Virus record (IMG/VR): IMGVR_UViG_3300021961_007031 | Source: a virus | Length of the DNA stretch: 64,000 nt | Direction: 5' to 3' (one strand) | Part shown: piece after piece, positions 1 through 64,000 of the stretch | Numbering within the stretch: the stretch's first letter is position 1 | Layout: each line of letters starts with the position of its first letter | The notes under the pieces: model-generated | Databases searched by the model: none | Seen by the model: the letters and a program-made list of their open reading frames with translations, nothing else | Told to the model about the DNA's origin: nothing | Program-made: the position numbers and the translations under genes

Positions 1-2403
1 GCAACATACGAGCATTTGAGCGGTTTTTTACCAGACGGAATTCGCATTACAATCTATGGGCAATGCGAAGGTTTTCCAAAAAATATAGATTACATTCAGG
101 GTGTGCCTAAATCAGTAACAACTGACACTGTAAATCAGTTCACTGTTAGAGCTACTAGTGAGGATGGTTTAGTGGCTGACCGTGTTTTTACTTTAACAGT
201 AACTGGTCCAGACGCTCCCATTATTAATGCACTACCAGCCAGTAACCTAGGTAGTTATTTTGATGGTGACCAAATAAATGTTCAACTTACAGCAACAGAC
301 GCTGATACAGCAGACACCCAAACATGGAAACTAATATCAGGGGAATTACCTGACGGAGTTACACTTAGTACATCAGGACTTTTAAGTGGTTGGATCACTC
401 CTATGCCAACAGAAACTGGGGACAGTGGCTGGGACGAAAATAACTTTGACATTGGAAGTTTTGACTTTACTACAGTAAGCACCAATGTAACATACAAGTT
501 TAAGGTGCAGGTTAGCGATAGCGGCGGTCTAACAAGTAGTAAAGAATACACATTATTTGTTGCCAGTAGAAACACACTAACTGCTGATAGCACGGTATTC
601 ACAGCAGACACTTATGCACCTACAGCAAGTTCAACTAGTATTGAGAGTAAGATTACTGCTGATTTAAATGATAAAAGAACACCATATTTAAAAACACAAC
701 CAGCAGACTTTGGTGAAATTTTACATGACAATTATTACAGTTTCCAGTTTGTTGGTGTAGATTTTGATGCAGACATTTTAGAATATAGTATAACGACTGG
801 TGCTGGATTAGGGTACGACGCTGATGGAGTAGGATATGATGCAGCAGCATTAGATAGAGGTGATTTAGAATTGCCTCCTGGTATGACATTAGATCCTAAC
901 TCAGGCTGGCTTACAGGTTACATACCTTCGCAGGCAGCAACTAAAAAAGACTATAAATTTGGTATACAAGTCCGTAAAAAAAATTATCCAGAGTATATAA
1001 GTGACATAACATTTTTTACACTTACAATTATAGGAAATATAGCAGGAACAGTTACTTGGCCAGCAGCAGACCTAGGAACTATTGACACTGGAGCAATAAG
1101 CGAACTAGATGTTCGTGCAACTATTAGCAATAACAAGAGTGTAAAATACGTTCTTAAAACAACGTATTCCAATAATCTCCCACAAGGATTGAGATTGGAA
1201 CAAAATGGACTAATTACAGGCCGTGTAAGTTTTAACCATCTTATGTTTGATACTGGATCTACTAGTTTTGACAAAAACAGTACACAGGTATCTGAAACAA
1301 CCTTCGAAAGAAAGCATACATTTACTGTAAGAGTCTTTAGTGACGACCTAACAATAGATACTTTTCAAACATTTAATATTGTAATTAAACCAAGCAGTTT
1401 TAAACCTTATGAGGCACTTTATGCTAAAGCACTAATAAGCAGTGGACAAAAAGACATTCATAGCATTCTTATTAACAACAGTGATGATATCGACCCTAAC
1501 AGTGTTTACAGACTTGGCGATCTAAACTTTGGCATACAGCAAAATATTAGAGCACTTGTTACAAGCGGACTTAATCCTGCTCTGTTAACTGATTATGTTG
1601 AAGCCATGGCTTATAATCATCACAATAATATTTTAAGATTTGGTGATATTAAAGTTGCTACAGCATATGAATCCGACGGAACTACAAAAAAGTATGAAGT
1701 TGTCTATGTTACACTAGTTGACAAGAGCCTGGGTATAGATCCTACAACTAAACTCCCCAGTGCACCCAAGCAACAAATCGATTTAGCAAAACAACAGAGT
1801 GTAACTGCTATGAGCGGATTTAATAGACGTCTTAGTGTAGACAGTTTGGGGCTAAGTGCTGACAGCGGCGGGTTTACTGGTGATGAACACAATTACAGAT
1901 ATGCCTATCCAAACAGTATAGAAAATATGCGATCACGCATTAAGGATGGCATAGGATATGCTGTACTAGAAAGATTAACTTTACCACAGTGGATGCAGGA
2001 CAAACAAATAGACACTGGCGGCAATATATTAGGTTATACACTTGCGGTGCCATTGGTATTTTGTAAACCTGGATCTGGCAAAAAAGTTGCATATCTTATT
2101 GGCCAACGAATTAGTAGTAGTAATATAGATCTAAAGAAAATAAGTTTTGAAGTTGATAGATTTATTCTTGATAATAATTTAAGTCAGTACTATAATAAGA
2201 CTACAGGTGCATGGTCAAGTGCAGGACAAACTACATTTGATGTTGCTACAACTGAAATGACATTAGATGGAGATGGAACCAGGTTTTTTGCAAATGCAGA
2301 CCAATATGCAGATCCAGACCAAAATGACCAATATATCAAGTTCCCCAAACGAGACATCTTCCGCTATGATCGTGCCAGTTCAGGATTTGAATACAATATT
2401 TAA
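1..2403 (+). CDS. Baseplate wedge / tail structural protein with Ig-like repeats (5' truncated by window edge)
   Basis: Repeated LP.G..L...GL.(S/T)G Ig-like motifs and Thr/Ser/Asp-rich beta content; C-terminal D.YIKFPK ending resembles T4-like baseplate wedge proteins; frame is open from the window start. Confidence 0.6.
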   Translation, partial: ATYEHLSGFLPDGIRITIYGQCEGFPKNIDYIQGVPKSVTTDTVNQFTVRATSEDGLVADRVFTLTVTGPDAPIINALPASNLGSYFDGDQINVQLTATDADTADTQTWKLISGELPDGVTLSTSGLLSGWITPMPTETGDSGWDENNFDIGSFDFTTVSTNVTYKFKVQVSDSGGLTSSKEYTLFVASRNTLTADSTVFTADTYAPTASSTSIESKITADLNDKRTPYLKTQPADFGEILHDNYYSFQFVGVDFDADILEYSITTGAGLGYDADGVGYDAAALDRGDLELPPGMTLDPNSGWLTGYIPSQAATKKDYKFGIQVRKKNYPEYISDITFFTLTIIGNIAGTVTWPAADLGTIDTGAISELDVRATISNNKSVKYVLKTTYSNNLPQGLRLEQNGLITGRVSFNHLMFDTGSTSFDKNSTQVSETTFERKHTFTVRVFSDDLTIDTFQTFNIVIKPSSFKPYEALYAKALISSGQKDIHSILINNSDDIDPNSVYRLGDLNFGIQQNIRALVTSGLNPALLTDYVEAMAYNHHNNILRFGDIKVATAYESDGTTKKYEVVYVTLVDKSLGIDPTTKLPSAPKQQIDLAKQQSVTAMSGFNRRLSVDSLGLSADSGGFTGDEHNYRYAYPNSIENMRSRIKDGIGYAVLERLTLPQWMQDKQIDTGGNILGYTLAVPLVFCKPGSGKKVAYLIGQRISSSNIDLKKISFEVDRFILDNNLSQYYNKTTGAWSSAGQTTFDVATTEMTLDGDGTRFFANADQYADPDQNDQYIKFPKRDIFRYDRASSGFEYNI

Positions 2404-2440
2404 TTGATAAATAATAATGTTCCCATGGAGTTAACATAGT

Positions 2441-3172
2441 ATGGCTAGTAATATCAATGCAAATAATATAGACGGTACTTATCCTATCGCGGGTCAGGAC
2501 AACGATAGTCAAGGCTTCAGAGATAATTTTACTAATATCAAAACAAACTTCACAAATGCAAAATCTGAAATAGAAGACCTCCAAAGCAAAGTTGTTCTTA
2601 AAAGCGCACTTATAGGCACAAGTTTAAGCAATGCCGGCGGTGGCTCTATTATGAGCGATTTCCAACTCCAGGACATGAGCGAAACCCGTGTGGCAAAGGG
2701 AACAACTAGCGGCACAGTAACTATTGAATATACTAGTGGTGGGTATCAGACAGTAACAACTAGCGGAAATATTAGTCTTGAGTTTACTAATTTCAGCGCA
2801 AGTGGAACACTTAGCAGAGTAAGAGTAGAAATTACAATTGCAAGTGCTAGCCACACAGTGACACTTCCAAGTGCAGTCACAATTGGCGCTAACACACTAC
2901 AAGGTATTGTTCCAGCAACCAAAGTTATTACCTTTGATGCTGCTGGTACATACATTTTCGAATTTACGACAGATGACTCGGGTACAACTATTGCAGTAAA
3001 TGATCTTACCCGTAACCGCACCCAAATGGATGTACGCACACCAGCAAACACTGGACAGAGCGGCGATGTTGCAGGCATGGCAGTAGTTGATAGCAGTTAC
3101 ATTTATGTTTGCACAGGAACATATGATGGATCTACAGTTATCTGGAAGCGTGTAGGTATTAGTGCCTACTAA
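2441..3172 (+). CDS. Virion structural protein (baseplate/tail-fibre associated)
   Basis: N-terminal YP.AGQDNDSQGFRDNF motif, Thr/Gly/Ser-rich, ends YIYVC...WKR; preceded by late-type GATAAATA. Confidence 0.6.
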   Translation: MASNINANNIDGTYPIAGQDNDSQGFRDNFTNIKTNFTNAKSEIEDLQSKVVLKSALIGTSLSNAGGGSIMSDFQLQDMSETRVAKGTTSGTVTIEYTSGGYQTVTTSGNISLEFTNFSASGTLSRVRVEITIASASHTVTLPSAVTIGANTLQGIVPATKVITFDAAGTYIFEFTTDDSGTTIAVNDLTRNRTQMDVRTPANTGQSGDVAGMAVVDSSYIYVCTGTYDGSTVIWKRVGISAY

Positions 3173-3192
3173 GTTATACTAAGGTATAAACA

Positions 3193-3960
3193 ATGCAAGA
3201 CGCAGAATTTGTTGTTAGTGCAGCTCAAGGCTGTTTTGGCAATCATTTGAGATGGCTGTTGTTACTTGACCCAAAATTTAATTTTAAATTTACTGACTTT
3301 AATTTACAACCTAGTAAATTTTATACATATCAAGATATGTATTTCCACAAGTATGGTCATCTAAACTACAATGACTTTAAAAATTTAAATCCTGATTCGA
3401 TAGACCAAAAGTTGTTAACGGATTATGTTAATGATTTTGATTTACCTACACTAGACTTTACTTCAACCGAATCAAAAATTAAATCTATTGAAAATTATGT
3501 ATATCCTAAAAGTAGAACTTGGCACAATTGGTTATACTTTGAATTTAAATTTAGGGAGATTATACAATGTATAACTTTTGACCATTTTATTCCAGATTTT
3601 AAATCAAATATAAAATATTTAAGCCTAGTTCCAGACAATGTACATAATGCTTTTAAATGGTATGTAAAGTGGAATAGTGGCTTAAATGCTATATCTAAAG
3701 ATGAACTGTTATGGGACATTAATAACTTTAAAAATAATACCGTCAAATCAATGTCTACTAACCCAAATGTATGTATGTTAAATTCTGATATTTTGTATAA
3801 TCATACATTAGATAAGGATATATACAAAAAGGCAATTAATCATTTTGGACTATCAGACTGTTATAATCAAGCAAATTATGTCCATGGTCTTTGGTATGAG
3901 TTGCATAAAAACTCAGAAAGACAAATGATAAGTGACTTAAAAGAGTTGTTTGAATTATAA
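3193..3960 (+). CDS. Hypothetical protein, very AT-rich (possible degenerate P-loop/sulfotransferase-like)
   Basis: 255-aa ORF; N-terminal QGCFGNHL.WLL. Confidence 0.45.
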   Translation: MQDAEFVVSAAQGCFGNHLRWLLLLDPKFNFKFTDFNLQPSKFYTYQDMYFHKYGHLNYNDFKNLNPDSIDQKLLTDYVNDFDLPTLDFTSTESKIKSIENYVYPKSRTWHNWLYFEFKFREIIQCITFDHFIPDFKSNIKYLSLVPDNVHNAFKWYVKWNSGLNAISKDELLWDINNFKNNTVKSMSTNPNVCMLNSDILYNHTLDKDIYKKAINHFGLSDCYNQANYVHGLWYELHKNSERQMISDLKELFEL

Positions 3961-3963
3961 ATA
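3956..3963 (+). promoter_or_regulatory. T4-type late promoter TATAAATA
   Basis: Exact T4 gp55 consensus just upstream of RBS and ATG at 3987; ATAAATA recurs upstream of many genes (about 2407, 7063, 14050, 17479, 23122, 29477, 33856, 36758, 41977, 46995, 51152). Confidence 0.75.
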
Positions 3964-3986
3964 AGTACATAACAGGAAACAAAACA

Positions 3987-4322
3987 ATGAATAATGATGA
4001 ATTTAGATCACTGCAAAATAAACTAGCAAGCATCCAAGCACTAGGCGACATGCGTTTGTCTACACAACCAATTGTGGAAGACAAAGAAAATGCAAAAAGC
4101 GAACTATTAGCAATTCTTCATCAACTTGAAGATTTAAGCCGTGAAGCTTCTGCTATTATGCAGTCTAATTTCCCAAATTCTTATCGCCAAGCTCAAGCAT
4201 ATGGCTCACTACTATTTGGTAAGAGCAAGAATCCATACGATACAACATTTGAACAACTTATTCTAAACCTAGATCAAGAAGATACAGACTTTGCTGACGA
4301 CGACTACAGAGAAGAAGACTGA
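3987..4322 (+). CDS. Hypothetical late protein (possible internal head protein)
   Basis: ORF with RBS downstream of a late promoter; acidic C-terminus. Confidence 0.55.
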   Translation: MNNDEFRSLQNKLASIQALGDMRLSTQPIVEDKENAKSELLAILHQLEDLSREASAIMQSNFPNSYRQAQAYGSLLFGKSKNPYDTTFEQLILNLDQEDTDFADDDYREED

Positions 4323-4337
4323 GACCTATTATATAAA

Positions 4338-4365
4338 TTGACTTAATGAACTCCTGTAGTATAAT
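4338..4365 (+). promoter_or_regulatory. Sigma70-type promoter TTGACT-16-TATAAT
   Basis: Near-consensus -35/-10 upstream of the MazG-like gene. Confidence 0.75.
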
Positions 4366-4383
4366 AAACTATAGGAGTTTTTT
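4349..4383 (+). terminator. Intrinsic terminator / RBS-masking hairpin overlapping the promoter
   Basis: 12-bp stem AACTCCTGTAGT/ACTATAGGAGTT followed by a T run. Confidence 0.6.
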
Positions 4384-4384
4384 A

Positions 4385-4789
4385 ATGACGCAAATCGACT
4401 TGAACAAGTATGCAGTATTTGTGACTGCTGTTACCAGCAACGAAAGTAAAAACAGTGCCGCTCTCGAGGCTAGCATCCGTGAATTGTCCAAACATGTTAT
4501 TGTACCGCGGTTGCTTACAGCAAGTATTGGTCTAGCAAGTGAGACCGGTGAATTTAGCGAAATTGTGAAAAAGTGTTTATTTCAAGGCAAACCTGTAAAT
4601 GAGGAAACATTATTTCACATGAAGCGTGAGTTGGGTGATATTATCTGGTATTGGATTCAGGGATGCTATGCATTGAACCTAGATCCTAACGATGTAATTG
4701 CAGAGAATGTAAATAAACTGAAAGCCCGTTATCCAGGCGGAGAATTCGACGCTTATTACAGCGAAAACAGAAAAGATGGAGATCTATGA
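4385..4789 (+). CDS. MazG-like nucleoside triphosphate pyrophosphohydrolase
   Basis: GLASETGEFSEIVKK...ELGDIIWY...N..KL..RYP motifs; start moved to ATG 4385 after the AGGAG RBS. Confidence 0.85.
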   Translation: MTQIDLNKYAVFVTAVTSNESKNSAALEASIRELSKHVIVPRLLTASIGLASETGEFSEIVKKCLFQGKPVNEETLFHMKRELGDIIWYWIQGCYALNLDPNDVIAENVNKLKARYPGGEFDAYYSENRKDGDL

Positions 4790-5214
4790 AAGTACTAATT
4801 TACGGATTACCCGGTGCTGGTAAAAGCACCCTTGCAGAACCTTTCGCTAAACTAATTGGTGGTGTTTGGATCAATGCAGATAAAGTTAGAGAACGATATA
4901 ATGACTGGGACTTTAGCCCAGAGGGTAGAATTCGTCAAGCACAACGCATGCGTCATCTGGCAGATGGTGTAGTAATGGCTGGCAAAACTGCTGTTGCTGA
5001 TTTTGTTTGCCCAACAGAACGAGCTCGTAAAGAGTTCGGTGCAGACTTTACTGTATGGATGGATACTATAGAAGCTGGCAGATTTGAAGATACTAATGCA
5101 ATGTTTGAAAAGCCAGCCAAAGTAGACTACCATGTTAAGGCTTGGTTCGATGACACCCCGCAACAACTAATAGATGTTGTTAAAGTATGGATGGAGAGAA
5201 ACGATGAGCTTTGA
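4786..5214 (+). CDS. Adenylylsulfate (APS) kinase-like P-loop kinase
   Basis: GLPGAGKST Walker A; NAD.VR...DWDFS..GR..QA.RM; DFVCP; FE.P. Confidence 0.75.
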   Translation: MKVLIYGLPGAGKSTLAEPFAKLIGGVWINADKVRERYNDWDFSPEGRIRQAQRMRHLADGVVMAGKTAVADFVCPTERARKEFGADFTVWMDTIEAGRFEDTNAMFEKPAKVDYHVKAWFDDTPQQLIDVVKVWMERNDEL

Positions 5215-5677
5215 CTTCCAAAAACCAACCGTCCAAATGCTGGGCCGCTGGCAACCCTGGCACGATGGACATACGGCTCTGTTTAAGAAAGCATTAGCTA
5301 TAACAGGTCAAGTATGTATCATGGTGCGAGATGTAGGTGGTATTGTTGGTTCTGATGCCGGTGCCGGGCGCACCGCAACCGTACAAAGTGATAATCCTTT
5401 TGATTTTAAAACTGTAGTTGAGAACATTAAAATTGGTTTAGGCAAACATGGTTTTGCCTATTATGAAGAATATACAGTTATGCTAGTGCCTAATATTGTT
5501 GATATTAGTTATGGTCGCGGAGTAGGTTATACATTTACTGAACATGATCTAGGCGCAGCCGTACACGATATTAGTGCAACAAAGATTCGTGCTCGGATGC
5601 GTGAAGAAGGTACTCTTGCTAAAGTAGAAACACTACAAGTTGATCATGTAGCTGTAGTTGGCGGTGCTAACGATTAG
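5204..5677 (+). CDS. HIGH-superfamily nucleotidyltransferase (cytidylyltransferase-like)
   Basis: GRWQPWHDGH (HxGH) and ISATKIR motifs. Confidence 0.8.
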   Translation: MSFDFQKPTVQMLGRWQPWHDGHTALFKKALAITGQVCIMVRDVGGIVGSDAGAGRTATVQSDNPFDFKTVVENIKIGLGKHGFAYYEEYTVMLVPNIVDISYGRGVGYTFTEHDLGAAVHDISATKIRARMREEGTLAKVETLQVDHVAVVGGAND

Positions 5678-5685
5678 GAAATGTT

Positions 5686-5931
5686 ATGCATCCACTAGCA
5701 CCAAACTTTTCAGACATGTCAGACGCTGATTTAAATGAAAATATTAAAAAACTTCAAACTAGGTTAAGTCATGCTTATAGAACTAGTTCTAGTGTGGTGC
5801 CTCAAATTCAAATGTTATTGCAAGATTACATTGAAGAACGTGGACGCAGAGATAAAGAATCATTAGATAAACTCATGCAAAAAAGCAAGGACTCAGGAAA
5901 TGACTGGGACGACATTATTGACATTGGATAA
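5686..5931 (+). CDS. Hypothetical protein
   Basis: 81-aa helical ORF with RBS. Confidence 0.6.
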   Translation: MHPLAPNFSDMSDADLNENIKKLQTRLSHAYRTSSSVVPQIQMLLQDYIEERGRRDKESLDKLMQKSKDSGNDWDDIIDIG

Positions 5932-5934
5932 GTC

Positions 5935-6561
5935 ATGATTACACTTAAACATAAATTTTTAGCTACTATAATTATTGATGGACAAATTCTTCCCAACAGT
6001 TGGGACCTAAACATAGACATGGTTCCTAATCCTAGTGAGTCTACTCACGATATTAGTGTAGTTACTGATCGTGTAAATGTTTGGATAGAAAGTATGCTAG
6101 ACAACAGTATGCTTGTTGGGCCTGGCGATATGCATTTGTTAAAAGAAATGGAATGTCCATTTAGCATAGGTGTTCATCCATTGCCTGATGAACCCTACGA
6201 TAGAATGATTGCAATTTGCTTATACACCAAGTTAAGTGCTATAATGGAAAAAAAGATGTTTATTAATAGCATCTGGTTAGAAAGTTATCAAAGTGAAGGC
6301 ATCAGCCACACTTACACTAGTGAAGAAGGCGACGGCGATTTACTCAAGGCTCTAGCAGAACCTGGCAATGAAGAGTTTGCAAGTTATTGGTACAGAAAAG
6401 ATCCAGTATTCTTTAGAGTAGACGCAGATGGTATGGAACTAAAAGAACAAACCTGGGGAGAACTAGGGCTGGCATTGAAGTCTGAAGAAGATGGCAAAGT
6501 TATTCCAATGCGGTTCAAGCCAAGAATAATTCCTGGTGACAAGGGAGATGATATTGCTTAG
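5935..6561 (+). CDS. Hypothetical protein
   Basis: 208-aa ORF in operon context. Confidence 0.6.
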   Translation: MITLKHKFLATIIIDGQILPNSWDLNIDMVPNPSESTHDISVVTDRVNVWIESMLDNSMLVGPGDMHLLKEMECPFSIGVHPLPDEPYDRMIAICLYTKLSAIMEKKMFINSIWLESYQSEGISHTYTSEEGDGDLLKALAEPGNEEFASYWYRKDPVFFRVDADGMELKEQTWGELGLALKSEEDGKVIPMRFKPRIIPGDKGDDIA

Positions 6562-7066
6562 TCTAGACAGTTATGGCAGACAAGTTTATAAAGAGCAGGA
6601 TGCTATAAATTTACTGTATAGAAATCCAAATGTGGACTTACAGAGTCTAAACATAAAAGATGTAGAACAATTTAATCGCGCAAGTGAAATACTGTACGCT
6701 GGTTATAGACTAGAGAAGACAGCAGATTTGGATTGTACACCTGTAGAATATCATAAACAAAACCAACAAAACTGGCATATGCCACAAGAATATAAAGATC
6801 TAGATATAGCAAAATGGTGTTTAGATCGTTGTACACACGCAGAACAGTTGCAAAGAGTTGGAACTGAACTATTACTGTATCAAGAACGGGACTTATTTCC
6901 CCTATTACAATTCCTACTTTATATGGTTGACACCATGCGAGCAAATAGTATAATATGGGGAGTAGGACGTGGTAGTAGTGTAGCAAGTTATGTATTGTAT
7001 CTTATCGGAGTACACAAAGTAGACAGTTTGTATTACGATTTAGATATCACAGAATTTTTACGATAA
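6548..7066 (+). CDS. Stand-alone fragment of DNA polymerase III alpha (DnaE) polymerase domain
   Basis: R...EL...; WGVGRGSSVASYVLYLIGVHKVD...L....FL matches the DnaE GxGRGS region; ends before the catalytic PDxDxD. Confidence 0.8.
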   Translation: MILLSLDSYGRQVYKEQDAINLLYRNPNVDLQSLNIKDVEQFNRASEILYAGYRLEKTADLDCTPVEYHKQNQQNWHMPQEYKDLDIAKWCLDRCTHAEQLQRVGTELLLYQERDLFPLLQFLLYMVDTMRANSIIWGVGRGSSVASYVLYLIGVHKVDSLYYDLDITEFLR

Positions 7067-7094
7067 ATATATGCGTATATTATAGGAGTTAATT

Positions 7095-7559
7095 ATGGCA
7101 AAAAGAACATATCGATCAGCAAACGGAAAAATAGTTGATTTTGGCGGCTTGTTAAGTCAAAACGAAACTGTTCCTGCCCTGGGCAATATGAATGTAAATG
7201 CAAGAGGAGACGAAATTACTCCAGACGGCACAATTACAAGAACTCGCGAACAAGTTATGCGTGAGTATCATCAAATGAGCAATGCTCAAGTGCCACAGGA
7301 TGATCGCATACCTGAAAGTGCTGATGATACCTGGAGTGACTGGGAACCACGAGTAGAACCAGAACTAGTCAAAACTAGCGAGCCTGCTGTAGAAGATGTA
7401 GCAGATGAGCCAGTTACTGAAGCAGCACCAAAACCAGCGGCTGCTGAGCCTAGGCCAAGTGCTGGACTTGCTAGTGCAGTAGCAGCAGCGAGAACAGTTA
7501 CACCAACTGTAACTACAAAACCCGACGCAAAAACAACCGCAGGAGTAACCAGATTATAA
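7095..7559 (+). CDS. Hypothetical late protein
   Basis: YRSANGK.VD...PALGNMNVNARGD N-terminus, Ala/Pro-rich tail; ATAAATA and RBS upstream. Confidence 0.6.
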   Translation: MAKRTYRSANGKIVDFGGLLSQNETVPALGNMNVNARGDEITPDGTITRTREQVMREYHQMSNAQVPQDDRIPESADDTWSDWEPRVEPELVKTSEPAVEDVADEPVTEAAPKPAAAEPRPSAGLASAVAAARTVTPTVTTKPDAKTTAGVTRL

Positions 7560-7560
7560 T

Positions 7561-7923
7561 ATGCCAATATCAATTACAAATGTAACAGGAACATTTAAGC
7601 CATTACATGCTGGCGTTCTTGTAAGACAGATGAAATTCGATCAAATTACCACCAGTGGTGGAATTATTATTCCTGGCGATGATGGAGAGCTTAGAGGCAT
7701 TCATCCACGCTGGGCAGAAGTTATTGCTATTGGTCCAGAGCAGACTGATGTAGTAATTGGCCAATGGGTATTAGTAGCACATGGTCGCTGGAGTAGGGGA
7801 TTTACTCTCAATGGCGAAACATGTAGAACTGTAGACCCCAAGGACATATTAGGCGTAAGCGACGAAAAGCCTGTGGAAGATTTTGCACCTCCAACTATGG
7901 GACATGCGAGAGATGAGCACTGA
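7561..7923 (+). CDS. groES: GroES-like co-chaperonin
   Basis: KPL...VLV...TSGGIIIP...AEVIAIGP...V..G..V, DILG. Confidence 0.8.
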   Translation: MPISITNVTGTFKPLHAGVLVRQMKFDQITTSGGIIIPGDDGELRGIHPRWAEVIAIGPEQTDVVIGQWVLVAHGRWSRGFTLNGETCRTVDPKDILGVSDEKPVEDFAPPTMGHARDEH

Positions 7924-8035
7924 AGAAATTCTTAAACACAATGTAAGAGAATTACAAGAGCAACTCCAAAAAGCATATATTAGAATTAAAGAACTAAACG
8001 AAGAATTAGAACTTGAGAGAAACAAAACTCGTTAA
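7913..8035 (+). CDS. Small coiled-coil protein (40 aa, not in ORF track)
   Basis: MSTEEILKHNVRELQEQLQKAYIRIKELNEELELERNKTR fills the gap between groES and the next gene. Confidence 0.55.
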   Translation: MSTEEILKHNVRELQEQLQKAYIRIKELNEELELERNKTR

Positions 8036-8780
8036 TACCAGACATGGTAACATGTTTATTTACAGTAATGATCCAACTATCGGCAAGAGTTTGGAGCATT
8101 ATGGCGAGTATTGCTATCCTGAAATAGAATTGTTATTGCCATTTTTAAACTCTGAAAGTTTTGTAATAGACATTGGGGCTAATATCGGCACTCATACAGT
8201 TGCACTTGCACCACATGTAAGCAGACTAGTAGCCTTTGAGCCTGATCCTGAAAATCTAGATTTATTACAAAAAAATTGTGCTATGCAAGATAGCAAGGTA
8301 GCCAAGCGAATTAGTGTTAATCCTTTTGCTCTTAGCAATGAACAATTAATGGTTTCTACACAATTTGATTATGGAAAGACTAAAATAGTTCCTGGTGGCG
8401 ATATTGTTACGGTGCCATTGGACGATATCAAAGGCTTCCCTCGTATTGATTTGATTAAGATAGATGTTGAGGGTATGGAATACAATGTACTGCTTGGTGC
8501 TAAAAATACACTAATGTATTTTAGGCCAATACTGTTTATTGAAATGCAAGATGCCAGTATGAACAGCCTTGTGTTTGACTTTTTGGACAGTTTAGGCTAT
8601 AATATGTTTTGGGCTCCATGTGCTACATATAATCCAAATAATCACAAAGGTAACACTGAAGATATATTTGGCAAGCAGCATGGCGTCCTCAACTGGCTTT
8701 GTACACCATATCAGGTTAGTACCGGGCTAGTGCCAGTAACAGACAGAACAGACACTATAGAGAAAGCAGTGCTTAGATGA
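8013..8780 (+). CDS. FkbM-family SAM-dependent methyltransferase
   Basis: IDIGANIGTH, AFEP, IKIDVEGMEYNVL.GA, RP.LFIE. Confidence 0.85.
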   Translation: MRETKLVNTRHGNMFIYSNDPTIGKSLEHYGEYCYPEIELLLPFLNSESFVIDIGANIGTHTVALAPHVSRLVAFEPDPENLDLLQKNCAMQDSKVAKRISVNPFALSNEQLMVSTQFDYGKTKIVPGGDIVTVPLDDIKGFPRIDLIKIDVEGMEYNVLLGAKNTLMYFRPILFIEMQDASMNSLVFDFLDSLGYNMFWAPCATYNPNNHKGNTEDIFGKQHGVLNWLCTPYQVSTGLVPVTDRTDTIEKAVLR

Positions 8781-9694
8781 AAGAACTTTGGACAGAGAAG
8801 TACAGGCCAGACAATCTAGAAGGGTATGTGTTTAGAGATGATGCTCAAAAGCACCAGGTAGAAGGCTGGATCAAAGCAGGTGCTATTCCACACTTGCTGT
8901 TTAGCGGTGCACCTGGCGTGGGCAAGACTACGCTAGCAAAGATTCTTATCAAACAACTACAAGTAAACGATCTGGATGTGTTAGAGATTAATGCAAGCCG
9001 TGAGAATAGTGTTGACGCTGTTAGGGAAAAGATTACCAACTTCGTAGCAACTATGCCCTTTGGTGACTTTAAAGTTGTGCTACTTGATGAAGCAGACTAT
9101 ATCAGTCCAAACGGACAGGCAGCATTGCGTGGTGTTATGGAAACCTATTCAAGCACTGCAAGGTTTATCCTAACTTGTAACTATCCAAACAAAGTTATTC
9201 CTGCACTGCATAGCAGATGCCAGGGCTTTCACATTGAGAAGATTGATACAACAGAGTTTACTGCTCGCATTGCAACAGTGCTCGTAACAGAAGGCGTGGA
9301 AATTGATATTGATACACTGGACAGTTATGTAAAGGCTACCTATCCAGACTTGCGTAAGTGTATCAATCTTGTACAGATGAACACTGTAGACGGCAAACTA
9401 GTACGCCCGCAGGAATCAGACAGTGCAATGGCTGACTATAGGCTGGCAGTTGTAGACCTGTTTAAGGAAGGTAAACTACTTGAGGCTCGCAAACTCCTAT
9501 GTAGCCAGGTTCGTGCAGATGAAATGGATGAACTGTTCCGCTGGATGTATGACAATCTGGAACTGTGGAGTAGCACACAAGAAGGACAGGATCAGGCAGT
9601 GTTGATTATTGCAAAAGGGTTGCGTAACATTCCGCTTGTAGCAGATCAAGAGATTAACTTGGCTGCTACTCTTGTTGAACTATGTCAGATATAA
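8777..9694 (+). CDS. Clamp loader AAA+ subunit (RFC-small / T4 gp44-like)
   Basis: LWTEKYRP, GAPGVGKTT, LEINAS, LLDEAD, SRC motifs. Confidence 0.92.
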   Translation: MKELWTEKYRPDNLEGYVFRDDAQKHQVEGWIKAGAIPHLLFSGAPGVGKTTLAKILIKQLQVNDLDVLEINASRENSVDAVREKITNFVATMPFGDFKVVLLDEADYISPNGQAALRGVMETYSSTARFILTCNYPNKVIPALHSRCQGFHIEKIDTTEFTARIATVLVTEGVEIDIDTLDSYVKATYPDLRKCINLVQMNTVDGKLVRPQESDSAMADYRLAVVDLFKEGKLLEARKLLCSQVRADEMDELFRWMYDNLELWSSTQEGQDQAVLIIAKGLRNIPLVADQEINLAATLVELCQI

Positions 9695-10650
9695 ATCTTT
9701 TTAATAGACTTAAATTTGGTGATAGTTTTTGTGTATTGCCTTTCATTCATAAGCATGTGGATACAGGAGGTGAACGACGTTTATGTTGTAATTCTGAACA
9801 ATCTGTAACACAAGATAGAATAAACAAAGTACGTCAGTTGATGTTAGCAGGTAATCCAGTAAGTGAATGTGAAAATTGCGTAGATTGTGAATCCACAAAT
9901 AAAATAAGTGAAAGACAAAATCAGTCTAAAGATTGGTTAAAAAATACAGATATTAAAAACTGGATCCAAAATTGCACTGAGGTAAGTTACGATTTCAGAT
10001 ATAGTAATCTTTGCAACCTAAGATGTCAAACATGCGGCCCCCGTGCTAGCAGTGCTTGGGCGGAATTTTTGCAAAAAAATGATGTGTATAAAAATTGGGA
10101 ACCGGATAGTATTGATATAAATCCAGATGCTAAACGCATCTATCTCGCCGGAGGTGAACCCTTTCTTATTAAGTCTTTTAGTAGAGCTCTAGATAGTGTT
10201 ACTAATACCAATTGTGAAATAGTAGTAAACACAAATGCTACTATTTTAACAAATCATATGATTGAAGCATTATCTAGATTTACAAATGTTTGCTTTGTGT
10301 TAAGCATAGATGGCATAGGGCCTGTAATAGAACAAATACGCACCGGCTGTAATTGGAAAACAATACAGGATAATATAGTTAAACTCAGGAATAGACTTAA
10401 TCCTAGTTTTATGGTCAACACGGTTTTACAAAAAGATAACATAGACGATATACCTAATATTGCAAATTGGATTGACAGTCAAAATTTATCTAATTGGCAC
10501 GTAACTGTTTTAACTAATCCTAAGCAGTATCATTATAGTCTTTATAAAGGTATACCAAATTGGGATGAATTATGGTCAAAACACTGTGTACAAGCTAATC
10601 AGCAAGCACAGTCTGCTCTTAAAACAGTCTATAAAAATTTGTACATATAG
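9682..10650 (+). CDS. Radical SAM protein with N-terminal Cys-rich (twitch/SPASM-like) region
   Basis: CNLRCQTC, GGEPF, TNAT, SIDG; N-terminal FCVLPF...CC...CxxC. Confidence 0.85.
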   Translation: MSDINLFNRLKFGDSFCVLPFIHKHVDTGGERRLCCNSEQSVTQDRINKVRQLMLAGNPVSECENCVDCESTNKISERQNQSKDWLKNTDIKNWIQNCTEVSYDFRYSNLCNLRCQTCGPRASSAWAEFLQKNDVYKNWEPDSIDINPDAKRIYLAGGEPFLIKSFSRALDSVTNTNCEIVVNTNATILTNHMIEALSRFTNVCFVLSIDGIGPVIEQIRTGCNWKTIQDNIVKLRNRLNPSFMVNTVLQKDNIDDIPNIANWIDSQNLSNWHVTVLTNPKQYHYSLYKGIPNWDELWSKHCVQANQQAQSALKTVYKNLYI

Positions 10651-11243
10651 CGGCCCATTATACTCTGGCGTAGGTTACAAGGTATAGGATCACATCTATG
10701 CCAAGCAAATGCATCCACACGCATTATCCAACTGAAGTTTGGACGAAACGGAAACCGTTTTATTTCGTTATTTTGTTCGTCTGTTATACTTGTTCCCCAT
10801 TGTTCACCACCGTCACAGAACATATATATCTGCCAGGCAGTATCTATCGTATGAGCATCATAGTGATTGTTAACACCATAACCTTTATAGTCTTCCCATA
10901 AACTAGCAGTGGTCCAGCGATCTCCCTTGTACTCAAGTCCTTCTAAACCATATACTGCCTGTTGTATGTCTGTATGCTCCATAAAGTTATGAAAGTAATC
11001 CATCCAAAACTCTATGTCTCCGCTCTCAGGTATGTATATTGCTCTATTTTGATTAAAGCCTTCTGGGTTTTTGCGTGTCATTTGTGTAGCCATATCTGGC
11101 CAGTTTTGCATACAAAGCTCGTACAGTTCAGGATGCAGTGTGTCCTCAATAACTACATGCCAATAGGGTTCCCATTCCACAGTGGCTTGTTGTAGTTTTG
11201 CAACAGTATATTTTCTATATTTTTCCCAAGAAATGGTAGACAA
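10629..11243 (-). CDS. 2OG-Fe(II) oxygenase-like protein
   Basis: HYD...WH...R facial-triad pattern; start most plausibly TTG at 11243 after AGGA (longer track ORF overlaps the divergent gene). Confidence 0.6.
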   Translation of the reverse strand: MSTISWEKYRKYTVAKLQQATVEWEPYWHVVIEDTLHPELYELCMQNWPDMATQMTRKNPEGFNQNRAIYIPESGDIEFWMDYFHNFMEHTDIQQAVYGLEGLEYKGDRWTTASLWEDYKGYGVNNHYDAHTIDTAWQIYMFCDGGEQWGTSITDEQNNEIKRFPFRPNFSWIMRVDAFAWHRCDPIPCNLRQSIMGRYMYKFL

Positions 11244-11264
11244 ATTTATATCCTGTGTTATTAT
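11237..11264 (+). promoter_or_regulatory. Sigma70-type early promoter TAGACA-16-(TGn)TATTAT
   Basis: Extended -10; shares AAATGGT(A/T)GAC context with the promoter at 12198. Confidence 0.6.
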
Positions 11265-11299
11265 AAGTGAATTGTTAACAAGGACCAAAAGGATCGAAC

Positions 11300-12040
11300 A
11301 TGGCCCGTAATGATTACAATAGTACTTATGATGTCCGCGACGTAATGGCAGCGAGTGTGATGGCATATCGCATCAATGGTGATGAATACTGTGCTTTTAC
11401 AGTAGGTGATGACGTTTGGACTGGCAGGGAATCGACTGAATACCGTATTGTTAAACAGGCAAACAAGCATCTGATGCAGTATAGTATGACAGATATGCAA
11501 GTGCCGGTAACTATTAGTTATCCAGTGGGCAACTATTATTTTGATATTGAAGCTGATGAGGAAGACTATGCTGTAGCAGACGAAATGATCAGCTACTACA
11601 GTGGGCTTATGCTCAAGGCAATTAGCGGTAAAATTAACGAGTTTGAAGAGCGTGTACTGGGACTTATAAAGACCGGCACAGTTTCTGTTAAAGACTTTGG
11701 TATTATTGCAAGTCTTCCCAAGAGTTATTTCCGTAGTTTGGAACGGGATGAGGTAGAAGAAAAGCAACGCCAGTTAAGTGACACTAGCGAGTTTATAGGA
11801 CAAATTGGTCACACTGTTGATTTGATTATTAGAGTATTGCGGTGTAATTATATACAGAAACTGAGCTGCTATGTTGTTAATGCAGTCCATAACGGCAACC
11901 TAGTTGTATTTTTTACCAGTACTGGAGAGTTTGAAAACATAGATAGTGTTAGGGTTAGGGCTCGTATAAAGCGGCACCAAACCAGTTCATATCATGGTGG
12001 TAAAGAAACTGTTTTAAATTATGTCAAAAAGATGGCATAA
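11300..12040 (+). CDS. Hypothetical protein with probable C-terminal OB-fold
   Basis: SEFIG.IG....L...V...A.IK.H...ET.LNYVK pattern. Confidence 0.55.
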   Translation: MARNDYNSTYDVRDVMAASVMAYRINGDEYCAFTVGDDVWTGRESTEYRIVKQANKHLMQYSMTDMQVPVTISYPVGNYYFDIEADEEDYAVADEMISYYSGLMLKAISGKINEFEERVLGLIKTGTVSVKDFGIIASLPKSYFRSLERDEVEEKQRQLSDTSEFIGQIGHTVDLIIRVLRCNYIQKLSCYVVNAVHNGNLVVFFTSTGEFENIDSVRVRARIKRHQTSSYHGGKETVLNYVKKMA

Positions 12041-12046
12041 AAGTTA

Positions 12047-12157
12047 TTAATACCAATCTCGGTATTAACACAAGGGTAGCTATGCCCGCTGACGGCCAGC
12101 CCAGAGGGTCAAACACTAAGAGGGTGTGAGGGCGAAAATAGCAATTACGATAAACGG
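12047..12157 (+). ncRNA. Candidate structured RNA with hammerhead-like core
   Basis: GC-rich intergenic island with several stems; CUGACG...GCCC/GGGC-GAAA-AU(AGCA)AUUA arrangement; A9 position non-canonical. Confidence 0.35.
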
Positions 12158-12186
12158 AAAAAAGCTCGTTTAGGCGGGCTTTTTTC
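12157..12186 (+). terminator. Bidirectional intrinsic terminator
   Basis: AAAAAAGCTCGT-TTAG-GCGGGCTTTTTT. Confidence 0.85.
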
Positions 12187-12197
12187 ATCTTAAATGG

Positions 12198-12225
12198 TTG
12201 ACGTTATCGTATTCTATGCTAATAT
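12198..12225 (+). promoter_or_regulatory. Sigma70-type early promoter TTGACG-16-(TGn)TAATAT
   Basis: -35 and extended -10 immediately after the terminator. Confidence 0.65.
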
Positions 12226-12257
12226 GATAATATAGAAACTAAACAAGGACCAGACAA

Positions 12258-12515
12258 ATGCTCGGAATGAAATTTACAAATTCTAAAGACCTAGACTTTG
12301 ATGTCCTAATGCCAGGGATTGTTGATGCTTGGTTTTCCTCTAACACTCCAGATGACATTGTTAGGATTTTTGAAACTGCAAGTGGCGATTTCGACTTATG
12401 GATAGGCCGCCAACAGTTTGCCGCTTTCGAAACATTTGAAGACGCCAAGCGTCATGCAGAGTGTTTCGTTACCGTAGAAATTACAGCAGAAGATTTAGGA
12501 GTTAAATTGATATGA
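12258..12515 (+). CDS. Hypothetical early protein
   Basis: 85-aa ORF with AAGGA RBS. Confidence 0.6.
   Translation: MLGMKFTNSKDLDFDVLMPGIVDAWFSSNTPDDIVRIFETASGDFDLWIGRQQFAAFETFEDAKRHAECFVTVEITAEDLGVKLI
12468..12502 (+). repeat. 35-bp exact direct repeat, copy 1
   Basis: GTTACCGTAGAAATTACAGCAGAAGATTTAGGAGT, identical to 13991-14025. Confidence 0.95.
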
Positions 12516-13090
12516 ACGAAATTCAAAAAGTAGCAGATTACATTAATACTCATATGGACTTTCCTAGATTTGCAAGATTATGTGTTGCTTTAGGAAGTCA
12601 AGTAAATGATGCCCAATTACGTTTTATAAAAGCATTGGTTTTTGAACGTAGTATGGAACAATATTCTAAAGGTAAAATTAAGTTTGTAGGTGAAGAAGGG
12701 TGTGACCTTATTATACCAGAGTTAAATGTAAGAGTAGAACAAAAGTATACTGAAGACGCTTTGTTTACGCCTAAAAAAAAGACTCTCAGAGAAAACACTA
12801 AGAGTATTAAACTTATGAACAGTATGGGGACCAATACCCATAATAAGTTGCCGGAAACCTATGCTGATTATTTAATTTTTATTGGGAACCAGGCAGCAAT
12901 GTTATTCTCTAAACAAGATTTAGAGCAACATTTACAGGTTGGAGGAGATGGCATAAGTGCTAATATCCCGACACGCAAAGGAATCCTACTTGCATCGCCT
13001 ATAGACATGGATGCTAACAATCAGACTCAAATAGATTTTATTTCAGGATTTATGAAGTATATTGACAGTTACATACAATCTGTTAAATAA
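12512..13090 (+). CDS. Putative PD-(D/E)xK restriction endonuclease
   Basis: E...GCDL.......VEQK pattern; directly upstream of a DNA methyltransferase. Confidence 0.5.
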   Translation: MNEIQKVADYINTHMDFPRFARLCVALGSQVNDAQLRFIKALVFERSMEQYSKGKIKFVGEEGCDLIIPELNVRVEQKYTEDALFTPKKKTLRENTKSIKLMNSMGTNTHNKLPETYADYLIFIGNQAAMLFSKQDLEQHLQVGGDGISANIPTRKGILLASPIDMDANNQTQIDFISGFMKYIDSYIQSVK

Positions 13091-13097
13091 TATAGAT

Positions 13098-13964
13098 ATG
13101 TATAAAGTAGAAAACAAAGATTGCATTCAAGGCCTTAAAGATCTTGGAGATGGATCAATTGATTTAATATTCACTGATCCTCCATATGGAATTGACGGTG
13201 ATAAATTAGATGCACACTACAACCGAGACGAAAGCAATGTAGTTCCTGGTTATGTTGAAGTGGCTCTCGAAACTTATGGAGAATTTAGTAAAAACTGGAT
13301 TACAGAATGTGCTCGTGTTTTAAGGCCAGGCGGCAGTATGTACATAGTCAGTGGATATACTAATTTACATCATGTGCTAAATGCACTACATAGTACAGAT
13401 TTACAAGAAGTTAATCATATAATTGCAAAATATACATTTGCTGTTAGTACTACAAAAAAATGGGTTAGTAGTCATTATCATGTATTATTTTGGGCAAAGC
13501 CTGATAAGGGAAAACAAAAGAGAACATTTAACACGAACGTTTTCTATACAGACCAAAAAGACAGTTATCATGATAGACTTACAGTCCAGGACTTGCCACG
13601 AGATTATAAACCTGGCCAGATAAAAAACAAAAACCAATTAAGTGAAGAGTTTATCAAGAAATTTATTTTATACAGTTCTAACAGAGGCGACACTGTACTA
13701 GATCCTTTTTGTGGAGGATTTACTACAGCACGTACAGCATTAAGGTATGGACGCAAATTTGTAGGTTTTGAATTAAATAGCAATGCGTATAATGCATTTT
13801 TACCTACCCTAGATAATGTAATATCTATGGAAGATCCTATACCTGAACAACCAAATCCAGAAGAACTAGCAAGAAGAGAAAAGATGCGAGAAGGTTGGCG
13901 GGCTGATAGACGTAAGCGTAAGGAAAACCCTGTATATGATCCTGGAGGCGTTTTTAAAACTTAA
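13098..13964 (+). CDS. N4-C/N6-A DNA methyltransferase (beta class)
   Basis: IDLIFTDPPY precedes VLDPFCGGFTT...GRKFVGFEL; RVLRPGGS. Confidence 0.92.
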   Translation: MYKVENKDCIQGLKDLGDGSIDLIFTDPPYGIDGDKLDAHYNRDESNVVPGYVEVALETYGEFSKNWITECARVLRPGGSMYIVSGYTNLHHVLNALHSTDLQEVNHIIAKYTFAVSTTKKWVSSHYHVLFWAKPDKGKQKRTFNTNVFYTDQKDSYHDRLTVQDLPRDYKPGQIKNKNQLSEEFIKKFILYSSNRGDTVLDPFCGGFTTARTALRYGRKFVGFELNSNAYNAFLPTLDNVISMEDPIPEQPNPEELARREKMREGWRADRRKRKENPVYDPGGVFKT

Positions 13965-13990
13965 AATTGGTTGACAATACACATAAACAT

Positions 13991-14025
13991 GTTACCGTAG
14001 AAATTACAGCAGAAGATTTAGGAGT
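13991..14025 (+). repeat. 35-bp exact direct repeat, copy 2
   Basis: Identical to 12468-12502; intergenic; preceded by TTGACA at 13971. Confidence 0.95.
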
Positions 14026-14061
14026 AAGCCCAATTTAGTAGCACCTTAGATAAATAGATGC

Positions 14062-14583
14062 ATGAAACACATGCATCATATTATCCCAAAACACGCAGGT
14101 GGCACTGACGATTCTAGTAATTTAATAGAACTTACTATAGAAGAACATTCAGAAGCACATCGTAACTTGTATGAACAGTATGGCAGACAAGAAGATTATC
14201 TTGCCTGGAAAGGACTTGCTGGATTAATAGGCAAGGAAGAAATGTTAAAAGCAAAACTTTCGTTAAACTCGTCTCGTCCTGGAAAATTAAATACCTTTTA
14301 TGGCATGAAACACACAGAAGAAACCAAACGCAAAATATCAGAGAAGAAAAAAGGCGTTAGTATTAAAATGCCTCCAAAGTCTAAAGCACACAAGAAGAAA
14401 CTTTCTGAGGCCAGACGTGCAATGGCTAAACGCTATGTTTTTGAGCATAAGGATGGCAGCACATTTACGGGCACGACTCGTGAACTTTCTGAGATCACCG
14501 GCTCAAATCCAGCAGAACCATGGAAGTTAGTTGTTGGGCAATATAAGACACACAAGGGCTGGAAACTGATTGACTCATTGTAG
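14062..14583 (+). mobile_element. Free-standing HNH homing endonuclease with NUMOD3 motifs
   Basis: HHIIPKHAGG.D..SNL..LT.EEH..AH; FYGMKHTEETKRKISE; ends THKGW. Confidence 0.85.
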
Positions 14584-14602
14584 ATTCATGCTATTATAAA
14601 GT

Positions 14603-15187
14603 ATGATAGAAAATAAGACAAAAATAATACTAACCGATTGTGATGGCGTACTTTTGAACTGGGAGTACGCCTTTAATATTTGGATGGAAGGTCATGGATA
14701 TTCCATGGTCGAGAACGGAAAGTTCATTTATAACATAGCAAAACGCTATGGCATAGAGCCTGAAGAAGGTGTTAAATGCATCCGCTTTTTTAATGAAAGT
14801 GCTACTATAGGCTTTCTACCAGCATTACGAGACGCAGAACATTATGTGCGTTTACTAGGTAACCTGGGATATAGATTCCATGTTATTACAAGTTTAAGCA
14901 AAGATCCCAACGCACAGAGATTGCGTACACGCAACCTAGAAAAACTGTTTGGTAATGTGTTTGATAAGTTCATATACCTTGATACTGGTGAAGACAAAGA
15001 TACTGTCCTAGCAGAGTATAAGGATAGTGGATTGTTATGGGTAGAAGACAAACCTGCAAATGCTGAAGTTGGTCTCGAAATGGGATTGCGGAGTGTGGTC
15101 ATGGAACACGCCTTCAATTTACATTATGAAGGCGTGGCTCCGTTTGTTAAGAATTGGGCTGATGTATATAAACTAATTACTAATTAG
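14603..15187 (+). CDS. HAD-superfamily 5'(3')-deoxyribonucleotidase-like hydrolase
   Basis: DCDGVL motif I, ITS, WVEDK..N; sigma70 promoter at 14570-14597. Confidence 0.8.
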   Translation: MIENKTKIILTDCDGVLLNWEYAFNIWMEGHGYSMVENGKFIYNIAKRYGIEPEEGVKCIRFFNESATIGFLPALRDAEHYVRLLGNLGYRFHVITSLSKDPNAQRLRTRNLEKLFGNVFDKFIYLDTGEDKDTVLAEYKDSGLLWVEDKPANAEVGLEMGLRSVVMEHAFNLHYEGVAPFVKNWADVYKLITN

Positions 15188-15798
15188 GGATTATCACCAA
15201 ATGTACTGTAACTAATCTGTTCGTTAGGTACATGACTACGGAATTTTTCGGCTTCTGTAAATGCTATTTCATATTCAGCAAAACTACAAGTGATCTGCTG
15301 AGAAACTACTCCGCCTTCAATTGTGACACCAACATTATTACCATTAGTTTCATTTTCAGCAGTACTTGTATACTTGAAATTAAAAACAGTATTAAAATTT
15401 GTAATATCAGTAAAATCTGTTATAGTTCCAGCTGGAGTTAAGTTTGGGCCATCAGTTGAACCCTCAGGTATGGGAGTGTTATATGCTGCACTAATAAAAG
15501 TATTGCTACTTGGATTCTTATAAAGATATCCAATACGATGCAAACATAGGTTACGATCATCATCAGCATCTACATAGTTGTCGTTTAACAATTCTACTTT
15601 GATTGTATGCCAAGCATCTGCTGCTGGAGTAACACTACTTGTTACATCATATACAAATAAATGTGGGGTAGTGTGATCATTGCTAGTAATTTCTACATTA
15701 TCAGCAATTACAGCACCGTTAAATGAAAATCTTGCAAGTGCATTTTCAGAACCATTTGAATCCTGGTGTAATTGGAAAGCAATTTTATAGTCTGCCAT
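15184..15798 (-). CDS. Hypothetical beta-sandwich (carbohydrate-binding-like) protein
   Basis: HTIKVELLND.Y....DDRNL motif; late-type ATAAATA upstream on the - strand. Confidence 0.5.
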   Translation of the reverse strand: MADYKIAFQLHQDSNGSENALARFSFNGAVIADNVEITSNDHTTPHLFVYDVTSSVTPAADAWHTIKVELLNDNYVDADDDRNLCLHRIGYLYKNPSSNTFISAAYNTPIPEGSTDGPNLTPAGTITDFTDITNFNTVFNFKYTSTAENETNGNNVGVTIEGGVVSQQITCSFAEYEIAFTEAEKFRSHVPNEQISYSTFGDNP

Positions 15799-15830
15799 GT
15801 TATGACTCCATTTTTAAACTAGTTTATATG

Positions 15831-16547
15831 TTATTTATCGCCATATATAGACAATACTTCACTTACAACTGGGTGTCTTTCTATATCAGTGTAGTTAAAT
15901 TTAACAAACTGAATATATTGACTATTGGAATAGTTGTTAAACAAATTGCCAAAGTCTATAAGTCCATTCTGTGCTTCTCGGCGATCAGTTTGCTGAATAT
16001 CACCAGTAACAGCCATACGACTGCCTTCACCAATACGAGTTAACAGCATTTTCATCTGATTGGGCGTAGCATTCTGCATTTCATCAGCAATAATAAAAGC
16101 ATTCTTAAATGTGCGACCACGCATAAAGGCTAAGGGTGAAATTTCGATAACCATTTCTTCAATCATATGTTTGATTTCTTTAGGAGAAAAATACTCCTGT
16201 ATAACGTCAAATATAGGACGAGTCCAGGGTTCCATTTTACTGTTTAAGTCTCCAGGTAGAAAGCCATGTTTTTCATCATCAACACCCACTGCTGGGCGTG
16301 TGATAACAATTTTGTCTATTGTGCGTTCTTTCAATTCTTTTATAGCAGTCAGTACTGCAAGCATTGTTTTACCAGTACCGGCAGGGCCCACTCCGAAGAC
16401 TATTACATTATTTGGATCTAATAGTTTGGATATGTAGGTTTCCTGATTAAGGCTTCTAGGTACCAGCAGCACTTTACCCTTGCGCTGGATATATTCGTCG
16501 ATATTAATAATGTTAGTGTTTGGCTTTTGTCTGGTCTTGCGACTCAT
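15831..16547 (-). CDS. phoH: PhoH-family ATPase
   Basis: GPAGTGKT, ITRPAV, GFLPGDL, PLAFMRGRTF, DEMQN, LTRIG, GDIQQ.D, RHP.V. Confidence 0.95.
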   Translation of the reverse strand: MSRKTRQKPNTNIINIDEYIQRKGKVLLVPRSLNQETYISKLLDPNNVIVFGVGPAGTGKTMLAVLTAIKELKERTIDKIVITRPAVGVDDEKHGFLPGDLNSKMEPWTRPIFDVIQEYFSPKEIKHMIEEMVIEISPLAFMRGRTFKNAFIIADEMQNATPNQMKMLLTRIGEGSRMAVTGDIQQTDRREAQNGLIDFGNLFNNYSNSQYIQFVKFNYTDIERHPVVSEVLSIYGDK

Positions 16548-16620
16548 TAAGTTGTCCTCCGTTTGGAAATTGAGGACAAATGATCTCTGTAATGTAACAA
16601 TAATAACGATCTGAGAGCAT
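16513..16620 (-). CDS. Putative 35-aa leader ORF overlapping the phoH start
   Basis: Strong SD AAGGAGGG then ATG; MLSDRYYCYITEIICPQFPNGGQLNESQDQTKAKH; out of frame with phoH. Confidence 0.4.
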   Translation of the reverse strand: MLSDRYYCYITEIICPQFPNGGQLNESQDQTKAKH

Positions 16621-16672
16621 ATGCCCTCCTTTCGCCAAATATTTAACGCTGTAGATTAGGAATTATATGGTG

Positions 16673-17449
16673 TTATTTGAGTTTCTTGTTGGCAAATGTA
16701 TACAAATAACTGTCCACAAAATCCTGATGGGCTATTTCCTTAGGGTGTGTAGTGTAAAATGGATAGCCAGTGTCATGTGCCCATTTAAAAAATCCTGGAA
16801 AATGATAAAAGTTATCATGATCTAGACTATCATATAAGTTTTGAATACTGGCGTCCCAGGCAACATTTTTGTTGAAGATACATTCATCTACATAGGTAAA
16901 AATATACTTCTTATTTTTTTGTTTTAGCCAGTTCTGTAGGTAAATCATTTCTTTGAGTGTAGAATAGACTTCCCAGTATTCGTTATCTCCAACATGTTTA
17001 AAATACATTTCACTAAAGTCTGCAAGTCCAGTACTCTGTGCTATTAACTGGCTCTTTTTATAATGATTAAAAATATTTTCCTTAAAGTTTTGAAATGCTT
17101 CTAGGATTACATTCTGGTCTCGCTCATGCGTCCATGGACTAATACTGTACCAGGGACTGTCTTTTTCTAGCGTATCATAGTTAAATCGAAACTCAAATCT
17201 AGTAGGAAAACTCCACATAACTGCTACTACACTGTCAATGTTGCGTTTGTCCAGCTCACTGACTGTGTTAATAATATTTCTAGCAATAGCCGGATTACTC
17301 CATCCGCCTTGCGCTACACAAATAAATTTCATTTTTAATTTGGCAGCTAAATACCCAGCCCAGGTTAACTCACTAGGAGACTGCGGCGTGCAATCCATAA
17401 GTTCATTGCCGTAGGTAAAACTATCCCCACCTGCTACAAAAATTGTCAT
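16673..17449 (-). CDS. SGNH/GDSL-like protein
   Basis: GGDSFTYG, G.SN..IAR, C-terminal HP...AH. Confidence 0.65.
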   Translation of the reverse strand: MTIFVAGGDSFTYGNELMDCTPQSPSELTWAGYLAAKLKMKFICVAQGGWSNPAIARNIINTVSELDKRNIDSVVAVMWSFPTRFEFRFNYDTLEKDSPWYSISPWTHERDQNVILEAFQNFKENIFNHYKKSQLIAQSTGLADFSEMYFKHVGDNEYWEVYSTLKEMIYLQNWLKQKNKKYIFTYVDECIFNKNVAWDASIQNLYDSLDHDNFYHFPGFFKWAHDTGYPFYTTHPKEIAHQDFVDSYLYTFANKKLK

Positions 17450-17500
17450 TGATTCTTCAGTTATTATATGCTATTATTATAAATATTTAGTGGAGTTGCC

Positions 17501-18178
17501 ATGAACCTAAAAATTCTTAATGAAGTAGAACATATGTTACAGACTAGCCCACAGGCTGTTCGTAATCATCAAAAACTTAAACAATTAGTGCGTGGTATAT
17601 TTGATGTAGAGTTAGAAAGCTCTATGTTTACCACTGTATATGATCTAACAGAAGAAATTGATAGACTTGTATTACACAAGTACTTTGGTGAAGTATGGCA
17701 GCCTGAAACTAAAAAGTTTAAGTATAGTGGCTTAAAAGTTGTAGAGGAAGTAAACAGTTTAAATCCTCGTGCGGTACTGGATATTGGTTGTGGTTATAAC
17801 GAGTTTAAAACACAGATTCCTAATTTGATAGGTATTGATCCCTATAATACAGCAGCAGATCTACAAGTTGATCTATTAAGTTTTAAAACCGATACGAAGT
17901 TCGATGTAGTAATAGCACTAGGTAGTATTAACTTTGGCAGCACAGACAAAGTGTTTGCTGAGTTAGAAAAAGCAGTAAGTCTATGTGCGCCAGGCGCTGT
18001 AATGTTCTTTAGAGTGAATCCAGGCCATCAGCACGACAAGCCTGAAGCCAAGTGGATTACATTTTATCCCTGGAACTCTAACTTTATTGTTAACTGTGCA
18101 GATCATTTCAATGTAGATGTGCTAGACCTTCGTAACGATTCAAATAATAGAATGTATTTTGTTTGGCGTACAAGGTAA
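17501..18178 (+). CDS. Class I SAM-dependent methyltransferase
   Basis: VLDIGCG, GIDP, FDVVIALGSINF. Confidence 0.8.
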   Translation: MNLKILNEVEHMLQTSPQAVRNHQKLKQLVRGIFDVELESSMFTTVYDLTEEIDRLVLHKYFGEVWQPETKKFKYSGLKVVEEVNSLNPRAVLDIGCGYNEFKTQIPNLIGIDPYNTAADLQVDLLSFKTDTKFDVVIALGSINFGSTDKVFAELEKAVSLCAPGAVMFFRVNPGHQHDKPEAKWITFYPWNSNFIVNCADHFNVDVLDLRNDSNNRMYFVWRTR

Positions 18179-18184
18179 TATTGA

Positions 18185-19039
18185 ATGGTATTTAAAAGAA
18201 AGTCACAAAATTTAAAATTATTAGTTGATCCTGTGCCGTTGCTAGAATTTAAAAAAAATCTAGTTACTAACTATTGCGGCTCTGACACATCTACTACATG
18301 TTTGGAACCGGATTGGTGGAAAACATGTCCTGTACAAGATTTTAATTATCAATTTAATAGTTGGGGATTTAGAGGACCTGAATATGACCAATATTTAGGA
18401 AAGCCAGTGAACATATGCTTGGGGGATAGTGCTACCGTAAACATTGGTGGCCCAGTAGAACATAGCTGGCCTAGTCTACTACAGAAGCATTACGATATTC
18501 CATGTTTGAATTTTGGGATGGAGGCAGCAGGTAATGATGCAATAAAACTGGTTTATGATAGAGCTTGCCAGATATTTGATGTTAAAAAAACTTTTGTTGT
18601 TTATTCCTTCTTTCATAGAAGACTAGAAAATAATATTTTTATTAGTGAACCACATAACCATGTAGATAACATAGCCCATTTTAAAAAACATTTTATTAAG
18701 GACGCCTATTATAATTTTTTACCTTATTGGTTTTATAATGAAGAAGAATTAAATTATATTGGTAACTTATCACAGTCTTATTTAAGTATAGAAGAACAAT
18801 ATTGGGAGGACAGTATTCCTAGAAGTTTTTGTCTAAAGAAACAGTATAATATTTTAAAAGGAAATGACTGGCCTTCTTATGAAGATTTTATTTTAGGAGC
18901 CACCCCACATCCTGATATTTACACTACAGAATGTAGGTTGTTAACTTATTATTTAAGGAACAGGGACGGCGTCCATCTTAGTCTGTATGCAAACCATAAA
19001 TTGGCAGACAACTTATACGAGCAAAGTAAATTATGCTAA
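18185..19039 (+). CDS. SGNH-like protein (tandem paralogue 1)
   Basis: NSWGFRG, LGDS, NFG...AGND, RDG.H. Confidence 0.7.
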   Translation: MVFKRKSQNLKLLVDPVPLLEFKKNLVTNYCGSDTSTTCLEPDWWKTCPVQDFNYQFNSWGFRGPEYDQYLGKPVNICLGDSATVNIGGPVEHSWPSLLQKHYDIPCLNFGMEAAGNDAIKLVYDRACQIFDVKKTFVVYSFFHRRLENNIFISEPHNHVDNIAHFKKHFIKDAYYNFLPYWFYNEEELNYIGNLSQSYLSIEEQYWEDSIPRSFCLKKQYNILKGNDWPSYEDFILGATPHPDIYTTECRLLTYYLRNRDGVHLSLYANHKLADNLYEQSKLC

Positions 19040-19875
19040 TCAATGATTTAGAATGTTTTGAAAGAGCATCACACTATATAAAAAAATATAGTCTATCAGA
19101 CACCATCGATGGATGTATGGATAAGTATTGGTTTAAGAACTATCCTGTCCAAAACTATGATTACTATTATAACAGTTGGGGTTTTAGGGGACCAGAATAT
19201 ATTCAACATATAGGAAAACCAGTCAACTTATGTTTAGGAGACAGTTTTACAGTTAATATAGGCGGCCCTATAGAGCATAGTTGGCCCAGTTTGTTACAAG
19301 AAAAATATGACATACCTTGTTTAAACTTAGGCATGGATGGCGCTGGAAATGACGCTATAAGATTAGTTTATAATAGAGCATGTAAGATATTCGATGTAAA
19401 GGAAACATTTGTAGTTTATAGTTTTTTTCACAGACGTTTAAAAAAATGTTTTTGGCAGCCATATGAATATAAGTTTTCAAGCCAACCTCATGATCATGAA
19501 GAAAATATTAAACACTTTGAAACAAATTTTATTGATGAAGCACATTTTAATTTTGTACCTCCTTGGGGTTGGACAGAGGAAGAGTTACAGTATATTGAAA
19601 AACTATCTGAATGGTACATTGAAGACCTTGTTAAAGACACTTACTGGAACAATGATCTGCCTAGAAAATATTGTTCAAAAGAGCATTATGATAATCTAAA
19701 AGGTGAAAATTGGCCGTCATATGAGAAATTTATTTTAGGTGCAGACCCACATCCAGATATATATGTTGAACCCTATAGAGTAAGATATCTAGAGCATTGT
19801 AATAGAGATGGATATCATTTAAGTTTAGCGGCGAATCAAAAATTAGCCGACAACTTATACAACCAAACTAAATAA
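19033..19875 (+). CDS. SGNH-like protein (tandem paralogue 2)
   Basis: Clearly homologous to 18185-19039 along its length. Confidence 0.7.
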   Translation: MLINDLECFERASHYIKKYSLSDTIDGCMDKYWFKNYPVQNYDYYYNSWGFRGPEYIQHIGKPVNLCLGDSFTVNIGGPIEHSWPSLLQEKYDIPCLNLGMDGAGNDAIRLVYNRACKIFDVKETFVVYSFFHRRLKKCFWQPYEYKFSSQPHDHEENIKHFETNFIDEAHFNFVPPWGWTEEELQYIEKLSEWYIEDLVKDTYWNNDLPRKYCSKEHYDNLKGENWPSYEKFILGADPHPDIYVEPYRVRYLEHCNRDGYHLSLAANQKLADNLYNQTK

Positions 19876-19931
19876 AGACGGTAACGCTGACTGTGGTCAA
19901 GTTCACCGACTATCTCAAAAAGGAAAAAATC

Positions 19932-20459
19932 ATGTTACCCCGAAGACATTTCTTCACGGGGGTGCCTGGTAGTCGCTGGAGTGGCGTTAGCCAAGAAATA
20001 GAGTCCAACGACCTCTACGACACATCAGACCGCACACCCGAACGCACTTATTCACATAGCGAATATTCAGGACATGTTGGAGCATACTTTGGCACTGGCA
20101 TGGAATTTCCTGCAGACCTCTCTCCGGAAAACTTGGACGCACCCTACACTGGCACTGGCTGTAGGTTGCATAAAAGTCATGAGTGGGCGTATAAACTCAA
20201 CAAGATAGTAAAAATGTATCCTGACTCCTGGATTACACTTGTATACAGACCAAACGAAGCAAGTTTTGATTGGTGGAAACAAGCAGGAGGATGGAATATT
20301 ACATACCCCAATTATGATTTTTATGTGGATGATGCAGGCATGCGTAGACACATAGCAATTATGAATGATTGTATTGCAAAGTTTGCGGGCAAGCACCATT
20401 TAAAATGGAAGCAAATATTAAAACACAAGGATGTTTATGTAGCAACATGGAAACCCTAG
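19932..20459 (+). CDS. Sulfotransferase-like / P-loop hypothetical protein
   Basis: FFTGVPGSRWSG, KSH, LVYR pattern; start at ATG 19932 after AAGGA. Confidence 0.5.
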   Translation: MLPRRHFFTGVPGSRWSGVSQEIESNDLYDTSDRTPERTYSHSEYSGHVGAYFGTGMEFPADLSPENLDAPYTGTGCRLHKSHEWAYKLNKIVKMYPDSWITLVYRPNEASFDWWKQAGGWNITYPNYDFYVDDAGMRRHIAIMNDCIAKFAGKHHLKWKQILKHKDVYVATWKP

Positions 20460-21871
20460 TAGCACTCATAGCCGGAACCCTATACGGACTTGTAATTGGT
20501 ATTATACCCAGTGCAGGTGCCACTACGGGTTTGGTTGCACTATTTGGGGTAATACATTACTTTGTTAGTGAGCCCTATTTGGGTGTAGTGTTTCTAATGG
20601 CAGTTGTTGCTGCAAGTACAACAGGTGATAGTTTTACAGGTATACTGCTGGGCATACCAGGTGCTAATAGTGCTGCTGCAACAATGGTAGATGGGTTTCC
20701 ACTAGCACAACAGGGCAGAGCAAGTTATGCTATTAGTGCCGCAGTCACTACAAGCACTGTAAATGGTTTACTCTGGGGATGTTTGGTGTTCCTATTACTC
20801 CCCTGGTATAGCAACTTACTAATGATATTAGGCATACCTGAATTGTGGGCATTTGTAGTTCTTGCACTTGCCACAGTAGGGTTTGTTAGTAATAGTTTTT
20901 GGATAAGAAGTTTAGTAGCAATAGGTGCTGGTATATTTTTAGGGCTAGTAGGTGTAGATCCAGAAACAAACGCTCCTCGTTTTACTCTGGGTTGGTTTTA
21001 TCTACAGGATGGACTACAGTTAATGCCGGTAGTTGCTGGACTTTTTGCTATACCAGAATTAGTAGCAGGACTACAGCGTACAAGTACGGCTAGAATTGTT
21101 CACAGTGAAATTTGGTTAGGAATGCGAGTAACCTGGGAAAACCGTTGGTTAGCCTTGCGTGGCGGCTTTATTGGTGCCTTTATTGGACTACTACCAGGAC
21201 TAGGCGGCGCAATGGCGGACTGGATGGCATATGGTAGCGCAGTTGCAGCAAACCCTAAAGAACATTTTGGCCATGGAAATATCAAAGGTGTTATAGGACC
21301 AGAAGGTGCTAACAATGCACAAAAAGCCACAAGTATGATACCTACAGTGTTATTTGGTATTCCTGGCGCACCATTTGCTGCGGTACTGATGTCATTGTTT
21401 ATGTACTTAAACTTTGAACTAGGCACACCCGACATTGCTCAGGATATAGAATTTTTTACTAGTATGAGTTTTGGTTTCCTAGCAGCAACAGTACTAGTAG
21501 CAGTACTGTGTATAATACTAATGAAACCAATTACAAGAATCTGCACAGTGCCCTACAAGTATTATTTTCCAGTGCTGCTACTGGTAATAGTTTGGGCAAG
21601 TATGCAGTATACAGGCGGATGGGAAGATTTTGCAATATTAGCAGCATTTAGTGTATTAGGTATATTATGTAAACATTATAAGTTTAGTAGGCCTGCACTT
21701 TTACTGGCTTTTATACTTGCAGACAAGATTGAGAGTTTTACCCTACAACTCACAAGTCTTTACACGGTAGGGGATTTAATTACAAGGCCCGTGTTCCTAG
21801 TTATTATGCTGGCAACCCTGGGCATCTTTGCATACAGTTTGAAGAGAAAAGGATCAATCAATTATGCGTAA
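20447..21871 (+). CDS. tctA: Tripartite tricarboxylate transporter large permease (TctA family)
   Basis: Multi-TM; GILLGIPG...AAATMVDGFPLAQQGRA; G.LPGLGG; GPEGANNA...IPT..FGIPG. Confidence 0.9.
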   Translation: METLVALIAGTLYGLVIGIIPSAGATTGLVALFGVIHYFVSEPYLGVVFLMAVVAASTTGDSFTGILLGIPGANSAAATMVDGFPLAQQGRASYAISAAVTTSTVNGLLWGCLVFLLLPWYSNLLMILGIPELWAFVVLALATVGFVSNSFWIRSLVAIGAGIFLGLVGVDPETNAPRFTLGWFYLQDGLQLMPVVAGLFAIPELVAGLQRTSTARIVHSEIWLGMRVTWENRWLALRGGFIGAFIGLLPGLGGAMADWMAYGSAVAANPKEHFGHGNIKGVIGPEGANNAQKATSMIPTVLFGIPGAPFAAVLMSLFMYLNFELGTPDIAQDIEFFTSMSFGFLAATVLVAVLCIILMKPITRICTVPYKYYFPVLLLVIVWASMQYTGGWEDFAILAAFSVLGILCKHYKFSRPALLLAFILADKIESFTLQLTSLYTVGDLITRPVFLVIMLATLGIFAYSLKRKGSINYA

Positions 21872-22907
21872 ATTATTATTAACACTAGCACTAGTGTTTG
21901 GTGTCTCACCAGCACTAGCAGATTATACACTCGTTGTACCACAAAAGCCAGGTGGCGGTACAAGTGTCTGGGCACAAATTGTTGCCACAGAATGGGAAAA
22001 GCATCTAGGCGAAAAGATTGTTATTAAGCACATTCCAGGTGCTAGAGACATTCCAGGCTTTAATGAGTTCCATAACGAACTACAAAAAGACCCAAAGACT
22101 ATTATGGTATCACATGGGGGTAATGGCGTAAGTTTTCTACAGGAAAAAGTAGACTACAATTATGCTGAGTATGACAGCGTAGGTTTAATGAACTTGGATA
22201 TTATTTCCGGTATTCGTAAAGACTACAAGGCTGGCGAAAAGATTAAGTTTGCGGCTGGATCAGGTATGGTACCAGAAGGACTTGCTATTGCACAGTTACT
22301 TTGTGGCAACTTGGATAGTTTAGACGCATACACAGCCTGCTTTAACGAAAAAGTTACCTGGGTTCCAGGTATGAGTGGCGGAGAGCGTAGACTAGCATTC
22401 AAGCGTGGAGAACTAAACGGCACAAGAGAAAATCCAGCAGCATACAAGAAGCATGTAGAGTCCAACGCAGATGCACAACTTTGGTTTACACATGGCATTC
22501 TACAAAAAGATGGGTCACATGCTGATGACCCTAACTATCCAGGATACCAGTTTGAGATCTTATTTGAAAAGCAATGGGGAGAAAAGCCCAACAATGTGCT
22601 TTATCCTGCTTACAAACTAGTTAAAAGTTTCCGTGATGGTTTACAAAAAGCATTTTGGGTTAGTAAAGACAATCCCAATTTGGACCATTTGCGTAAGACA
22701 CTTACAGCAATGACTCGTGATCCTGCAAGTGCTGCCGCTATCCAAAAGAATGTTGGCAATTATGAATGGCTAGTTGGTGATGCTGGTAACAAACAGCGTG
22801 ACACTCTAATGACATTTATTACAGCAGATGCACTAAAAACACTAGTAGATTTTAACACCAGTGCTTTTGGTTTAGAAAGTGTTTACAAGCCAGAACTAGT
22901 TCAGTAA
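21864..22907 (+). CDS. tctC: Tripartite tricarboxylate transporter periplasmic binding protein (TctC/Bug-like)
   Basis: Signal peptide; LVVP..PGGGT...A; IPGA; GGE...A...GELN. Confidence 0.75.
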   Translation: MRKLLLTLALVFGVSPALADYTLVVPQKPGGGTSVWAQIVATEWEKHLGEKIVIKHIPGARDIPGFNEFHNELQKDPKTIMVSHGGNGVSFLQEKVDYNYAEYDSVGLMNLDIISGIRKDYKAGEKIKFAAGSGMVPEGLAIAQLLCGNLDSLDAYTACFNEKVTWVPGMSGGERRLAFKRGELNGTRENPAAYKKHVESNADAQLWFTHGILQKDGSHADDPNYPGYQFEILFEKQWGEKPNNVLYPAYKLVKSFRDGLQKAFWVSKDNPNLDHLRKTLTAMTRDPASAAAIQKNVGNYEWLVGDAGNKQRDTLMTFITADALKTLVDFNTSAFGLESVYKPELVQ

Positions 22908-23125
22908 TGGTAGTATATATCAAGTATGCCAGTGCAGTGACCATCCTTTGTGCGATGGTCCTGCATGTTTCTGGTATTACACCCTGGAACAGCGTCCTAC
23001 AAATGATAGGCGCAAGTGGTTGGATATATGTAGGCTGGCGCTGGAACGAAAAAGCAATTATTCTTAACTTCCTGCCACAGTTCTTCATTATAATTCCTAT
23101 GCTGGTATACCTTTACTGGGCATAA
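22907..23125 (+). CDS. Small membrane protein (3 TM)
   Basis: Hydrophobic; PWN...W..VG..W.E.A...LN; similar to 48250-48474. Confidence 0.6.
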   Translation: MVVYIKYASAVTILCAMVLHVSGITPWNSVLQMIGASGWIYVGWRWNEKAIILNFLPQFFIIIPMLVYLYWA

Positions 23126-23152
23126 ATACACTTATAAGGCAGGTACATTACT

Positions 23153-23680
23153 ATGGACATTAAACAAGTTGTAGAAAACACCAAGAAAATATATATGAGT
23201 GAAAGTAGTCTTGAATTGCTCATGGACTTTGAGCGTGTTCTTGACGAAGTAGACCTGTATGCGTTTAAAAACTGGAAGCGTGGAGAACTTGTTGAAGGGC
23301 CAATCAAAACTAAACACTGGGTAGAATGTACCTTTATGTACCCACAAAAGTTTATGCCTGATCCAGATGGTGGCAAGCGTTTATTGGGCTATCATGCTAT
23401 TGTAGAGTACAGGAAAGATAAACTTACAACACCAGTAAAAGTTGAAGATTATAGTGATTTTAGACCTGGAACTAAAAAACCAAAACTAAAGGAAGATCCT
23501 GTTTGGTTAGTTAAGATCCGTATGCCAGCAGAACTAGTAAAAGACGCACAAGAGGGCTTTGTAGAACTAGAGGGCAAAGAAATAGACTTGAGCGAACTAG
23601 ACCAAGCATATGATGAGGGTGTTCAGGACAGTGGTGATATTATGAATCAACAACAAGTTACACCTGGAGTACCACAATGA
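23153..23680 (+). CDS. Conserved-looking phage hypothetical protein (late)
   Basis: DFERVLD..DLYAF.NW..GELV.GP...MPDPDGG; CATAAATA upstream. Confidence 0.65.
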   Translation: MDIKQVVENTKKIYMSESSLELLMDFERVLDEVDLYAFKNWKRGELVEGPIKTKHWVECTFMYPQKFMPDPDGGKRLLGYHAIVEYRKDKLTTPVKVEDYSDFRPGTKKPKLKEDPVWLVKIRMPAELVKDAQEGFVELEGKEIDLSELDQAYDEGVQDSGDIMNQQQVTPGVPQ

Positions 23681-24225
23681 CCCAGATCACTGAAGGTTTA
23701 GAGCGTGATGATCTAGTAGACAGAGTGCAACCTAAAGTGCACTTTGACGAATTTGCTCCTAAAATGGGCAGTGATGATCAGGTTATTGTAAGCAGTTTTA
23801 TGGTATTGGGCCAGGATGCTGCATATGATTTAGAAAACTTTTTAGAAAAAGGTTATCCATGGATATTGGACGCCGAGACCAGTGCTGGCGAAAAAGAACC
23901 AGGTTACTATATTGTGTTTGTAGAAGCAGAGCGTAGAACCGGGTTTCCAGAAAAGTTCATGAGTTTAATAGGCGATTTACAAAACATTACTGGCATTAAA
24001 CCTAGTGATTGGATTATGAAATACTATCAGGGCACAAGACGTGATCCCAAGTATAAACTTACAAGCCAGAATATTATTACACACGTACCGCTAAGTCCGA
24101 GAAAATATAGACAAAACAAAGAATCAGAAAACATGCTAGAGAGCATGCTAAACATAGCAAGAGTTCCACGAAAACAAGGTGATACACATGAATTTAGACA
24201 ATCTCAGAAAACAGCTAGAAATTGA
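23677..24225 (+). CDS. Hypothetical protein
   Basis: 182-aa ORF coupled to the previous gene (ATGA overlap). Confidence 0.6.
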   Translation: MTQITEGLERDDLVDRVQPKVHFDEFAPKMGSDDQVIVSSFMVLGQDAAYDLENFLEKGYPWILDAETSAGEKEPGYYIVFVEAERRTGFPEKFMSLIGDLQNITGIKPSDWIMKYYQGTRRDPKYKLTSQNIITHVPLSPRKYRQNKESENMLESMLNIARVPRKQGDTHEFRQSQKTARN

Positions 24226-24628
24226 TGAAGGAGTAGTATACAAAGTATATTTAGACCACCTAGGGTATCCAACATTTGGCATAGGACATTTGATTAGGGA
24301 ATCAGATCCAGAACATGGCGAACCAGTAGATACTCCAGTAAGTGAAGACAGAGTTGTAGAGGCATTTGAACAGGATGTGCAATCAGTATTATCAGACTGT
24401 AATAAACTTTACGGAGACTTTGAAGACTTACCAGAGGAAGCCCAGGAAATAATTGCTAATATGATGTTTAACCTTGGATATCCAAGATTGTCCAAGTTTA
24501 AAGGAATGAAACAAGGAGTTGATACTAGAGACTGGAATAAGGCAGCAGATGAAATGATAGACAGTAACTGGTATCGTCAAGTGGGCGCAAGGGCCCAAAG
24601 ACTCGTAGATAGAATGAGAGCCATTTAA
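24188..24628 (+). CDS. T4-type (GH24) lysozyme / endolysin
   Basis: EG.....YLD.LGYPT.GIGHL catalytic E/D/T; NM.FNLG; S.WYRQV..RA.RL. Confidence 0.92.
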   Translation: MNLDNLRKQLEIDEGVVYKVYLDHLGYPTFGIGHLIRESDPEHGEPVDTPVSEDRVVEAFEQDVQSVLSDCNKLYGDFEDLPEEAQEIIANMMFNLGYPRLSKFKGMKQGVDTRDWNKAADEMIDSNWYRQVGARAQRLVDRMRAI

Positions 24629-24639
24629 GGAGCATAAAC

Positions 24640-24882
24640 ATGGCCACATGGAGAAAAGGACACGGCGTTGACCCTGTCGGAAACATTACTGAAGCAGACA
24701 TTGATACATGGTATGCTAGTAAAGATCGCACTATAGTAGCAGGGCATGACGATGCTGACAGTTATGTTAGAAAAGTAATTGTTGCTGGCATTGGTGTAGG
24801 CCACACAGTAAAAAACAAAGTTAAAGCAGGTAAGTTTTGGCTACAAATTTCAGGACCAACTATTAACAAAATTTGGCAGTGA
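24640..24882 (+). CDS. Hypothetical protein
   Basis: 80 aa, strong AAGGAG RBS. Confidence 0.6.
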   Translation: MATWRKGHGVDPVGNITEADIDTWYASKDRTIVAGHDDADSYVRKVIVAGIGVGHTVKNKVKAGKFWLQISGPTINKIWQ

Positions 24883-24886
24883 GACA

Positions 24887-25498
24887 ATGCGAATTAAAGA
24901 AATTTTAGAAGCAGTAGCCCAGGGCACAATTCCCCCTCAAGCTCAAAGAAAAGTACCACAAGGCACTGGCGCAATGCCAGACGAGTTTGGCGCAAGAACT
25001 ATGGGTCAGGGCACAGAAGTTAGTGCTAGTGGTAGACAAACTACCTATAACAAGGATGGTTCCAGTGTTAACACTAGTGCACAAGGTCAGTTTACTAGAG
25101 ATAAACTTGGTCGTGTTACTCAGGTTCAAACTCCTCGTATAGCTGGTCTTCAACAAACAAACAAGTACGATCCGGGATCAATTGGCAATAAGCCTACTAG
25201 TCAGTCAACTAATTTTAATTATAAGTTGGGTAAAGCTGAAATAGACGCTACTATGCCTGGACCTGCTAGCCAGGCTGATATCAATAAAGCTACTGATATA
25301 AAAGTTAAGTATGGTAATGCTGGAATGCAAGCAACTAGAGGGCCTGATGGTAAACTTACTACTAGTACAAGTTATGATTTTGGGCCCAATAAAGTCTCTG
25401 CAAAAGACGATGGCAGTATTGACGTTCTTAATAAAAAAACAGGCCAAACTTATAAGACATCAACTGCCGCAATGGCGGCCGGTAAAGACGGAATTTAG
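24887..25498 (+). CDS. Putative internal head protein
   Basis: MRIKEILE|A N-terminus resembling a capsid-targeting sequence; Gly/Thr/Gln-rich. Confidence 0.45.
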   Translation: MRIKEILEAVAQGTIPPQAQRKVPQGTGAMPDEFGARTMGQGTEVSASGRQTTYNKDGSSVNTSAQGQFTRDKLGRVTQVQTPRIAGLQQTNKYDPGSIGNKPTSQSTNFNYKLGKAEIDATMPGPASQADINKATDIKVKYGNAGMQATRGPDGKLTTSTSYDFGPNKVSAKDDGSIDVLNKKTGQTYKTSTAAMAAGKDGI

Positions 25499-25500
25499 GC

Positions 25501-25962
25501 ATGGGATTTAAATTAGCAGCAATTATGTTCGTTCTTATGCTCGCAATGGGTGGCGGTGCGTATTGGTATTATAATGATACACAAGAGCGCATGGCTATCC
25601 TTGCTGCTAACGAAGCAAAGGCTACTATGGCTGCCCAAACAGCAGAAGCAGCCACAAAAGCCTTGCAGGAAAGTTATCAGCGTATGAGTCAAGAACTTGA
25701 CCGTATAAACACACAGTTTGCAGCAGCAAGAGCAAACAATCAAGTACTCTCAGATAAACTTGCTAGACATGATCTAGCAGTGCTTGGGGAGAAAAAACCC
25801 GATACAGTTCAACGCATGATTAACAATGCAAGTGCAAAAGTATTAAGATGCTTTGAAATAGAAAGTGGTTCAAAATTAACGGAGGCAGAAACAAATGCTA
25901 CGTCAGGTAAAGCGTTCAATAGTGAGTGTCCTTGGCTGTGGCCTGGTACTCCTAGCCCTTAG
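25501..25962 (+). CDS. i-spanin (Rz-like)
   Basis: N-terminal TM, long periplasmic coiled coil, C-terminal Cys; overlaps a lipoprotein gene. Confidence 0.7.
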   Translation: MGFKLAAIMFVLMLAMGGGAYWYYNDTQERMAILAANEAKATMAAQTAEAATKALQESYQRMSQELDRINTQFAAARANNQVLSDKLARHDLAVLGEKKPDTVQRMINNASAKVLRCFEIESGSKLTEAETNATSGKAFNSECPWLWPGTPSP

Positions 25963-26374
25963 TGGATGTGGAAGTAAGCCCAAGGTCCTAGAGGTTAGTG
26001 CCAAGCCAGTCGAAATTCCAAAATTAGTTCTGCCCAAAGCAGATGTTCTAAATTTACAAAGCAAACAAGTAACATGGCATGTAGTTACACTTGAAAACTA
26101 TCAACAAGTATTTGATATGATCCAAAAGTCTGGCAGACCCATGACGCTGTTTGCAATTACAGATAAAGGTTATAGCAACCTTGGCGAAAATTTAAGTGCT
26201 ATTAGAGCATTTATCGAGCAGCAAAAGGCAATTATTGTTGCTTATGAAAATTATTACCAACAGAGTGATAAAGCTATCAAAGACGCCAATAAAGAAATAG
26301 AACAAACTAACGAAAACATTAAGAAAAACAGAGAAGCATCCGAAGGCTTCGACTGGAAAGGATTATTGAAATGA
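25895..26374 (+). CDS. o-spanin (Rz1-like lipoprotein)
   Basis: Lipobox LSGC followed by a Pro-rich segment. Confidence 0.7.
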   Translation: MLRQVKRSIVSVLGCGLVLLALSGCGSKPKVLEVSAKPVEIPKLVLPKADVLNLQSKQVTWHVVTLENYQQVFDMIQKSGRPMTLFAITDKGYSNLGENLSAIRAFIEQQKAIIVAYENYYQQSDKAIKDANKEIEQTNENIKKNREASEGFDWKGLLK

Positions 26375-26835
26375 AGAAATACCTAGTAGCCGGAATTGCA
26401 GTAGTAGCACTTTTAGCAGCAGGTGGCGTTGGTTACGCAACAGTTAGCAACGATTGTGGTTATGACGAAAAAGGTCAATTCCACAAGGGAGGCAAAGTGT
26501 ATGCATACGGTACAATGGCTGATGCAAAGAAGTGTGCTGAAAAAGGTATACTTCCTGAAGTAATAGCCAAGCGTTTAGGCGCATGGGGCAATGCAAAAAC
26601 AAAAGCAGAAGCTCAAGCAATTAAAGATTTAAATGCAAAAGTAATTGCAGATAAGAAAGCAGCAGAAGAAGCAGCAAGAGCCAAAGCAGAAGCTGAAGCA
26701 GCAGCAAAAAAGGCAGCTGAAGAAGAAGCAGCCCGTCAAGCGGCTGAGGCAGAAGCAGCTAAAAAAGCAGCAGCATTACTACTACTTCAAGAAGCAGCCA
26801 AAGCAAAGGCAGCAGCACCAGCAGAGGTAAAATAG
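26371..26835 (+). CDS. Secreted/membrane-anchored protein with Ala/Lys/Glu-rich helix
   Basis: Signal-like N-terminus; KKAAEEAAR repeats. Confidence 0.6.
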   Translation: MKKYLVAGIAVVALLAAGGVGYATVSNDCGYDEKGQFHKGGKVYAYGTMADAKKCAEKGILPEVIAKRLGAWGNAKTKAEAQAIKDLNAKVIADKKAAEEAARAKAEAEAAAKKAAEEEAARQAAEAEAAKKAAALLLLQEAAKAKAAAPAEVK

Positions 26836-26839
26836 ACTA

Positions 26840-27028
26840 ATGACAGGATATTTTTGTAATAATTGTGGACGCCCAAGTCATTGTAGTGCCCCTTTATATG
26901 AAGATTATCGTAATTGGAAAATGGAGTACATGGGACAACTAAGAGTATGTGATAATTGTAGTTGTCCAGCATGTACACAAAAACTGGATGATCTAGAACT
27001 TCCTCATCCAGGAGATATAGGTTGTTAA
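26840..27028 (+). CDS. Small Cys-rich metal-binding protein
   Basis: CxxCG.P.HC...CxxCxCxxC. Confidence 0.65.
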   Translation: MTGYFCNNCGRPSHCSAPLYEDYRNWKMEYMGQLRVCDNCSCPACTQKLDDLELPHPGDIGC

Positions 27029-27159
27029 CACAGGAAACAAAACCTGTGTGTCAGAATTGCGGTCACCCCTGTCATTGTGATACACTAGTTTGTGTTGAGT
27101 GTCATTGTATAGCATGTTTGCACAATGACGAGGAGACAAATCATGTTAGACATGATTGA
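27022..27159 (+). CDS. Second small Cys/His-rich protein (45 aa, TTG start, not in ORF track)
   Basis: GGAG RBS; CQNCGHPCHCDTLVCVECHCIAC, same pattern as the upstream ORF. Confidence 0.55.
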   Translation: MLTQETKPVCQNCGHPCHCDTLVCVECHCIACLHNDEETNHVRHD

Positions 27160-27442
27160 GCGTATGGCGAGCGATCGCCTCTGGATTTATACAAGTATTG
27201 CGGGTAGTATTGCAGGTGCTGCCTGTTTAGCCTATTTAAGCACTACACGCATAGGCTTGTGGGGATATGCACAGTTTGATAAACTTGTGGATTATCTTGT
27301 TGCTCGTTGGGGACTTACATGGCTAGAACAGCCCGACGATGCTTGGCGTAAACGCTATCCAAAAATTACTGCTAAGATTGATGAACTTGAAGCTCGTCTT
27401 GCTAGCCTCGAAAGACCCCCAAAAACAACTAAGAAAAAATAA
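27143..27442 (+). CDS. Small membrane protein
   Basis: One TM plus basic C-terminus; GAGGAG RBS. Confidence 0.55.
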   Translation: MLDMIERMASDRLWIYTSIAGSIAGAACLAYLSTTRIGLWGYAQFDKLVDYLVARWGLTWLEQPDDAWRKRYPKITAKIDELEARLASLERPPKTTKKK

Positions 27443-27477
27443 CATAACTTTAACAAAAGTGTAACAGGAATGTAACA
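27438..27477 (+). promoter_or_regulatory. Tandem Pho box (4 half-sites)
   Basis: TAACA at 27440, 27451, 27462 and 27473 (11-bp period; last two TGTAACA) directly upstream of pstS. Confidence 0.75.
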
Positions 27478-27522
27478 TACTCGTGTTTAAATAGTGGTAT
27501 CATACACACAGGGAGACACAGT

Positions 27523-28533
27523 ATGAAAAACATTTTAATAACCTTAGCAGCCCTTGTATTGGCTGCAACAACAACACAAGCAGTTGCAAGAGATCAAATC
27601 AAGACCGTAGGCTCATCTACGGTTTTTCCTTTTGCAACTGTAGCTGCTGAAACATTTGCCAAAAACGGCAACAAAGCACCTATTATTGAATCAACTGGCA
27701 CAGGTGGTGGCATGAAGCTATTTTGTGCTGGCATAGGCGTACAGCACCCAGACTTGACAAACGCAAGTCGTGCAATTAAAAAGAACGAAGTTGAAACTTG
27801 TAAAAAAAATGGCGTTACTCCATTAGAAGTTAAGATAGGTTTTGATGGCATTGCAATTGCAAACTCTAAAGAAGGTGCAAAAGTTTCATTGACCCTTAAA
27901 GATGTATTCCTAGCACTAGCAAAGAATGTGCCAGATGGTAAGGGCGGAATGATACCAAATCCATACAAAACATGGAAAGACGTGCGTAGCGATCTCCCCA
28001 ACCAGCAGATCGAAGTTTTAGGGCCACCACCAACATCAGGTACAAGAGATGCATTTGTAGAAATTGCAATGGAAGGTGGAGCAAAGCAAATTCCAGAATT
28101 AGCAGAACTTCGCAAGTCCAAGAAAAAAGTATTTCAAGCAATAGCACACACACTTCGTGAAGATGGTGCTTTTATTGAAGCAGGCGAAAACGATAACCTG
28201 ATTGTCCAAAAACTAGTGGCTAACCCAAAAGCATTTGGTGTTTTTGGTTTTAGTTTCTTAGACGCTAACGGTGACAAGATTCAAGGTGCAACTGTAGAAG
28301 GTGCACAACCAACATTTGAAAACATTGCAAGTGGCAAATACAAAGTAAGCCGTTCACTTTACTTTTATGTAAAGAAAGAACACTTAGCCAGCATTCCAAA
28401 CCTAAAAGAATATGTACAATGGTTTGTAAGCGAAAGAACTATTGGTGAAGAAGGTACAGCGGTCGATAAGGGACTTATTCCTTTACCAGCAGCAGATCTT
28501 AAAAAACTTCAACAAACAGTTGACGCAATGTAA
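27523..28533 (+). CDS. pstS: Phosphate ABC transporter substrate-binding protein
   Basis: Signal peptide; GSSTVFP, STGTGGG, NASR, GPPPTSGTRDAF, Y..SR.LYFY. Confidence 0.95.
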   Translation: MKNILITLAALVLAATTTQAVARDQIKTVGSSTVFPFATVAAETFAKNGNKAPIIESTGTGGGMKLFCAGIGVQHPDLTNASRAIKKNEVETCKKNGVTPLEVKIGFDGIAIANSKEGAKVSLTLKDVFLALAKNVPDGKGGMIPNPYKTWKDVRSDLPNQQIEVLGPPPTSGTRDAFVEIAMEGGAKQIPELAELRKSKKKVFQAIAHTLREDGAFIEAGENDNLIVQKLVANPKAFGVFGFSFLDANGDKIQGATVEGAQPTFENIASGKYKVSRSLYFYVKKEHLASIPNLKEYVQWFVSERTIGEEGTAVDKGLIPLPAADLKKLQQTVDAM

Positions 28534-28559
28534 AACTTGTGTTACATTGATACATAAGG

Positions 28560-28590
28560 ATAGGGAGGAACCATTCCTCCCTATTTCCTT
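28560..28590 (+). terminator. Hairpin / probable terminator after pstS
   Basis: ATAGGGAGGAA-CCA-TTCCTCCCTAT followed by TTCCTT. Confidence 0.65.
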
Positions 28591-28602
28591 AAGGAATATT
28601 CG

Positions 28603-28905
28603 ATGAGCACAGACAAAGTCAAAACCAGATACATCACCGCATTTTACACAGTATTTTTAGCAAAACTAAAGCGCATTGAAGAACGCATAGAAGCAGGCAC
28701 TGCAGACGACGAAGACCTTAAAGATCATCAAAGTCTAACCAAGACACTAGCAAAAATTGAAGCACAGGAAAACGGCGTAGAGGCAGGTGACAAAGATGAT
28801 AAAACACTTGCTCGTGAACTACTAAAACAGGCAGAAAAACTCACTGCACAAGCATATAGATTAGATCCGTCCTTAGACCCGGCAAATAAACTTAAGGTAG
28901 CTTAG
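28603..28905 (+). CDS. Hypothetical protein
   Basis: 100-aa helical ORF with RBS. Confidence 0.55.
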   Translation: MSTDKVKTRYITAFYTVFLAKLKRIEERIEAGTADDEDLKDHQSLTKTLAKIEAQENGVEAGDKDDKTLARELLKQAEKLTAQAYRLDPSLDPANKLKVA

Positions 28906-29467
28906 ATTTAATTAAGTCAACAACTCTTTGGCTTTGAACAATCTCATAGTGGTTACGATCTATTTCAACATGATCCATATCACTACGAGATTTCATACTT
29001 GCATGTGTGCAAATACCATCGTTTCTACCCGTTAACCAACTAACATCTCCAGCAGTTGATACTACCTGTGTCCAGGGAACATCAATTTTAATAGTCCTGC
29101 TGTCTCTTATAAAACTACTCTGAGGTGTAATGTCTCTAAAAAGTTGAACGCCGGGATTCATAAATCTACCCCAGGTTGCTATTTCACTACCATTATATGG
29201 TGTACTTAAAGTTATGCCTCCTATAACTTTATGTCTGTATTCTCTTAAAAGGTATAGGCTATAAATACCGCCCAAACTATGTCCCACAAAGAAGAAGTCT
29301 TCTTCGTATTCTCGCAACTCATCTATAAATCTCTCTATATTTCGGTGTGCACTGCATTCATTACTGTCGTATATGCAGTAATGTATTTTATCAAACTGTA
29401 AGCTCTGCTGTATAAATGCAAAACTACGCTCGCTTGCATTTGCTCCGTGTGTGTATATGATTCTCAT
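28892..29467 (-). CDS. Alpha/beta hydrolase
   Basis: HG oxyanion, GHSLGG nucleophile elbow, NDG, NH; start MRIIYTHG. Confidence 0.85.
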   Translation of the reverse strand: MRIIYTHGANASERSFAFIQQSLQFDKIHYCIYDSNECSAHRNIERFIDELREYEEDFFFVGHSLGGIYSLYLLREYRHKVIGGITLSTPYNGSEIATWGRFMNPGVQLFRDITPQSSFIRDSRTIKIDVPWTQVVSTAGDVSWLTGRNDGICTHASMKSRSDMDHVEIDRNHYEIVQSQRVVDLIKSKLP

Positions 29468-29470
29468 CAA

Positions 29471-29484
29471 ATATTTATAAATAT
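29471..29484. promoter_or_regulatory. Palindromic back-to-back late promoters
   Basis: ATATTTATAAATAT gives TATAAATA on both strands between divergent genes. Confidence 0.65.
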
Positions 29485-29510
29485 GCAAAGTAAAGTTGAG
29501 GAGTGCTGAT

Positions 29511-29846
29511 ATGTCAGACGAAGAAAGAGCCCCAATACGTCAAAAGATAGAACTAGAAGTTGAACTAGACACTAGTGAAAAGGTTGTCCTACCAAACAAA
29601 TATCAGAATGTTATTGATCTTGCTAAAGCAGTTGATGCATGGAGAATTTTCCCAAGATTGTTCCTAACAGTTTATATTATTCTACTGTACAAGACCGTTA
29701 TTTGGTTCATGGCATTGCAAGATCCAAATGTAAACCAAGCAGGGTTAATCTCTGTTGTAGTTGGAGCAGGCGCAGCATGGTTTGGTTTGTATACTGGCAG
29801 CAGCAAAAAGTTTGACGGTGCACCACCAGCAGCACCCAAAAAATAA
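29511..29846 (+). CDS. Putative holin (2 TM)
   Basis: DAWRIFPR followed by two TM helices. Confidence 0.5.
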   Translation: MSDEERAPIRQKIELEVELDTSEKVVLPNKYQNVIDLAKAVDAWRIFPRLFLTVYIILLYKTVIWFMALQDPNVNQAGLISVVVGAGAAWFGLYTGSSKKFDGAPPAAPKK

Positions 29847-29852
29847 TAACTA

Positions 29853-29880
29853 TTGACAACTAGATTTCTGCATGTATAAT
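29853..29880 (+). promoter_or_regulatory. Sigma70 promoter TTGACA-16-TATAAT
   Basis: Consensus hexamers, ending 7 nt before the dnaJ ATG. Confidence 0.85.
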
Positions 29881-29887
29881 TATATGT

Positions 29888-30745
29888 ATGAACTACTATG
29901 ATCTCCTTGGTGTAGAGAAATCTGCATCCGCTGACCAGATTAAAAGTGCTTTTAGGACCAAAGCCAGAAGCACTCATCCTGATGCGGGCGGAGATCCTGA
30001 GGATTTTAAGCGTCTAAATGAAGCATACGAAACACTTAAAGATCCAGGCAAACGTGCTGAATATGACCACGCTAGTAGTGGTGCTGGGCGTATACATGTA
30101 AACATTAACGGCAGTCATCATGACATTTTTAGTAATATTTTTAGAGACATGCACAATGTTTTTGGACAGGAACAGGGACCTTTTGCTGGAACAAGAACAT
30201 ACAGGCGCCAACAACGCAATAAAGATTTAAGTATAGAGTACACTTGCAAATTAGAAGACACACTTGCAGAGCAGGTAAAGCAAGTTAGTGTAAAACAAAT
30301 AAGCGGCGATCGTAGATTAGTAGAAATAAAAATACCAATTGGTGTAAAAAATGGTCAGACAATAAGGTATCATAAACTTGGTGACAATACATTTAAGGAG
30401 TTGACGCCAGGCGATTTACATGTTAAAATTAATATTATTCCAACAAGATTTGAAATTGAAGGGAATAATTTACACTTAAATCATACTATAGACTGTTTTG
30501 AAGCAATACTGGGCACAACTATACAGGTTAGGACACTGGAAGGCAAAACTCTAAATACAAACATTCCGCCTGGCATACAGCATGGTATGAGCATGGGATT
30601 AAAAGGTCATGGGTTGTATGAGTTTAACAACCCTGGTAACAGAGGCGCATTGCTGGTAAAAGTAAACATCAAAATACCTGAGAACCTAACTCAAGAACAA
30701 TTAAATATGATTAGAGCCATTAAGGAAGTTACAGTTGAAACATAG
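29888..30745 (+). CDS. dnaJ: DnaJ/CbpA-type (class B) co-chaperone
   Basis: J domain with HPD; C-terminal GDL.V domains; no Zn finger. Confidence 0.92.
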   Translation: MNYYDLLGVEKSASADQIKSAFRTKARSTHPDAGGDPEDFKRLNEAYETLKDPGKRAEYDHASSGAGRIHVNINGSHHDIFSNIFRDMHNVFGQEQGPFAGTRTYRRQQRNKDLSIEYTCKLEDTLAEQVKQVSVKQISGDRRLVEIKIPIGVKNGQTIRYHKLGDNTFKELTPGDLHVKINIIPTRFEIEGNNLHLNHTIDCFEAILGTTIQVRTLEGKTLNTNIPPGIQHGMSMGLKGHGLYEFNNPGNRGALLVKVNIKIPENLTQEQLNMIRAIKEVTVET

Positions 30746-33002
30746 TCCTCAAATTGACAAAATTGTAGAAATTACAATGAAGGAAGCAAAAAAACGCAAT
30801 CACAAATATGTGACTAGCGAACACTTGCTTTATGTACTACTGGGCAACGAACATATATCCGGAATTCTTATAAAATTTGGTGTCCAATTGGACTTGTTTA
30901 TTGCAGAAGTTCAGGAATATCTGGACAATAAACTAAAGCCAGAAGAGCAACCTGTAAACGAACCTAAAAAAACACATACTATTGACAGAGTATTCAACCG
31001 TGCGTATTCACAAGTATTGTTTAGTGGACGCAATGAACTATTAGTAATGGATGTATTAATTAGTTTACTTGCTGAAGCAAACACTATGAGCAGTTATTTT
31101 CTACTCAAATACAATGTTAACAAAGAAGAACTAATAGAATTTATTACTGTAAATTTTGCCAAAGACTTGTATAATGATCAGGCAAGCAAGTATTATGAAA
31201 AGTTATTAGAAGAATATACAACTGACTTTACTAAACTAGCAAAAGATGGTAGTATAGATCCTGCTATTGGTAGAGATTCAATAATAGATGACATTTGCCA
31301 GACTATGGCTAGACGCAACAAAAGTAATGTATTAATGGTTGGAGATCCTGGTGTAGGTAAAACTGCTATAGCAGAAGGTTTGGCAATTAAAATAGTAGAA
31401 GATGATGTTCCTGTATACCTCAAGGATCATAAAGTTTACAACTTGGATATTGGCGTGTTACTTGCTGGTACTCAGTATAGGGGTCAGTTCGAAGAGCGTG
31501 TAAAAGAAGTAATGGAAGCGTTAATGAACGAGGGTAAATGTATCTTGTTTATTGACGAAGCACATACAATGAAGGGTGCTGGTGCTGGATCCAGCGGCGG
31601 TACTGACTTTGCAAACATGCTCAAACCATATTTGGGCCGTGGTAAACTTAAAGTTATTGCAAGCACTACCTGGGAAGAATACACAGAGTCATTTGAAAAA
31701 GACCGTGCTCTAATGCGACGCTTCTATCGTGTTACTGTAGATGAGCCAACACCTGCACTAGCAAAGCAAATACTTAATGGTACAGTAAAGTACTATGAAG
31801 ATTTCCATAATATGGATATTTCACCTGACAGTATTGACAGTGCTGTAGATTTAAGTGTCAGATTTATGACTGACAAGCGTTTACCTGACAAGGCATTTGA
31901 TCTAATTGACAGTGCCTGTGCAAGACAGAGACTACTGGGTGTAGAACAACCTACAATTACCAAGGAACTTATTGAACTAGAGTGCAGTAAAATTACTGGT
32001 ATCCCATTGGATCAATTAAGCGATACAGTGACTAAAAGCGTAAACCTCATAAAGGTTGAGGAAAAGATCAAGAGCAAAGTTTATGGTCAGGACGAAACTG
32101 TAGAAAAGGTAATGGAAAAAGTTTATGTTAGTAAAGCAGGGCTTGCTCCTAATGATAAACCAATTGGCGTATTCCTTTTCCTAGGCCCAACTGGCACTGG
32201 TAAAACAGAACTTGCTAAACAACTTAGCCAAAGACTTACAATGCAACTGTTACGCTATGACATGAGTGAATATCAGGAACGTCACAGCGTTGCCAGATTT
32301 ATAGGCGCACCTCCTGGCTATGTTGGATATGATGATAGCAGTTTAGGCGGCGGGTTATTAATTAGAGATATAGAGCGCAATCCTAACAGCGTTGTCCTGT
32401 TTGACGAAATAGAAAAAGCACACCCTGATGTAACAAATGTTCTCTTACAACTTATGGATGAAGGGTTTATTACTGCTACAAACGGCAAGCGTGTAGACTG
32501 TCGTAACACAATTGTTATTATGACTAGTAACCTGGGTGCACAGGAAATGGAACGCGAGCCCATTGGTTTTGGTAGAACTTCTCGTTCAGGCGAAGATGAC
32601 AAAGCAATGCAAGAGTTTTTTAGACCAGAGTTTAGAAACCGCATTGATGCTGTTTGCAAGTTTAACAAACTTGATGCACTTACAAAACGCAAGATTGTTA
32701 TAAAGTTCGTACAGGACTTTACCGACCAATTACAGGAAAAAGGCATCAGTTTACATATAGACGAACCAAGTGTAGATTATATCCTAGATAGAGGATTCGA
32801 TGAAAAGATGGGTGCAAGACCTGTTGCTAGAACTGTAGACAAATTACTAAGAGTTCCAGTTAGTAAGGAGTTAGTGGTTGACAACTCGCTAAAAGGCTGT
32901 AAAATAAAGGTTAGAGTTAATAAACATGGTTTACTCCTTAAATTTGTAAGGCAAAATGATGACGAATCTAAGTCAGTTAGAGAAATTAACGTCAAAGTAT
33001 AA
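30735..33002 (+). CDS. clpA: ATP-dependent Clp protease ATPase subunit ClpA-like
   Basis: Clp-N; GDPGVGKT and GPTGTGKT Walker A motifs; RLPDKA; GAPPGYVG; IGF loop; no ClpB middle domain. Confidence 0.92.
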   Translation: MKHSPQIDKIVEITMKEAKKRNHKYVTSEHLLYVLLGNEHISGILIKFGVQLDLFIAEVQEYLDNKLKPEEQPVNEPKKTHTIDRVFNRAYSQVLFSGRNELLVMDVLISLLAEANTMSSYFLLKYNVNKEELIEFITVNFAKDLYNDQASKYYEKLLEEYTTDFTKLAKDGSIDPAIGRDSIIDDICQTMARRNKSNVLMVGDPGVGKTAIAEGLAIKIVEDDVPVYLKDHKVYNLDIGVLLAGTQYRGQFEERVKEVMEALMNEGKCILFIDEAHTMKGAGAGSSGGTDFANMLKPYLGRGKLKVIASTTWEEYTESFEKDRALMRRFYRVTVDEPTPALAKQILNGTVKYYEDFHNMDISPDSIDSAVDLSVRFMTDKRLPDKAFDLIDSACARQRLLGVEQPTITKELIELECSKITGIPLDQLSDTVTKSVNLIKVEEKIKSKVYGQDETVEKVMEKVYVSKAGLAPNDKPIGVFLFLGPTGTGKTELAKQLSQRLTMQLLRYDMSEYQERHSVARFIGAPPGYVGYDDSSLGGGLLIRDIERNPNSVVLFDEIEKAHPDVTNVLLQLMDEGFITATNGKRVDCRNTIVIMTSNLGAQEMEREPIGFGRTSRSGEDDKAMQEFFRPEFRNRIDAVCKFNKLDALTKRKIVIKFVQDFTDQLQEKGISLHIDEPSVDYILDRGFDEKMGARPVARTVDKLLRVPVSKELVVDNSLKGCKIKVRVNKHGLLLKFVRQNDDESKSVREINVKV

Positions 33003-33597
33003 TCTACGCCTAATTAAAAGCGATAGAAAATTCTATAAAAAATATTGTTACAAATTAGCCTATTATGTGTATAGTGCAAAGTATCCAAACATGGATTACT
33101 TTGACAAAATACTGGACAAACGAGTATATGCATTCCGTAACAACATGCACATTAGACGAGAGCAGGGCAAGATCAATGTGTATGCTACTAACATTGAAGA
33201 TTTACAACAGTACATTAACGAATTTTCCGAAATGGATTATGTAGAATTAGCATACTTCCCTGAAGATGTTCCAGTAAATGTTAAACTACGAAAAACCCAA
33301 CCAGAGTATCCGTATGAAGTAAAGTTACGCCGGCATGTTAAAAAAGAAACATTACAAACATTCTGGCAAACACATTGTGATAAAATGTGGATCAATAAAG
33401 ACAGTAAGTATGAATTGGATTTAGCGCCAGAACTTAAACAGTTTATCCTATGGATACCAAAAGTAACCCGTACTAAAACTTGGCTAAGTACAACCTGGCG
33501 ATTTAATGATGAGGATGTAAAAAACTTATTTGTGTTCACATTTGGCGAGCATGTACAGCAAGAAACCCTATACAAAAAGGAAAGCACAGATGAATAA
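32956..33597 (+). CDS. Hypothetical protein
   Basis: 213-aa ORF. Confidence 0.55.
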   Translation: MMTNLSQLEKLTSKYNLRLIKSDRKFYKKYCYKLAYYVYSAKYPNMDYFDKILDKRVYAFRNNMHIRREQGKINVYATNIEDLQQYINEFSEMDYVELAYFPEDVPVNVKLRKTQPEYPYEVKLRRHVKKETLQTFWQTHCDKMWINKDSKYELDLAPELKQFILWIPKVTRTKTWLSTTWRFNDEDVKNLFVFTFGEHVQQETLYKKESTDE

Positions 33598-33859
33598 AAA
33601 TCTATTGAATACCCTTGTAGAGCGTAAACTTGTTACTACAGAGACTGTAGTTAAGGCACGAGTACCAACTCGTGGTTTCCATACTGGTGTGTTTATGAGT
33701 GTAAAAAACATTCACTGGGATCCACGAATGAGTGCAGATAACATAATTGATATTGAAGGTATGGAACCAGAACGGTTTGCTAAAAGTTATGACATTAAGC
33801 CTGATGGTACTGCAAAAGTATACAAAAAACGCGGCAGAAAGCCTAAACTTAACGCATAA
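33590..33859 (+). CDS. Hypothetical protein with C-terminal KKRGRKPK (AT-hook-like)
   Basis: Start moved to ATG 33590 after AAGGA. Confidence 0.6.
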   Translation: MNKNLLNTLVERKLVTTETVVKARVPTRGFHTGVFMSVKNIHWDPRMSADNIIDIEGMEPERFAKSYDIKPDGTAKVYKKRGRKPKLNA

Positions 33860-33882
33860 ATACTCCTATAAGGAGTATACCT

Positions 33883-34047
33883 ATGGCCAAACTCAATGAA
33901 GAAATGGTTGTTATCAAGATTAGTAAACTCTGTAGAGACAATGAAGAAATTGTAACTATGCTTGATGATGATATGACAGCCAGTTTAGAAGCAGTAATTC
34001 AAGAACTAGCAGGTCCTGATAAACTTGTAGAAGTGATTAAAGAATAA
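33883..34047 (+). CDS. Small late protein (54 aa, not in ORF track)
   Basis: MAKLNEEMVVIKISKL...LEAVIQELAG...VEVIKE; CATAAATA and AAGGAG upstream. Confidence 0.7.
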   Translation: MAKLNEEMVVIKISKLCRDNEEIVTMLDDDMTASLEAVIQELAGPDKLVEVIKE

Positions 34048-34421
34048 TGACAGCAACAACCACAGTAACACTATTACCAACAACAACATTTGGCACTGCT
34101 ACAGGAAATTATGATGGTAGCAGCAGTTCCTTTAACAGCGACAAAGTTAAGGGAGATGGTTACTATGGTTTCGCAGACGGTGTTCATACTATCCAGACAC
34201 GAGTAACAGGATTGATTGGAACAGTAAAAATTCAGGCAACACTCGCAACAGACCCCGCTAGCACAGACTGGGTAGACATTAGTAGTGTAGTTACAAGTGA
34301 TGGAAGTACAACAGTAACCAACAGTTACTTTACTAACTTTACTGGCAACTATACCTGGATCAGAATTGCTGTAAGTTCATTTACAGCAGGAACTATAAAC
34401 AACATTTACCTAGCACACTAG
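34047..34421 (+). CDS. Probable virion structural protein
   Basis: Thr/Ser-rich beta protein; KGDGYYG..DG.HT, IQATL...P...DW, FTGNY.W.R. Confidence 0.55.
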   Translation: MTATTTVTLLPTTTFGTATGNYDGSSSSFNSDKVKGDGYYGFADGVHTIQTRVTGLIGTVKIQATLATDPASTDWVDISSVVTSDGSTTVTNSYFTNFTGNYTWIRIAVSSFTAGTINNIYLAH

Positions 34422-34429
34422 GGCATAAC

Positions 34430-35644
34430 ATGATAACATGGTTATTTGATAACCGTAATCAGTATGGCTATTTGCCAAATCTTGTAAAAGATAATACACT
34501 TCAGCCAGGTACTGATGCCTGGTATGATCTGTGTATTAAAGAGCCCTACAGTTACGAGTTTAGATTTTTAAAATACTGCATACTAGATAGAGTACCATTT
34601 AAATGTGCTCTTGTTAACAGTGAAATCTGGGAAGGGCCTGCTTACTATCCCGTAAATCTAAACTTTTTTGATCCTGAAATAGATTACTTTAGCCTAATGG
34701 ATCCACAAAGCCTTGCAAAATTACAGCAGGGCAGATTTAAGTTTTTGTTTTATTACAGTGAAGGTGATGACATTCACGCTAGTGGTATAGAGTATGCCAT
34801 AAAAACAATGATGACCCGGCATTCAGTAAGTTTAGAAAATGTTGTTTTTATTACTGCAAATGCTAGGATAGGTGGGAAATATCCTTATTTTTATTTCCCG
34901 GACGACGAACTTTATTATAGATACCTGCACATTAGAAATAAGGATTGGGTACAACAAGTACAACTAGAAACTAAACCCTACAAATTTACATACCTAAACC
35001 GTGCAGATAAAGTATGGCGCAGAGTATTAGCAAGTAGGTTGCAAGCATTGGGTTGCTTAAAGGATGCACAATTTAGTTATACTGGATATCAGTATGAAAC
35101 AAGTAGCGTAGAAGAAGACTCGCCAGAAAATTGGAGTCGTAATTTAAACAGTGAAATATTTAATAGTGTGTATTCTGCATTTGGATTAAGAATACCCTAT
35201 ACATGTGATGACTTGAGTTTAACAGAACACAATGATCACAAAATTATACATAAACCTCATTTTACTGACAGTTACTGGCAGCTAGTGGCAGAAACACACT
35301 TTCATCAAGATACAGTGTTCTTGACAGAAAAGACATTTAAGTGTATATTAAACTTACAACCTTTCGTAATAGCTGGCAATCCACGGAGTATGCTGCTATT
35401 AAGAAAACTTGGTTATCAGACATTTGACAGTATAGTGAATGAAAGTTACGATAAAATGGAGGATCCCTTTAGGCGTATGGATGAAATTATAAACATCGTT
35501 TACAGTTTAAATGATAGATCTCACGAAGACCATGTAAAAATTTTAACGGTTGCTAGACCAATTATTGAGCATAACCAAAGACATTTTCTTGCCCCCAAAG
35601 TAGGCAGAATTCAAGGCTTACTTAAAAGATTGGATTATACATGA
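34430..35644 (+). CDS. Putative glycosyltransferase-like protein (GT-B; TEK motif)
   Basis: LNR....R, VAET, FLTEKTFK, QPF, GYQTF, ESYD. Confidence 0.55.
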   Translation: MITWLFDNRNQYGYLPNLVKDNTLQPGTDAWYDLCIKEPYSYEFRFLKYCILDRVPFKCALVNSEIWEGPAYYPVNLNFFDPEIDYFSLMDPQSLAKLQQGRFKFLFYYSEGDDIHASGIEYAIKTMMTRHSVSLENVVFITANARIGGKYPYFYFPDDELYYRYLHIRNKDWVQQVQLETKPYKFTYLNRADKVWRRVLASRLQALGCLKDAQFSYTGYQYETSSVEEDSPENWSRNLNSEIFNSVYSAFGLRIPYTCDDLSLTEHNDHKIIHKPHFTDSYWQLVAETHFHQDTVFLTEKTFKCILNLQPFVIAGNPRSMLLLRKLGYQTFDSIVNESYDKMEDPFRRMDEIINIVYSLNDRSHEDHVKILTVARPIIEHNQRHFLAPKVGRIQGLLKRLDYT

Positions 35645-36309
35645 TACATTTTTTTACGCCTTGCTATGGGGGACAAATTAGCGAAGTCACATTCCAAGGA
35701 TATATCCAATGGACCGTGATGGCTGTACAACACGACATACCATCTAAAATAGATACACTTAGTAACGAAAGTAATGTAAATCGTGCCCGCAATAGTTGTG
35801 TCGCTAAATTTTTAGCAGGCAGTGGTAGTCATCTTATGTTCGTTGATGCTGACATAAAATGGCGACCTGAACAAGTTGTTAAACTTGCAAGTGCAGACAA
35901 AGACATAATTGGGGGTCTATATCCTCAAAAAATAATTCCTCCTCGTTTAGTGGTTAATACAATACCCGATGCAGAGCGTGAAGGTGACCTACTAGAAGTA
36001 GGCACTATTGGCACAGGTTTTATGCTTATTAAGCGCACAGTATTTGAGCAAATGATAGAAAATGGTGCACCAAAATATACAGATAACATAGGGCTTGGCA
36101 GTGAGTTTAGCGATTATCAGTATGATTTCTTTAACTGCACTATAGATCCTAAAGGTAGATACTTAACAGAAGACTGGAGTTTTTGTTATAATTGGCGCAG
36201 CATGGGCGGCAAGATCTGGGCAGATACTAGTATAGAACTAGGACATGTAGGGTACCATAGGTTTATGCCAGATATGGAAGCATTTAGGAAAGAATATGGA
36301 ATCAGTTGA
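35641..36309 (+). CDS. GT-A glycosyltransferase-like protein
   Basis: TPCYGG, RARN, FVDAD (DxD), GTGFMLIKR, EDWSFC, GH.G. Confidence 0.75.
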   Translation: MIHFFTPCYGGQISEVTFQGYIQWTVMAVQHDIPSKIDTLSNESNVNRARNSCVAKFLAGSGSHLMFVDADIKWRPEQVVKLASADKDIIGGLYPQKIIPPRLVVNTIPDAEREGDLLEVGTIGTGFMLIKRTVFEQMIENGAPKYTDNIGLGSEFSDYQYDFFNCTIDPKGRYLTEDWSFCYNWRSMGGKIWADTSIELGHVGYHRFMPDMEAFRKEYGIS

Positions 36310-36754
36310 AGTTAAACTTGAATTAACTGGTGTAGGTTTTGATAATCGCTGGCCCAGATGCAGAGTTCTAGTAAATGAAACATTATACTTTGATGATGTT
36401 GTGCAAGGTACAAAAGAAATAGTATTCAATGCCGATCTTGAAGATGACACTCAGAATAAACTAATAGTAGATTATTATAATAGAGATTTCAGAAAAGATG
36501 TTATTTTAGGTCCAGATGGCCTGCCTGAAAAGGCTACTTCTGTTACAGTACAAAATTTATCCATGGATGGTATTGAACTTGAACACCTCCCATATATGCA
36601 CTCATATCAAGAAATATACGAGCCCTGGTATTTAGATCAGGATAGAGAAGAGTTTCCTAATCCTCGTAGAGAAGATATGCAACTTAGTTGGAATGGACGT
36701 TGGACACTTGATTTTACAACACCATTTTACATCTGGTTATTAGAAAATTTGTAA
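36296..36754 (+). CDS. Hypothetical protein
   Basis: Ends WNG.W.L.F..PFY.WLLE. Confidence 0.6.
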   Translation: MESVEVKLELTGVGFDNRWPRCRVLVNETLYFDDVVQGTKEIVFNADLEDDTQNKLIVDYYNRDFRKDVILGPDGLPEKATSVTVQNLSMDGIELEHLPYMHSYQEIYEPWYLDQDREEFPNPRREDMQLSWNGRWTLDFTTPFYIWLLENL

Positions 36755-36769
36755 CAAATAAATACATGT

Positions 36770-39724
36770 ATGAAAATAAATGAAGCAGTTCAGCAGGTTG
36801 TAGCCATATATCCTGGCAGATTTCACCCTTTCCATAAGGGTCACGCCAGCGTCTACAACTATCTTCGCAACAAGTTCGACACTGTTTTCATTGCTACAAG
36901 TGATAAAGTAGACCCGCCACGCAGTCCTTTTAGTTTTGCTGAAAAGCGAGAAATGATGATTGCTGCTGGTATTCCGCCCAGTGCTATTGTCCAAACTAAA
37001 AATCCTTATCAAGCACAAGAAATACTACAAGCATACGACCCAGCAACAACCGCAGTTGTGTTTGCTGTTAGCGAAAAGGATATGGCTGAAGATCCTAGAT
37101 TTAGTTTTGCTAATAAGAAAGACGGGTCCCCAAGTTATTTCCAGCCTATGGCGCCAAACGCAAAACAAATGCAGTCCTTTGACAAGCATGGTTATATTAC
37201 TACAGTGCCTACACTAGATTTTACTGTAGCAGGCGAACCCATGCGTAGTGCTACAGAGCTACGCCGCAACTTTGCAAATGCTGATCCCGAAACTCAAAAG
37301 ACAATGGTCAATGATTTGTATGGTGCGTATAATGATAGAGTTTACCAAATACTAAGCAGCAAACTTGCAGAAAGTTTAATGTTAGAAGACTATGCTAAAC
37401 TAACCAATATTATAAATCGTATCTGGCAACTAGACCTAGAACGTCCACTAAACGAAGAAGTTAAACGCAAAGTTCTAGCAAACATAAAGTTGGCTACAGA
37501 AGCCTGGAGCGAAAAGTACAAGCGTAGCATAAACTGCAACAATCCAAAAGGATTTAGCCAACGAGCTCATTGTCAGGGTCGCAAAAAGAACGAAGACATA
37601 AATGAAGCATTTGATAGTCCTTATCCACTGGAATGGCAAGTCGAAGCACCCAATGAGTATAGTGCTTGGGCAAAAATTCCTTTTCAAGGTGGCGATTTTA
37701 GCTGGTTAAATGTGGACTTTGATCAACCAACACAGGGCAATTTTGCTATTGAATTTACACTAGGCGGCAGAACCAAAGCATCAGGGAAAGGAGATGAGTT
37801 TAGGATTTTCGCTACTGTTATAGAAGCAATTAAGCAGTGGTGGAAAAAAATAGATCAACGATTTGTTGATAGCATATACTTTAGTGCATCAAAAGATCCT
37901 AACGACAGCGAACGCAGACATGTATTATATTCAAGATTTGCTAAACAACTTGCTAGCCAGATTGGTTATACACTTGACGTAACAGATAAAGGCAGATCAG
38001 TATCATTTCTTTTAACCGCACCAAAGAGAACGTATCAAGTTAAAGAAGAGAGCGGACCTGAGGTCACAATGTGGACTAACCCAGACTGGTTTGGTGCAGA
38101 TGTAGACACTGACTATTGGAATAAACAGCCTGTTAAAGTAATAGACATAGACAAGCTCGTCCCTTATGAACCAGAAGATAAGATGCAGGATCCCAAGTCT
38201 GCTGCTAATATGCAGGCTATTGCTAAAAGGATTCAAGCAGGCGAAAAGATAGATCCTATTGTTATCAGCAAACATGAAGGCAAATGGTTGATACTAGATG
38301 GGCATCATAGATACTTTGCTAGTAAATTAGCTGGTGCTAAAAAAGTAAGAGTGGTAGTAGTAGATCCTAAATATATCACATGGCGTGATGATGTGCCAGA
38401 TGAGGATTATTATAACGAAGTATTAGAGAACCAATACAGCGACCTGGAACTAGCAATCATGGAAGGCGGCCACAGTCTAGAAGAAGGTGTTGGGCGTGAT
38501 GTTGCTAACTGGGCAAAGAGACAGTATAGAAAAGTAGTACCCTTTACACAAGCAGATACAAAAGACATGATTGACAACATTGCTAAAGAAAAGGGTATAG
38601 ATCCTCGTGTTATGCAAGCAATGGCAGACAAAGAATCTTCTTATAATACTGGCGCAATTGGCGACAAGGGCAAGTCACATGGGTTATTCCAGTTACAAAA
38701 TATTGCAGTAAAAGACATCAATGACTGGTATAAAACAGATTATACTGACAGTGATAGAATGGATCCTGAGACCAATGCTCGTATGGCTGCTATGTATTTA
38801 CAATTAGCAAAAGACAAATACGGTGCTAAAAATGATGCGGAAGCTATCGCTATGTTTAATGGCGGACCCAAGGCCTTAACTAACCGAAATGCAATAAATT
38901 ATGCCAGAGATGTTGTAAGCAGAATGAAACGCAACCAACAACGAGTGGTTAGAGAAGCAGGCGTAGGCAAGATTACCAAACAAAATGCAACCAAAGACGC
39001 TCCTATTGGCAGCGAGTTTGCTAATGTTAAAAAGTTAGGTTTGGGTAGCGGCAAGCCACCTGAACTACACAAAAAGGCTCGTAAGAACAGCGACCCAAAT
39101 ACATTATTCAATATTGGATTGGCGGAAGGCAAAGAAGGCAGTTACCTACTACAACTAGAGCGTGACGATGATCTGCTAGTATTACACATTACACATAGCA
39201 GAACAGGCAAGCGCACCGAAGTGCGTGGCAAACCAGATTACGAGGGTGATGGATACGATCCCAATGATCAACTGCACCAATTGCTTGACAAGATTGGTAA
39301 GGCAGCAAGCATTAGCGACTTAATGAATGGCGAACTAGTAAGCATCAACCCTGTTCATCCACAGGGCCCAAGTGCTAAAGCACATGCTGAAAAAGCATTT
39401 GTAAGTGAGGACTTTGCTCAAGACCTAGAAGCAGAATTTCCTGGATTAGACTTAGATTTGTATACGACACGATCAGGTTACATATTGAGCAAGATTGTTC
39501 TTCCAGTAGGTGAACGCAACGAAGGCACTGGCAGCAAAGTAATGCAACGAATTGTTGACATGGCTGATCAGGAAGGAAAACTTATTGCACTAACACCTGA
39601 TACTGCATTTGGTGGCACAAAGAGTAGACTAATAAAGTTCTACAAGCGTTTTGGTTTTGTGCCCAACAAGGGACGCAACAAGACTTTTGATTTTAGAGAA
39701 ATAATGGTTCGCTATCCAAATTAA
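36770..39724 (+). CDS. Multidomain polyvalent protein: HIGH nucleotidyltransferase, ParB/Srx-like, lytic transglycosylase, GNAT and unknown modules
   Basis: GRFHPFHKGH/SATELR; ILDGHHR; KESSYN..GLFQL..AIAMFNGG; R.EGTGS...LIKFYKRFGF. Confidence 0.85.
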   Translation: MKINEAVQQVVAIYPGRFHPFHKGHASVYNYLRNKFDTVFIATSDKVDPPRSPFSFAEKREMMIAAGIPPSAIVQTKNPYQAQEILQAYDPATTAVVFAVSEKDMAEDPRFSFANKKDGSPSYFQPMAPNAKQMQSFDKHGYITTVPTLDFTVAGEPMRSATELRRNFANADPETQKTMVNDLYGAYNDRVYQILSSKLAESLMLEDYAKLTNIINRIWQLDLERPLNEEVKRKVLANIKLATEAWSEKYKRSINCNNPKGFSQRAHCQGRKKNEDINEAFDSPYPLEWQVEAPNEYSAWAKIPFQGGDFSWLNVDFDQPTQGNFAIEFTLGGRTKASGKGDEFRIFATVIEAIKQWWKKIDQRFVDSIYFSASKDPNDSERRHVLYSRFAKQLASQIGYTLDVTDKGRSVSFLLTAPKRTYQVKEESGPEVTMWTNPDWFGADVDTDYWNKQPVKVIDIDKLVPYEPEDKMQDPKSAANMQAIAKRIQAGEKIDPIVISKHEGKWLILDGHHRYFASKLAGAKKVRVVVVDPKYITWRDDVPDEDYYNEVLENQYSDLELAIMEGGHSLEEGVGRDVANWAKRQYRKVVPFTQADTKDMIDNIAKEKGIDPRVMQAMADKESSYNTGAIGDKGKSHGLFQLQNIAVKDINDWYKTDYTDSDRMDPETNARMAAMYLQLAKDKYGAKNDAEAIAMFNGGPKALTNRNAINYARDVVSRMKRNQQRVVREAGVGKITKQNATKDAPIGSEFANVKKLGLGSGKPPELHKKARKNSDPNTLFNIGLAEGKEGSYLLQLERDDDLLVLHITHSRTGKRTEVRGKPDYEGDGYDPNDQLHQLLDKIGKAASISDLMNGELVSINPVHPQGPSAKAHAEKAFVSEDFAQDLEAEFPGLDLDLYTTRSGYILSKIVLPVGERNEGTGSKVMQRIVDMADQEGKLIALTPDTAFGGTKSRLIKFYKRFGFVPNKGRNKTFDFREIMVRYPN

Positions 39725-39739
39725 AAAAAGAGACCATCA

Positions 39740-40738
39740 ATGAAAAAAACATTGTTAATTACATTTGGTTGTAGTTGGGTCTACGGCGTTGGCGTTAATT
39801 ATGAAGAAGGCATGTCCCGGGAAGATTATCAGCTGAATGCGTGGAATCCTGAACTATGTGATGAATACAGTTTTAGAGGTTTAATTAAAAAAAATTTAAA
39901 TATTGATACTAAGAATTTTTCCTTAGGTGGCAGTAGCAATCAAATGCAATTTAGAGAGGCAAAACAATATTTTTTCTCTCAACAATTTATAGACCACAAA
40001 GATAGTTACGATAACATTATTGTTTTATGGGGTATTACCTCAACTGCCAGAAATGAGTTTTATTCTGTAGAGGACAAAACATTCCTAAACGTCCTTTACA
40101 ATACATTTTTTGATAAATTTGACCCACTTGCTAAAAGCATAACGAAAAAAAATTATGACCTTATAAAACGTCCTAACTGGCCTTCGTGGGAAGATTATAA
40201 TAATCTTAACCTAGACAATATTGATTTAGAAACTTTAAAACAAATTGTTATATCTGAAAAATTACATTTACGAGATATGCAAAAATCTACTACTTTTAGA
40301 CATCTGTTGGAACACATATTAGGAAAATTTTCCTGGGACGTGGATGCAGCAATATATGAACTTTCGCTAGAGATTAAACTTTTTAATAGTTTTTTCGAAA
40401 GTAGTAACATAAAATTTTTATGGTATGATTTGTTTAATCACCATGATTATAAAAAAAGTTTTAAAAAATTTGTTGATCCAAGGGCAGAGTGGTTCGAACT
40501 AAAAAATTTTTTACAGTATGATAACAAATCAAGAGACATATTATCCTTAATATTAAAAAATAATAATAGTTTTGTAAAGGACATAGCATATCATTTATCT
40601 GAGTGGAAAGATGACAATAAAAAAATAAATATGGGTGTAAAGAAAAAGTTATTAAATCCAATTAGTTTTCATCCTACTAAATTGGGGCACGTAGAGATAG
40701 CAAAAGTCTTACAACCAGAAATAGAAAGGTTTGTTTGA
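39740..40738 (+). CDS. SGNH-like protein, AT-rich
   Basis: FGCSW.YG, GGSSN, HPT..GH; internal WPSWEDY motif. Confidence 0.65.
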   Translation: MKKTLLITFGCSWVYGVGVNYEEGMSREDYQLNAWNPELCDEYSFRGLIKKNLNIDTKNFSLGGSSNQMQFREAKQYFFSQQFIDHKDSYDNIIVLWGITSTARNEFYSVEDKTFLNVLYNTFFDKFDPLAKSITKKNYDLIKRPNWPSWEDYNNLNLDNIDLETLKQIVISEKLHLRDMQKSTTFRHLLEHILGKFSWDVDAAIYELSLEIKLFNSFFESSNIKFLWYDLFNHHDYKKSFKKFVDPRAEWFELKNFLQYDNKSRDILSLILKNNNSFVKDIAYHLSEWKDDNKKINMGVKKKLLNPISFHPTKLGHVEIAKVLQPEIERFV

Positions 40739-41223
40739 TGTCCAAAGAAAAAGATGTAATAATACACTTTGTACGATTCTGCAAAGACCAACTAAAATTG
40801 CCTACAGTGCCCAAAATTATTATTAAAGACAAAATTGACGACACAACATTTGGCCAATACAATACGCTAAAGAAAGACATTAGTATACGCACTGGCGACA
40901 GACATATTATGGATGTCTTGAGAACCCTAGCACACGAGCTAGTGCACCATGGCCAGAGACTAATTACACCAGACCTAGATGGAAGCGATGGAAGCGCACA
41001 TGAAAATCAAGCCAATGCTATCGCTGGAGTATTACTTCGTAAATATGGTGAGGACAATCCCAAACTCTACGAACATCTAGAAGAAAGAGCAAGCATAGGA
41101 GTACCATTAAGTAGTGGACTTACGGTAACTATTGCGCCACACAGAGCTCTGAAAGTTAAAAAATCCACACCGGGGAGGCATAGCTATGGAAACCCTAAAC
41201 CTAAAAGAAAAAATTCTAAATGA
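40735..41223 (+). CDS. HExxH zincin-like metallopeptidase domain protein
   Basis: TLAHELVHH.Q...EN.ANA.AG. Confidence 0.7.
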   Translation: MMSKEKDVIIHFVRFCKDQLKLPTVPKIIIKDKIDDTTFGQYNTLKKDISIRTGDRHIMDVLRTLAHELVHHGQRLITPDLDGSDGSAHENQANAIAGVLLRKYGEDNPKLYEHLEERASIGVPLSSGLTVTIAPHRALKVKKSTPGRHSYGNPKPKRKNSK

Positions 41224-41509
41224 GGAGAAACTATATGAAAACAAACTACAACAGTGTCTTGAAGAACTTGAACAACTCATTGAAGATTTTAAAGGTCGTG
41301 CCAAACCAGGTAGTAGACCAGGCAGTCTAAAGCGTAAAGCAAGTCAGTATCTGGGCAAAGGAGTAGGCAATAAATTAAGTAAAAGTGAACTAAGACGACT
41401 AAGAGCAAAGGCAAACAAGATGCGTACCAGTGGTAATAAAGCTGAACGCAAGCGTGGCATACAGCTAGGTCGTCAAGTAAGTTTTGCTTTCAATATGCGG
41501 AAAGAATAA
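41186..41509 (+). CDS. Basic hypothetical protein
   Basis: Lys/Arg-rich after LIE|D. Confidence 0.5.
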   Translation: METLNLKEKILNEEKLYENKLQQCLEELEQLIEDFKGRAKPGSRPGSLKRKASQYLGKGVGNKLSKSELRRLRAKANKMRTSGNKAERKRGIQLGRQVSFAFNMRKE

Positions 41510-41772
41510 TGAAACTAGAGTGTGAGATATTAACAGAAGACTATAGTAACACCCCTGCTTACAGGGTATTTGTTAATGGCGAGCTAATGACTGAACGTGA
41601 TTATGTTGTACCACCAGGCGAAGTAGGACATTACAATTTTATGTGTTACTTAACTTTGCCCGGTGGTGAAAATAAACTTGAAATTCAAGGAATAGGTCAT
41701 AAGTTTAATATAGGCACGATGTGGTTAGATGACAAACAAATAGCTCACAACCAAGGAGTATTTCAGATATGA
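41509..41772 (+). CDS. Hypothetical protein
   Basis: P.YRVFVNGELMTER. Confidence 0.6.
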   Translation: MKLECEILTEDYSNTPAYRVFVNGELMTERDYVVPPGEVGHYNFMCYLTLPGGENKLEIQGIGHKFNIGTMWLDDKQIAHNQGVFQI

Positions 41773-41975
41773 GAATAGACGAATTATTAGAAACAGCAAG
41801 CGCAGGTGCTACAAGCAGCGGCAATATTGCCACTGTGGCAAACCCTACAGTTGCTAGAGGCAAAGGCAAACCAAAAATGCAAAAACCTACTGATAATGCT
41901 CTGGATATGGATGCTAATTTGTTTAGTGGCGGTGCTATTAAGAGAAACACTTCAAAGCCATTAGGTGCTTTGTAG
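41769..41975 (+). CDS. Putative internal head protein
   Basis: MRIDELLE|TASAGATSSGNIA. Confidence 0.55.
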   Translation: MRIDELLETASAGATSSGNIATVANPTVARGKGKPKMQKPTDNALDMDANLFSGGAIKRNTSKPLGAL

Positions 41976-42010
41976 CATAAATACATATATAATCTTTTAA
42001 AGGTACAACT

Positions 42011-43105
42011 ATGAGATTCCGCGATTTTAAACCAGTTGTTAAAGAGAGCAAAACTCCAGAGCAAATTAAACTTGACTACTGTAGAGGGCTTATTACAAAA
42101 GAAGACGCGGTTTCTAGTCTTAAAAAGTTAGCGGAAGAAACTGACGCTGAAAAAGAATTTAATGCAGCATTTGATAAAGAATACAAAAAAGCATTTGGCG
42201 ACAAAAAGCCAGCACAATCTAAAAGAGAGCCTGAAAAATTTGGTGGTCTCGGAAGCCAGCAAGCATACGACGAATATAAACAAGATTTAGAAAAAAGACA
42301 AGCATCTATGCTTATGCGCCGTGCCAAACCAGGCGACGCAATGGATCCTTGGGATCCAGATGATGGTAATGTATATAAAGACGAAACAACATGGCATTTA
42401 GATCCGAATTTTTCAGGATCACCAGGCGACTTTGAGCAACCTTGGATGAAAGTAAACACAAAATATACAGTAGGCCCAGATGGTCGTATAGATTTTGGGC
42501 AGCGTAAACCCTACAAAGACGACAGACCTCCTCAATACCAAGAATTATCAGATAAAGAATGGGCTGCATTTAAAAAATCTCAACTAAGAGTAGATTATCC
42601 AAATACTCCTAATGACAAATTGCCATGGTACTTAAGAAAGGACGATCCAGATTTTGTACCATATATGAGCGGCAAAAAACCATCAGGTGGTGATGCAGAT
42701 CCAGCTGGTATGACTGGTGCTACTGCCGCTGGTACTCCATCAAGGGGTGGTGATGCAGATCCAGGCGGTATGACTGGTGCTGATGCTGCTGGTACTCCAG
42801 CAAAACCATCAGGCAAAGGACCTAACTTACAAACTAATTTAGGTAGAAGTAGAACTGACAAATCAAATCAGTCTGACGATACTGGGCCAGATGATAAAGA
42901 AGCAGCCCGTATTGCAAAAAGATCAGAAAAAAGACAAGCAGCGAAACAAGATAGTTTAGACGACTTGAGTTTTGGCAACGCATTTAAAAGAGCCCGTAAA
43001 GCACATGGCGGCGCCGGCGGCATATTTACTTGGCGTGGTAGAAGATACCAAACAAATATAAAAGGCGAACGATATGTTAAGAATCCAACGCCGGTACAAA
43101 TATAA
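42011..43105 (+). CDS. Putative internal head protein with 20-aa tandem repeat
   Basis: MRFRDF...VKE|S; C-terminal SF..AF..AR...F.W.G..Y.T motif; CATAAATA upstream. Confidence 0.55.
   Translation: MRFRDFKPVVKESKTPEQIKLDYCRGLITKEDAVSSLKKLAEETDAEKEFNAAFDKEYKKAFGDKKPAQSKREPEKFGGLGSQQAYDEYKQDLEKRQASMLMRRAKPGDAMDPWDPDDGNVYKDETTWHLDPNFSGSPGDFEQPWMKVNTKYTVGPDGRIDFGQRKPYKDDRPPQYQELSDKEWAAFKKSQLRVDYPNTPNDKLPWYLRKDDPDFVPYMSGKKPSGGDADPAGMTGATAAGTPSRGGDADPGGMTGADAAGTPAKPSGKGPNLQTNLGRSRTDKSNQSDDTGPDDKEAARIAKRSEKRQAAKQDSLDDLSFGNAFKRARKAHGGAGGIFTWRGRRYQTNIKGERYVKNPTPVQI
42686..42799 (+). repeat. 60-bp tandem repeat (about 2 copies, coding)
   Basis: GGTGGTGATGCAGATCCAG..GGTATGACTGGTGCT at 42686 and 42746. 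Confidence 0.9.
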
Positions 43106-43117
43106 CTAGGAAAAAAC

Positions 43118-43663
43118 ATGAAAGACATACTTAACAAACTTGATAAAATCTTAAATGAAGGCATGCTAGGCGACATGGCACATGCCTGTGAAGCAGATCA
43201 TGAAGTTCAGATGGCTCGTGCAGATCTTTTCAAGATTGCAAAGTATGCTATTAAACTACATGACATGATGAAAAATGTTAGCGAAATGGAAGGCATCCAG
43301 GGCTGGCAGCAAGCAAAGATTACAAAGGCTGCTGATTATTTAAGCAGCGTTTATCACAATTTAGACTATGAAATGAGTCCACTTAACCAAGCTCCAGAAG
43401 GTTCAGACACTGATGAAGTTATGGCACAGATGGCTTATGATCTTGCCGCTGATGATGAAATTGAAGAAGATAAAGTTCCATTGCCACCAAAGCGTCCAGA
43501 ACCAAAGGCAGCGTCATACACTGATGCACAGAGAAAATCAATGGACGATGCAGTAGACGTAATTACAAAGTCAGCAGAAGAAGAAGATGCAAAAAAGCGT
43601 AGAAACGAATCTACAGACTTAGGTAGAGCAACTAGAAAATTCAGCGATTGGGGAAAAAGATGA
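43118..43663 (+). CDS. Putative internal head protein
   Basis: ILNE|G; DHEVQMARADL...WQQAKITKAADYLSSVYH. Confidence 0.55.
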   Translation: MKDILNKLDKILNEGMLGDMAHACEADHEVQMARADLFKIAKYAIKLHDMMKNVSEMEGIQGWQQAKITKAADYLSSVYHNLDYEMSPLNQAPEGSDTDEVMAQMAYDLAADDEIEEDKVPLPPKRPEPKAASYTDAQRKSMDDAVDVITKSAEEEDAKKRRNESTDLGRATRKFSDWGKR

Positions 43664-44178
43664 ACGACTTTACAAGCCTAGTTAAAAAACTAAACGAGAT
43701 TAGTGACAGAGCAGAAGTTACTACAATTAATGAAAGTGTAGAACAGCCTGTAGCACGAACATCTAGTGATGTGAAGTCAACAGCAAAAATCCTACGCAAG
43801 TTTAGTGAAATTGAATCTGAAATCGTTGCTGAAGAAGCTCAAGCAAAAGAAGATGTTACTAGCGATATCAGCAATCGTTTTAGAGAGTTTATGAAAAGCG
43901 AAGTTGGTCAGGGTAATGACCTTGAATCAGTAAACACTGCTGTTCACGAAGCCCACACAACTGCAACTATTTTATCAGGAAGCATAGGTGTACTAGCTGA
44001 CAGTTTAAAGCGTCAACTAGAAGCTACAAAAGAAGGTGGCGTATTACAACGCATGGTAGAACGTGAAGGTGGCGATACAACTCACATTGCAAAGGCATAC
44101 GAAGCTCTCCAATTGGCCGCAGAGGCTCTTGACGCAGCACATATGTATGCAGTAAAATTAGACGACCAAAAGAAGTAG
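43660..44178 (+). CDS. Hypothetical acidic helical protein (possible scaffold/internal)
   Basis: Multiple hydrophobic-x-E sites (INE|S, VAE|E, VHE|A). Confidence 0.5.
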   Translation: MNDFTSLVKKLNEISDRAEVTTINESVEQPVARTSSDVKSTAKILRKFSEIESEIVAEEAQAKEDVTSDISNRFREFMKSEVGQGNDLESVNTAVHEAHTTATILSGSIGVLADSLKRQLEATKEGGVLQRMVEREGGDTTHIAKAYEALQLAAEALDAAHMYAVKLDDQKK

Positions 44179-44188
44179 AGAAAAAATT

Positions 44189-44842
44189 ATGAGAGCATTT
44201 GAGTTTACCAACGAACAAACAAAAGTTGCCCCGTTAACCAGAGTTGCACCACTCACTAGAGTTGCTCCTGGTACCCGTGTTACAGGAAGTGAACCTAGTA
44301 GATGGGCAAAAAGTATGGGTAGCGATGCTGCTGCTAATGAAAAGAAACGAGCAGAAATATTAGCTCGTATGGAACGAGAACGCCCTGATTTCGAAAGAGC
44401 TGTACAAGGTCTGTCTGATACAGAATTAGCTGCTGCCAGAGAAAAGTATGCACAAAGTTTAGGACTAAGAAATGCACAGGCTATGATAAACCTAGCAACA
44501 GGTTATGAAGCAGGCACAGGACAAATTAATCCAGATTACGACAAAGAACTACAAGCAAACAAAGCAGCCAATACTCAGGATATGACACAATATGGTGCTG
44601 CCAGAAGAGGTAACGCAAGTGTGCAATCTCCTTTTATAAGTTCACAACCTAAAAAGGCTGAGCCTGCACCTACACCAGCAGCACCTACACCTGCTCCGAA
44701 AGCAGATGCAGATGATAACCAAGGCCAATCTCAGGTTGATGCTGTTGCTAAACAAGGACGTTCACAAGTTAATGCTGTTGCCAAATCAGGCATGGATGCT
44801 GTAAATGCATTAATGAGGAACGCTGGTTTAAGAGTAAGATAA
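44189..44842 (+). CDS. Putative internal head protein with VAPLTR repeats
   Basis: MRAFEFTNE|Q; 18-bp repeats at 44225-44281. Confidence 0.5.
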   Translation: MRAFEFTNEQTKVAPLTRVAPLTRVAPGTRVTGSEPSRWAKSMGSDAAANEKKRAEILARMERERPDFERAVQGLSDTELAAAREKYAQSLGLRNAQAMINLATGYEAGTGQINPDYDKELQANKAANTQDMTQYGAARRGNASVQSPFISSQPKKAEPAPTPAAPTPAPKADADDNQGQSQVDAVAKQGRSQVNAVAKSGMDAVNALMRNAGLRVR

Positions 44843-45033
44843 TGCGAGCAAAAGAGTTTCAACCTAAAGCATTGACTGAAGCAGAATTTGACGAAGCAGC
44901 AGGTGAAAAGGATGCTTGCTATCGTAAAGTTAAAGCTCGTTACAAAGTATGGCCCAGTGCATATGCTAGTGGTGCTCTAGTAAAGTGTCGCAAAGTGGGT
45001 GCTGCCAACTGGGGAAACAAGAGTAAAAAGTAA
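44842..45033 (+). CDS. Small basic phage protein
   Basis: DACYRKVKARYKVWPSAYASGALVKCRK, a motif typical of T4-like marine phages. Confidence 0.65.
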   Translation: MRAKEFQPKALTEAEFDEAAGEKDACYRKVKARYKVWPSAYASGALVKCRKVGAANWGNKSKK

Positions 45034-45287
45034 TGCTTATTACAGAAGTAGTACAAGAGGATCTACGAAAATGGTTCAAAGAGAAATGGGTTCGCTTTGG
45101 TCCTGACGGTAAGATACGTGGAGATTGTGCTAGAGGTAGTGAAAGCGAAGGTAAGCCTAAATGTTTGCCACAAAAGAAAGCACACGCATTAGGTAAAAAA
45201 GGGCGCAAGACGGCAGCAAGTCGTAAACGCAGGGAAGATCCCGATAAAAACAGACGCGGCAAAGCAAAAAACGTCGCTACAAAGTAG
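45033..45287 (+). CDS. Small basic phage protein
   Basis: VQE|DLRKWFKEKWV...C.R...KPKC.P. Confidence 0.65.
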   Translation: MLITEVVQEDLRKWFKEKWVRFGPDGKIRGDCARGSESEGKPKCLPQKKAHALGKKGRKTAASRKRREDPDKNRRGKAKNVATK

Positions 45288-45296
45288 AAATAAACT

Positions 45297-46202
45297 ATGC
45301 TATTTTTAAATTACGCTGAGTTTTATTTAACCAACGTATGTAATTTGTCATGTCCAGGCTGTAACAGGTTTAACAGTTTTAATTTTAAAGGGCATCAACG
45401 TTGGTCAGATTTAAAAGACACTTATACTAAATGGGCTAAAGTTTTACACCTAGGCAATTTTGGGATTTTGGGCGGAGAACCATTACTAAATCCTAATTTT
45501 ATGGATTGGTTAATTGGAACAACTGACTTATGGCCCAAATCAACATGTAGGTTAACTACAAATGGTTTTAGACTTAATAAAGTCAAAGGCTTGTACGATG
45601 TATTAAAAAGTCGTCCTAAAATTCAAATGTCAGTTGGTATTCATAATAAAATGCACAAGCGGGAAATAATGAATATTTTAGAAGAATTCCTTGCTGGGCC
45701 GCTTAAAATAGAACACGATAATTCTAATAAATATCAGCAAAAGTTGTATATCACCGATTCTAATGATGTAAAAGTTAGAGTAGAATATAATTGGTGGTTT
45801 CATCAGGGAGCAATCATTCCTAACGATCAAGGAAAGTTAACTTTGCATAACAGTGATCCAGATAAAGCGCATAGTATTTGCCACAGTTCAGAATGTCATC
45901 ATTTTGCATATGGCAAATTATACAAATGCGGCGCCAGTGCGCTGTTTTCAGAGTTTGACGAACAGATAGGTTTAGAACTAGATTCTAAAGATAGAGAATT
46001 AATTAATAATGTAAATTCATTATCAGTGGATGACGATTTAGAAACACAAAAACTGTTTATAGAAAATATAAAAAACCCTATACCACAATGTAAATTTTGT
46101 CCTGAAGTTTATATTGGAGATCAAATTTTTGCCTTAAAGAAAAAGGATATATTGGCCCAGCAACGAGAGAGTACAAATGAGATTTTCCGAGTTAACACAT
46201 AA
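45297..46202 (+). CDS. Radical SAM protein, AT-rich
   Basis: CNLSCPGC, LGGEPLL, TTNG, C-terminal Cys cluster. Confidence 0.85.
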   Translation: MLFLNYAEFYLTNVCNLSCPGCNRFNSFNFKGHQRWSDLKDTYTKWAKVLHLGNFGILGGEPLLNPNFMDWLIGTTDLWPKSTCRLTTNGFRLNKVKGLYDVLKSRPKIQMSVGIHNKMHKREIMNILEEFLAGPLKIEHDNSNKYQQKLYITDSNDVKVRVEYNWWFHQGAIIPNDQGKLTLHNSDPDKAHSICHSSECHHFAYGKLYKCGASALFSEFDEQIGLELDSKDRELINNVNSLSVDDDLETQKLFIENIKNPIPQCKFCPEVYIGDQIFALKKKDILAQQRESTNEIFRVNT

Positions 46203-46734
46203 ACCTACACCAGTAGAATTAGCAATTAAAGAACATATTGCAAGAGGCGTTCCTTTTAGCGAATGCATGTTTCGTCCAGGTAGTAAAGCGTTTACAGAGT
46301 TCTATAACACCCTAAGAGAAATGCGTGATACTCTAGAGTTAGATTGGCAGGATCAGGAACTACTTGATACAGATATTGGCGAATGTGTTGTTATTGAAGG
46401 TGAACGTGTTCCTCTTGATGTTCCTATTGAAGAAGAAGTTGAACTTGATGAAGCAGAATATCAGGGCAAGCAAGTTAAACTTAATTCTCCAAAGCGTGGC
46501 GGAAGCAAAAAGTTCTATGTATATGTAAAGAACCCAAAGACTGATCGTGTTAAAAAAATTAGTTGGGGTGACACAACGGGCCTAAGTGTAAAGGCCAAAA
46601 ACCGCGGCGCAGTTCGTAGTTTTGTTGCACGACATAAATGTATGCAAGCCAATGACAAACTTACTGCAAGATACTGGAGTTGCCGCACACCACGCTATAA
46701 AGCACTTGGTGTTAAAGGCGGAGCTTGGTGGTGA
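46177..46734 (+). CDS. Phage hypothetical protein with basic C-terminal domain
   Basis: LDE|AEYQGK.VKL..P.RG..KKFYVYVKNPK...RSF.ARH.C...A.YWSC. Confidence 0.65.
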   Translation: MRFSELTHKPTPVELAIKEHIARGVPFSECMFRPGSKAFTEFYNTLREMRDTLELDWQDQELLDTDIGECVVIEGERVPLDVPIEEEVELDEAEYQGKQVKLNSPKRGGSKKFYVYVKNPKTDRVKKISWGDTTGLSVKAKNRGAVRSFVARHKCMQANDKLTARYWSCRTPRYKALGVKGGAWW

Positions 46735-46994
46735 GCCCTTATACAGAGTCCCGCAAAGACAATGTAATTACAAGAAAATTTTCCCCTAGCGTTGACAGTG
46801 ACGAACTTGTCTGGCACAGAGACAGGCGTGACCGTAGCATTACTATAGTTGAAGGTACTGACTGGAAACTACAAATGGATAATGAACTTCCAGTAACATT
46901 AAAGCCTGGTGATAGTTTTAATATACCCAAAAACACCTATCACAGAGTAATAAAAGGCACATCTGACCTTGTTGTTACAATACGAGAACACTAG
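46725..46994 (+). CDS. Cupin-fold small protein
   Basis: WHRD...W.LQMD..LP..L.PGD...IP...YHR.IKG. Confidence 0.65.
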   Translation: MVVSPYTESRKDNVITRKFSPSVDSDELVWHRDRRDRSITIVEGTDWKLQMDNELPVTLKPGDSFNIPKNTYHRVIKGTSDLVVTIREH

Positions 46995-47023
46995 ATAAAT
47001 ATCATATATTTGCGGGAATTGCT

Positions 47024-47617
47024 ATGAGAGACCTTATTGACAGATTAAAACTAATCGAAAATTTAGAAAAAGGCGTACAGCCAGACTTTCACTTTATGAT
47101 ATTAGAGGATGGCGAAATCTTTATAATGGAAGGTGATGCAGAAATACAAGCAGTTGTTGATGCAATTAGATCACTAGCAAAGACAGGTGAAGGTAGACAA
47201 ATTTCTCAAAATGTATTTGGTAAAGACCCAGATGATGTAACAGATGAAGAAATTTTCAACACACTAATTGCTCCAGGTTATCAAGCATTAAAGCCATTTA
47301 CTGGAATGATGAAACAAGGTTTAGACTCAGTACCTAGTGGCTACACCCCAAGTCAGATAGCAAAAGCTGGCACAACTCCTTTTGTTGGAGGCTTTGTACG
47401 AGACCAGATCAGAAAACAGATACCTAACCAGAAAGTTGATACAGGCCCAAATAATCTAGGAACAGTAGACATTGATGCTAGTGATCGTGATATTGAACGT
47501 GTATTACAAGCCTATAACAAATTGGGTAATACATTTCCTAAAGCAAAAGACATGTTAGACCAAAAAGATGTTGATGGTGCACTAAGGCAAGTTTACTCAA
47601 GAATGAAAGCAGACTAA
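47024..47617 (+). CDS. Hypothetical late protein
   Basis: MRDLIDRLKLIE|N; GATAAATA upstream. Confidence 0.55.
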   Translation: MRDLIDRLKLIENLEKGVQPDFHFMILEDGEIFIMEGDAEIQAVVDAIRSLAKTGEGRQISQNVFGKDPDDVTDEEIFNTLIAPGYQALKPFTGMMKQGLDSVPSGYTPSQIAKAGTTPFVGGFVRDQIRKQIPNQKVDTGPNNLGTVDIDASDRDIERVLQAYNKLGNTFPKAKDMLDQKDVDGALRQVYSRMKAD

Positions 47618-47934
47618 TGACTAGCTTAAGAAGAATTATAGATATTGTTGAACGTGCAGGCATGGAGTATGTTGCTAACCGTGACTTTACACTTGTAGCA
47701 AAAACTGTTAAGGATGATGTAACATATGCCTTAGGCAGAGTTGATCATGATTACGATGACAACCGCAAAGCTGATTATAGCATTTATAAGTTAGTACGAA
47801 CAGGTGGTTACGAATTCAAGGGTACCTTTTATCCTCAAGATTTCTACACAGAAGTGGAAAGTCTAGACCTAAGTCCATATGTAAAACCAACTGAAGCACA
47901 CAAAGCATTTAAATCCTGGGTAGAGCAACACTAA
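47617..47934 (+). CDS. Hypothetical protein
   Basis: MTSLRRIIDIVE|R. Confidence 0.55.
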   Translation: MTSLRRIIDIVERAGMEYVANRDFTLVAKTVKDDVTYALGRVDHDYDDNRKADYSIYKLVRTGGYEFKGTFYPQDFYTEVESLDLSPYVKPTEAHKAFKSWVEQH

Positions 47935-47937
47935 CGG

Positions 47938-47966
47938 TTGACACATTAGCACTAGAGTAGTATAAT
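47938..47966 (+). promoter_or_regulatory. Sigma70 promoter TTGACA-17-TATAAT
   Basis: Perfect consensus upstream of the replication operon. Confidence 0.9.
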
Positions 47967-47983
47967 TACACTATTATAAGGAG

Positions 47984-48253
47984 ATGTCAATGAGCTCAGA
48001 TAGAGTCTTTAACAGCGAAGAAAAAGCAAAACTTACCCAACTTATTAATGAAGGTCTTACTGTATTACAAGAAGTAGATGATCTTACAGAAGGTTTAAAC
48101 GATACTGTAAAGGCAATTGCAGAAGAAATGCAGATTAAGCCAGCAGTACTTAAGAAAGCAGTGCGTACAGCATACAAGTCAGACTTTGCTAAACATAGCG
48201 AAGATTTAGCATCTCTAGAAAACATCCTAGCAACGGTCGGCAAACTTCAGTGA
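47984..48253 (+). CDS. T4 DsbA-like / GapR-like dsDNA-binding protein
   Basis: Helical, D.VKAIAEE..IKP..L.KA...AYK; upstream of the DNA polymerase. Confidence 0.6.
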   Translation: MSMSSDRVFNSEEKAKLTQLINEGLTVLQEVDDLTEGLNDTVKAIAEEMQIKPAVLKKAVRTAYKSDFAKHSEDLASLENILATVGKLQ

Positions 48254-48474
48254 ACCAAAACAAACCTTACCAGCCCCTGGCATGGTTAGGAACTGCTGCA
48301 ATATTATGCGGATCAGTTCTTGCAGCCTTTAACGTTTTTCCTGTATACTTATATGTATTCCTTGTAGCAAATGCTATATGGGCTACAGTAGGTTGGTTGT
48401 GGCGTGAGTACAGTTTAGTTGTACTCAACGCCGGAATAACAGTAGTTTATCTTGCAGGATTGTTTTTTAAATAA
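48250..48474 (+). CDS. Small membrane protein (3 TM)
   Basis: W..VG.LW.E.SL..LN; similar to 22907-23125. Confidence 0.6.
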   Translation: MNQNKPYQPLAWLGTAAILCGSVLAAFNVFPVYLYVFLVANAIWATVGWLWREYSLVVLNAGITVVYLAGLFFK

Positions 48475-48490
48475 TTGTATAGGATTGTAA

Positions 48491-51142
48491 ATGTACGTTG
48501 ACGCTTATTTTGATAGAGAACATGACAGGATCAATGTTGTAGAACGTGTAAACGGCAGGAGAGAATATCGTGAATTTCCTGTCAACTACATCTTTTATTA
48601 CAACGATCCACGTGGCAAGCATCAGACTATCTATGGCAACAGAGTAAGCAGATTTAGTACCAGAAACGGTAAAGAGTTCCAGAAGGAACTTAAAATACAC
48701 GGCAATCATGGCCTTTGGGAAAGTGATATCAATCCAGTATTTCGTTGTTTAGCAGAGAACTATCTGGGCGTTGATGCTCCTAAACTACAAACAGCGTTTT
48801 TTGATATTGAGGTTGACTTTGACCCAGAACGTGGCTACAGTTCGCCGGATGATCCGTTTAACGCAATTACAGCAATTACAGTGTACATGGACTGGCTAGG
48901 ACAACTAGTCACACTTGCTATTCCTCCCAAGAGCATGAGTATGGAAACTGCAAAGGAAACTGTTGCAGAGTTTGATAACATGTTCTTGTTTGATAGAGAA
49001 GATAGGCTGCTAGAAGCATTCCTGGATCTCATAGAGGATGCGGATATCCTAAGTGGTTGGAACAGTGAGGGTTATGATATTCCCTACACAGTAAATCGTA
49101 TCACTAGAGTACTGAGCAAGGACGATACTAGGCGTTTTTGTTTATGGGGTCAACTGCCCAAGCAACGCACATTTGAGCGTTTTGGCAAAGAAGATAGTAC
49201 ATACGATATTATCGGCAGACAGCACTTGGATTACATGCAGTTGTATCGCAAGTACACCTATCATGAAATGCACAGTTACAGTTTGGATGCCATTGGCGAG
49301 TATGAACTTAATGAGCGTAAGGTTGCATATGAGGGCACACTGGACCAACTATACAACCAGGACTTTTACACATTTATTGACTATAACAGACAGGACACTA
49401 TGCTCCTGTACAAACTGGATCAAAAGTTAAAGTTTATTGATCTAGCAAACGAACTTGCTCATGCAAACACAGTGCTACTACCTACTACAATGGGCGCGGT
49501 TGCTGTTACAGAACAAGCAATTATTAACCACGCTCATGAGCAAGGGCTTGTTGTGCCCAACAAGAAAAAGCCAGACGAAGAACATAACAAAGCAGCAGGT
49601 GCGTATGTTGCAAAGCCCAAAGTAGGACTACATGACTGGATAGGCAGTATTGACTTGAACAGTCTGTATCCTAGTGTTATTAGGGCACTAAACATGGCAC
49701 CAGAAACCATTGTAGGACAACTGCGCCCTATCATAACTAACCAAGCCATACAAACAATCTTATCCCAGAAGGGCACATTTAGTGATGCTTGGGACGGCGA
49801 GTTTGGTAGCAAAGAATACCAAGCAGTTATGAACATGGAGGTGGGCACTGAAATTACTATTGACTGGGAAAGTGGTGACAGTGACACACTTAGCGCAGCA
49901 GATGTATGGCGTCTAGTTTTTGATAGTAACAACCCCTGGATACTAAGCGCAAACGGTACTATCCTAACCTATGAAAAGAAGGGCATTGTTCCTGGATTGC
50001 TTGAACGCTGGTACGCAGAGCGTAAAGAACTACAAGCAAAGATGCGCGGTGCTGAAGGTGAAGAACGAGCGTTCTGGGACAAGCGACAACTTGTTAAGAA
50101 GATTAACTTGAACAGTTTGTATGGTGCTATCCTTAATCCATACTGCCGCTTCTTTGACCATCGCATTGGACAGTCCACTACACTTACTGGCAGATGTATT
50201 GCCAAGCACATGAGTGCACAGGTAAACAAACTGCTAACTGACAAGTATGATCACTTGGGTGATTGTGTTATATATGGTGACACAGATAGTGTGTACTTTA
50301 GTGCTTGGCCAGTTATTAAAGAGCAAGTAGACGCTGGTAAGATGAAGTGGGGAAAGGATGAATGCATCGCACTCTATGACCAACTTGGTGAAGCAGTAAA
50401 CGAAACCTTTGCTGGTTTTATGGAACGGGCATTCCATTGTCCAAGAAGCTATGGCGAGATTGTTGCAGCAGCAAGAGAAATTGTAGCACTTAAAGGTTTG
50501 TTTATTACAAAGAAGCGTTATGCTGCACTTGTAATTGATACTGAAGGTTACCGCAGTGATACAGATGGCAAGCCCGGTAAAGTAAAAGCAATGGGATTGG
50601 ATCTCAAGCGCAGCGACACACCCAAATACATGCAGGACTTTTTAAGTGAACTGCTACTGGATGTGCTTACAGGTAAAGATAGCGAACATGTCGTAGAGCG
50701 TATTAAAGACTTCAAGTATCAGTTCAAGGACAAGCCAGGCTGGGAAAAGGGTACACCCAAGCGTGTAAACAACCTAACTATGTACACTGCACGAGAACGA
50801 GCAGAGGGCAAGGCTAATATGCCCGGGCATGTTAGAGCAGCAATGAACTGGAACTACTTACGGGCACTACACAATGATAACTACAGTCAACAAATTGTTG
50901 ATGGAATGAAGACCATTGTATGCAAACTTAAAGACAATCCACTGGGCTACACAAGCGTGGGCTATCCCACAGACGAAACCACACTTCCTAAATGGTTCAA
51001 GGAACTGCCCTTTGATGATGGCGCAATGGAAGATGCTATCGTGGACCAGAAGATCGATAACCTTCTCAGTGAACTAAACTGGAATCTTAAAGAAAAGACA
51101 CAAACTAAAAATACTTTTGACAGTTTATTCTCATTTGAGTAA
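48491..51142 (+). CDS. Family B DNA polymerase (T4 gp43-like)
   Basis: Exonuclease motifs FDIE, GWNSEGYDIPY, YNRQD; polymerase motifs DLNSLYPS, K..LNSLYG, YGDTDS, KKRY. Confidence 0.97.
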   Translation: MYVDAYFDREHDRINVVERVNGRREYREFPVNYIFYYNDPRGKHQTIYGNRVSRFSTRNGKEFQKELKIHGNHGLWESDINPVFRCLAENYLGVDAPKLQTAFFDIEVDFDPERGYSSPDDPFNAITAITVYMDWLGQLVTLAIPPKSMSMETAKETVAEFDNMFLFDREDRLLEAFLDLIEDADILSGWNSEGYDIPYTVNRITRVLSKDDTRRFCLWGQLPKQRTFERFGKEDSTYDIIGRQHLDYMQLYRKYTYHEMHSYSLDAIGEYELNERKVAYEGTLDQLYNQDFYTFIDYNRQDTMLLYKLDQKLKFIDLANELAHANTVLLPTTMGAVAVTEQAIINHAHEQGLVVPNKKKPDEEHNKAAGAYVAKPKVGLHDWIGSIDLNSLYPSVIRALNMAPETIVGQLRPIITNQAIQTILSQKGTFSDAWDGEFGSKEYQAVMNMEVGTEITIDWESGDSDTLSAADVWRLVFDSNNPWILSANGTILTYEKKGIVPGLLERWYAERKELQAKMRGAEGEERAFWDKRQLVKKINLNSLYGAILNPYCRFFDHRIGQSTTLTGRCIAKHMSAQVNKLLTDKYDHLGDCVIYGDTDSVYFSAWPVIKEQVDAGKMKWGKDECIALYDQLGEAVNETFAGFMERAFHCPRSYGEIVAAAREIVALKGLFITKKRYAALVIDTEGYRSDTDGKPGKVKAMGLDLKRSDTPKYMQDFLSELLLDVLTGKDSEHVVERIKDFKYQFKDKPGWEKGTPKRVNNLTMYTARERAEGKANMPGHVRAAMNWNYLRALHNDNYSQQIVDGMKTIVCKLKDNPLGYTSVGYPTDETTLPKWFKELPFDDGAMEDAIVDQKIDNLLSELNWNLKEKTQTKNTFDSLFSFE

Positions 51143-51163
51143 TATGCGTATATAAATATATGC

Positions 51164-52093
51164 ATGAGCCGGCTTCTTAAAAATCATAGTTTACTAGACG
51201 AATATAAAAGAAGAATTGCGCTGTTGCCTGTTGATATTACCGGGCAATTGGAAATTATTGAACAAACTATCAAGTCTCAGTTACCAAGGTGGAAAAATAC
51301 TGATAAGCATAATGCTATACTTCAAAGAGTGCAAGAGTTAGCAACTGCTCAGAATAATTTAAATTCTGCAATCCAAGATTTAACTCAAGAAATCCATAAT
51401 CTTTTAGTTGGAAAAGAAAAAAGAATAATTCAAAGAGACTATCAAAGAGTAGAAAAGCAGGTTGTTGAAGATGAAGACTTCATAATACGAAATAGTTGGC
51501 TTACTAACGAAATTAAAGATAAGTTAATGGGTTATATACATAACCATAGTGCTATTTGGCAACATGGTAGTTTGGAAATCAATCCAGGCGATGGATATTT
51601 TAGCACTATAATGAATGCAGCAGATCCCCAATACTGTATAGTTGCTAATAAACAAGTAGAACAAGTAATAAAAAGTAAATTTAATGAGTTTTACAGCAAT
51701 AGACGATTAAGATGCTATACCGATGTAGCACAGTTACCAGATAATGGTATAGGATTTTCTACATGTATAAATTTGTATGAGTATTTGCCTGTGGACAATA
51801 TAAAAGATATTAGTATGGCTACTTTTAATAAATTAAAGCCAGGTGGCAAATTTTTAATTACCTATAACGACTGCGAGCAGCGTTACAGTTTAGAAATGCT
51901 TGGCAACGATGCAAGATGTTTGGCTACCAAAAGTTTAATAGAAGGTTTACACTATGGCATAGGATATGACATATTAGAAGCAGGCAACACAAACGATGGT
52001 GTCTGGAGTTATATGTTATTACAAAAGCCAGGAACACTTACAAGCCAAAAAATGAATGCTCCTGCTATAGAATTTGTTGAAGAAAAAGTTTGA
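51164..52093 (+). CDS. Coiled coil plus degenerate class I methyltransferase-like protein
   Basis: LEINPGDG, KLKPGGKFL.TYN. Confidence 0.55.
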   Translation: MSRLLKNHSLLDEYKRRIALLPVDITGQLEIIEQTIKSQLPRWKNTDKHNAILQRVQELATAQNNLNSAIQDLTQEIHNLLVGKEKRIIQRDYQRVEKQVVEDEDFIIRNSWLTNEIKDKLMGYIHNHSAIWQHGSLEINPGDGYFSTIMNAADPQYCIVANKQVEQVIKSKFNEFYSNRRLRCYTDVAQLPDNGIGFSTCINLYEYLPVDNIKDISMATFNKLKPGGKFLITYNDCEQRYSLEMLGNDARCLATKSLIEGLHYGIGYDILEAGNTNDGVWSYMLLQKPGTLTSQKMNAPAIEFVEEKV

Positions 52094-52118
52094 CTCAACC
52101 CCTTTAACCAAGTATAAT
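52090..52118 (+). promoter_or_regulatory. Sigma70 promoter TTGACT-17-TATAAT
   Basis: Upstream of the sliding clamp gene. Confidence 0.8.
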
Positions 52119-52146
52119 AATCATATTATAAGCAAAGGATTTATCT

Positions 52147-52878
52147 ATGAAAGATTATCTATTAGATATTGTTAAGCATACACATAGTTTGGGTATTATT
52201 GATCTAGTAAAGATTACCGGAGACGATTCAAAGACAAGTATTGAAGGACTTGCAGAAGACCGTAGTGTAATTTTACAGGGCGAGTTCCATACGCCAGTTG
52301 CTGATTTTATTGGCACATTTGGTATGCCCAACCTAGACAAACTGGGCATTATACTACGCATTCCTGAATATGCAGATGATGCAAAGATTACTATCAATAC
52401 GCAAGAGCGTAACGGCGAAACAGTACCAGTAGGTGTTCATTTTGAGAACAAGGCTGGTGACTTCCAGAACACATACAGATTTATGAGCAGCGACATTGTA
52501 AACGATAAGCTCAAAAGTGTTACAATGAAACCGGTAAATTGGGGTGTAAATTTCCAACCCAGCATCGCAGGCATCCAACGCCTTAAGATGATGATTAGTG
52601 CTAACAGTGAGCAAAGCGTGTTCACTGCAAGAACAACTGGCAAAGATTTAACATTTGCATTTGGCGATGCTAGCACCCATGCTGGTGAGTTTGTGTTCCA
52701 ACCTGATGTTGGTGGCAGCCTTAGCAAAGCCTGGAGTTGGCCAGTGGATAGCATTAGCAAGATTCTAAGCCTAAGTGGCGACATCAGCTACAAGATAAGC
52801 GATGATGGCGTTAGCCAGATTACAGTTGATAGTGGTCTTGGTGTTTACAACTACCTACTTCCTGCTCAGACCAAGTAA
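52147..52878 (+). CDS. Sliding clamp (gp45/PCNA-like)
   Basis: 243 aa, two-domain alpha/beta pattern, ends Y.YLLPA; near PolB, with a clamp loader in the window. Confidence 0.65.
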   Translation: MKDYLLDIVKHTHSLGIIDLVKITGDDSKTSIEGLAEDRSVILQGEFHTPVADFIGTFGMPNLDKLGIILRIPEYADDAKITINTQERNGETVPVGVHFENKAGDFQNTYRFMSSDIVNDKLKSVTMKPVNWGVNFQPSIAGIQRLKMMISANSEQSVFTARTTGKDLTFAFGDASTHAGEFVFQPDVGGSLSKAWSWPVDSISKILSLSGDISYKISDDGVSQITVDSGLGVYNYLLPAQTK

Positions 52879-53504
52879 TGCATTTTGATGTAAAACTACT
52901 ACCGGTGTTAATTAATCCAGAACTAAATTGTATCTGGATTAATATACCCAAAAATGCTAGTAGTTTTATGCAAAAGATGTTACAGGATAATGGTTGGCGA
53001 GAACCAGATTCTAGTATTACTTCAAGTCTACTAAACAGTAATATCCGTAAATTTGCAATTTTACGCAATCCTGTAAAGAGATGGATCAGTGGATTTGCTG
53101 AGTGTTTTATGGATATGCCAGAGATGGTAAACATGTTAGATAATCCCGCATTCATAGAGGTTGTCCAGCGTTCACCAGTGTTTGATAATCATACTGAATT
53201 GCAGTGTACATTCATTCCTGATAGTAGGAATCTAGAGTACATTTTTATGGATAGTGATAGGCAACCTCAAGTCTTTTTTTCTACAGTAGACACATGGTTT
53301 AAAAATAATGGATACCAAAGTGATTGTCATTTCTGGCGAGATCCTGTCAATCCCAGTAGTAATGATCCGGTTAAAAAAGAAATAAACCGTATACTACAAA
53401 ACATGCATCAAAACAAACATTCATTATTTGATAGTTTGGATACCTTTTACCAATCTGATTATAACTTAATGAATGCTAGTAAGAGAATAAATTACGAATT
53501 ATAG
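52878..53504 (+). CDS. Sulfotransferase family-2-like protein
   Basis: IPKNASS (5'-PSB), RNP..RW.SG (3'-PB), H...Q, Y..DY. Confidence 0.75.
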   Translation: MHFDVKLLPVLINPELNCIWINIPKNASSFMQKMLQDNGWREPDSSITSSLLNSNIRKFAILRNPVKRWISGFAECFMDMPEMVNMLDNPAFIEVVQRSPVFDNHTELQCTFIPDSRNLEYIFMDSDRQPQVFFSTVDTWFKNNGYQSDCHFWRDPVNPSSNDPVKKEINRILQNMHQNKHSLFDSLDTFYQSDYNLMNASKRINYEL

Positions 53505-53515
53505 AAAGTGTAACA

Positions 53516-53704
53516 ATGGAAATTAAAGATCGTATTGCTATACTAGAAGAACAACATAGTAGATTAGCAACAGCCTGCGAAGAGTTAGAAAAATCAAGAC
53601 AATCTGATCGCAGAGAAGAAACAAAATTAAAGTTGTTAGATTTAAAGAAAAAGAAACTATCAGTCAAGGATGAGATAGCAGTTCTAAGAGGCAGTAATGG
53701 CTGA
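53516..53704 (+). CDS. Small coiled-coil protein (DUF465-like)
   Basis: L...H..L......LKKKKL..KDEI. Confidence 0.65.
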   Translation: MEIKDRIAILEEQHSRLATACEELEKSRQSDRREETKLKLLDLKKKKLSVKDEIAVLRGSNG

Positions 53705-54332
53705 AAGGTATTTTAGAGTTTACTTGTGGGGCTATGGTGGCGAACAGGTAGTAGGCTCAATTACTAAAGAGCAGTATGAATTTTGGAAGGATATTGATGA
53801 AGAATATCTAATCTCTCATGCTTTTTGGGATCCTTGGGATGCTGGCGATGATAATCCTGTATATGATGACACTGATCCAAGGTGGCTAGGTCAGTGGTAT
53901 GAACTAGATGACATCTTACATGAAAATGGTGTTAATGTTTCTACAGCACAGGTAACAATTGATGAATTGGAAGACGATGACTATGGTAGCAGAATCATTG
54001 ACACTGTTATAGCCAACATGGATTGGCAGCGGTTTGTTGATGAGTACTATATACAACTTCCAGAGCCCGACAATCAAGAAGACGCAATCTACGACGCTGA
54101 GTATACTTTTCACGGCACAAGCGTAGAAAAGGGCTGTTTTGGTGAATATTATATAAAAACTGATGGTGAAGATCTAAATATTAGTAAACTAGGTTTTTCC
54201 TTGACAATGACGCCAAATGAGGATATAATATTACAATTAACTGATTATGCAGGACAAGAGGTTGACAATGTTGGTGGTGATTCCAACGGAAAAGGTTATT
54301 ATGCTAATGTTTACTCAAGGGACGAAGATTAA
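53697..54332 (+). CDS. Acidic hypothetical protein
   Basis: GYGGE.V.G, S.EKG.F, G.S.GKG. Confidence 0.6.
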   Translation: MAERYFRVYLWGYGGEQVVGSITKEQYEFWKDIDEEYLISHAFWDPWDAGDDNPVYDDTDPRWLGQWYELDDILHENGVNVSTAQVTIDELEDDDYGSRIIDTVIANMDWQRFVDEYYIQLPEPDNQEDAIYDAEYTFHGTSVEKGCFGEYYIKTDGEDLNISKLGFSLTMTPNEDIILQLTDYAGQEVDNVGGDSNGKGYYANVYSRDED

Positions 54333-54784
54333 TGGCTGAAAGAGAAACCAACGACCAATATATGTTGCGTATGTTGCGTGAAGAGGGTTTAAAGCAACGA
54401 CTACGCACATCTAAAAAAATGATTTGGGTTACATTTCAAAAGGAAGGTATACACAAGTATCCTGCTGCACTGGAAGATCCTAAACTAGCAACCGGTGACG
54501 AATATGATGTAAGTTTCCTGGGTTATCCACACCGTCATATATTCCACTTCAAAGTTGCTATTGAAGTATTCCATGATGATAGAGATATTGAATTTATTCA
54601 GTTTAAAAGGTGGTTGACAAAATTATATGATCAGCGTACACTAGAACTTGATTATAAGTCATGCGAAATGATTAGTGATGACTTATATTTGCAGATACAG
54701 GAACGTTATCCTGGCCGTAATGTTGAAATTGAAGTTAGTGAAGACGGCGAAAACGGTAGTATAACTTTTTATAACAAGGACTAA
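54332..54784 (+). CDS. queD: QueD-like (6-carboxy-tetrahydropterin synthase / PTPS T-fold) protein
   Basis: EGIH, HRH, DRDIEF, SCEM, VSEDGENG; clustered with folE and a TGT-fold gene. Confidence 0.7.
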   Translation: MAERETNDQYMLRMLREEGLKQRLRTSKKMIWVTFQKEGIHKYPAALEDPKLATGDEYDVSFLGYPHRHIFHFKVAIEVFHDDRDIEFIQFKRWLTKLYDQRTLELDYKSCEMISDDLYLQIQERYPGRNVEIEVSEDGENGSITFYNKD

Positions 54785-54791
54785 AATTAAA

Positions 54792-55004
54792 ATGAAACCA
54801 CAAGTTTCAAAAGTATTTGACGATTTAGACGATTTCCTACGTTTTTGTAAGACGTTTGGACACCCTTATAACGAGGCTGACCTATACAACAACGATAGCG
54901 AAATATATCAGCAGTACCGTATGCTTAAAGAAGGCAAACGCATAAGTAATAATTGGATGCGTGATGCAAAGATTCATGGACACAGGATCTTTGGTAACCG
55001 TTAA
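54792..55004 (+). CDS. Hypothetical protein
   Basis: 70 aa, RBS. Confidence 0.6.
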   Translation: MKPQVSKVFDDLDDFLRFCKTFGHPYNEADLYNNDSEIYQQYRMLKEGKRISNNWMRDAKIHGHRIFGNR

Positions 55005-55309
55005 TGTCGGATCCAAGTCTTAAGTTTCCCAATGCAATTACAGTAAACGCCTCCAACTACACCGACAGGAAAAATCATCTTCCTGGCGAAGGTGGTGCTC
55101 TTAATGCTGGCTATACGCCCGTAGATGCATTATGTATGGTTAGCAATTTACTTGGCAGTCATGGTCTACGATATAATGTAGATTGGTGGTGGGATGGATT
55201 TGGTTACGGTGATTATACCATTAATGGTCCATCTTACACACTAAATTTAATGTTTGCTAAAGAAGAGCATCGTTTACTACTTGATTTGGGACTTAAGAAT
55301 GCAGGTTAG
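55004..55309 (+). CDS. Hypothetical protein
   Basis: 101 aa, coupled to both neighbours. Confidence 0.55.
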   Translation: MSDPSLKFPNAITVNASNYTDRKNHLPGEGGALNAGYTPVDALCMVSNLLGSHGLRYNVDWWWDGFGYGDYTINGPSYTLNLMFAKEEHRLLLDLGLKNAG

Positions 55310-56522
55310 TTTTATAGGGTTGGGCAAACTTGGTTTGCCATGTGCAGAGGAAATAGCAAAAAAAGGACACACTGTTCTGGGTTACGATGTAGCACCGGTA
55401 ACAAGCGAACTTGTAGACATCAAAGACACATTAGCGGAAGCAATAAAGTTTTCTAAGATTGTTTTTGTTGCTGTTCCTACTCCACACGAAGCCAATTATG
55501 ATGGCCGTGTACCAACGGCACATTTAGAACCCAAAGACTTCAACTACGACATTGTAAAACAAGTATTGCGTGAGTGTAATGAACTCATGTACTCTGCACA
55601 AATGATTGTGTTAATTTCTACAGTGCTTCCTGGCACAGTGCGTAGAGAATTCGTTCCATTAATTACAAATACACGTTTTGCGTACAACCCATATCTGATC
55701 GCAATGGGCAGCGTTGCCTGGGATTTTTTAAATCCTGAGATGGTTATGATTGGCACAGAGGGTGGCGATACTACATGGGATGCACAACTACTAGTAGACT
55801 TCTACAAAACAGTTATTGATAATGATCCACGCTTTGTAGTTGGTACTTGGGACGAATGCGAATGTATCAAAGTGTTTTACAACACATTTATCAGTACCAA
55901 AATTGGACTGGCAAATATGATACAGGATGTTGCAGTAAGGCAGGGCAATATCAATGTTGATGTGGTTACCCAGGCACTAGCAGAGTCAACTAAACGAATC
56001 ATGGGCCCGCAGTATATGACTGCAGGAATGGGTGATGGTGGTGCTTGCCATCCACGGGACAATATTGCCCTGCGCTACATGGCACAAGAACTAGATCTAG
56101 GTTATGATTTGTTTGATGCTATAATGAATGCAAGAGAAAAGCAAGCACACAACCTTGCAAAACATTTAGTGGATTTAGCAAACGAAAATGAGATGGAAAT
56201 CTATATACACGGCAAAGCATACAAGCCAGGTGTAGAATACATTGACGGAAGTTATAGTTTATTAATTGGACATTATGTACAAGAAATGGGCAAAAGTGTA
56301 ACATACATTGATCCATTGACTGGTGATAATAACGAACCCAAGCAACCTTGTGTAGTATTGTTAGCCCATAGTGCAAGTACAACATACAAATATATGCACC
56401 AGGAAAGCAATACAGATAAATTATATTGTGTGATACCCATGGGAAGCATAGTCGTAGACCCATGGCGCAAGTTCCAAAGTCACGCAAGCAAGGTAATACA
56501 TTATGGCAATACGCGAGTCTAA
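55299..56522 (+). CDS. UDP-glucose/GDP-mannose 6-dehydrogenase family protein
   Basis: GLGKLG, VAVPTP, STV.PGT, K..YN, GDGGACHPRD, AYKP. Confidence 0.9.
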   Translation: MQVSFIGLGKLGLPCAEEIAKKGHTVLGYDVAPVTSELVDIKDTLAEAIKFSKIVFVAVPTPHEANYDGRVPTAHLEPKDFNYDIVKQVLRECNELMYSAQMIVLISTVLPGTVRREFVPLITNTRFAYNPYLIAMGSVAWDFLNPEMVMIGTEGGDTTWDAQLLVDFYKTVIDNDPRFVVGTWDECECIKVFYNTFISTKIGLANMIQDVAVRQGNINVDVVTQALAESTKRIMGPQYMTAGMGDGGACHPRDNIALRYMAQELDLGYDLFDAIMNAREKQAHNLAKHLVDLANENEMEIYIHGKAYKPGVEYIDGSYSLLIGHYVQEMGKSVTYIDPLTGDNNEPKQPCVVLLAHSASTTYKYMHQESNTDKLYCVIPMGSIVVDPWRKFQSHASKVIHYGNTRV

Positions 56523-57042
56523 GTGGCACATAGGCTATATAGATCCCTTTTGGGATAATGCACATCATATTTTAGATTATGAGTCTGAAACGTTTAACAA
56601 TTCAGACGACATTATAAGTTGGATGGAAAAAGGGTATACTGCACCGTATGTAGGTGATTTATGCGACATGCGTAAACTACAAACATGGTATGCTACAGAC
56701 TTAACACAAATTTTTACAAACATCTATGGCATTCAGGATGTTGGTACAAGTTTCTACAGAATGAGAACAGGCGTAGTTCTACCCCCACACCGCGATACCT
56801 ACAAAAAATATCGTGAATTGTTTAATGTAGAATTACATGAAATCCAACGTATCGTAGTTTTCCTTGAAGATTGGCAATCCGGACATTACTTTGAAATAGA
56901 AGGCAAGCCGATTGTAAGTTGGAAACGAGGCGATTACATATGGTGGCGTGGTGACGCAGAACATATGGCCGCTAATATTGGCGATCGTGACAGATACACT
57001 TTACAAATAACAGGACACGATGGATTACAACGTTTTAAATGA
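56503..57042 (+). CDS. 2OG-Fe(II) oxygenase (Asp/Asn beta-hydroxylase-like)
   Basis: PPHRD, H.AAN.G...R..LQITG. Confidence 0.7.
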   Translation: MAIRESKWHIGYIDPFWDNAHHILDYESETFNNSDDIISWMEKGYTAPYVGDLCDMRKLQTWYATDLTQIFTNIYGIQDVGTSFYRMRTGVVLPPHRDTYKKYRELFNVELHEIQRIVVFLEDWQSGHYFEIEGKPIVSWKRGDYIWWRGDAEHMAANIGDRDRYTLQITGHDGLQRFK

Positions 57043-57622
57043 TTTCGAACAGGTGCTTAGTGATTATACTGGAGCACCCTATGTTGTATTAACAGACAGT
57101 TGCACTCATGCTATTGAACTTTGTTTAAGACTTAAAAAGTGGCAGGGTCCAGTCATACTCCCTAAACGCACTTACATAAGTGTTCCTATGACCATGCACA
57201 AGTTAGGGTTGCCTATTTACTGGGACGATGAACTTGAATGGCAGCATGAATATAGAATTGCTCCTACAAACATCTGGGATAGTGCTAGAGCATTTGATAA
57301 AAACATGTATGTTCGGGGTCGTATGCAATGTTTGAGTTTTGGCTTTGATAAGCGTCTTAATATCGGACATGGCGGTGCAATACTATTAGACAGCAGAGGC
57401 GATCACCATATCCTAAAACGCATGGCTTACGATGGAAGAGATTTAAGTATTAGTCCCTGGGAAAAACAAGGCGGATGGTACTTAGGGTTTCATTATAATA
57501 TGCGATTAGAAGACGCCGCAAAGGGTATTGAAATGATGCAGAAGCCCGAGCATTTACCCAGTTTAGCCAGCCAAATTAAAACATATCCAGATTGCAGTAA
57601 AATTTCAGTTAATATTGACTAA
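57020..57622 (+). CDS. Compact DegT/DnrJ-type PLP sugar aminotransferase-like protein
   Basis: FE..L..Y.G..Y.V..DSCT.A, P..TY.S, DSA, SF...K....G.GG. Confidence 0.75.
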   Translation: MDYNVLNDFEQVLSDYTGAPYVVLTDSCTHAIELCLRLKKWQGPVILPKRTYISVPMTMHKLGLPIYWDDELEWQHEYRIAPTNIWDSARAFDKNMYVRGRMQCLSFGFDKRLNIGHGGAILLDSRGDHHILKRMAYDGRDLSISPWEKQGGWYLGFHYNMRLEDAAKGIEMMQKPEHLPSLASQIKTYPDCSKISVNID

Positions 57623-57644
57623 TCGTCTAAATAATCTTATCATT
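57616..57644 (+). promoter_or_regulatory. Sigma70-type promoter TTGACT-17-TATCAT
   Basis: Upstream of the DpdA-like gene; CTAAATA late-like motif nested in the spacer. Confidence 0.55.
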
Positions 57645-57665
57645 AGATATTAAGAAGGTAAAGAT

Positions 57666-59129
57666 ATGGCAACCAGAGTTAATCTAAGCGAAAAGAATTA
57701 TGACTACGCAGTGTTTACTCCTGCACTTAGCGGCTTTTATCAGAGTTATGTAAGCAAACAACAACAAGACCCCAATCATGTAGAACAGTCTCGTATACCT
57801 GCAAAGTTTGAAAATGGTATAGAAGGACTTAACTTTCTCAATCCAGAGCAGGGCTACTTTACATACAATCATGTACTCTACAGTGCTGGGCATGCTGAAC
57901 TAGACATGGCTAAAGCAGTGGATCGTGAAAGCATGATCCATAAGCGTGACAGAGACAATACAGTGCTTATTGGTGACAGTGGCGGATTCCAGATCAGCAA
58001 AGGCGTTTGGCAAGGCAACTGGCTAGAGCCTGAAGGGCAATGTGCTGCTACAGACAAACAGCGTGGTACAGTTTTAAACTGGTTGGAAAATACAGCAGAC
58101 TACAGTATGGTACTGGATATTCCTACAAATGGTTTAAACTTTGTTGACGAAAAAACTGGTAAGCCACGCTGTGGTTTGAATGACTACGCAGAGTTCCGCG
58201 ACGCTACCAAGGCAAACAATAACTACTTCTTTAAACATAGACAGGGCAAAACAAAGTTCCTAAATGTTCTGCAGGGCAGCACATACGAGCAAGCAGATGA
58301 TTGGTTTGACAATGTATGCTTGCCTATTGTAAATGAAACAAGTGGCTGGGCATTTGGTGGTGTACAAAAAACAAACCTTAACCACAGTTTAAGAAGGTTG
58401 CTATATCTCAAAGAACTTGGATTGCTACAAAAAGCAGAATGGATTCACTTCCTAGGTACAGGTAGACTTGATCAGGGTGTGATGTATACTGCAATGCAAC
58501 GGGCTATTAGGAAGTCTATAAATCCAGACCTTACAATAAGCATGGATTGTGCAAGTCCATTTATTGCTACAGCAAACGGCCAAGTGTACACTGACAATAC
58601 ATTTAATAACAAGCGTATTGGTTACAACATGGTACACATGGTAGACGAAAAGGATCCCGCACACAAAGAAGCACCCTGGCCCTGGGACGACAGTCCTATT
58701 GGTGCTAGACTTACCTGGCGTGATGTTAACTGGTATGATCCAGGCGACTTAAACAAGATTGGTAAGGAAGGCAAAACCAGTTGGGATAGTTTTGCATACT
58801 GTTTAATGATGGGACATAACATCTACAAGCATATTGACTCAGTGCAAATGGCTAACCGTCTAATGGCACGACCCATTGGTATGAATGAATGGATACCTGA
58901 TCAATATCTACAGTTCCAGGAGCTCTGTGTAGACTTGTTTGCTAGAGATTACAACAAGAGCATGGCTGCTATTGATGCAGAACTTGACAAGCATGAAGGT
59001 TTGATTAGTAAACTAAGCCGTATTAAAAATCTTAAAAACACAAACGCATTTGACAGTTTGTTTAGTTTTGATGTTCCCACAACCAACACTGATATAGACA
59101 GTAGCCAGGAAGAGGATGATGCTAGATGA
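57666..59129 (+). CDS. dpdA: TGT-fold 7-deazaguanine transglycosylase (DpdA-like)
   Basis: DSGGFQ, LDIP, NVLQG, GWAFGG, HFLG, SMDCASP; no CxCxxC Zn site; clustered with folE and queD. Confidence 0.75.
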   Translation: MATRVNLSEKNYDYAVFTPALSGFYQSYVSKQQQDPNHVEQSRIPAKFENGIEGLNFLNPEQGYFTYNHVLYSAGHAELDMAKAVDRESMIHKRDRDNTVLIGDSGGFQISKGVWQGNWLEPEGQCAATDKQRGTVLNWLENTADYSMVLDIPTNGLNFVDEKTGKPRCGLNDYAEFRDATKANNNYFFKHRQGKTKFLNVLQGSTYEQADDWFDNVCLPIVNETSGWAFGGVQKTNLNHSLRRLLYLKELGLLQKAEWIHFLGTGRLDQGVMYTAMQRAIRKSINPDLTISMDCASPFIATANGQVYTDNTFNNKRIGYNMVHMVDEKDPAHKEAPWPWDDSPIGARLTWRDVNWYDPGDLNKIGKEGKTSWDSFAYCLMMGHNIYKHIDSVQMANRLMARPIGMNEWIPDQYLQFQELCVDLFARDYNKSMAAIDAELDKHEGLISKLSRIKNLKNTNAFDSLFSFDVPTTNTDIDSSQEEDDAR

Positions 59130-60196
59130 GCACCATTTATATTATATGTCTGGAACCAATTGACCAGAGATATACTAAACAGTGGTATACAAACATTCCC
59201 AATATACTGGAACAGCGTATTCAGGAACAGGGCTTAGATTATCAGGTAGTTACTATTGAAGGTGAGACTGTGCCTGACAACACAACAGCAGGTGCGTTCC
59301 TGGACTTTGGTGCTACAAATGTTTATAAAGCAAGCCAGACTGTAACTGTTAGCAAGATGTTCAGTGCAGGAGAAATTAAGCCTGGCGACAAGTTTTTGGT
59401 TACTGATGCCTGGAACTTTATTATTACACCTATCAAATACATGAGCGATTTGCTGGACATTCCAGTAGAAATACACAGTATCTGGCATGCTGGCGCATAT
59501 GATCCTAGCGACATACTGGGCTACAAAATGAACAAGCCCTGGCCCTGGGAAGCAGAGCGCAGTTGGTATCACAGTAGCGATTACAACTATTACGCCAGTG
59601 AGAACCATCGCAGGATGTTCCTCAACAACTTAAACATTCCAGAAGAGTATCATTATAAAGCAGTGCGTAGTGGACAGCCACACGAACTGATAATTGCAGA
59701 TCTTGTTAAACATCAAAGCACGCCTAAACAAAATCGTGTTATGTGGCCGCACAGATACAATGCTGACAAGCAGCCAGAGATAGCAGAAGACTTGAGCACT
59801 GATTTTGACATGGTAATCACACAAAAAATGAACTTGAGTAAACCTGATTACTATGCTACAATGGGTACAAGTAAACTTATTTTTAGTTGTGCATTGCATG
59901 AAAATCTTGGCATCAGTGTCATGGAAGCGGTGCTGACTGGAGCAATACCTGTTGTGCCGGATCGTTGCAGTTACAGTGAAATGTATTTGGATGAATTTAA
60001 ATATCCCAGTGAATGGACTATCAATCAGGAGAGTTACGAAAAGAACAAACATAGAGTAGTTGAGTTTATACAAGACAAACTGGACAACTATTCTAACTAT
60101 CATAACCTAATTCGTGAGCAACAGAGTATTCTTGTCCAAGATTATTTGAGCTGTGACGTTATGATGGACAGACTATTAAACACGGAAGTTCAGTGA
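59126..60196 (+). CDS. GT-B (GT4-like) glycosyltransferase
   Basis: HR...DKQP, ENLGISVMEA (Ex7E), GAIPVVPD..SY.E. Confidence 0.85.
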   Translation: MSTIYIICLEPIDQRYTKQWYTNIPNILEQRIQEQGLDYQVVTIEGETVPDNTTAGAFLDFGATNVYKASQTVTVSKMFSAGEIKPGDKFLVTDAWNFIITPIKYMSDLLDIPVEIHSIWHAGAYDPSDILGYKMNKPWPWEAERSWYHSSDYNYYASENHRRMFLNNLNIPEEYHYKAVRSGQPHELIIADLVKHQSTPKQNRVMWPHRYNADKQPEIAEDLSTDFDMVITQKMNLSKPDYYATMGTSKLIFSCALHENLGISVMEAVLTGAIPVVPDRCSYSEMYLDEFKYPSEWTINQESYEKNKHRVVEFIQDKLDNYSNYHNLIREQQSILVQDYLSCDVMMDRLLNTEVQ

Positions 60197-60960
60197 TGAA
60201 ATTAGCTGTCTGTGGTGATTCTTGGGCTAGTATAGATAATAATGACCCATCATCTAGTTTTTCAGAGATACTGTGTAAAGATCATGGCTGGGATTTATAT
60301 AACTTAGCTCGCCCAGGAGCAAGTAATTTTGCAATTTGTTTGCAAATAGATCAGGCAGTTAAACTTGATGCAGATTTTGTAATAATAAGCACAACTACTC
60401 CTGGACGTATTGAAGTTCCTTTAAAAGGAAAAACATATGTAAAGGAACTAATAGGCAAGAATATACATTATCCAGACACTAGGCAACCTGCAATATCAGA
60501 CATAGGCAAAGAAATGATGAAAGATCCTACTATTGCTGTAGATGTACTTGGTAATTTTGAGACTATATGGAATGAGGACTATAAAAAAGTTTTGCCAGAG
60601 ACTTTCCTAGATACTTTAAAATCTTATGTTGTGGATATGTTTGACCAGAATATAAAATTACAATATGATACATGGATTATGAGCGATGCATGTCGTAGGT
60701 TATTGGATAAGAAAGTTCCCTTTTTAATAATAATTGATTACTTATATAATGGCTACAGTGTAGGTGATCCTTATCATGATTTTGAAGTAGATTTAAATTG
60801 GATACCGGCGAAATATTTAATACACTATGACGATTTCGCATGGCATAGGGAAACTGTTGTTGACAATAAACACTATTACCATTATAGTTCGTCTAGTGCC
60901 CAAAAAATAGCAGATTACATATTTGCAAGAATAAACAAAGTAAAGGAACTTAGTGCATGA
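60193..60960 (+). CDS. SGNH-like protein
   Basis: VCGDSW, NLARPGASN..I..QI, C-terminal YH. Confidence 0.65.
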   Translation: MMKLAVCGDSWASIDNNDPSSSFSEILCKDHGWDLYNLARPGASNFAICLQIDQAVKLDADFVIISTTTPGRIEVPLKGKTYVKELIGKNIHYPDTRQPAISDIGKEMMKDPTIAVDVLGNFETIWNEDYKKVLPETFLDTLKSYVVDMFDQNIKLQYDTWIMSDACRRLLDKKVPFLIIIDYLYNGYSVGDPYHDFEVDLNWIPAKYLIHYDDFAWHRETVVDNKHYYHYSSSSAQKIADYIFARINKVKELSA

Positions 60961-61646
60961 GAAATACTTCCGAAAAAATTATAGAACGAATAAAACAAAA
61001 AAATGGACGCTACTGGGCTGGCGACAACATAAGCCAATATCTAGAACCAGGTGACAAAGAAGCACTTATTGACGAACTTACTGGTAAGTTTGAAAGTGTT
61101 ATAGATAGTTTGGTTATCGATCGTTATACAGATCCAAATAGTCGTGATACTGGCAGACGTTTGGCCAAGATGTACATTAAAGAGATAATGAGCGGCCGGT
61201 ATAATCCTAAACCCAAAGCAACTGCTTTTCCTAATCATACTGATGAACCATATGATGGCATGCTGGTTGTGCGTAGTGAACTTAAAAGCATGTGCAGCCA
61301 TCATCATCAACCAGTTGCAGGTGTCGCTTATATAGGTATTATTGCCGCAGATAAACTTATTGGTTTGAGCAAGTATACACGCATAGCGCAATGGTGTGCA
61401 AGGCGTGGTACACTACAAGAAGAACTTGCCATGGATATTGCAAGAGAAATTATGAATGCCACTGGCAGCAAGAACGTCGGCGTATATATACAAGCGACGC
61501 ATGGCTGTTGTGAGAACCGTGGTATCATGGCACACAGTAGTCTAACACAAACTACAGTTTTGCGTGGCAGTTTCCATAATGATCCTGCTTGCAAGAAAGA
61601 GTTTATGGACAATATTAAATTGCAACAGGAATTTGCACCAAGATGA
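60957..61646 (+). CDS. folE: GTP cyclohydrolase I
   Basis: T..R.AKMY, SMCSHH, IGLSK..R, LQEEL, HGCC..RG. Confidence 0.95.
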   Translation: MRNTSEKIIERIKQKNGRYWAGDNISQYLEPGDKEALIDELTGKFESVIDSLVIDRYTDPNSRDTGRRLAKMYIKEIMSGRYNPKPKATAFPNHTDEPYDGMLVVRSELKSMCSHHHQPVAGVAYIGIIAADKLIGLSKYTRIAQWCARRGTLQEELAMDIAREIMNATGSKNVGVYIQATHGCCENRGIMAHSSLTQTTVLRGSFHNDPACKKEFMDNIKLQQEFAPR

Positions 61647-62560
61647 AATTACTATTAACTGGCAGCAGTGGGTTTATAGGTCAGGCCATAACGCCTAGAC
61701 TTGAAAAAGAATACGAATTACATCATTTGCAAAGTGATTTATTAAATCATGCTGATGTAAAAGCAGAAGTTGCAAATGTAAATCCAGACCTTATTGTACA
61801 TTTGGCTGCTAGGACCGAAGTAGAAAAGAGTTTTTACGAGCAAATAAGTTTTAGTGAAGTCAATTATATTGGCACACTAAACCTTATAGAAAGTGCTAAA
61901 ACACTAAAAAATCTTAAAAACTTCGTATTTGCTAGTACAATGGAAGTTTACGGATGGCAGCCTATTAGTGATGAAATCGAACACACTGGAACATATAAAA
62001 CTAGAGTAGCATTTGACGAGAATACTATACCTAACCCAAACGCTCCTTATGCAGTAGCAAAGTATGGATGTGAAAAGTATTTAGAGTACGCACATCGTTG
62101 TTTAAATTTGCCATTTACTGCTATAAGGCAAACTAATGCATATGGCAGACACGACAACGATTTCTTTGTTACAGAAGCAATTATTAGTCGCATGTTAAAA
62201 AATCCACACGAAATTGACATGGGTTACGCTAAACCTTGGCGTAATTTTATCTATGTTGACGATCTTATAGAAGCATGGATGACAGTCATTACAAATCCAG
62301 AAAAAGTTAACACAGGTAAAATTTTTACTATTGGTCCAGATAACGCACTTAGTATAGAAGACTATGTAAATATAATTGGAAAAAAACTTAATTGGCATGG
62401 TCAAATAAACTGGAATAAGCGTCCTACCAGAGATGGAGAGATTTATTGGCTAAACAGTAATCATGATCTAATTACAAAAGTGTTAGGTTGGCAACCTAAA
62501 GTGTCAATAGACGAGGGATTGGATAAAACTATAGAAATATGGAAAATCAAACTAAGTTAA
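61643..62560 (+). CDS. NAD-dependent nucleotide-sugar epimerase/dehydratase
   Basis: TGSSGFIG, HLAA, ST.EVYG, Y...K, RNFIYVDD. Confidence 0.92.
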   Translation: MKLLLTGSSGFIGQAITPRLEKEYELHHLQSDLLNHADVKAEVANVNPDLIVHLAARTEVEKSFYEQISFSEVNYIGTLNLIESAKTLKNLKNFVFASTMEVYGWQPISDEIEHTGTYKTRVAFDENTIPNPNAPYAVAKYGCEKYLEYAHRCLNLPFTAIRQTNAYGRHDNDFFVTEAIISRMLKNPHEIDMGYAKPWRNFIYVDDLIEAWMTVITNPEKVNTGKIFTIGPDNALSIEDYVNIIGKKLNWHGQINWNKRPTRDGEIYWLNSNHDLITKVLGWQPKVSIDEGLDKTIEIWKIKLS

Positions 62561-64000
62561 ATGTTTATCTTTTCCAACCTCAATATGCAGTTGAAAGAAG
62601 AAAAGAAAACACTTATTGGTTGCCATACAGTGCAGGTTGTTTATGGACTTATGCTAACACGTTTCCTGAAGTACAGGAAAGGTACCAGTTAGCAGAGCTT
62701 GGTTTCAAGCGAGAAGATCCTCGTAACATTATTGAACGTATGAAAAAACAGCCGCCTGCTGTTTGCGGGTTTAGCTGTTATGTATGGAACGAAAAGTATT
62801 GTTTAAGCCTTGCCCAATTAGTAAAGCAAAACTTTCCAGATGTAAAAATAGTTTTTGGCGGCGCTCAAGCAAGCAATAGATTACTTGATTATCCATTTAT
62901 AGACAGTGTTATCATTGCAGAAGGTGAAGAAAGTTTTGTTGACTTTTTAACTGCTGAAACTCCTAAACAGACATACAACAGACAGAGACTTACAAATTTA
63001 GAAATTCCCAGTCCCTATCTAACAGGTATATTCGATAAACTTATAGCAGAAAATCCTAACGCACTTTGGAGTATGACATTTGAAACTAATAGGGGGTGTC
63101 CATACTCTTGTACATTTTGCGACTGGGGCGGAGTTACATACAGCAAGGTTAGACGATTAGAGTTAGACCGGATTACTAAAGATTTAGAGTGGGCAATAGG
63201 CAAGCCTATAAGTTACATTATCTGTGCAGATGCTAACTTTGGAATATTTAAAGAACGAGATTTAGAAATTGCACGTATACTAAGAAGAGTAGCTGATAGC
63301 AGTGGAGTAGAGGCTATAAATCTACAGTATGCTAAAAACAGCACAGAAATAGTTTTTCAGATAGCACAAATTATAGGAGAATATAGCAAAGGCGTTACAG
63401 TAAGTGTTCAAAGCATGCATGATGTTACCTTGGAAGCAATAAAAAGGAAAAACATGGATGTAAACAAAATTGGAAATCTAATGGAACTCAGCAAGCAATA
63501 CAATGTGGGCACCTACACTGAAGTAATACTTGGTTTGCCTGAGGAAACATTGAATAGTTGGTGTGAAGGTTTATGCAAATTACTAGAACTTGGCCAACAT
63601 AACAGCATAGACATGTGGTTTGCCCAGTTACTAGAACGTAGCGAAATGGCTTCTCCTACTAGTATAGAAAAATATAAAATTTCCCGAATTTCCAGTTCAG
63701 ACTATTTTGCACTCTATAATAGCAATGACTATAAAGATATACAAGAGGAAATAGAACTTGTCAATGGCACCAGTACTATGTCTCTAGAAGATATTGTGAC
63801 TGGATACATGTACGGTTGGCTAATTATACAGTGGCACATAAGTGGCTACAGTCAACAAGTTGCAAAGACTGTAAGATATCAAAATGTTTCCTATAAAAAA
63901 TATTACGATACATTGTTTAACATGGTACAGCAACATAAGATTTTTGGCAACCACTTCAAAGAACTCAAAAGCCTTGTAACAACATATCTTAAACAAGGCA
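62539..64000 (+). CDS. Cobalamin-binding radical SAM protein (3' truncated; not in ORF track)
   Basis: Hand translation: MENQTKLNVYLFQPQ...WLPYSAGCLW...GFSCYVWN...FGG...ETNRGCPYSCTFCDWG...DANFG; absent from the track, consistent with no stop before the window end. Confidence 0.85.
   Translation, partial: MENQTKLNVYLFQPQYAVERRKENTYWLPYSAGCLWTYANTFPEVQERYQLAELGFKREDPRNIIERMKKQPPAVCGFSCYVWNEKYCLSLAQLVKQNFPDVKIVFGGAQASNRLLDYPFIDSVIIAEGEESFVDFLTAETPKQTYNRQRLTNLEIPSPYLTGIFDKLIAENPNALWSMTFETNRGCPYSCTFCDWGGVTYSKVRRLELDRITKDLEWAIGKPISYIICADANFGIFKERDLEIARILRRVADSSGVEAINLQYAKNSTEIVFQIAQIIGEYSKGVTVSVQSMHDVTLEAIKRKNMDVNKIGNLMELSKQYNVGTYTEVILGLPEETLNSWCEGLCKLLELGQHNSIDMWFAQLLERSEMASPTSIEKYKISRISSSDYFALYNSNDYKDIQEEIELVNGTSTMSLEDIVTGYMYGWLIIQWHISGYSQQVAKTVRYQNVSYKKYYDTLFNMVQQHKIFGNHFKELKSLVTTYLKQG

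Follow-up and report, generated by a model that had tools for sequence, protein, structure and literature searches.

The window analysed here, i.e. the whole stretch of 64,000 nucleotides of viral DNA from IMG/VR record IMGVR_UViG_3300021961_007031, contains on its plus strand an ORF (36770-39724) that is open throughout and whose product, P0001, has 984 amino acids. The nearest cultured phages have a DNA polymerase only ~45-48% identical, and searching the phage collection for near-identical DNA gave no match. In P0001, a marine giant T4-related phage has strung together some nine modules, enzymes and peptides that are unrelated to each other (Table 1). A first, sequence-only reading had already described the protein as such a chain, and this is borne out by the open ORF together with Pfam, PHROG and fold matches. 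The Pfam search placed CTP_transf_like at residues 13-100 (E 5.5e-8) and SLT at residues 600-713 (E 1.7e-13); ParB_N (465-531) and GNAT (915-964) remained under the Pfam cut-offs, and both are backed by PHROG hits. Fold matches back the nucleotidyltransferase, whose closest folds are NMN/NaMN adenylyltransferases and PPAT, and also the GNAT assignment. For the beta-rich module, an ESM Atlas comparison gave no usable lead. The modules found by these searches had been listed correctly before, but a zincin (HELVH) that belongs to the chains of close relatives had been missed, and the host acetylation and nucleotidylation activities proposed then are guesses.

Table 1. Features of the polyprotein gene and of the region downstream (a slash marks the position behind the Glu of a hydrophobic-x-Glu site).
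Feature	Position	Strand	Remarks
ATAAATA late-promoter-like motif	36758..36764	+	ends 6 nt ahead of ATG
Leader MKINE (residues 1-5)	36770..36784	+	ends hydrophobic-x-Glu before Ala
Module 1, HIGH-motif nucleotidyltransferase (residues 6-201), ends KLAE/S	36785..37372	+	Pfam, folds
Small helical peptides (residues 202-244), joints LNE/E at 229 and ATE/A at 244	37373..37501	+	
Basic Cys/His peptide AWSEKYKRSINCNNPKGFSQRAHCQGRKK and linker NEDINE (residues 245-279)	37502..37606	+	
Alpha/beta domain of unknown function (residues 280-426), AFDSPYP start, VKE/E end	37607..38047	+	phrog_6387
ParB/Srx-like module with DGHHR (residues 427-553), ends VLE/N	38048..38428	+	sub-cut-off Pfam, PHROG
Mini-module NQYSDLELAIMEGGHSLEE (residues 554-572)	38429..38485	+	LAIMEGGH peptide found again in relatives
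SLT lytic transglycosylase (residues 573-729), ends VRE/A	38486..38956	+	Pfam, PHROG
Disordered basic module AGVGKITKQN...NSDPNTLFNIGLAE (residues 730-786)	38957..39127	+	recurs in relatives
Beta-rich domain of unknown function (residues 787-880), YxLQLERD signature, ends VSE/D	39128..39409	+	
GNAT-fold acetyltransferase (residues 881-984) and stop codon	39410..39724	+	sub-cut-off Pfam, PHROG, fold
332-aa ORF without family match	39740..40738	+	
161-aa zincin-like module (HELVH), basic tail	40738..41223	+	stand-alone ORF here
Small-ORF array, mostly with T4-CTS-like leaders	41769..47934	+	

Several modules are found in other settings as well. The nucleotidyltransferase is also known alone, as 200-202-aa proteins with a KITQ end, cyanophage S-SM2 SSM2_108 ends in the basic Cys/His peptide, and the disordered basic module is N-terminal in many relatives, after leaders such as MKLGE/F. 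The GNAT module is common to giant DarB-like/PLxRFG polyvalent proteins (phrog_10691 match) and to gp63 of phage Atu_ph07.

As for the late ATAAATA promoter claimed for the gene, 11 of the 15 plus-strand copies of the motif in the window end no more than 40 nt ahead of an ORF start, where 0.8 would be expected, a positional figure that is inflated by AT-rich intergenic DNA. This placement makes the motif promoter-like. Chance was considered and rejected as an explanation: the total of 15 copies is near chance, yet their position before ORF starts is not.

Downstream of the gene, the 332-aa ORF occupies the site of the relatives' joint YPQSKQLSE/SSEKDV and thus splits the ancestral chain. The zincin ORF is the C-terminal module in P0002, P0003, P0008, P0030 and P0047, and shows a weak match to the metallo-protease family phrog_87 (E 1.6e-4). 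Neither the zincin ORF nor the inserted ORF nor the nearby ORFs with leaders had a Pfam match. The small-ORF array carries leaders such as MRIDELLE/T, MRFRDFKPVVKE/S, MKDILNKLDKILNE/G and MRAKEFQPKALTE/A, among others, and pieces of two of its ORFs turn up as modules in family polyproteins; these small ORFs are probable additional capsid cargo.

The ten hydrophobic-x-Glu motifs that had been quoted at the module junctions are all present in the protein, namely INE (3-5), LAE (199-201), ATE (242-244), INE (277-279), VKE (424-426), VLE (551-553), LEE (570-572), VRE (727-729), LAE (784-786) and VSE (878-880). P1 is Glu in 10/10 of them and P3 is Ile, Leu or Val in nine and Ala in one, so that, as motifs in a sequence, they match the substrate rule of gp21-type proteases (P1 Glu; P3 Leu or Ile in T4 and a small residue in phiKZ and SPN3US). 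This pattern is kept throughout the family. In total, the protein contains 18 [ILVMF]-x-E sites, which is about what its composition predicts; therefore, the number alone is no signal and it is the placement that carries one. A site lies within 5 residues of 8 of the 11 homology-breakpoint peaks, a value reached by 2 of 20,000 random placements, and 9 of the 18 sites fall inside the 12% of the protein that surrounds breakpoints (binomial 1e-4), as expected from the earlier claim that the motifs sit at domain boundaries. The corresponding check by structure prediction was less clear: sites 201 and 244 fall within predicted helices of the AF2 model, which is only moderate (mean pLDDT 64) and poor over residues 421-593, including the ParB region. 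For this reason, the placement of sites in linkers is judged mainly from homology breakpoints and not from the fold. The model was built from an alignment of 62 mosaic proteins (A1; 6,341 columns), whose columns were too scrambled for it to serve as the seed of a locus search.

Modules are shuffled among 748 longer and 1,976 shorter metagenomic relatives, and the homology among them breaks at hydrophobic-x-Glu sites. Joint statistics were anchored on module-start signatures in ~240 relatives, counting distinct contexts. P1 was Glu in 36/36, 34/34, 11/12 and 28/29 distinct contexts, and a Glu was found within one residue in 46/54, counts that overstate the independent events since many family sequences are akin to each other. 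Thus, the alpha/beta module was preceded by a P1 Glu in all 36 distinct upstream contexts, and the basic Cys/His peptide had a Glu two residues ahead of Trp in all 34. P3 was hydrophobic and P1' was Ala, Gly, Ser or Asp. The joint is kept whether one of six or more different modules precedes it or it stands at the N-terminus itself (MKLGE/F, MRE/G), and the strict motif was observed 357 times versus 89 +/- 9 in shuffled sequences. When the nucleotidyltransferase is followed by a further module, its terminal residue is Glu in 101/110 cases, whereas at the protein end it is Glu in 1/35 and Gln in 26/35. Judging from these counts, its joint Glu depends on fusion to a following module. Gain or loss of modules exactly at the sites, for which a comparison of homologues had been suggested, was indeed found: P0002, which is 97-98% identical, lacks exactly residues 427-553, the ParB cassette, and the zincin is fused or split off at a joint. 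A DNA-level signal at the joints was rejected, since the codons at P3 and P2 vary within the gene and among loci (the latter in a small sample); hence, selection acts on the protein. Together, the comparisons support the view that the joints are true module boundaries selected for hydrophobic-x-Glu, and by the same comparisons the joint is an evolutionary plug as well, with fusion, loss and splitting into genes occurring exactly there.

Such a pattern could also arise if the joints stay uncut and the whole protein acts as an ordinary polyvalent protein, with linkers that are leftovers of the N-terminal leaders of once separate genes, or neutral hinges retained because modules can be exchanged in frame there. 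Since the leaders of stand-alone modules end in hydrophobic-x-Glu, the motif would come to lie at joints by fusion alone; other phages have polyvalent proteins that function without linkers of this kind, and the two sites in predicted helices fit this explanation too. In other phage groups, four giant polyvalent proteins contain the same GNAT, and no hydrophobic-N-E/A linker stands behind it. However, a leftover should decay, yet the Glu is near-invariant over many contexts and gives way to Gln exactly where nothing follows. Moreover, the differing P3/P2 codons leave no long DNA identity to guide exchange, and gp63 of Atu_ph07 migrates at the size of a cut product (see below). We therefore regard uncut joints as unlikely.

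If the joints are cut, a candidate enzyme is the gp21-type maturation protease of T4-related phages. A Peptidase_S77 (T4 gp21-type protease) is encoded in the related contigs G002, G005 and G006, and was not found in G001, G003 and G004, all of them fragments. G001, the one close IMG/VR relative and 57% complete, matched neither Peptidase_S77 nor Gp23, a result of little weight in a fragment. In G002, the density of sites per 100 aa amounts to 6.9 in the scaffold and 5.4 in the acidic core protein, and the capsid protein has 3/3 sites within its first 50 residues and none in the remaining 365. These figures support the notion that the presumed substrates of the related phages' gp21-type protease bear the same motif as the joints. 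Cutting might instead be done by the zincin-like metallopeptidase (HELVH), before packaging or after injection. Relatives carry this module as part of the chain; here, its ORF lies 1 kb downstream and has the phrog_87 match mentioned above. Iyer et al. (2017) argue that embedded metallopeptidases (MPTases) process polyvalent proteins (PMC5512222). On the other hand, the joints are universal, yet HExxH is present in only 13/120 of the long members, although one copy per genome could act in trans. A P1 Glu with a hydrophobic P3 is the known rule of gp21-type enzymes, and none was found on record for a zincin; scaffold and capsid propeptide of the relatives are marked by the same motif, and the zincin ORF has no counterpart in Pfam. 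The zincin is thus quite an improbable cutter of the joints.

Published virion proteomics of Atu_ph07 bears on the fate of such proteins. This phage carries gp21- and gp23-like genes (PMC6102473 Table S3), and its gp55-65 are virion-associated (PMC6102473), with gp63 among the proteins detected in virions (PMC6102473 Table S5) that had been purified by PEG only and in which non-structural proteins were detected too (PMC6102473). The source paper annotates gp58-gp63 as hypothetical proteins, without discussion of processing (PMC6102473). They resemble the family in their leaders (MRWHQLTE/A, MRLFQLLE/T), and gp63 consists of the leader MRLFQLLE, the same GNAT (54% identity to residues 918-983 of P0001), an internal joint SITE/ between E119 and T120, and a 28-kDa body, which aligns with the paralogue gp60 starting right after gp60's leader. 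With two modules, gp63 differs from P0001 with its about nine. In gels, gp63 peaks in band 8 alongside 29-30 kDa paralogues, while proteins of 39-41 kDa have their maximum in band 5 (PMC6102473 Table S5). It would thus run below its predicted size, at a size that fits cleavage, as far as the indirect argument from gel bands goes.

M1, I3, E5 and A6 of the P0001 leader are invariant in 16 relatives. MKINE/A has 5 residues and ends in a site, as does MRISDLFE/A of stand-alone relatives with 8, compared to 10-19 residues in T4. Its shortness counts against packaging, and MKINE is at most a candidate for the single targeting peptide that had been proposed to load the chain. The neighbouring genes code for a ClpA-like ATPase, a transporter and replication functions and not for head proteins, and the neighbourhood of the ClpA-like unfoldase is retained in G002. 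Both the non-structural surroundings and a leader too short for the T4 targeting rule would suit a cytoplasmic polyprotein that is never packaged and from which another phage or host protease yields takeover enzymes in the infected cell. Nevertheless, the wall-cutting SLT module makes most sense if delivered from outside, the homologous gp55-65 of Atu_ph07 are found with virions, and the motif agrees with the presumed substrates of the head protease, so that we consider an exclusively cytoplasmic role very unlikely.

Our preferred reading, to which we give a probability of roughly 0.55, sees in P0001 the cargo polyprotein of a marine jumbo phage related to T4, a protein that would be taken up by the prohead and cut at its joints; the 984-aa chain, with six or more folded modules and additional peptides in a phage context, probably enters the capsid and is divided into separate proteins. 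The chain would be produced late in infection, its modules folding independently and being connected by short linkers that end in [I/V/L/F/M]-x-Glu, with a small residue next. After uptake by the prohead, the phage's gp21-type (Peptidase_S77) maturation protease would cleave behind each joint Glu and set free up to 11 products: the nucleotidyltransferase, the basic Cys/His peptide, the alpha/beta domain, the ParB/Srx-like protein, the SLT, the disordered basic peptide, the beta-rich domain and the GNAT, plus three short peptides. Finally, the products would exit together with the DNA at infection.

Cut joints would mean that many host-takeover and anti-defence activities can be pre-loaded compactly, and they would explain a fast diversification of cargo. 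By a simple sequence rule, virion cargo could then be predicted for thousands of genomes of uncultured marine phages, and the joints suggest themselves as natural cleavable linkers with which T4-type capsids could be loaded with foreign proteins. The work on polyvalent proteins and that on T4 internal proteins, so far treated apart, would become linked. More tentatively, and with slightly less than even chances, the joints might represent a general plug-and-play cargo code of T4-related jumbo phages, in which any module that stands behind a hydrophobic-x-Glu joint in a chain, or singly after a short leader, would enter the head and be freed by the maturation protease. Under such a code, a single gene would bring in a variable mixture of enzymes and small basic peptides, new cargo would arise through cassette exchange at joints, the T4 internal-protein principle would extend from single proteins to polyproteins, and polyvalent proteins would gain a processing route without an embedded peptidase.

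Among known systems, the internal proteins IPI-III and Alt of T4 are similar in having a short N-terminal leader ending in hydrophobic-x-Glu and unrelated, fast-changing cargo bodies. The short motifs at which T4-type proteases cleave behind a Glu also form the end of T4 capsid-targeting peptides (PMC9026906); IPI-III and Alt are cut in this way and enter the host with the DNA (PMC9026906, PMC3012670). In T4, replacement of the Glu by Asp blocks processing. There, each gene codes for one cargo protein from which a terminal propeptide is removed, in contrast to P0001, known here from its sequence, with about nine modules per chain and a site at every joint. In the giant phages phiKZ, 201phi2-1 and SPN3US, many proteins inside the head are processed by gp21-related proteases, which cleave behind the Glu of S/A-x-E or A-x-E, often at several sites (PMC9026906, PMC10052503). 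However, these cuts degrade long propeptides, and the reports mention neither separate enzymes strung together by such sites nor a shuffling of modules at them; most known gp21-type cuts take off an N-terminal propeptide instead of releasing separate enzymes. Polyvalent proteins, in turn, combine many unrelated conflict-type domains such as ParB-like, SLT, GNAT and zincin in one phage polypeptide (PMC5512222). P0001 falls within their range of 2-15 unrelated domains per polypeptide of a phage or conjugative element and shares the recurrent conflict set, with SLT, ParB-like and GNAT in the chain and the zincin fused in relatives. A further mark of polyvalent proteins is delivery into the recipient cell along with the DNA, at which the homologous GNAT in Atu_ph07 virions may hint indirectly for P0001. 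Iyer et al. describe no conserved joint motif (PMC5512222), and literature searches, whose coverage is necessarily incomplete, found no paper on protease-site joints in polyvalent proteins. The P0001 family differs from them by a head-protease-type site at every joint, and most of its members have no peptidase module.

The ORF at 36770-39724 (+) is uninterrupted and encodes the 984-residue protein P0001, in which all ten hydrophobic-x-Glu (h-x-E) motifs quoted in the sequence-only reading were recovered (residues 3-5, 199-201, 242-244, 277-279, 424-426, 551-553, 570-572, 727-729, 784-786 and 878-880). We call such a motif at a module boundary a joint, with the hydrophobic residue at P3, Glu at P1 and P1' behind the presumed cut (↓). 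The total of 18 [ILVMF]-x-E triplets in P0001 is ordinary for its composition, and it is their placement that is unusual. In the protein database, 748 relatives of 541-1722 aa and another 1,976 below that length draw on this set of modules in widely varying order and combination, and the ends of BLAST segments on P0001 cluster at about 204, 225, 276, 416, 550, 727, 789 and 880. Eight of 11 breakpoint peaks have an h-x-E at most 5 residues away, which was equalled by 2 of 20,000 random placements, and half of the sites (9/18) fall in the 12% of the chain near breakpoints (binomial 1e-4).

Conservation was followed in about 240 family proteins, taking the conserved module starts as anchors and counting distinct upstream contexts only. 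Glu occupied P1 in 36/36 contexts before AFDxPYP, 34/34 before WSxKYK, 11/12 before GAEITMW and 28/29 before YxLxLER, as well as in 46/54 before AGVGxI, where Glu within one residue was counted. The consensus has I/V/L/F/M at P3, mainly N or T at P2, and A/G/S/D at P1'. Upstream modules vary at the joints, which read RYPQQDINE↓A behind GNAT, GRKKNEDINE↓A behind the Cys peptide and TATTTAFNE↓S behind a beta-rich module, and modules standing first in a protein receive the motif from a short leader (MKLGE↓FGVG, MKFTEISSTPLTE↓AFDNPYP, MRE↓GYKLQL). The strict motif h-[NTS]-E-[AGSDN] occurred 357 times in 100,008 residues versus 89 +/- 9 after shuffling. Since the junction codons are unlike one another within the P0001 gene, and P3 and P2 codons also vary between related loci (in a small sample), the constraint acts on the protein and not on the DNA. 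It is near certain that the joints are selected sites.

The expectation that the sites would fall in structural linkers was borne out in part. In the AF2 model of P0001 (mean pLDDT 64), confident blocks span 9-200, 280-416, 594-725, 790-878 and 880-984, with low-confidence stretches at 421-593 and 725-789. Sites 279, 426, 729, 786 and 880 lie at block edges or in low-confidence stretches, while 201 and 244 are inside predicted long helices; therefore, structure supports the joints less than comparison does, although the modelled fold is compatible with a cargo polyprotein. By fold comparison of the model, the N-terminal module groups with NMN/NaMN adenylyltransferases and PPAT, and in the PHROG search residues 877-983 match phrog_10691, a profile of giant phage proteins. 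Cutting at the joints would release up to eleven products.

Products predicted from cutting of P0001 at its joints, with supporting domain matches
Predicted product	Residues	Domain match (residues; support)
Leader	1-5	
Nucleotidyltransferase	6-201	Cytidylyltransferase-like nucleotidyltransferase (13-100; Pfam, above cut-off)
Two short helical peptides	202-244	
Basic Cys/His peptide, 35 residues	245-279	
Alpha/beta domain	280-426	
ParB/Srx-like domain	427-553	ParB_N (465-531; Pfam, below cut-off; ParB-like call backed by PHROGs)
19-residue peptide	554-572	
SLT	573-729	SLT lytic transglycosylase (600-713; Pfam, above cut-off; PHROG-supported)
Disordered basic peptide	730-786	
Beta-rich domain	787-880	
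GNAT	881-984	GNAT (915-964; Pfam, below cut-off; fold confirmed by fold comparison of AF2 model)

Stand-alone nucleotidyltransferases of 200-202 aa carry the leader MRISDLFE↓A and end in ...KITQ exactly at the residue aligned with E201. Among 110 distinct sequences that continue beyond this residue, 101 have Glu there; among 35 that end with it, one has Glu and 26 have Gln, the sequences being related, so that the 145 are not independent events. The direction of this difference is the one that a cut site would predict. The relative P0002, 97-98% identical to P0001, is without exactly residues 427-553 (the ParB cassette) and reads ...TYQVEVSE↓NQYSD across the gap. In P0002 and two further relatives (P0003, P0008), the GNAT runs on through ...YPQSKQLSE↓SSEKDV into a 160-residue module, which in the window is a separate ORF (40738-41223, 96% identical) starting M-SKEKDV. 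At this joint, intact in near-identical relatives, lies a 332-aa ORF (39740-40738) starting MKKTLLITFGCSWVYGVG. It has no Pfam or PHROG match and looks like an inserted gene splitting the chain. Together, the Glu/Gln switch, the ParB cassette and the split zincin-module ORF confirm the expectation that modules are gained or lost exactly at x-E sites.

Stand-alone nucleotidyltransferases with MRISDLFE↓A (P0163-P0201) are very common in marine metagenomes, pointing to an NMNAT/PPAT-like enzyme that many T4-related phages package; restoration of NAD+ would be a guess at its role. The basic tail ...PHRALKVKKSTPGRHSYGNPKPKRK of ORF 40738-41223 also makes up the final 50-70 residues in many members of the family without the HExxH part and may represent a terminal module in its own right, conceivably one that binds DNA or serves in loading.

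A Peptidase_S77 protease (T4 gp21) was found in three of six related IMG/VR contigs tested, among them the two most complete (87% and 88%). The head block of the 306-kb contig G002 runs portal, acidic core protein, protease, scaffold and capsid protein, and [ILVMF]-x-E reaches 6.9 per 100 aa in the scaffold and 5.4 in the acidic core protein, against 0.5-0.7 in two tail-like proteins. The capsid protein holds three sites in its first 50 residues (...ILAE↓G, ILE↓N, HLSE↓AATSG) and none in the other 365; the capsid N-terminus in contig G006 has the same pattern. A clade protease that cuts at h-x-E like T4 gp21 would be expected to give such a distribution; in phiKZ and SPN3US the sites are S/A-x-E and A-x-E (PMC9026906, PMC10052503). 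The cutting enzyme could instead be the HELVH-bearing zincin module, the processing route that Iyer et al. suggested for polyvalent proteins (PMC5512222), but HExxH is present in just 13/120 long family members and the rule of Glu at P1 belongs to gp21. Two gp21-type proteases encoded on related contigs (L088 12799-13434, L091 7426-8061) begin M..YLKE↓N...M(V/I)(T/I)E↓S, recalling the LIE site near the T4 gp21 N-terminus and hinting at self-processing.

Published virion data are available for Agrobacterium phage Atu_ph07, which has gp21- and gp23-like genes (Table S3, PMC6102473). Its gp63 (AUZ94875) consists of the leader MRLFQLLE↓T, a GNAT module 54% identical to P0001 918-983, the joint GSITE↓T and a 28.0-kDa body, which aligns with the paralogue gp60 from residue 9, directly past the gp60 leader MRWDQLTE↓A. 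Computed masses of gp59-68 agree with Table S5 of Attai et al. (2018), and therefore the gene numbering is validated. All of gp55-65 and gp67-69 are listed there as virion-associated, and gp63 (41.4 kDa, 13 peptides, 39% coverage) has its maximum in gel band 8 with 29-30 kDa paralogues, whereas other 39-41 kDa proteins (gp21, gp106, gp142) peak in band 5 (PMC6102473). This position fits cutting at E119, the data being gel bands with no N-termini mapped, from virions purified by PEG only in which some non-structural proteins were also found (PMC6102473). The linkers could also be uncut, as relics or recombination hinges, but this does not sit well with the Glu-to-Gln switch, the invariance of Glu or the gp63 band position. 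Processing in the cytoplasm with no packaging is possible and agrees with the non-structural neighbouring genes, but fits poorly with the Atu_ph07 virion data and with an SLT in the chain.

The Atu_ph07 locus L003 (45.7-54.5 kb, gp58-gp63) holds six adjacent paralogues starting M(R/K)W(H/D/Q)QL-x-E or MRLFQLLE, all detected in virions and named hypothetical proteins only in the source paper (PMC6102473). The Cys/His peptide is also the C-terminus of SSM2_108 of Synechococcus phage S-SM2, there preceded by FRE↓S; this 142-aa protein (L002 2818-3246), whose leader MKTLKQFLKE↓T is T4-like, is encoded between the terminase genes gp16 and gp17.

The DNA polymerases of Sinorhizobium phage Phosso, Atu_ph07, Vibrio phage 2.275.O and Rak2-like jumbo phages share 43-48% identity with that of the window phage, which is marine and uncultured. 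The claimed ATAAATA before the P0001 gene is there, ending 6 nt ahead of the ATG, and no Shine-Dalgarno sequence precedes the start. Of the 15 plus-strand copies in the window, 11 are at most 40 nt upstream of an ORF start versus 0.8 expected. Those at 14050-14061, 36758-36769 and 51152-51163 each end exactly 6 nt before an ATG without Shine-Dalgarno; should they be late promoters of the T4 type, their transcripts would have little or no leader. Seven further copies are 16-28 nt upstream of the start, mostly 23-28. A ClpA-like double-AAA ATPase is encoded about 4 kb upstream of the P0001 gene, and G002 retains such a neighbourhood with jointed polyproteins; this unfoldase (window 30735-33002; L089 12605-14941 in G002) is a few kb from jointed polyprotein genes. 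Downstream of P0001 comes an array of small ORFs at 41769-47934, the majority starting with leaders of the kind MRIDELLE↓T, MRFRDFKPVVKE↓S, MKDILNKLDKILNE↓G and MRAKEFQPKALTE↓A; a radical-SAM ORF within it (45297-46202, Pfam E 2.2e-8) is without one. The array leaders resemble the capsid-targeting propeptides of T4 internal proteins, which have 10-19 residues and end at a gp21 site (PMC9026906).

Taken together, P0001 is most likely a cargo polyprotein. We put cutting of the joints at roughly three in four and the head protease as their cutter somewhat lower; by analogy with T4, and given the SLT, the products may be ejected into the host. The full model, from packaging to injection, stands slightly better than even. 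The GNAT module of P0001 is also found in giant polyvalent proteins of Pseudomonas phage Skulduggery, Klebsiella phage ZX1, Vibrio phage 1.185.O and Tunturiibacter phage Tunturi_5, which served as a negative control. In a comparison of the linker sequence, the x-h-N-E↓A linker that follows this module in the marine T4-related family is missing behind the module end (M-x-R-E/Q-P) in all four. Polyvalent proteins, and T4 capsid targeting coupled to gp21 processing, are textbook ingredients, and a literature search of incomplete coverage found no paper on head-protease sites as joints of shuffled effector chains. The new elements are that Glu gives way to Gln in stand-alone modules and that a near-identical relative differs by clean cassettes, together with the negative control from other phage groups and this reading of the Atu_ph07 proteome already published.
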